NCBI GenBank assembly: GCA_020137815.1
Contig: CM035354.1
Span: 372,001 to 436,000, forward strand
DNA length: 64,000 nt
Source of the DNA: Hormiphora californensis
Lineage: Eukaryota > Animalia > Ctenophora
Reading direction: 5' to 3'
In this document: positions 1 to 64,000 of the stretch, one piece after another
Layout of the letters: every line of letters begins with the position of its first letter
Numbering within the stretch: the first letter of the stretch is position 1
The notes under the pieces: model-generated
The model's input: the letters and a program-made list of their open reading frames with translations, nothing else
The model's database searches: none
What the model was told of the DNA's origin: nothing
Program-made: the position numbers and the translations under genes

Positions 1-831
1 TTGGCGAGCATCGAGTGGCATAGACGTGGGGCGCGAAACCAGTTATCTTGGGTTGTGTGCGCGCGAAACAGCTGTGAAATTCAGCCATGGCCAGCGAAGA
101 TTGGCCAATCTATTTGCGCATCCAGCGAAGATTGGCCAATATTGTTGAGGATTCGCGCATTAATGTTTGTAGATTGGCCAATTTTCACCATAATTGCCCG
201 CGCGACCTTTACTAGGGTAGCTTAAGGAATACCCGCGGTCGCAATTGTAGTGGGAAAACGGTAATGGAAAACAGAGATACGGTATGAAGACACGCAACTG
301 TGGCCAAATGTGGCCACGCATTATGCAAAGTCTGTGTCTTATTACTGTAATTCCATTACGGTAATGCCACTATAACAAGCGGCAGCGATAGCGGCAATTG
401 TAGAAGATATAACTACGCGTTAAAAGGTTGCTTGTGGTGAGAATAGTTTGTTTAAATTATATGTTCTATATTCTAACCCTCCCTAATTTACATTTGTTTC
501 GGGGGGGGGGGGGGTGCACGTGAAACACAGTCTAGCTAGTACATTAGTACGGTGTTCAACAAAAAAAAAGCAAAAGCAAACTGTTTCTTTTAAATGCTGT
601 AAGAAGGGCGCAGGCTTGACCAACCGCAGCGCTAGATCATGCTGAACAAGTGAACTTGACTAGTTTAGTACCCAAGTAAATCTAAGTAAAAAGAATGGCC
701 CCGATTTACCTGAACCCCGATTTACCGTCTAAAAATATGTTCGAAATAGGGGTCGAAATGAGTGGTGCAATTAGTTAATTGATACTGTCATATCTCTGCG
801 GATGAGATACAGAAACCATTTGGGGAGAGAT

Positions 832-965
832 GTTGGTCGCGCGCGTTCAACTCTGTACCACATGAAGCAGGGTATTTCGCGAAACTTCGAACTTTACCGC
901 GAAACTTCAAACCGCGAAACTTCAGTGTGTTTCGCGAGGTTGAGAGTTGAACGTGCGCGACCAAC
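832..965. mobile_element. Small MITE-like inverted-repeat element
   Basis: gttggtcgcgcgcgttcaactct (832-854) is the reverse complement of 943-965 with one mismatch; the interior has repeated cgcgaaactt. No TSD identified. Confidence 0.45.
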
Positions 966-2083
966 CTCAGTGTGTCTCCCGTCTTTTGGTAGCGTTGGAA
1001 AGGTCTGAAGACCCATCCAACGCAACCAAAATCAAGTCGTTATCTTAGGAGGAACCGGAAACTTGAATTTCGATTTGTGAGACGCAGTGAGTATGTCTAG
1101 TAATCCCAGTGCTGACAATATCGGTAGACCCCCTTTTTCGATTGTTTTTTTCTGACGACAAAACATCTTGAAAAAAATGATAAATCGAAAAAATACGAAA
1201 GACGAAAAGTTTTGGGTATCTTGTCGACCTTTAAATTGCTTGTTGAGTAAGACAACAAAGATGACTAGAATCAGCAAGTAGACAGAGCTTGAATTTTACA
1301 TTCCAACTCTACAGCTGGACCTAAAGATTCGAATCCTGGAGCTCCTTTACAAATGTTCGAGTGTGTGTAAGCACTATTACATAACACATCGACCAGATGC
1401 AGTGCAGTGTGGAGTGGCTATAAATACTTGAGTAATGTAGATGCGTGCAGCATGCCTGTAAAGCACTAAAGTCAAATTTCAAACTGACTTTCATCGCATT
1501 TATTTACAACCTAAATGGGCTACAAATTATGTATTCTCACTGGTGTATGCAGCACACAGTGTATGGTATGTAGTTGGTTGTATGATATAACTATAAGGGG
1601 TTGTTATGATGATTGCTGGTGACCATGGCAACCAATCACTCAGATTGGTTTCATCTCTTTTGGTGCGATGAATGCTAGAGATCTGATAATGCATATATAT
1701 CGCACTCTCATATCATCACACCGCTGATATTGAGAGATCAAGAATTATAATGAAGGGATATTATCGAGAAAGGGATCGTAATTACGATTAATAGAGCTAG
1801 CTGAGAAGATCATTCACGAGAGTTAGTATTGATATTTTTACATGGTACAATCTCCTAGGGTGCGCTAAGTTTCGTGTGCGATTGTGCGAACACAGAGCCG
1901 GGTGCCAAAGTTGGACCATATAAATAAAAAAGCGATGAATGTCAATGGCAGTGTGTACGTAACACTACAAAGAGGTAGAGAGAGAATAAGTAAATTGAAG
2001 CTTTGACCTCTAGCTCTCCGTCGCAGAGCCTCGGTCCGATGCGGCTCTTAATAGTCTATAGAAAAGTGTGCACTATTGTGTGT

Positions 2084-2895
2084 TCAGATTAACAGGTAGC
2101 ACAGGTCAACTATTTTCCGATTCGAGTAGTCTTCATTCTTCATTCGTGAAACCCCGAGTGCCGAAGATTTATCGCATAGTTTTTTGGGAGTCCATTCCTG
2201 ATTCCCATCTAATAACTGAATCCAATTCAAATTTCTATTATTCCACACATTTTCTATTGAATTTACAGCGGCCCATGTGTGTGTTATAAGCTGTGTGTAA
2301 CTAGGGGTTGCTGCTAGTGTGCTAACTAAGTTGGAACCACTATAATAAGAGGGAGATGAACCCAGCTGGTGCAACATGTGTGTGTCAAGATCTGTCCACC
2401 ACGACTGACACCATTAAACAACGTGATTGTCCTAATTTTAATTCTGCACCTTTTGTCACACCGCTGCGAACTTGTCTATACTCTATTATTAGTGTTGGAT
2501 GCGACAAATCTTACAGGCTAATAGGCTTAAAAATTAGTGTTACTGTGTAATTGTAATCGGGTAAATGTGTTCAAATATTCTATATAGGTTGGTTACTTCG
2601 ACGCGCTTAATCTAGGTTTATAAGGTTCTCCGCAAATTAAGTTTTTAGAAAAAGTTATATTCAGAATAATATAACCACAAGGCAACTATACCTTCGAATT
2701 GAGACAAAGTGAGAGTAGCTGTGCAGACTGTACAATAAATCCATGTCACGCGATTGTTAATATACCATACACACTGATCTATTCTCCCGTAACAACTTCC
2801 CATCCCCCCTCTCTCAATACAACATTACAACAGCAGAACTTCTTTGAATGGGGTAATTTGTATTCCGCGTGTTTTGGCAATCATCCAATTCCTTG

Positions 2896-2972
<77 letters not shown>

Positions 2973-3975
2973 TCTTTCCCTCTCTCTCTGATCTTTCTCT
3001 CTCTCCCTCTATCTTTTATTATTCTCTCTCCCAACTACAAGTTATTCGCAACAATCAAGTAATAAGGGGTTACTCAACAAAACTTTAGCATATAAATGTC
3101 AACTGCGATAAAGATCAACCAATTTCTTTATCCAAACTATTGTCAAACTCAGAACACCAAGTTAAAAAACGCTTGTTGAGTAAGTTGTTGAGTTACTCAA
3201 CAAAAAAACGCAGTTCCAGAACATCAAGTCAAAAGGGTTGATAAGAGTTTGTACTTCTTACACAAGCGTGAGCTTACAGAAATGTGTGTGATCTGCTGCC
3301 TAGCGGTTGTGTGCAAAATATCTATGCAAACGCCAAACATCTATTCGGTAAATGGTGAGTGCATTGCGAATTAATAAAATAGTTTAGTAACACCTGGACT
3401 CGGCGTGCCTGGTGAAATTTTAACACGGCCTAGATGCTGAGGGTCTATAATAGCAGCAAGTGTAACATCGTAACGACAACATGAACAATATATTGTGATC
3501 ACAATTGTGATTGTGGTATTTAATACCTTCCTTTTTAACTTGTTGGCAGATTACGTCATACCGATTATGCGTCAATGGAAGATAAGATGACGCGTGTGTA
3601 GAGAATGTAACTGCATGTCAGTCGGTTGTCGAAGAAATAACCCGTAAAATGCATAGCTATAACGAAGACTCAGTCGTGTAGTATGACTATGCCACGTCAT
3701 TCGGATGCAATATATTTCTACCATAAATTATGTGCACCAGTCCTGTACCAAACCTACAAAGTCAAATTATTCCTAATTCAAATTATATTGTTCCTCTCTG
3801 CATCTTTTATAAAACTACCCACGGGGTGTGCCACTGCATCAAGCAGTTTGATAGCCCACCCGGCAACTGCAATGTCCCTATATTGTTTAGCTTTCGTTGA
3901 CATAGCAATCTCACCAAGCTTGTACCATATATCACAATCCAGCCGCGTTATTGAGTACTGCATGCCTTGCATAGC
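2084..3975 (-). CDS. Possible spliced gene of unknown function (candidate exons 3975-3819 and 2391-2084)
   Basis: Strong polypyrimidine tract + AG (minus strand, plus-strand 3976-4012) precedes an open frame AMQGMQYSITRLDCDIWYKLGEIAM...HPVG ending at a phase-1 GT. A phase-compatible AG opens DLDTHMLHQLG...CYLLI* at 2391. No family recognised. Confidence 0.25.
2896..2966. repeat. (CT)n microsatellite; one of many (also ~12315-12414, 24876-24955, 32325-32453, 48869-49012, 63254-63405)
   Basis: Directly visible; explains the poly-SL / poly-ER pseudo-ORFs in the ORF track. Confidence 0.97.
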
Positions 3976-4066
3976 CTGAATGAAGAATCAATCAATCAAG
4001 AAAGAAAGAAAGTCTCAATCAATCAAAAAAGTCTCTTATTAACTCTCTGGTTTAGTTACAGCTAGG

Positions 4067-6100
4067 ATGGATTTAGAGACGGCTATTGGGAAAGACACCG
4101 TTGTGAAGATGGAAGATATTGCTGAGAGGGTGGTAAGAGTGGTTCGGCCATACTCTCGACCTATAGCTAAGGTAAGTCCTGCCATACTCTCAACCTATAG
4201 CTAAGGTAAGTCTGGCCCGGTTTACCGCGGTGGCCCCAGTTCACAATTGGTGACGCAGTCACCCTTACAACTTCCGTGCGTGGTAGTCAGTAGTACGGCA
4301 AAACGAAGCCCGCGAAAGTTCAAAATGCTTTGCCGGCCCATTATATACTGTTAAAATCCATATATTCCGAGCAGCCCGGTAAATCAGGGCCTCCGACATG
4401 TAAATAACACGAAGTACAGTTTTACCAATATAATTACACGAGCTCAACTGAATCTCCACACACCAATGATTTAACACACACTATAATACAGGTGAGTAGT
4501 TTGTTTTTCCACATCCTCATGGCTGCCCTTCTCATATTCGAATTTGAGAATGCCTCTTACTTCCTGGGGAGACAACTCGGATTGGTGTCGTACAAGCCGA
4601 AACTAATGAAAAACGAAGAAGGTAATTTCTTTGGCTGTGAGGGGATCGCCCTGTGGGCGCGTGAACAGGGGGCGAGACGTGCCCAAGTAATTTCTCGGTA
4701 ATATCTGATCCCAGTAATACTTTTATTATTAAGTAATTCAACAAAAATTCTCTATTACAGGTAGAGTTCTCGGGGCGGAAGGTTATTCAGCCACGTTTTC
4801 ATCTCGTTTGGTGGTCCTGGCCATCATTCTCACCCGGGTAATCCCCCTGGGTCTGATATTCCAGAAGAAACATATTGTGTGGTCATGCGTTGCTCTCAGC
4901 AGCTTTCCAATGCTAATTGTAAGTGTTGCATCATAGTAGAGTACTATTAGTAGTCTACTAATCTACTATTAGTAGAGTACGATATGAATAATATTTTAAA
5001 CTTTGAAACACATTTGCATTATTAGGAAAAAATGAAATCGCCCGAGTCACCCAATGAACTATTGAAATGTCTCGCGATATATCACCTGTATAAACCCTCT
5101 CTCTCTAGGCAGTATTGTACGTGGTTGAACGTCCCACGCTCATGGCCTTCTTCACCGTATTCACATGTCTTAGCCTCGTCGGATCCACTACTATGTTGGT
5201 GGCTGAGACCTTTGAGGAGACCAATGTTTACCTGGCGGGGTTACCCTCCCTGGGAATGAACAGGACGATGAGTCTTGCTCAGCTGCTGGCACGGGTCAAC
5301 CTCGTTCTAACTCTGTTCGGGGTAATTATATTATGGGGTCAACCTGGTTCTAACTCTCTTTGGGGTAATTATATGTAGTAGCTTAGTACCAATTCTCGTG
5401 GAATGTGTTGGTATAGGGGATCAATGGATCATCCTGGTATAATGGATTGGGACATTGGTAGATGGGACTGGGAAGTGGGAAGGGTGAAGCTGCATCTAGC
5501 GCGAGCAAAAAAATTTTTAGGAATTTTAATTCACACATTTACCTGGCAGTATTTTCCCGATATCTCTCCCCCAGGTCCACATGATCTATCTCCACATGAT
5601 AGCGGAGAATAAGGTCATATTCTGGTTACAACTCCTTCTGGTAGTACCCCTGGTTCTTTGTGTGGTTGTAGGATATAAAACCAGGCTGGCTGCCGTTATT
5701 GTGGCTGCCTGGCTACTCCTTGTTTCCCTGGTCTCCTATCCCTTCTACCTTCACCTGGCACACGGACGAACTTGGGGGTGAGTTGCAGTTTGGGGTGAGT
5801 TGGGGTGGGTGAGTTTTTATATTCTCCCCGCCCTTTTTTGAACAGCTATCAATTCCATAGTATTTTGTTGAGTAAGTTACGGTACTATAACGGTATCGTG
5901 GTTAAGTTTACTAATCCAAATATGGTCAGCTCCACAACAAAACTCTCCCACCCAATTTGTCAACCCTTGCTCGACCGTTTTTCGTTACACCATCTCCCTA
6001 AACCGATCTCTCCCCCTCTCTGGTAGGTTTTGGATGGAAGCTGCCCTGTTTAGTGTGAATATGCAAGCTGTTGGTTCTCTAACCATGATCGCTATCTTAG
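4067..6100 (+). CDS. SURF4: SURF4/Erv29-like ER cargo receptor (exons 4067-4171, 4492-4621, 4761-4918, 5109-5321, 5575-5777, 6027-6100; terminal exon not located)
   Basis: All introns GT-AG with compatible phases (0,1,0,0,2). Spliced protein MDLETAIGKDTVVKMEDIAERVVRVVRPYSRPIAK...MLVAETFEETNVYLAGLPSLG...LAQLLARVNLVL...CVVVGYKTRLAAVIVAAWL...FSVNMQAVGSLTMIAILG matches SURF4 motifs as recalled (AEDFADQFLRVTKQYLP; LLLAES..MFAGVPTM; VAIGFKTKLAA; FFQTMSVIGGLLLVVALG). Divergent, possibly a paralog. Confidence 0.8.
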
Positions 6101-6275
6101 GTGAGTACATTGACTTGCATCAGACCTTTTATCACGCTGGTGTCTGGATCAGTTATTATCAGACAGGAGCCATGTACTCGCCATTTTGATTTGGGGCATG
6201 CTATTTATTGGGCTCTCTATTAACGATTTGAGATGACTTTAAAAGCTGGGGTTATATTGTGGTTATGATTAACTG

Positions 6276-6354
6276 ACCGAATCATGAAATACTGGTCCCT
6301 GATTGGCTGATAACCAGTCACGTGACCTAAATAACGAGTTCTGATTGGTTCCTG
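6276..6354 (+). mobile_element. Truncated copy of the ~111-bp hAT-type MITE (see 47224-47334)
   Basis: gaccgaatc..gaaatactggtccctgattggctgataaccagtcacgtgacctaaataacgagttctgattggtt shared with 33751-33833 and 47224-47334. Confidence 0.8.
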
Positions 6355-6649
6355 GTTATGATTAACTGACCGATGGTTGCTGATTAGCTCCGTGATAAAT
6401 CGTGGAGCGTGGTCAAATGAACAAAAATATAGAAAGTGAGACTAGAGAGAGAACGGGAGAAATAAGAGAGAAAATAAGAGAGACAGAGAGAAAATAAGCT
6501 AGATTTGAGTTAAAGTCTCAGTAAGATGGGTATAGTTAGGTGTGAAAAGGCTGCAGGTATGAGCTGCTTTGGTTAATCAAATCCTCTAAAAGCCCAATAG
6601 ACCAGGTTTATTGCCTTTACCCTGCACACACACAGAAACATATATAATA

Positions 6650-7444
6650 GTGCAGTCCCGGTGTCCCGATTTTTTTTCACGCCTGGAATTTTCATTTTGG
6701 GAGCTCGTTTTGCTGCAGGAATTTTACTATTTGCTGCAGTCATTGAGTCATGGATAGGGATTTTACCGTCCTAAAATACCCCGGCAGTCCCAGTACCCCT
6801 AACATTGGAATATTTCCCTACTGCAGTCCCTATAAGGTTGGAATATTCCTTGGAATATTCCATTCTTGCAGTGCCTGCTGCAGTGCCTGCTGCAGCAGTG
6901 GAAATTCCTTGGAATATTCCACTAAGGGACTGCAACAGTGACTATAACGATCTCACCCCTTTGTAAAGCTATTGGGAGAAAAGAGAGCTATGTTAAAGTA
7001 TGAATCTCTCTTTTCTTCCCCTTCCCTGCTGCAGTGCTGCAGCGACTGCAGAGATGGAAAATTCCGAGAAAATTCCACTCGGGTACTGCAACAGTGACTA
7101 TAACGATCTCACCCCTTTGTAAAGCTATGGGGGAAAAAGAGAGCTATGTTAAAGTATGAATCTCTCTTTTCTTTCCCCTTCCCCCTTACTCGACTGTTGT
7201 CGGTGCATTACGCACAACTGGGGCATGCCCCAACATATTCTATCTCTCTGTTACACACTGTTAACACTGCAGCACTGCTGTATCTCTGTGTGTAAGTATG
7301 GGAAATATCTTCTGCTGCAGCAGCAGCTGCTGCTGCAGTCCCCCAATATTTTTTCATTTTGCTGCAAGGATTTTGTTTTGCTGCAGAATTTTTGCATTTA
7401 TCTTTCCTTCATATTCCAGAGATCGGGACACTGGGAGTGCAGTG
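6650..7444. mobile_element. Putative non-autonomous TIR element with internal ~155-bp direct repeat
   Basis: agtgcagtcccggtgtcccgat (~6650-6671) vs atcgggacactgggagtgcagtg (~7422-7444) form an imperfect IR; CTGCAG-rich interior; 6930-7026 is repeated at 7085-7184. Confidence 0.35.
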
Positions 7445-7997
7445 GGGAAGTTAGTTAACCCCTTACACAACTCCCTTTCTCGGTTATTCAGTGGGAGTTA
7501 TGAGGTATTATACACTCTACTGCAATATATATATTGTGTATTTTTCCCTCTTCTAACAATTATCAGCCTGTCAACTGACAGGGTAACACGTTGAAATGTG
7601 GATCCGTACAATAGAGAGAGGATTGTATTTTTCCAATTTTTATCTCCAAGTGGCTCCATGTTTCTGGCCCACCCTGTATAATAGTTCAGTGGGGAAGTTA
7701 GTTAACCCCTTACACAGCTCCCTAGTTCTCGGTTATTGAGCGGGAGTTATGAGGTATTATACACTCTACTGCAATATATATATATTGTGTATTTTTCCGC
7801 GCTCCAGCTTCCCCTCAGATTCAGACGATCTATTTGAGATCAGATTCCACATGGAATGTCCCTTGAAAATCCTAGCTGTTTTGTCTTGTTTTATTATGCA
7901 GTAACTATGACTTGATTGGTGGGGAGACTTTTTTGCTTAGGATCTCAATACAACCAGTCTGCTTTCTCTCTCTCTTTCTCTCTCTCTATTTTCCTCA

Positions 7998-8039
<42 letters not shown>

Positions 8040-8203
8040 ATTATTTGCTTGTCCCCTCTCTATTGTATGTGTGCTGCAGGCGCGTGTACCTAGTCTGAAA
8101 ACAAAGCTTTTAGTAATTGAACCGCCACCACACCATGTCTTATTCCCAGCAGGATTCCCATTGTATGTAAGATGGTGTAGCAGCACTGACAACACTCTCA
8201 GTA

Positions 8204-10765
8204 ATGTTGTCATGTTTCTCTCTGCTCCTGCTCCTTCTTCATCTTACTGCCGGTCAGTATGGGGACCTTCCAACTCATATCCAGCCCCTCTCCTACGACC
8301 TGTACCTTGACACCAACTTTGACACGTGGAAATACGAGGGTATCGTGAAGATCGTAGTGGATGTATCAAAGGCGGGGGATAAAGTTCTCAAACTACACGC
8401 CAAGGAGGGGGTTGAGATCAAGAAGATGGAGTTGAGGGATGCCAAGGGGAACAGAATTCAAAATCTCAAAGTGGGAGAAAGACAGAGTCTGAGTAAGGAT
8501 TTGTTGGTGTTAAAGTTAGATAAAGCCCTGGTGAAGGGGAGGTATGAAGTGTTCAGTGAGTTTAGTGGGACAGTATCAGCAGCTCTCACGGGATACTACA
8601 GAACAGGATATAAGTACAAAGGAGAGTTCATCAAGATGGCATCAACGCATCTCTCTCCAGATAAATCTCGGACTGTTTTCCCGTCTTTTGATGAGCCCCG
8701 ATTTAGGTCAACATTCGTGCTAACCCTAGTACATCCCAGCAGTCTTACAGCTATTTCCAACATGCCAGTGGATAAGAAGGTAAAACTAAAGGATGGCCGG
8801 ACCCGGACATCTTTTAAAAAGACACCTGGCATGTCAACTTATCTTCTAGCTTGGGTGCAGCACAATTTTATCTTCGGAGAGAAAGATATCGAGGGAGTGA
8901 GGCTGCGGCATTATGTCCGTCCCACTCACCCGGAAGCCATCGCTGAACGTCTGGAGCTCGTCGGTAAGGCCCTAAAGTACTTCAATAACTTCTTCGATAT
9001 ACCCTATCCTCTGCCCAAACTGGACACCATCGGGATCCCAAACTACCCGGTGGGGGGAATGGAGAACTGGGGCCTCATCACCCTAAACGAAGTGAGAGGA
9101 ATTGAAGCTCCTGAGGATAGATTCGGAACGGACGAGGTGTCATATCGGAACCTCCTCACTCACGAGGTGAGTCACATGTGGTTTGGTAACCTAGTAACCA
9201 TGAAGTGGTGGAATGACTTGTGGTTGAAGGAAGGAATGGCATCTTACCTGAGTTACCCGTGTGCCGGGGCCATCTTCAAGGACCTAAACATGGATGATTT
9301 CCTGATGAAAGAGAACTGGCAGGAGGGAATGATGGCGGATGATATGATAACATCCCACCCAGTCAGAATGAACATTAAATCCACCAGGCAGATCACCCAG
9401 ATATTTGATAAGATCACGTACAGCAAGGGGGCTGCAGTGTTGTATATGTTGAGAGATGTGATGGGGGAAGAGAATTTCAAAAAGGGTATGACTCACTTCC
9501 TGAACACCTATAAGTTTAGTATCGCCGAGTACAGTGGCTTGTTGACTAGTTTTGTTAAGTTCACCGATGAGCCAAAGACTGTTTCTCGATTCATGGACAC
9601 ATTCATTCTCCAGAAAAACTTCCCCTTGGTTACGGTCGAGGTGCTGTCAGATACCAAGATTAAGCTCACCCAAAGCCGGTATGTGAGGAAGAGCGGGGTA
9701 AAGGTGAAGGACGATAAGTCCCCTTTTAACTACTCCTGGTACGTGCCGATCAACATTGTGGCAGATACCTTCACAGTCACACAGCATATCTGGTTGAAGG
9801 GTAATGAACTAGTGCTGACGCTCCCTAAGAAGTTCTCCTGGCTGAAGCTGAACATAGAGGGCCGGCACATGTTTGTAACCCACTACCCTGCCAAACTACG
9901 GGCTGCCCTTCTGAAGCAGCTTGCCAAGAGCACCATCACCAAAAAAGAACTCAACCCACGGGAGAGATCCCACGTGTACGCTGAGATGTATCAAGCAGCC
10001 CAAATGAATCTCATCTCCTACGCCACTGTCCTGGAGACGACGACCCTCCTGCGGAGAGAGAGCCATTTCCTACCGTGGAGGATAACATATTACTTCCTGA
10101 AACGGCTCCGAATCTTCCTGCCCGGGGAGTATCACACATGCCTGCGAAGGTACGTTATCTCTCTCCTTAGGCCACAGTGGAGGAAGGTTCGGCGGATGGC
10201 CCACGAGTCCCGGGAACACCAGATCATGTTCGAGAATTTCTTCCTATACAGTAGAAGGTTCAGAAGAACTGCTGAGAACGTTCGAGCTAAGAATGATGAG
10301 CTGATGGCAGCTATTAACCGTTATAAGAACGCCTCTAAAGTGGACCGTGCCGACATTGATGTGTTCCTTGCGACCAATGACTCGGAGCAGGTTGAAATGA
10401 TTGGAAACACCGTGTTGGAGTACCCCTCCACGCAGCCATCCAGGATGCTGGAATTCATCAATACTTACAGTGAGAGGGCCCCCGGTGCAGTTTGGAAGGT
10501 CTATAAGACCCATTACACCACATATGACCGGTACTTTGGCCTGTCCCAGTTCATCTATGCTGGTGCGTTGAAAACAATGGCGAAACATCAAAAGGACCCG
10601 GAGACTATCAGTGAAATTGTGGCTTTCTTTGAGAAGCACACTGCGAGAAGTGGCGAGCTTGGACTAAGAAATGGGCTTGAGATTGCGCTGTTTAGAATTC
10701 AGTTTAGAAAGACAGCGGTGCCTGACATTGTAAAGTATCTGAAGAGTAAGGGCCATTGCAAATAA
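8204..10765 (+). CDS. Intronless secreted M1-family zinc aminopeptidase (APN/ERAP-like), 853 aa
   Basis: Hydrophobic signal peptide, FPSFDEP, GGMENWG exopeptidase motif, HEVSH(x18)E zinc motif (HEVSHMWFGNLVTMKWWNDLWLKEG), YSKGA catalytic Tyr, ERAP1-like C-terminal region. Confidence 0.95.
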   Translation: MLSCFSLLLLLLHLTAGQYGDLPTHIQPLSYDLYLDTNFDTWKYEGIVKIVVDVSKAGDKVLKLHAKEGVEIKKMELRDAKGNRIQNLKVGERQSLSKDLLVLKLDKALVKGRYEVFSEFSGTVSAALTGYYRTGYKYKGEFIKMASTHLSPDKSRTVFPSFDEPRFRSTFVLTLVHPSSLTAISNMPVDKKVKLKDGRTRTSFKKTPGMSTYLLAWVQHNFIFGEKDIEGVRLRHYVRPTHPEAIAERLELVGKALKYFNNFFDIPYPLPKLDTIGIPNYPVGGMENWGLITLNEVRGIEAPEDRFGTDEVSYRNLLTHEVSHMWFGNLVTMKWWNDLWLKEGMASYLSYPCAGAIFKDLNMDDFLMKENWQEGMMADDMITSHPVRMNIKSTRQITQIFDKITYSKGAAVLYMLRDVMGEENFKKGMTHFLNTYKFSIAEYSGLLTSFVKFTDEPKTVSRFMDTFILQKNFPLVTVEVLSDTKIKLTQSRYVRKSGVKVKDDKSPFNYSWYVPINIVADTFTVTQHIWLKGNELVLTLPKKFSWLKLNIEGRHMFVTHYPAKLRAALLKQLAKSTITKKELNPRERSHVYAEMYQAAQMNLISYATVLETTTLLRRESHFLPWRITYYFLKRLRIFLPGEYHTCLRRYVISLLRPQWRKVRRMAHESREHQIMFENFFLYSRRFRRTAENVRAKNDELMAAINRYKNASKVDRADIDVFLATNDSEQVEMIGNTVLEYPSTQPSRMLEFINTYSERAPGAVWKVYKTHYTTYDRYFGLSQFIYAGALKTMAKHQKDPETISEIVAFFEKHTARSGELGLRNGLEIALFRIQFRKTAVPDIVKYLKSKGHCK

Positions 10766-11195
10766 TGTGTGTACGTGTTCATGTATGTGTTCATGTATGT
10801 GTTTATGAATATGTATAATGTGTTTGAAACACTGTTTCGCTGATCTACAATTCGATCCAAGTTCGGTGTTTGTTGTACCTGCTGTGCATGAACTGAAAAA
10901 AGATACATGCTGCTCACTCTCAACCATTTCACTATTGATTTGAAAGAGCTGGATATGATGAACCTTAAATCACATTTGGAGCTGGACATATGCTGGAGCG
11001 CTCTGCAGTTGTTAACATTTGGCTGGAAGTGTTCTTTAGCGATATGATATTCCGTTATAATACACAGGTGCCGGAGTGTACAGTGTCGACCATGCAAAGG
11101 ATCTGTAATGTGGAAACTGGGAGATCAGCTTTTGGTGAAATTTAACACAAATTGTTTTAATAATTTTAACAAGAATGAATCGTCATTATTTGAAA

Positions 11196-11225
11196 CTAGT
11201 AGGCCCGTTCGCCCTACGGGCGAAT
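11196..11225 (-). mobile_element. Helitron-like 3' terminus
   Basis: Minus strand reads gcccgt-agggcga-acgggc-cta-CTAG|T, i.e. a GC hairpin just upstream of CTAG followed by T. The 5' TC end was not located. Confidence 0.4.
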
Positions 11226-11858
11226 TTCGGGGAAATGGTAGCTGGATTAGGGAACGCTGACATCACATGCACCATCCGTTCCTAGCCTCTCTCACTTTCT
11301 CCCTACCCATGTTGTTGTACGCTCTGGGCTTCCTGACAATGTCAAGGTGCGAATTTAAGAGATCAATGTCATGGAGGTGCAGTGCTGTTCCAGAAACTCA
11401 TCACGTGAAAACTTCGCCGCTATGTAGCCGATTCGGAGATTTCTATATTCGACTGGAGTAATCACCCTTGGGCGACGTTGGGTAAAGCTATCCGTAGTCG
11501 TTGTCCGTTGATTGGCTCGCTTGAACACGTTGGCGTAATCTGTCATATTCTCTAGCCTGCTCCCTGACAGCAGCAGATCTTCTGGACCTATATAACCGTT
11601 GCCGAATAGCGCTTGGGGTGGAAGAGCTAGACATCAGGACAGAAGTAAAAGAATGCACGTGCAGAATTGAATTGGCCCTTGGTACCCAAAACTGCAACTG
11701 GGAGTGAGGTTTCTAAGTTGCTCTAATAATTGCACGTGCAGGTGTAGTTGCTAGGTGATGTAGCACTGACAATTTGAATAGTAAGTATAAGTATGATGTT
11801 TACACTTAAATCTCCGACAGCTCATTTAGTCCTATGACACAGGCTCAGTCATATTCAG

Positions 11859-12115
11859 GATCAGTCATATTCAGGCTCAGTCATATTCAGGATCAGTCAT
11901 ATTCAGGATCAGTCATATTCAGGATCAGTCATATTCAGGCTCAGCCATATTCAGGATCAGTCATATTCAGGCTCAGTCATATTCAGGATCAGTCATATTC
12001 AGGATCAGTCATATTCAGGATCAGTCATATTCAGGATCAGTCATATTCAGGATCAGTCATATTCAGGATCAGTCATATTCAGGATCAGTCATATTCAGGA
12101 TCAGTCATATTCAGA
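11859..12115 (+). repeat. 16-bp minisatellite (caggatcagtcatatt) x ~16
   Basis: Directly visible; source of the QDQSYSGSVIFRISHI pseudo-ORF. Confidence 0.95.
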
Positions 12116-12332
12116 TCACGTGCTGTAAAAACCACCTCATACCCACCAGTGAATGAATGCTTTTATCGTATCGATGGCTGGGAGAAAGCCCTTTACAGTC
12201 ACTATTATGCTTTACGGGCTGTAAAAATAGGCTACAACCCATTCGACAAAGTGACCCAATAATTGACACCTTGATAGGATACTAGGATAGATAGATAGGT
12301 ATGTTTCTCTGTTTTCTCTCTCTCTCTCTCTC

Positions 12333-12419
<87 letters not shown>

Positions 12420-12481
12420 GCAGCACCTACGTAAACAATAAAGCTGCTGTATGCATCAGTTTCCTCTGCGCCTTTGTCAAG

Positions 12482-43382
<30,901 letters not shown>

Positions 43383-44698
43383 ATTACACATAGACTTATA
43401 GTCATGTTATGATGCCTGAAATGATGTGGTACATATATTATTCCCAATTCAAATTGACCACAAAAAACATGTTATACCGTATAAAATGTTTTTTGAATTT
43501 GCGGTCAATTTGCATTGGGAAAGGGACATTTATGTTTTATGGACGAGTGTATATTCTGTGTGGACACTGGACATACAGTATTCAAATTGACTTTTGAGTG
43601 TCATTCAGTTTAGACTGCAGTGACCCTTGGATACGCGACGGGTTGTAATTTACTGCACTGTCGAAATTGTAAACTCAAATAAAATCTACCAGTTCCCTGC
43701 TTAGTGGGATTCTACTGTACTGCTTAGTGGGTGTCTACTGAGAACATATAAGATAATCAAACTCAAAGGAACACGACTGTGCGGGTGTACCATTATAATA
43801 GTGTTGTGTTGGCACACGGAGAATATGTCTACTGAGAACTGAGTTCCCTTGATTGATTGATTTGGCCGAATTTAATTGATCAAATTGCTGTTCTATTTTA
43901 TTGCTATATTGTTTCACTTTCAAGTTCACCAGTTTTTAAAAAACTAAAATATTTTGTCGTTTTAAATTGTTGAACTTGACTGCGCCGCCCGTTTTGATCT
44001 TCAGTGCGTACTTTAGATCGGGCCGGTGACGCCAAACGGTTGTGAATGGAAAACATGCATGTGTAATTGTGTCAAGTATGTACGTGGTGTCAGTGATCAC
44101 GATGTTACCGGCACGGGCGGCACGCGCGTAATTATTCTTTATCAATCGCGGTGTGACGCGCAGCATTTGATTAAAAATGATTTCAAACTTGACAATTTTA
44201 AACAGGTCACGTGATCAAAATTCTAAAACCGTCAGATCTTGCTAAGTTCTTCCGAACCTCCAAATTTCAAGTCTCTATCTTATCAGGAACCGGAGATATG
44301 ACAAATTTGTTATTTCAGGGGGGTGACAGTTTCAAAAAATCCGAGTATAATCCGTTTATCACTCTTTTGCCGTTTTGGTCATTCTAAATTCTAATAACCC
44401 AGTCTATACATTTGCTTCAGTGAAACTTAGCAAAGATACAAAATGTATTCTTCGTAGTCTTTAGCGGTACCGAAAGGCCATGGAACTGTTTTGAGTAGAG
44501 TGCACTGTCAGTTACCAAAATAACGAAAACGGTGGAATGCGGCTCATTTCAGTTTTTGAGGCAGCTTTACTGGGTTATAATATATTCATGTCACCTTACA
44601 TTACACATTATTATACACTGCAAGCACTGGAGACTTTTCACTTCTCCACCACACCTTCTCTATTCGTTTATACACTCGTGTATCTGAGAGATTGAATT

Positions 44699-45799
44699 AT
44701 GAAGTTTTTGATTGTTTGTTTGGCTGTTTTTGCCCTGGCCTTGGCTGCCCCTGATGCCAAAGAGAAGGATGGGGAGTACATAATGGACATTCCAGAAGGT
44801 ACAACAATGAAGCACATGTAAAAATGTGACAACTTTTGAGTTGCTTTGCTCGACCCTGTTTGCAAATGTAAAGGAGGGTTAGAACATTACAACTTTTGAG
44901 ATGTTCTGGATAATGTGATGCTGAGAAAAAGCTATAACTCTCTTTTCATATTCTGAATAATGAGTTCAGAGCAAGAATTAAAAGTTCTGCCCGTGTATGT
45001 GTGAGATTCCCCATTAAACTGTTGTACAGAGGGCGTGTGTGTGTGTTGATCACCAGAAGGAGATATCAAAATTACTTCCCCCTCTCTTTTCATAGGTCTT
45101 GATTTTATTGAGGAGGAATTCATTGAACCAATCCCAGAAGAAGAAGTTGGTGATGAGGATATTGGATCTGCTGAGGTGAGTTTAGAGTCCCTAGAAAGTA
45201 TATTCTAGAGTCTTCAGCTTATAATGAATTATTAGATGACCTGTTACCATGTTTGGTTGCAATGTCATCATGGTTACCATGGTTACCATGGTTACAAGAT
45301 GAGACTCACATCAAACAAAACGTTATAGATTGAGATAATTGAAAAGGGAGTTCTTGTTACCGATTGGAGACCGGCTGCCAAATAAATTATCTAGGTTAGG
45401 CGCTGAGAATTTTTCGAAAAAAAATGAGAGAAGAATCAATTCATTACAGAGCGACGAAGTTCATATCATTGCCTCAAAGTGGGAGAAGCCGAGCAGAGAT
45501 CATTATTAAAAAGTCAGTCTGAGTCAGCGGACTTTTCTCTCTCTCCCAAATAATGCGGGAGAGAGAGAAAGGAAGTATATATCTCGTATATGTGATTTCC
45601 ATGATGCTAAGAACTTATAATCTGTCAAAATGGACGGGTATATATCATCCCCCCTCTATCTGGGGTGTACCTGTCGTCTGACCCCCATATATTTATCACC
45701 CAGGAAACGATCGAACTGCTGTCAAGAAGCGAGATGGACGCCCTCGAGAAGGATTTATCTGATATGGACCTTGTGATGGCTGATGGAAAGAAGAAATAA
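44699..45799 (+). CDS. Small acidic secreted protein / candidate peptide precursor, 91 aa (exons 44699-44798, 45096-45175, 45704-45799)
   Basis: GT-AG introns, phases 1 and 0. MKFLIVCLAVFALALA|APDAKEKDGEYIMDIPEGLDFIEEEFIEPIPEEEVGDEDIGSAEETIELLSRSEMDALEKDLSDMDLVMADGKKK*; AATAAA overlaps the stop. Confidence 0.75.
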
Positions 45800-45992
45800 A
45801 TATCTCTCTTTTATTTATCTGATATGGACCTTGTGATGGCTGATGGAAAGAAGAAATAAATATCTCTCTTTTATTTGTCTGATATATGGATCGTGTGATG
45901 GCTGATGGAAAGAAGAAATAAATATCTCTCTTTTATTTGTCTGATATATGGATCGTGTGATGGCTGATGGAAAGAAGAAATAAATATCTCTC
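45752..45992 (+). repeat. ~60-bp tandem repeat x4 of terminal codons + stop + polyA signal
   Basis: atttatctgatatggaccttgtgatggctgatggaaagaagaaataaatatctctctttt repeated; copies 3-4 share variants (tgtctgatatatggatcgtgtg). Confidence 0.92.
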
Positions 45993-46218
45993 TATTTCTC
46001 CTAGCTCTCTTTATTTAATCTTTAAACGCTTTTTCCTCAGTAGTGAGAATAAACCGTGATCAACCAGAGCAAGCAATCAAAATATGTGCTACCCACTTTT
46101 CCAAGAATTCTCATATCTCACTCATAATGATTTTAGTGTCGACCACTTCTCTTTTCTGATATCCTCTCAGTAATTAAATGTCACTCTGCTTTCATCAGTT
46201 TTCAGTTTGTATCTTATA

Positions 46219-46389
46219 CAGTCGGACCCCGATTTAGGGGCCCCCGATTTAGTGGCACCCCGATTTAGCGACAGGATTTTTTTTCCCCGATATAGGAACT
46301 TAACCTTATTTGACCCCGATTTAGTGGACACCCCGATTTAGTGGACAAGAGCTTTTCCCCGAGGGTGTCCCTAAATCGGGGTCCGACTG
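46219..46389. mobile_element. TA-flanked CAGTCGG MITE (second copy)
   Basis: TA|CAGTCGGACCCCGATTTAGGG...CCCTAAATCGGGGTCCGACTG|TA. Confidence 0.9.
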
Positions 46390-47223
46390 TAAATTCATTC
46401 GTATTTCGTAATTCGTAAGTAACATGGTTTGCAGGGACATGTCCTTTTCAGAATCTTGCTCGCTGTTTATATTTCTCCTCAATTATACCATCTCACGCAT
46501 TTTGAGTTCATTGGGCAGTGTTTCCAATATAGGGCCCACTTTAGACGTACAATATTTTTCATTTCATTTCCAGCCTGTATTCGATTGTGTGTACTTGATT
46601 GTCTTTTTCTCTTGCTCCCCTTTCTTTTTCCCCAGCTCTATTTTAATCACTCTCGCTCGCTCCTCTCTCGCCCTGAAATGATTTATTGTTTTCACCAGAG
46701 TTTTCTTGGAAATGAATAGTTTTGTTACGTCACAGATATTGTTATGAGCTAGGTTCTGGTTAGAATCCTACAAAATCATGGTGAAACATGGATAGGCTAC
46801 ACAAATTAGTTTCAGTCACACAGAAAAGATAAATTTTCACCTCTGGAATATATTTATCAAAGATATTTTGCACAATTCAACTCCTCTGCGAAAAATACAA
46901 AGATTTTAAACCTCTCGATTCGAAAATGTCAAATGTGAATGTGAAATGTGAAGAGAGATATCTTGCACTGATGTAGAAAAGCGTTTGGTTTATCGTACAT
47001 AAAGAATGAGAAATCGAAACTTTCGAAGATACTATCTCCATTTCTCATTCTTTTAGTCTCCACTCTCCAGTAAAAAGATTCTTTTTTCAACCGTCTTTGG
47101 TCACCCCTCTATTTCTATCGTTACGATACCTATAAATTTGTCATATAGTTTAGAACAGTCTAAACCAGCTTCAATGTTGAAAAGTGATGCCAAGTTGGAG
47201 TACTATTTCCAATGGCTTCATTG

Positions 47224-47334
47224 CAGGAACCGACCGAATCAGGAAATACTGGTCCCTGATTGGCTGATAACCAGTAACGTGACCTGAATAACGAGCTCTG
47301 ATTGGTTGTTTACTCACGGCAGTGTCGGTTCCTG
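47224..47334 (+). mobile_element. Complete 111-bp hAT-type MITE
   Basis: 11-bp TIR caggaaccgac/gtcggttcctg; 8-bp TSD cttcattg at 47216-47223 and 47335-47342 (8-bp TSDs typify hAT). Confidence 0.85.
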
Positions 47335-47336
47335 CT

Positions 47337-48378
47337 TCATTGTTCCAAGAAAGATCTCCGCAGGATTTCTTGGAGATCTTTGTCCGTGTCTGACTCGTGT
47401 TCGGAACTAGTGCTGCTTGTATCACTAGATATATCATCACCATCATCATCATCTGGGGATAGATTCATCATATCAGTGTTATCAATGTTAGAGTCATCCG
47501 ATTCAGTGATGATTGCATCAAATTGAAGCTCGGGTGAAGAGCTAGGGATGCTATGGAGGGGAGAGGAATCTGACGATGAATCGGTGATGTGTATGATACT
47601 TTCTCTGCTGTTAGTCAATACAAAGGGCCGGTACCTACCTGTAGATGTTACAGTAGATGATGTAGTCTGCTCCTCTGCAGCTGCAGTACTCCTTCTTCCC
47701 CTTCCAAGTCCCACTCTGCGACGATTCTGGTGAATAACATCCCTTACACGGCGTCATACACATTTTTATTTGGAATTTCTATCTGGGATTTCTATTTGGA
47801 ATTTCTATCTGGAAGAACCGCACGTGCAGATGCGCCGCGCCGCGCCTCAAATTCACGTGCGAGATTAAAGAGAGAGACGCACATTAACGTTGTACGTTTG
47901 TCTCTCACTCTCTCTTGAAAACCCGCACGTGCAGATGCGCCGCGCCGCGGCTCAAATTCACGTGCGTGTTATACAGATTCTGACAGAAAATACGAGCACA
48001 AAATTCCATATAAAAATGTGTATGACGGACTGTTATGGCTGTCGCGTATACAAGGCTGGCCTCACTAGCTTGATCTCCGCGGGTTTGAATTGTAGCTGAT
48101 GCAGATCGAACCCTCCTCCTCCTCCTCCTTGATTCTTCAACCTTTCTCCACCTCCTCCAAATGAGAATTAAGTAGTTTCAAGATCCTCTCTAGCCCAAGG
48201 GATTCTCACCAGTCCTCAGGGGCTGTCGGCACAGTGGACAAGTTCTACCATCCACCGCCTGGATACATGAACTACAGAAAACATGTGAGCAGCAACTAGT
48301 GGTAACAAGGTGACTGGAGGGCAGATCAAGACAAATACTGCACCTCAGCTCCTCTTTTAACCGATCACAAAAGTCCAT
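47337..48378 (-). CDS. RING-finger (C3HC4) ... acidic linker ... UIM-like C-terminus; RNF114/138/166-like E3 ligase, middle disrupted by stops/indels
   Basis: MDFCDRLKEELRCSICLDLPSSHLVTTSCCSHVFCSSCIQAVDGRTCPLCRQPL from 48378. Last exon from acceptor at 47726 ends DTDKDLQEILRRSFLEQ*, resembling the RNF114-family terminal UIM. An in-frame stop follows the RING and the donor was not resolved. Confidence 0.6.
47752..48027. mobile_element. MITE in the RING gene intron
   Basis: cgtcatacacatttttatttggaattt (47752-47778) mirrors aaattccatataaaaatgtgtatgacg (48001-48027); internal ~45-bp direct repeat ccgcacgtgcagatgcgccgcgccgc. Confidence 0.65.
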
Positions 48379-48862
48379 AATAATGAGCAGTGTATTTAAT
48401 ACGCAGAACAGATGTGACAAGATTTGGCAGTGAAAATGAATATATTTGTGAAGGTGGTGGTGAAGATAGTGTTGTTTGAAACACACATGTGACTTGTTCT
48501 TCTGCAGCTACCATCACACATGCTTTATACACTGTTCGTGCTCATAGTCCTTCAGTTGGTGTTGCAGGCCATAGAGTTGGTGTTACTATCCCTCCCTTCT
48601 CGCTTTACTCCTTTCTTGTCTCTTGATCTTATCTCCCCCCCCCCCTCTCTCCCCCTCTCTCTCCCTCTCTCTCCCGCTGAATCTGGAGCACCATCTGCGA
48701 CCAACTGTTTGCAGCAGAACTGTCACCACTTTTTAACCCGCCGATAGCTCCCTTCGTTTACCTTCCTTTCCTTCAGAGTCATTGCGATTTCTTCAATCCA
48801 CCAATCGTCAGATGGAGAAATAAAAGGGAGAGAGAGAGAACGAGAGACACACTGAAAGATAA

Positions 48863-49017
<155 letters not shown>

Positions 49018-49742
49018 CGTTACTCTGTGTGCAAGTGCCGCCAACTACATGTTCTGTGAGGTGAGACGAAACTGTTTAACCTTTATTGGCCAGTGGTCTA
49101 GTCTCTAGATCTTTAACATTCTTTTGTCTCCACTATCCATGCATGCCTTGTGGCTTGTTGAGTAAGGGACCAAGAATGTAAAACAGGCTCAATTCACTCA
49201 CTCTCTCTCTCTCTCCCTGTATCAAGTTGTTATTATGTTGTAGTCTGATAATTAATTATTCAAATTTGCCCCATAACTGACCACCCTGGATGTGTTAAAT
49301 ATGAATGAGAGAGATGCTGACGGAGAGAGGTGCTGACGGAGAGATAGAGGTAGAGGTAGAGACTAGAGAGAGGTAAAGCGAGGTAGAGAGAGAGAGAGAA
49401 AGGGGTAGAGAGAGAGAAGGGAGAAAAGGAGAGAAGATGATTATCAACTGATCACTTGCCTGATTGTAATAGCGACGCGTATCTTAACCCAGTATATTAT
49501 GCTGCGTGGGCAATATTATTGCTTGTTAAGAGGTTATGACGTACTCACATGTGTGCAACAAGAGATCTGGAAAACACAGAACAAGCTTAAAATACGCAAA
49601 ATTTGGAATTATTTTACTATTTTAGATCCCTTTTAGATTATATCATGCTTTAAATTGTACGTGGTCAGACGTGTTTTACACTGCATGGGTAATGAGTAGT
49701 GCATTTCATTTCCTTGTGCCAACCTTACATTTTCTTTCTTTA

Positions 49743-50016
49743 CAGTGGTCATCCGACATAATTGCCATATCTCGACGTGAACTTCGGCGTGGAATTCGAC
49801 GAGGAATAGCAGGCGTTTGTAGTTATGAACGCCTGCTGCCCATGCCGCACGTGCCAATGTGCCGCGCACAGCAGGCGTTCATAACTACAAACGCCTGCTA
49901 TTCCTCGTCGAATTCCACGTCGAAGTTTACGTCGAGATATGGCAATTATGTCGGATGACCACTGTTCCACGTCGAAGTTTACGTCGAGATATGGCAATTA
50001 TGTCGGATGACCACTG
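49743..50016. mobile_element. Palindromic MITE (~95-bp TIRs, CAGTGG ends) with tandemly duplicated right end
   Basis: 49743-49838 mirrors 49869-49964; the last ~52 bp are repeated to 50016. Confidence 0.8.
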
Positions 50017-50328
50017 TTACTCAGTCTGTTTCATGGTTGGAGTGAGGTCAATGATTTTCAATATTTTAACTTGCTTTCAGTACATCTCTCTGTGCCCCTG
50101 GCCTCTCCCCCTCTCACTATCCCTCTCTATCTCTATCTCTCTCTCTCTCGCTCTATCTCTCACTCTATCTCTCCTCCGTGTTCCGCTTCGTATGCAACAT
50201 GCAATGTACTGTTATACATGTACTGCCACAGCAGTGGAACAACTTAACTTGCTAATTTCTCCTCTCTCCTACTGATTTGTCAAACTCACGAGCTCGTTGC
50301 CTTCTTCCATTTCTCTCTCTCGCTTTCT

Positions 50329-50385
<57 letters not shown>

Positions 50386-50462
50386 ACTCTAATACACTTT
50401 TCACTTCTTTACGGCTCATCGTTGTTGTCCGTCAGATTTGTGAAACTTCTGCAGCCTATTTA

Positions 50463-51079
50463 CAGTCGGACCCCGATTTACCGGGAAGATAAACTTCTCC
50501 CGATTTTTAGAAAATCACTTATGTCACATGCACAGTATGATACCAAATGGGTATTATCATTTATCCTGGGTTTATCCCATCCTACTCTTAGGGTTGGTAA
50601 TGAAATTACCCCTCCGTGGCCTGCGCGCGGGACGCCCCTGTGGGGCGTGAGTAAATGGGTGACTTCGTAACCAACTTTTAGGGTAAAGCAGGCTGTAAAG
50701 TAGACTGTAGAGAATCACGTATCGCCATCTCTAGGTCTAATGTGGTCAAAGTATCGATATCCATTATCCATCTTGTGTAAAAATAGACGATACATACGTG
50801 CTTCCCCACCACTAAACACATTTCCCGATTACTAGACAGACGGATTTAATGAATTGTTGTCTGAAATTCATTTAAGCACCGTATTAGCAATTGTGGCTGC
50901 AGTCATTAAATGCTTATGGCCATAAGGGCGTGACAACAGACAACGTGGCACAGAACATCGGGGGCCAGCAACGTTTGCCAAACAGACAACCAGATCTATA
51001 GAGGGTTATGAATGTATCACCCCAATTTACCGGGCAAAATGGCTTCCCACGAGGATCCCGGTAAATCGGGTTCCGACTG
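50463..51079. mobile_element. Longer CAGTCGG-family element with nested IR insert
   Basis: TA|CAGTCGGACCCCGATTTACCGGG ... CCCGGTAAATCGGGTTCCGACTG|TA. The internal IR ttagggttggtaatgaaattaccc / gggtgacttcgtaaccaacttta is related to 34009-34070. Confidence 0.75.
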
Positions 51080-52407
51080 TAGGTGCCTTTCTTGAGTCAC
51101 TGTCTTCCGCGACTTACCAAAAAAATAATTATGTATACATAATTATTTTTTTGATATTACACATCATACATGATAAAATCAAGTGTTTTTCTCGAATCTT
51201 CCATCGATGGAAATAGCCTGATGGCCATCACGCTCTGTCAGGCCAATGCTCTGACAGATCACGCTATTTTTTGTGTCGAAAATGACAAACTGCCATCAGT
51301 TTTTGTGTGATGCACTTGCATATATAATATTCGAATTGATAGAGATATGATTTTTCTTTTTTTTTCAACACTCATCTTGTTGACATGCAGTGTGTTTTGT
51401 ATGCTCAATTGCAATGCCACACGTGTAAAACTAGTTGAATTTTGGTTTGCCGGCCAATGTAATAATGTGTTTTTTAATGGGCAGGGTGCCACAAGGGTTA
51501 GATCATGTAAGTACGACAACAAGCACGCACGACAAAAAACAGAGAGAGAAAGAGAGGGAAAGTCGTCAAACTGAGAAAGAGATATAGAGAGAAAAAGAGA
51601 TAGAGAGCTAGAGAGGAGAATAACTATATAATTTATGCTAGCTGTCGTAGGAATTGCGGTCAAGGAGGTCAGAATATACAGATAACGAAAAAGAGAGAGA
51701 GGGAGAAAGATAGAGAAAAAGAAAAAGAGGGGAAGGAGGGAGAGATAGTCGGTATAACCCCTGTTATAATAGTGCACAAGAGTTTTCGAAATTACAATTC
51801 TGTCTAACACGTGTGTGTGTGTGTGCGTGGCTCTAGGTTATAGCGTACCAAACTCTGCCGCACGACAGAACGGTGTTGCAACCTGTCATAAAGTCTGTGG
51901 TCTGTATGAAAGATAATAGCTAAAATATCACGCTCAAAATTACACCAATCAAACAAATTTCTCTGATATTCTAACTGTTTGTGGTCTGTATTGGGGCATT
52001 CTCACGCAAGCTTTTTGTCCTGTCAGCTTCTGAGTCTGGAACAAGGTTGTATTGTTCATACTATTACAACAGCACAAGAACAAGGTAACGTTTTACCTTT
52101 GAGAGAGTCTTGAGTTTGGTTTAGTCTTTACAGCTCTTTGGAAAGAGTTCGATCCTCCCTTTCTAAAGATGCCATGAAATTTGAAATTGGTTGAGGAATG
52201 GCCGAGTTATGGGGTAAAATGTCTCAAAATGGGCGAAAATTGATTTTTCAATTTTGTATCAGCCGTTGTTACTTGTATTGAGAACGTTGGGCTCTAGTAT
52301 AATATATGTCTTATAATGTGTAAAATATTTGGATTTTGTTTTGGTACCAGTCAGGAAAATTGTTTTGAAGAAGTCTTATAAACTCATTTTTTACTAACTT
52401 TACAACA

Positions 52408-53115
52408 TTACTCTTTTCCAGTCCACTTTGCCAATGGACCATTAATGTGAAGGCCAGCCTTGTAAACATCGCTAGAGAAGTACTCACTAATTCCCTTCAG
52501 TCCCTCGACCTTGCTCAAAAAAGCAGCAACCTTGGCTTTACCCTCAAAGGGAGAAGGAAGGAACCTCCTAAGCTGGTCTAGAAACTCGTACACAAGAAAA
52601 TCAACGTAACATACGGTATCACCAACACAGAAGCCACCACCACTCAGCCACTCATCGAACATGGGGATTCTTTCCTCTAGACGTATTGTGAGTTGATTCT
52701 TTAGGAATTCGTGGTCAAACAGACCAGTTTCACTTCCTGGTCGGAATCCAGGTATAGTCATAAAGGGATCGTAGCAAGTGTTGTTCATTCTGGACTTGAG
52801 GTCAGATATCTCTTGCTCTATCATCTCGCACTTAACTAGCTCCTCCTCACATTTTGGCACGAGTCCAAACTTGCGTGCAAGGTACTTTAGAACGGCCAGG
52901 CTCTGGGTCACATAGGTTTCGCCGTCGACAAGGAAGGGCATGTTTGCAAACTTTAGTCCCGCAGTGTAACGAACCTCATTACGCCACTTTTGCATCCCCT
53001 CCTTAGACAGAGGCAGTTTCTCGTACTCAAAGGGCTCTCCGATGTATTGTAGAAGGAGGTGGGATGGCTCAGCAAGTCCTCGGATGTTATCCCAGTAGAC
53101 CAACTTGACAGTCAT
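52408..53115 (-). CDS. Intronless glutathione S-transferase, Mu-class-like, 235 aa
   Basis: LVYWDNIRGLAEPSHLLLQY (catalytic Tyr), W...GLKFANMPFLVDG..VTQSLAVLKYLARKFGL, C-terminal VCYVDFLVYEFLDQ and INGPLAKW. Confidence 0.93.
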   Translation of the reverse strand: MTVKLVYWDNIRGLAEPSHLLLQYIGEPFEYEKLPLSKEGMQKWRNEVRYTAGLKFANMPFLVDGETYVTQSLAVLKYLARKFGLVPKCEEELVKCEMIEQEISDLKSRMNNTCYDPFMTIPGFRPGSETGLFDHEFLKNQLTIRLEERIPMFDEWLSGGGFCVGDTVCYVDFLVYEFLDQLRRFLPSPFEGKAKVAAFLSKVEGLKGISEYFSSDVYKAGLHINGPLAKWTGKE

Positions 53116-53984
53116 ATTCGCTAGACGCTAAAACAGTGGTATTTAGACAAGTTATCAGCAAGAGAACTCGTGCAAAGCAGTTTACATGGTGTGACTGTGC
53201 AACGTGTCTAAAGATAGGGAGACCTTTAAACCATACCCAGCTTGATAATCAAATTACGAAGCCACTGAGTTTTTTGATAAGAAACTTTATGCCCTATCAG
53301 TGACGAAGATGTGGCGTCACGTAATATCGAAATCTTATACCCAGGCGAGCAAATGATGATCATTCACAAGGCTTATTATTATAATAGTCGGCCACAGTTG
53401 AATTAAATTATTCGGTGGCTCCCCCCCCCAAACCTCTCAGTAGCGCTGTTTTTGGGAAATTGGTCATGTGAACGCACAGTACGCTATGTGAGGGTTCGGT
53501 AGATCAATATAGTTGTTGTTGTTTGTGCCTCCCACTTCCAATCCCACGGCTGCTTCATGGTCCAGCGTGACCAGATCATCAACCCGAAGGTGAGATCAAG
53601 ATTCATAGATATGTATCCCAGATCGGTCAGCTTTCGTTTCCTGAGGTCACAACACACACAAGGTGTCGTTTCCCCAGGAGGCGGAGCTTCCTTCTCCATG
53701 ACCTCTGGATCATAAAGCATGTTGCTGTGGTTTTGCACCCGTACTTTATTGTACAGGTCTTGGGTTTCACTCATAACGGGGGTTCCCTTTATAAGAGATG
53801 TAGCTTTGGACAGGATGAAAGCGGCCTTTGGACAGAGGTTACTTTCATTTTATTGCGTACTTACCCTCTGGTTTAACGAACCAGTACATCCCGTTTGGGT
53901 TAACGGGCAGGGGGTTTTAGCCCCTGTGGGTATTACGTCCCCTCCGGTCTTGCTGGGTTTGTTTGAGCCCCTATCCTCCCCATC

Positions 53985-54330
53985 TTAGCGGAATCGGTTG
54001 CTTCTCTTTATTAGTTTTGTGAGTTTGTTTAGGTTGAGTGTCTCGTCTTCGTATATTTCTTCTTTTATTGTTAGGTATCCGAGTTTATGTTTTTCCTCAT
54101 CGAGGTCCGGGCAAAACATGAGGACATGTTCTGAGTTCTCTTTTACCTTACACGGTGTGCAATTTGGGTCGATTTTGTTGTCTTTGATTTGTTGGGCTGA
54201 TGCCAGCTTGTTTGTCCTGATATGGCTTGTGTTAGTTGTCTTAGGCTTTTTGTCTTTATCATGTTGTACTGTTTGTATAGTTTTGGTAGTACTGCTGTAG
54301 TGAAAACGTTATACTTTTTCGTTTGTATTT
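53985..54330 (-). mobile_element. 3' remnant of a non-LTR retrotransposon ORF2 (I-group/R1-like zinc knuckle)
   Basis: Minus strand, frameshifted: SLRQLTQAISGQ... then IDPNCTPCKVKENSEHVLMFCPDL...KLTKLIKRSNRFR*, i.e. a C-x2-C-x7-H-x4-C knuckle typical of LINE ORF2 C-termini; A-rich coding strand. Confidence 0.65.
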
Positions 54331-54527
54331 CTTTGAAGATAGTTTTATTTAAGTGTATCGAGATGATAGGTTACTAGTCATTTAACAGTTTAAATTTGAT
54401 ATGTCTGGTCGTCACTCCATTCAAGAGAGGTATGCGTAGTAACTCCCCGAATGACGTGGGCTACGAAAGAAGTACCATGATGGTTTTTCTCCTACTCAGT
54501 CTGGAATTTTGCTGAGTAGTAGTCCCA

Positions 54528-54708
54528 GATATCCCTTTATCCTGACCCAAGGCTGGGCAGCCAAGTCTGGGCGGTCAGGAGGGTGGTATGCCACCAGCTT
54601 GGAATTCCCTTTATCCTGACCCAAGGCTGGGAGGTCAGGAGGGTGGTATGCCACCAGCTTGGATATCCCTTTATCCTGACCCAAGGCTGGGAGGTCAGGA
54701 GGGTGATG
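54528..54708. repeat. ~60-bp tandem repeat x3
   Basis: gatatccctttatcctgacccaaggctggg...ggtcaggagggtggtatgccaccagcttg. Confidence 0.88.
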
Positions 54709-55864
54709 TGCCATCTTCTGTTTCTCCCACCCTTTGCCTGATGGGCTTTAATGGCAAAGGACGGGTTTTGGCCGGTATTTAGCCAGTCTACTTTGGCCCA
54801 GTGCACAAGGCTGGGGAGATGGTGTAATACCGGCCGGGGGTATCTCTAGTCAGAGAGAGATGAGTCATGAGCGGATTAGAGAAAGGAAAAGAGAAAAACA
54901 CACCATCCAAGGAGGGCAGCTCTGTTTCCTTGGAGTGGTATGTGAGATGCTCCAGGCAGTTCAAGAGCTTCATGGTTTACCCCGGGGTATGCCGGGTCAC
55001 CCCTGAAGATTCCCTGTCTGGTCTGTAGGACACTATTGCTATCTAAAATAATAGACATTAGCCGCGGCCTGCATCTCAAGGGCGTGGGAAGGAATCTCAC
55101 CATCCTAGATCAATATAGTGCTTGCCCTACTAATTCGAGGAAGCTGGTCATTTTAGTGCTCTCGGTTTTGTTTCTACTCCTTTCTTAACTTGGCTATAGT
55201 CATTATATATGGTTAAAAACGGCTATGTGCCGATCTAATTATCTAATTAACTGGATGACTTAATTCAGGCACCTACCCCCACTAATGCGAGGACGCTACC
55301 CATTCAATGACCTTATCTTTTTTTTTATCTACTCCTTTCCTAAGGGTAGTTACGTTTTTACGATTTATGCTGAAAATGCATGTACTCGCCTACCCGGAAA
55401 TGAAGGTCTTCCTCACCTCTGATCAGCTGGAACTTTGTTTTGGTGATCCACGAGATCCATTAGGGTCAACTAGTGAATAGAATTTTGCTCTGTGACTTGT
55501 TAGTGCTCCTTTATCAAACACGTAATGACAAAGTAAAATGTTTCCCAAATTGAATTAAATGCGAAATTCCAATGTTTTGGTCGATTTTGGCCAAAAATTT
55601 AGCTGTAATTTAGTGGTGAGACTAGGCCAGGCCCGAGAGACAGTTCAGTGGTAACTGGGAGGTCATGTGTGCTGGAAATGGGTATTTGAGACGGATTTAA
55701 GTTGCATTTTAGTATATCTATATAATAGTAAGGGGAAGAGCCCTTATTGGTGTCTGAAAAAAGCAAAAGTGATTACAATTCCGTCTAACACGTAAAAACA
55801 TATGTTTTACGTTATTCAAATTATGTATATTCAAACCATATCTCTCTAGCTCTCACTCTTTCTT

Positions 55865-55958
55865 TCTGTCTCTGTCTCTGTCTCTGTCTCTGTCTCTGAC
55901 TCTGACTCTGTCTCTGTCTCTGTCTCTGTCTCTGACTCTGACTCTGTCTCTGTCTCTG

Positions 55959-55994
<36 letters not shown>

Positions 55995-56010
55995 TCTCTC
56001 CCTCTCTCTG
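55865..56010. repeat. (TCTCTG)n hexamer grading into (CT)n
   Basis: Directly visible. Confidence 0.93.
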
Positions 56011-56523
56011 CCTCTTTCTATCTTCCTCTCTATCTTTCTGTCTTATTCAGTAATATTTCATACGTATACTTCTGACTCACGGTTGTGGCTTCTGACCTTT
56101 TGCTTTGAACTGCCATATAATTACAACATGTCTTCGTTTCTTTTCCCATCCCTATGTCCCTTAATTATTTTTAACGAATTAATATAAAATGTAGACAATG
56201 AATTTTAAATTGTTGCATTGGCGTTCTACCAAAACTTTTACATCCTCTTTGTGTTTGTTTCATGTTTTTAATGCTCCGTGAACACAAGTGCTTAGTTACT
56301 CATTATTTATTTGGTTGTCATAGACATAGCTAATTATTTGTTCAATTATTATTATGCTCCATCTCCCACTCCCTGATCTCTCCGGCCTCTCCCTCTAGTC
56401 CCTGCTAGACTATATAGTGGGCGGTGCCATGTCAAACACAATGATAGAGGGACGATAATGCAAGAAGCAGCGACTAATTAATAGATTTTGTAAATTATAG
56501 AGAGCCCTTCACGGAATCTATAC

Positions 56524-56555
<32 letters not shown>

Positions 56556-59500
56556 CGATAGAGAGAGAGAAGAGCGAGAGAGCAGAGAGAGATGAGAGCA
56601 GAGAGCAGCGAGAGAGAGAGAGCGGAGAGAAGAGAGAGAGAGAGAAAGGGCGAGAGATTAGTCGCGAGAGTAGAGAGCAGATAGAGAGAGAGAGACTAGA
56701 GAGAGAGTAGAGGAGGAGAGAGAAAGATAGAGCTATATGAGCGAGAGAAGGATCGAGCTAGATAGCTCATTCTCTCGCTATCTCTCTCTCGCTCTGCGCT
56801 AGTCAACCCTCGATATCTCTCTACCGTATATCGATCTATCATATCTCGGTTCCTCAATCATCACTTTCAGTTCAATCCACTACCGTCTCGGCCTATATTT
56901 CTTAGTAGCTGCATGTTCAAAGGGTAACTATGTGCCACACCAGGCGCCCATCCTTTCCTCTTTTTTTTGTCAAAAATTGCCACGTGCTGCCGACTAGTCA
57001 TCTGGTTAGTTTGGTCACCCTGTTGCCAAATGATGACATAACATACCCTCGGTGCCCCACAGCTCTTGTGGTTTGGAACACTGAAGAATCATGGCCCCGT
57101 CTCTCTTTTGTTCAACCTTCTTTCTCTATCTTTTTGCCCTATCTCTTTTATTTTACCTCTCTGGTTCTTCCGACGAAAATTATCTTGTCGTCTCCTAACA
57201 ATTAAGCGTGAATGTCCTTTTCTGTCCAGTTTCTTATGACGCGGGGCATATTAAATGTAAAGAGTTATGACGACAAAAGATCATTAGAATAGTTTGTGAG
57301 CATTATGAATTTGTTGCTATGTTCTAACCCTCCTTGACATTTAACTAAGTACCCATCATCCGACCATACGTGCATTAGAATGCTACTTGGCTGAATGCTG
57401 CTGAATAGAGCTTTCTTATGCTGTCTGATCTACCCGTGAACTTCGCTTTACTTAGCATTAATAATGCGTTGTCGCTCTCTCTCGTCAGTCATCTATCTCT
57501 CTCTGCTCTCGCTCCAGAGAGGAGCTACTGCTAGCGAGAGAAGAGCGAGAGAGCATAGAGAGAGAGAGAAGCAGTAGAGAGAGAGCTATCTCTCTCTCTC
57601 CTTCTCTCTCCTCATCTCTCTCTCTCTCCCTCCGGTAATTAATCCCGTTTGTCAGTAGTAGCAGATGTTGTCGCAAAGAGTGTGAGAAAGATTGAGAGAG
57701 AGAATAGAAAGATAGAAAGAGAGAGAGAAAGATAGAAAGAGAGAGAGATAGAAAGGTAGGTAACGGATTAGTACCAAGCTCAATAGTTGTAGACATTGTT
57801 ATACCAGTTTGTAATATATTCTCTAGCAAGTTCTCAATAGTTGAGACAGCACAAGATGCAAGACAGATATAGAAGAGGAAAGTTTGGAGGGTCTATATTT
57901 GCCATGTCACATGATCAGTGTTTTCCGATTTTCCGTTATTTCATATTTCCATATTTTCCACTTCTAGTTAGCGCTCCCTTGACGCTTATTACTGAGCTTT
58001 AGTTTGCTTGACGCGTGTTCGTGTGTGAAAGGTCGAGAAAGGCGACACATATTGCATTTATTTACATGGAATTTCTCCTCTTCTCCTCTCTTGTAAAAAG
58101 AACTTGTGTAGAAGGGTAAGGGTGTGCATGGATTGTAAATAATTGTTTTTATGTGGGCCTTTCCTTTTTTAGTGTCACATTCTCATGCCGTATTCGTCTT
58201 AATCGCAGCACTACCCGATTGGTTTGAGGAGTTGCCGGCCGGATATGCCCCCCACCCTCACGTTCCACGTCAGAGAGAGAGAAGAGGAGAAAGGGAGAGG
58301 TGAAAAGCCCTTACGCTAAGCCTGCAATTGAAGCAGCGGGGGCCTTGTCGCTTCGGCATGTCTCTCTTCCATGTGGGGTGTCGCTCCGTTGCGCTCCGGT
58401 CGTACCTGTTGGGCGAAGTGCCAACGTCGCTGGGGGTCCGCGTATTTTGGCCAGGAGAGCTGGGGCTTGGCTAGGGCGCTGCGGATCCCTCTCTGGGTCG
58501 AAGACGTGCGTTCCTCTGTGGACTCCGATGGGTTCGGCTGCGCATGATGTTTCTAAGCTGTACTCGTGCCTCACTTGGGGGTTTCCGGCCAGTCTTTGGG
58601 ACAATAACGATCTGGGGCTGGTGGCCTCGTCTTTTCGTTCGAGGTCTCTGACCTGCTGGTTCCCTCTTTGTCGTGGAGTGCTGGGCAGTGCTGACTGGCA
58701 TTTTATGTTGAGCGGTTTGGGTGTTGAAGGTAGCTGTCCGGCGTCGGCGTCGTTGCTATTCCGTCGAACGTTGGAGTCTTGGTCGGTGGGCAGGCCTTTG
58801 CCGCTTTCTCCTCGTTGCTGTGTGGCTCGCAATTCCTTGGCCTCAGGTCATTCCCCCGTCGGGTGTACGGGGTGTGACTGGGCCGGTGGCCATTCCCGCC
58901 TTTTGCACATTCCCTCCGCCTGGGGCGCCGGCGGGTTCATCGAAAACTTGGGCTGTGCTTGGCTTTGCCAGAATTCCGGGTTCCACCAGCTCCGCGTCCT
59001 GGACCGTTCCCGCATCGCATTTACTCGCTGGGTCTCAAAATAGGGTAGAGGGGCCGTGACTCCCGGTGGCCTGCCTTTTTCTCTGTTTCTCGGTTGTCGC
59101 TCGGTGGCTGGTGCCTTGCTTTTCTTGCTGCGACGCGCTGGCTTCTCGCTCGGAGGACACAGGTTGTGAAATAGCGCCTCCCATCCATCCCACACGACTG
59201 GATAACTACCCTGCTTTCTTCCCTGTTTTCCTGTTTTCCCCGGGGCTGCCCTTGTCTAACCTAGCTGCTCTCCGATTCCTAGTCGTACCGGTTTAAGCGT
59301 CAGTCCGGCGCCAACCCCCTTGTCCGTACTGGTTCTTCGTGGTCCACTGCCGTCGTTTCAGTCGTGGCTATGGCAGGCAGCTCGTATAGGGCAATGTCCT
59401 ACTTGTGCCCCGGGCCACCCTGATTAGGCCGACTGACAGCTTTCTGCCTTAGTGCAGTCCTCCGTATTGTTGGCTTCGTTGGCGCGTCTTGACTCTCTGG

Positions 59501-62363
59501 CGAGTATGTCTTATGAGTGTGTAGCCTCGTTTTTCGTAGTGTCTCGCTTCTGACCCCGTACGTCACGGTGCGTCTCCCTTTTGGGAGAGTCTTCGGTCAT
59601 TCTCCATGGCCTCGTTCCACTGGCTTTGGTTTTTCCTCCCCGTTTTCCCTTTCTAGCGTTTGCTGTGGGTTCATTCTCCCGCGTCTCTGGTCGCTGCGCG
59701 TATCATTCCTGTTTTACGTCCTAAGTAAGACGAGTGACTGGCCGTTGGGTCCTCAAGTCGATCTCGCCGAACCTGAAAGGTCGGTGGGGAACCTTTCTTA
59801 GACGCCCGAGCCAAAAGACCCCCCCTAGCATAAATGGGGGCAGCTCTAAATTCAGAGGAATCCCCAGCCCCCCCTACGTCCCTTTTCTTTTCTCTTCGGG
59901 TCACTAGTAGGTGGAGTGTAGGAAAAAGAATGTTAATATTGTTAGAAGAGGCGGGTAAGAGGGGATAAGTCAATGCCAAAAAGTAAAGTGAAGCATGTAA
60001 CAGTAGAGGTGGGATGTTTAGAAATTATGAAAGGAAGTGGTTGTTGTAAAAATAATGCAACATTGTTTCAGGAAAGAGGGGGGGGGGCGGGCGGGTCTCT
60101 AGTGAGAATTACGGGACCTTATCATAAAAAGTTATACGAAACATTTGTCGAAAAAACCATTAGAAGAAAGGCCCGTAGTGGAGGCTATGTGTGGGATGCA
60201 ACTTGTGTATGGTTTTTATGGTACTAGTTTGTATAGTAACAACCAATGAAGGACCCTCGAAAATCTGAATTCTACAGAAGAAAGAGTAGTAGTCAACGAC
60301 CGGTAGCGCTAGCGATTTACACCACCCATGTTTAAAACAGAGGTGTGTGTCGCATATAACTCCCTTTATATGGGCATTATACCCAAATTCCAATCGTTGT
60401 GGAATGGAGGAATGTCTGTGAGGAATTTATTCTGATCGACTATTAGCTTAGTTATCAATGTGATCCAACCGCGAATACCTTTGGAAGGCTATTTTGCACA
60501 TGCTGAAGCTTTGTGTAGCCAAATGCCAGCATCTTCATAGTTGGCAAAAAAACAAAAACAGGGGGAATGGCCATCCAACACCACAAAAACCAAACCAAAA
60601 CCAAAACACCCCCTACCAGCACCAAACAACAACACCCCAATACCAAAGAGCAAAAAAGGCATGGTAGTAATGGTAGTATTTAGTTTCTGTTGTTTTAGAA
60701 TGGGTTAGAGCTCAGCTCAGGACAAAGGTAGGACGAAAGTACGCGCGATTGAGACTGGGTGATTAGTGCCTAGTGGTTGTCGGATTGGCGAGAGAGGAAG
60801 GGGAAGCTAGCCGGGACTAGCAATCGGGCAAGGGTGGAGGGGTGGTGTGTCGGGCGAATGGAGTGTGAATAGGGTTGTTAGATGTGTAATGAAGAGTAAA
60901 GAAGGGGGAAGATCTCTTGGTCTACAGAGATGGCGTAAAGTATAATGAACACAAAATTAGTATGTAGGTGGCTCCTTTTTTTAGTTTTTTTATATTTAGC
61001 TCAGACACAATTTCTTCGGGTTAGTCAAAAAATTAGAAACTTTCTGTTTTGTAGTAGTTTTGGACACAGGAATTTTTTCCCGCCGTACAAACGATATTAT
61101 TACCCCTCCGTGAGCTAGCGCAGAGGGGGAATTTCATTACCAAAGTGAGACAAGAACCGCATGGTCATTATTGTGTCTGCCGTGCATTGACGTGTGCGGC
61201 GGAAACTTTTTTGGTACGCGTTACCAAATTGTCGGCAGAGTTGCGCGCAAAAATGCGGACCCTTTTGCCGCCTATACATCATTTCCAGTTATCCTCCTCG
61301 ACTTGTTGTTGCTCTTCCGAAGTGCTTTATGATTTGCCCAGCTCGACCCCCTATTTCGGAGACATATGCTACTATGCTAGACAATGCATTCCATAGATAT
61401 TTAGGTAGACCTGGAGAGAATTGATAGAATTTTCCCAGCGTTCCTCTGCAGTAGAACCTTAAAATGTGCTTAATCCAAGCCCGGTGTCAGCACCATATTT
61501 TCACATAATATATGGAGACTGTTTATTTATCCTGGTTTCAACAATAATATCCCCTGGTGAGGCCTGGCCGCGTTTCTTCAAACACACCATGCCAAAACAT
61601 CCACCTTACCACTCGTTCTATGAGGTTCAATTCGTTTAACCTTCGTCTAACGGGCAGAGAGAAAGTGAGAGGGAGGGAGGGGAATAGAGAGAGAAAGTGA
61701 GAGGGAGGGAGGGGGATAGAGAGAGAATGAGGGATAAAAGGGAGAGATAAAGATATAGAATGAGGGATATAAATGGAGAGAGAGGGGAGGGGTAATATTA
61801 TAGAGTCCTTTCCTGCCGTCTTTTCATGATGGAATAAATGGGGTCATTGGTGATTTCTGTTCATTTTTACTCTCCCTCTACAATTAATGTTGGCCTTGTT
61901 GCCTCCCCCATCCTAGACTGACCACCTTATGATATGATATTCAACTATGATACCTCGTATCAAAGTAATATTCAATAGATTCCGTTCAGTAGACCCGTTG
62001 AGGGGTATCATGTCGGTACTCCAAAATACAGGTGAAGATCCACTCCTTCCACCTCTTTATAAATGTGTACTGTAGGACCTAATAAATCTATATTAAATTT
62101 GTCGATATAATCCAGTTTCTTGTGTAAACATTGCAGTTTGTGAATAATGATATGAATACGAGCATTTCTCATACTTGTAATTTTCTCAGAATGCAACAGT
62201 CTGTGAATGATTTTCAGTTCCGTCCATTTCTCATACAGAGTTCCTCACTTCCGCATGCCCAACCATTCATAGTTATATCCTGCATTCTCACGAGGAAGTC
62301 TCAGAGGGAGGGGAGAGAGAAAGAGATCAGAAAGAGAGAGGGAGGAGAGAGATGGAGGGAGAT

Positions 62364-62394
<31 letters not shown>

Positions 62395-63254
62395 AGAGAG
62401 GCAGAGAGAGAGGGAGAGGGGGGAGAGAGAGAGAGGGATCTGTGAGTGTGCTGGCTCGTGTACATGAACAATTCTTATCGAGTGCGTTTCCATGGTGACC
62501 TCCAGTTAGTCTGACCAATTTCACCCCATCAACCACCCACTGCATTGAAGGATTCAAAGAAATGGAGAGAGAGAGAGAGAGCGAGGGAAGGATGAGATAG
62601 AGAGAGAGAGAGAGAGTCTTGGTCTTGGTCTGGATGAATGATACTTGTTACACGGCAATCGTTCCTTTGTCATCACGCACTGTAGAGTTTACAGTGCGGA
62701 AGTTGCACTTTGTTTCATAAAGAGAAGAGAAAGCGTGCTCTGTGAGGGTTCAGTAGATCAACACCGCACTCCTACACAGAAGCCTTACCTACCCTGCTTG
62801 TCAATGCATTACTCAACAAGCTTGTCAGGGGAAGTGTGTGTTAAAAGAGCATGTACTTCATGTCTCACTGAATTAGCTTTGAACTTTGATACGCTTTGAT
62901 GTTGTGGTACTGGTATGTAGTTCTAAGAACTATTATGAACTATTAAGAACTATTAGTTCTTGAAACATTATATATTCTACCAAAAAGGGAAGGAATGCAC
63001 CAATAGACCACGGTTATTAGAGTTCAATATTTCATTCGTAATTGCTCACGGTTACGGAGTTAGCCCATGGACTCCATGATGGAGTCGAGTAGTGCTAGGG
63101 TGAATATTAAACCAAATTGCTTTAGTCGGGAAGGGAAGAGCATGGTTACTTGCATGAGCTAAAGCAGTTGATAATAAATGAATAAACATAGGTTTGCTGT
63201 CGCCAGAGTACCTAACTATCTAATTGCAGTCATATTAGTATTACCCTTACCCCC

Positions 63255-63305
<51 letters not shown>

Positions 63306-63335
63306 CCTCTCCCTCTCTCTTCTCTCTCTCTTCTC

Positions 63336-63407
<72 letters not shown>

Positions 63408-64000
63408 CTTTTCTCCTCTTCTTTCCCTCGTGGCCTCTGGTGCAGTATTCGATGTGTGCTCCTATTCTGTCGCTCAGTCCGACTCAGTATTCCTATTTTA
63501 ATCTCCTTTTCTATTCATTTCCCTACACATAAGGTGCTCCCTTAGCACTGGACACAGCTCTCCAATAGTCTTCCTATAGCCCATTGTTGGTGTAGTTCTG
63601 TTACTTAATGCTATGCAACTTCCCCGTTCCTGTTTCTCTACTACATAATGATGAATCGTACTGGGGGTGGGCTGGGGGGAGGGGTTATAAATCCTATTTA
63701 GAGTACTCCCATTATTGATTATATATATAGTACGGGGCGGGGGTGGCTGTTATGAAACACGATGATGCTACCAAATAGCATGTAAGTGTAACCAGGTAGC
63801 GCTATGCCAGGATATAGGGTTGTATTAGGTCTGTATTTTGTCTGCTATTTCGAGACTGATGAACTGAATTTACTTAGATTCTTGTAATTAATGGATCTGC
63901 TAATGTAAGCGGCCGGGATGTGGCGGTTGGAATTGATATTTGAGGTGGTAGTTGATCTCTTCCTGGATGTGGCGAATTTCGAAATTAATGTGCGTTTATT

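What the first reader, a model, noticed from the sequence alone, without database searches (positions are those of the whole stretch)
4147..45992. Splice junctions act as seeds of tandem duplications/minisatellites, stacking decoy donors and acceptors into introns
Seen: in two genes reconstructed by phase, about 10 of the ~33 junctions in this window are the repeat unit of a local tandem duplication. Donors: 4171 (34 bp x2), 5321 (43 bp x2), 5777 (x3), 25311 (x6), 27616 (35 bp x~19), 34965 (partial). Acceptors: 27418, 34400 (33 bp x2), 35486 (34 bp x6), 43172 (degenerate CTAAC/pyrimidine reiterations). The stop/polyA site at 45799 of a third gene is repeated x4. Most units straddle the boundary (exon bases + GT, or branch/pyrimidine tract + AG + exon bases), and the copy contiguous with the unique exon keeps the frame. 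Inference: either a splicing/transcription-coupled mutational process (e.g. R-loop or paused-polymerase breaks repaired by templated duplication) targets RNA-processing signals, or a high background duplication rate is filtered by selection. Either way the spliceosome must choose among arrays of near-identical sites, a possible route to new alternative splicing or intron gain.
Basis: partly seen in the sequence, partly recalled or inferred. Interest (0 to 1): 0.85.

Follow-up and report, generated by a model that had tools for sequence, protein, structure and literature searches.

The report
Splice-junction "mirage" repeats in a ctenophore
In DNA that likely comes from a comb jelly, short pieces spanning exon borders are copied head to tail into the neighbouring introns at 7 to 9 of 33 splice junctions, far more than chance here; this repeat type is already known from lancelets and a few human genes and is likely harmless, and it likely arises from ordinary duplication piling up at exon edges rather than from splicing itself.

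Summary
The repeats are real. Nine of the ten named junctions lie inside a duplicated unit (34965 by 10 nt only); 43172 only abuts one. Counting each repeat once, 7 of 33 junctions are hit against 0.6-0.8 expected, and 0 of 63,600 shifts reach that. A per-base test shows nothing. Splice-like motifs that are not junctions stay at background. Contigs of a second study carry two arrays. A related organism lacks the 35486 array and has its own duplication over another acceptor. These are lancelet-type 'mirages' (PMC3087553); this scan noted them before in annelid, urchin, arthropod and ray DNA. My searches found no ctenophore report. Splicing-coupled seeding is not supported: repeats also sit at 3 of 6 stop codons, two in intronless genes, and 0 of 16 spliced junctions were copied. 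34 of 36 decoys give early stops; the acceptor at 34367 stays in frame. No genome or informative RNA was available and the window was picked for this feature, so genome-wide bias is untested.

The parts
4067..6100 (+). Gene 1, SURF4-like; exons 4067-4171, 4492-4621, 4761-4918, 5109-5321, 5575-5777, 6027-6100; last exon not found
   Evidence: Open frame; Pfam PF02077 on exons 4 and 5 at consecutive profile positions, each below the curated cut-off; exon-limited matches in run X7
4147..4212 (+). 34 bp x2 over donor 4171; decoy donor 4205 gives an early stop
   Evidence: no listed contig bridges it
5293..5374 (+). 43 bp x2 over donor 5321; decoy 5364 frameshifts
   Evidence: X1 contig 5183-5551 and X5 contig 5295-5651 with 0 differences; a second X1 contig leaves at 5331 and rejoins at 5477
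5772..5815 (+). Three short GTGAGT donor copies at 5777, 5794, 5808
   Evidence: detected only at score >=11
12482..43382 (+). Gene 2, 578 aa, C-terminal domain likely LURP-one/Tubby-C-like; exons 12482-12636, 23741-24064, 24209-24339, 25244-25311, 26972-27118, 27418-27616, 34400-34547, 34825-34965, 35486-35698, 43172-43382
   Evidence: Open frame; homologue P0004 58% identical over 197 aa across three junctions; ESM feature score 0.92 to PF04525 clusters, recognition below threshold, lead only; no Pfam hit. Exons 1-6 rest on open frame alone.
25304..25566 (+). Complex array with six donor-like copies from donor 25311; holds a piece also found near 33910
   Evidence: outside the stretches laid with reads
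27316..27423 (+). Three copies of acceptor 27418 (27322 live AG with in-frame stop, 27384 dead AA)
   Evidence: outside the stretches laid with reads
27605..28273 (+). 35 bp x19 minisatellite from donor 27616; all 18 decoys give early stops
   Evidence: outside the stretches laid with reads
34345..34409 (+). Perfect 33 bp x2 over acceptor 34400; the upstream copy (34367) would add 11 residues in frame
   Evidence: no listed contig bridges it
34958..35031 (+). 10-nt partial copy of donor 34965, 62 nt downstream
   Evidence: score 10 only
35298..35505 (+). 34 bp x6 over acceptor 35486
   Evidence: X5 contig 34958-35342 and X1 contig 35439-35814 each cross a copy-copy joint; X7 and X8 contigs match only from 35467 with 166 and 227 unmatched upstream letters
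43027..43171 (+). CTAAC/pyrimidine reiterations abutting, not straddling, acceptor 43172
44699..45799 (+). Gene 3, 91-aa acidic protein with a likely signal peptide; exons 44699-44798, 45096-45175, 45704-45799
   Evidence: Open frame only
45753..45993 (+). 60-62 bp x4 over the stop codon and AATAAA of gene 3
   Evidence: use as polyA signal untested
10770..10807 (+). 12 bp x3 starting 5 nt after the stop of the intronless M1 aminopeptidase gene
40192..40229 (+). 16 bp x2 starting 25 nt after the stop of the intronless LDLa-GPCR gene

Best explanation
These are mirage-type repeats: short DNA duplications that span exon edges and stack spare splice signals in the intron; they likely arise by ordinary microhomology-type duplication that piles up where conserved exon meets fast-changing intron, and they are likely silent. 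Shown: the repeats, their excess at junctions in this window, their presence or absence across alleles and a relative, and that alleles part company a few bases inside introns. Inferred: (1) a first 15-60 bp duplication forms by slippage or template switching; (2) it forms or survives preferentially at coding edges, because the exon is where two very different alleles still pair during repair and recombination, and because selection holds the exon-side copy fixed as a master; (3) some pairs expand into minisatellites by slippage or unequal exchange; (4) the spliceosome uses the exon-proximal copy, and stray products mostly carry early stops.
For: Event test 7 of 33 vs 0.62-0.82. The excess is sharp at the edge: straddling 7 vs 1.24, abutting 3 vs 0.66, 21-120 nt away 3 vs 2.9. 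Stop codons 3 of 6 vs 0.43, two in intronless genes. Non-junction splice-like motifs 12 of 391 vs real junctions 7 of 33, p 2e-4. Non-junction G/C runs are at background: G>=3 11 of 545, G>=4 2 of 181, C>=4 6 of 141, against 2.3%. A second X1 contig type leaves the window at 4628 and 5331, 7-10 nt into the intron, and X7 contigs leave within about 10 nt of donors. One intron is 7,473 nt here and an implied 146 nt in X7/X8. X7 has its own 52-nt duplication over acceptor 5109. A related ctenophore has 3.2% heterozygosity with more indels in introns (PMC8527503, passages). Proximal-site use is reported for human F7 and for lancelet mirages. P0004 shows no insertion at the exon 8/9 junction.
Against: One window, chosen because it showed the pattern; a true 2-fold bias would give 7 or more hits in 1 of 651 such windows. 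The per-base test is not significant. An earlier scan note reports no genome-wide excess in another invertebrate (e1-7908399, unchecked). The pairing-at-the-edge step was not tested directly. Microhomology is weak: 4 nt in 4 of 6 events only with +-4 nt of register slack, and similar in 13 other events. The 121-200 nt bin is also high (7 vs 2.3, partly the same events seen from the other end of short introns). The divergent X1 contigs could be a paralogue or a second animal. Which copy is spliced was not observed. P0004 begins downstream of the 34400 acceptor.
Confidence: 0.5

Rival explanations
1. There is little real bias. Duplications arise everywhere; those at junctions last perhaps twice as long because one copy is under selection, and this window is the lucky tail picked out by a large scan.
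For: The window was selected on the outcome. With a 2-fold bias, 7 or more hits occur in 1 of 651 windows. The per-base test is null. 57 repeat events lie in the window, most far from junctions. Earlier scan notes report a modest or no genome-wide excess elsewhere (unchecked).
Against: At score >=10, 9 of 33 has probability 1 in 49,364 under a 2-fold bias and 1 in 2,425 under 3-fold (threshold chosen after the fact).
Confidence: 0.27
2. Transcription or spliceosome assembly makes breaks or R-loops at RNA-processing signals, and repair duplicates them.
For: Real junctions are hit and look-alike motifs are not. All 4 donors with a G-run of 3 or more are duplicated vs 2 of 13 others, p 0.006, post hoc. 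The stop/AATAAA unit is repeated.
Against: 0 of 16 spliced junction 16-mers are found, which argues only against a spliced-RNA template. Duplicated acceptors carry C-runs on the RNA-like strand (3 of 8 vs 0 of 8, p 0.10), the opposite of what favours R-loops (established knowledge). Repeats follow the stops of two intronless genes, although these are transcribed too.
Confidence: 0.13
3. The copies are kept because they work, as alternative splice sites that give new isoforms or tune output through nonsense-mediated decay.
For: Decoys keep consensus GT/AG, and 34367 keeps CTAAC and the pyrimidine tract and the frame. Human 6-16 and CBS use proximal pseudo-sites (PMC1557585, passages).
Against: 34 of 36 decoys truncate the protein. 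The 35486 array is absent from X7/X8 contigs, and copy 2 at 5321 is absent from a second X1 contig. Lancelet mirages are reported not to disturb splicing.
Confidence: 0.06
4. The repeats are assembly artefacts of noisy long reads.
For: The window holds a near-identical 3.5-kb duplication with a noisy tail (17444-20917 vs 21055-24574), which looks like an assembly fault.
Against: Contigs of two studies carry the 5321 and 35486 repeats with 0 substitutions (X1 may be the source sample, X5 is another study). Copies differ by clean substitutions. An artefact would not know where exons end.
Confidence: 0.04

Closest known systems
Lancelet (amphioxus) 'mirages': globins BflGb6 and BflGb9, Adh3, troponin C, PGBD5 (PMC3087553 and PMC3902484, passages seen; the Adh3 and troponin C papers not read)
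   Same: Tandem units span exon-intron borders at both 5' and 3' ends, keep AG/GT signals, fall in the reported 10-160 bp range, and differ between haplotypes.
   Different: Here in a likely ctenophore; seen at 7-9 of 33 junctions of three neighbouring genes, with a counted excess over shifted positions; also at stop codons. Splicing outcome and somatic instability are untested here.
Human junction-spanning VNTRs: F7 intron 7 (37 bp), CBS intron 13, interferon-inducible 6-16, lamin B2, PDGF (PMC1557585, abstract and passages seen)
   Same: The first unit spans a donor and identical pseudo-sites follow; 27616 (35 bp x19) has the same build as F7.
   Different: The human cases are scattered single loci on the donor side; here acceptors and a stop/polyA site are also copied, and many are simple two-copy duplications.
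Intron gain by tandem duplication of AG/GT proto-splice sites (Rogers model, as cited in PMC3087553 passages)
   Same: Local duplication multiplies splice signals.
   Different: All junction copies here lengthen existing introns; none turns exon sequence into a new intron.

Membership tests
Lancelet-type mirages | Tandem unit spans an exon-intron boundary and repeats the splice signal | tested here: met
   7 of 33 junctions at score >=12 and 9 of 33 at >=10; 43172 does not qualify
Lancelet-type mirages | Both donor and acceptor boundaries affected | tested here: met
   4 donors and 3 acceptors at score >=12
Lancelet-type mirages | Unit length in the minisatellite range (10-160 bp reported) | tested here: met
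   33-43 bp for the five regular arrays, 14-17 bp at 5777; range
Lancelet-type mirages | Length or presence varies between haplotypes | tested here: inconclusive
   A second X1 contig does not run into copy 2 at 5321, and X7/X8 lack the 35486 array; copy numbers cannot be read from short-read contigs, and the X1 contig may be a paralogue
Lancelet-type mirages | Normal splicing undisturbed; the exon-proximal copy is used | not testable with these tools
   No RNA holder was listed; homologue P0004 agrees with the proximal acceptor at 35486 but is another organism's protein
Lancelet-type mirages | Somatic instability (reported for Adh3) | not testable with these tools
   Needs single-molecule data from one animal
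Intron gain by tandem duplication (Rogers model) | Duplicated exonic AG/GT segment spliced out as a new intron | tested here: not met
   All junction copies lie inside existing introns; the one exonic duplication, 36 bp at 23924, is in frame in the model used
RNA-templated repair or retro-copying of spliced RNA | Copies carry exon-exon joined sequence | tested here: not met
   0 of 16 spliced 16-mers found on either strand at <=1 mismatch; an unspliced template is not excluded

The most novel reading that the evidence does not exclude
Mirages are the footprint of a general edge-directed mutation process in highly heterozygous animals. Exons are the only islands where alleles still pair; repair synthesis primed in the exon runs out into an unalignable intron, often at a G-run, slips back and duplicates the edge at about ten times the background rate. 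That would give one cause for mirages in lancelets, urchins, annelids and now a ctenophore, and a steady supply of new splice sites such as the in-frame acceptor at 34367.
Probability: 0.2. Interest if true: 0.72.

Novelty: new member of a known kind. Interest (0 to 1): 0.38.

Why it matters
The lancelet globin paper calls the origin of mirages unclear, and my searches listed no genome-wide count of them. A ctenophore case would extend them to one of the earliest-branching animal lineages. This window gives a clean split test: if the excess follows conserved-sequence edges and allele divergence, it is a recombination effect; if it follows germline expression, it is transcription-coupled. The perfect, in-frame acceptor pair 34367/34400 is a natural experiment on 3' splice-site choice. 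In practice such arrays also mislead gene annotation. If the genome-wide excess is small, this is an ordinary by-product.

Tried and rejected
No whole genome is held, so there is no genome-wide test. No RNA holder was listed; the one guessed-RNA run, X12, laid a single repeat contig and no exon, which is no evidence on expression. X5 shows no cover at 4072-4233, which is no evidence either way. Word-indexed protein searches with single exons found nothing. The per-base enrichment test was null; I set it aside because long arrays count hundreds of times, but I report it. G/C runs as the seed on their own: rejected, since 4 of 48 non-junction units hold a run of 4 or more vs 4.59 expected. Splice-like motifs as the seed: rejected (raw 2 of 113, 3 of 107, 4 of 87, 7 of 88; four rows that are themselves decoys of the junction arrays were dropped to give 12 of 391; two looser donor patterns, 7 of 127 and 4 of 125, were not used). 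A breakpoint signature specific to junction events was not found. A metagenome scan for independent DNA of this clade gave two short contigs, L001 and L002, too small to test anything. The last SURF4 exon was not identified. The unmatched X5 sequence upstream of 43157 was not used, because the tool skips repeats there. Literature searches on ctenophore repeats at splice sites, genome-wide mirage counts, and heterology-edge duplication listed nothing on point (listings only; the library lacks most subscription journals). No supplements were opened.
Full report
Setting. No whole genome is held. The window's intronless GST is 90% identical to P0002, whose cluster holds an EukProt entry of Pleurobrachia bachei, so the organism is likely a pleurobrachiid ctenophore (inference). 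Intronless genes nested in introns fit that group (PMC8527503, passages).

Gene models. I rebuilt three genes by phase: 17 donors and 16 acceptors, all GT-AG. Gene 1 is SURF4-like: exons 4 and 5 hit PF02077 at profile positions 113-167 and 165-221, each below the cut-off, and run X7 matches it exon by exon. Gene 2 is open for 578 aa. Homologue P0004 aligns at 58% over 197 aa across the exon 7/8, 8/9 and 9/10 junctions, and X7/X8 contigs carry exons 9 and 10 in order. Gene 2 exons 1-6 and gene 3 rest on open frame alone.

The observation. TRF and direct listing confirm 4171 (34 x2), 5321 (43 x2), 27616 (19 donor copies), 34400 (33 x2), 35486 (34 x6) and 45799 (four stop/AATAAA copies), the complex six-copy array at 25311, and three acceptor copies at 27418. 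5777 and 34965 are short matches seen only at lower scores. 43172 is abutted, not straddled.

Is it more than chance? Per base, no: 3-6 of 33 against a 7-10% whole-window background in seven settings, a background driven by a few long arrays. Counting each repeat once and asking whether a donor lies in its first copy or an acceptor in its last: 7 of 33 vs 0.62 at score >=12 (57 events, 0-1 in shuffled sequence; 0 of 63,600 circular shifts), 6 of 33 at scores 14 and 16, 5 of 33 at 20, and 9 of 33 vs 0.62-0.72 at score >=10. Stricter versions hold: head-to-tail arrays only, 4 vs 0.34 (15 of 63,600); the 18 junctions with outside support only, 4 vs 0.34 (13 of 63,600); and a background without coding sequence and array interiors, expected 0.82. 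The window was chosen for this pattern. A true 2-fold bias would give 7 or more hits in 1 of 651 windows, a 3-fold bias in 1 of 76. The size of the bias is therefore not established.

Are the repeats in reads? Two stretches were laid (3100-7950 and 33300-46100); 25311, 27418 and 27616 lie outside them. The 5321 pair is in an X1 contig (5183-5551) and an X5 contig (5295-5651), both with 0 differences. The 35486 array has a copy-copy joint in X5 (34958-35342, 0 differences) and in X1 (35439-35814, one gap). X1 may be the source sample; X5 is another study. 4171, 34400 and 45799 are not bridged by a listed piece, and the tables are cut. A second X1 contig leaves at 5331 and rejoins at 5477, so it does not run into copy 2. 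X7 and X8 (one sample of a related organism) match from 35467 only, with 166 and 227 unmatched letters upstream, so they lack that array. X7 has its own duplication over acceptor 5109 (back 41 nt plus 11 letters between). The repeats thus come and go between alleles or close relatives.

What seeds them? Not the motif: splice-like words that are not junctions are duplicated in 12 of 391 cases after dropping four decoys, near the 4.2% baseline. Not G/C runs alone. The excess sits at the edge: straddling 7 vs 1.24, abutting 3 vs 0.66, 21-60 nt 2 vs 1.17, 61-120 nt 1 vs 1.77, and 121-200 nt 7 vs 2.30, partly the same events seen across short introns. Stop codons behave alike, 3 of 6 vs 0.43, two of them in intronless genes. 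No spliced junction was copied (0 of 16). Among real junctions, all 4 donors with a G-run of 3 or more are duplicated vs 2 of 13 others (p 0.006), and 3 of 8 acceptors with a C-run of 5 or more vs 0 of 8 (p 0.10); both cut-offs were chosen after looking. In both cases the G-run lies on the strand that reads from exon into intron, a symmetry about the exon and not about the transcript. Breakpoint microhomology is 1-4 nt and not distinct from other repeats. Alleles diverge abruptly just inside introns (X1 joints at 4628 and 5331; X7 at 4179, 4630, 4925), and one intron is 7,473 nt here against an implied 146 nt in X7/X8.

Mechanism. I commit, at 0.5, to ordinary local duplication that piles up at coding edges: the exon is where unlike alleles still pair, and selection keeps the exon-side copy as a master. 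The pairing step is inferred, not tested. Rivals: small bias plus a lucky window (0.27), transcription- or splicing-coupled damage (0.13), selected alternative splicing (0.06), artefact (0.04).

Consequences. Of 36 decoys tested, 34 give an early stop. 34367 adds 11 residues in frame. 35417 is open in the assembly but depends on a poly-C length; the X1 contig over it has one gap at a place not shown. In human F7 only the first of the repeated donors is normally used (PMC1557585, abstract and passages), and lancelet mirages are reported not to disturb splicing (PMC3087553 and PMC3902484, passages). Which copy is used here was not observed.

Comparison and novelty. The structures meet the anatomical definition of mirages. 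I saw the Adh3 and troponin C cases only as cited. Six searches (listings, with passages from four papers) showed no ctenophore case and no genome-wide count; the library is partial. This scan has noted the same kind of repeat in annelid, urchin, arthropod and ray DNA, one note with a modest and one with no genome-wide excess (unchecked), and none naming a ctenophore. Verdict: new member of a known kind, interest 0.38. The open point worth pursuing is whether the edge bias is genome-wide and follows allele divergence.

Noticed in passing
window:17444-24574: A 3.5-kb direct duplication (17444-20917 vs 21055-24574), about 99% identical over the first 2.7 kb, then 773 of 1,022 columns in a noisy tail with a garbled copy of gene 2 exons 2-3. 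Likely an assembly fault; it doubles a cysteine-rich intronless gene on the minus strand.
   Followed up: partly
window:35699-43171: This intron is 7,473 nt and holds an intronless LDLa-GPCR gene (36976-40167), but is an implied 146 nt in X7/X8 contigs: the nested gene likely arrived, or was lost, recently.
   Followed up: partly
window:12809-16649: A large foldback element: 1.5-kb inverted arms (94.7%) enclosing two inverted 40-bp minisatellite blocks, inside the first intron of gene 2.
   Followed up: no
window:29797-31357 and 41079-41839: Two more long palindromic elements in gene 2 introns; an X5 contig runs from 40962 to 41970 without the second.
   Followed up: no
window:23924-23995: A perfect in-frame 36-bp duplication inside exon 2 of gene 2; exons 2 and 3 also begin with similar peptides and exons 1 and 2 end alike, suggesting older internal exon duplication.
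   Followed up: no
window:12686-12735: An exon-like stretch with AG and GTGAGT ends just after gene 2 exon 1; in the phase of exon 1 it meets a stop. Possibly a poison or dead exon; left out of the 33 junctions.
   Followed up: no
window:25465-25522 and 33910-33967: A piece inside the 25311 array matches sequence 8.4 kb downstream: a templated insertion or shared repeat fragment.
   Followed up: partly
window:44699-45799: Gene 3 encodes a 91-aa acidic protein with a likely signal peptide, ending in GKKK; it may be a peptide precursor (inference). Not searched.
   Followed up: no
window:6271-6350, 33751-33833, 47225-47307: An 80-bp dispersed element with three copies in the window and very high summed contig depth in X1, X5 and X7.
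   Followed up: partly
window:47337-48507 (minus strand): A RING-finger-like frame and an acidic frame separated by a decayed inverted repeat (47752-48027); structure unresolved, no junction counted.
   Followed up: no
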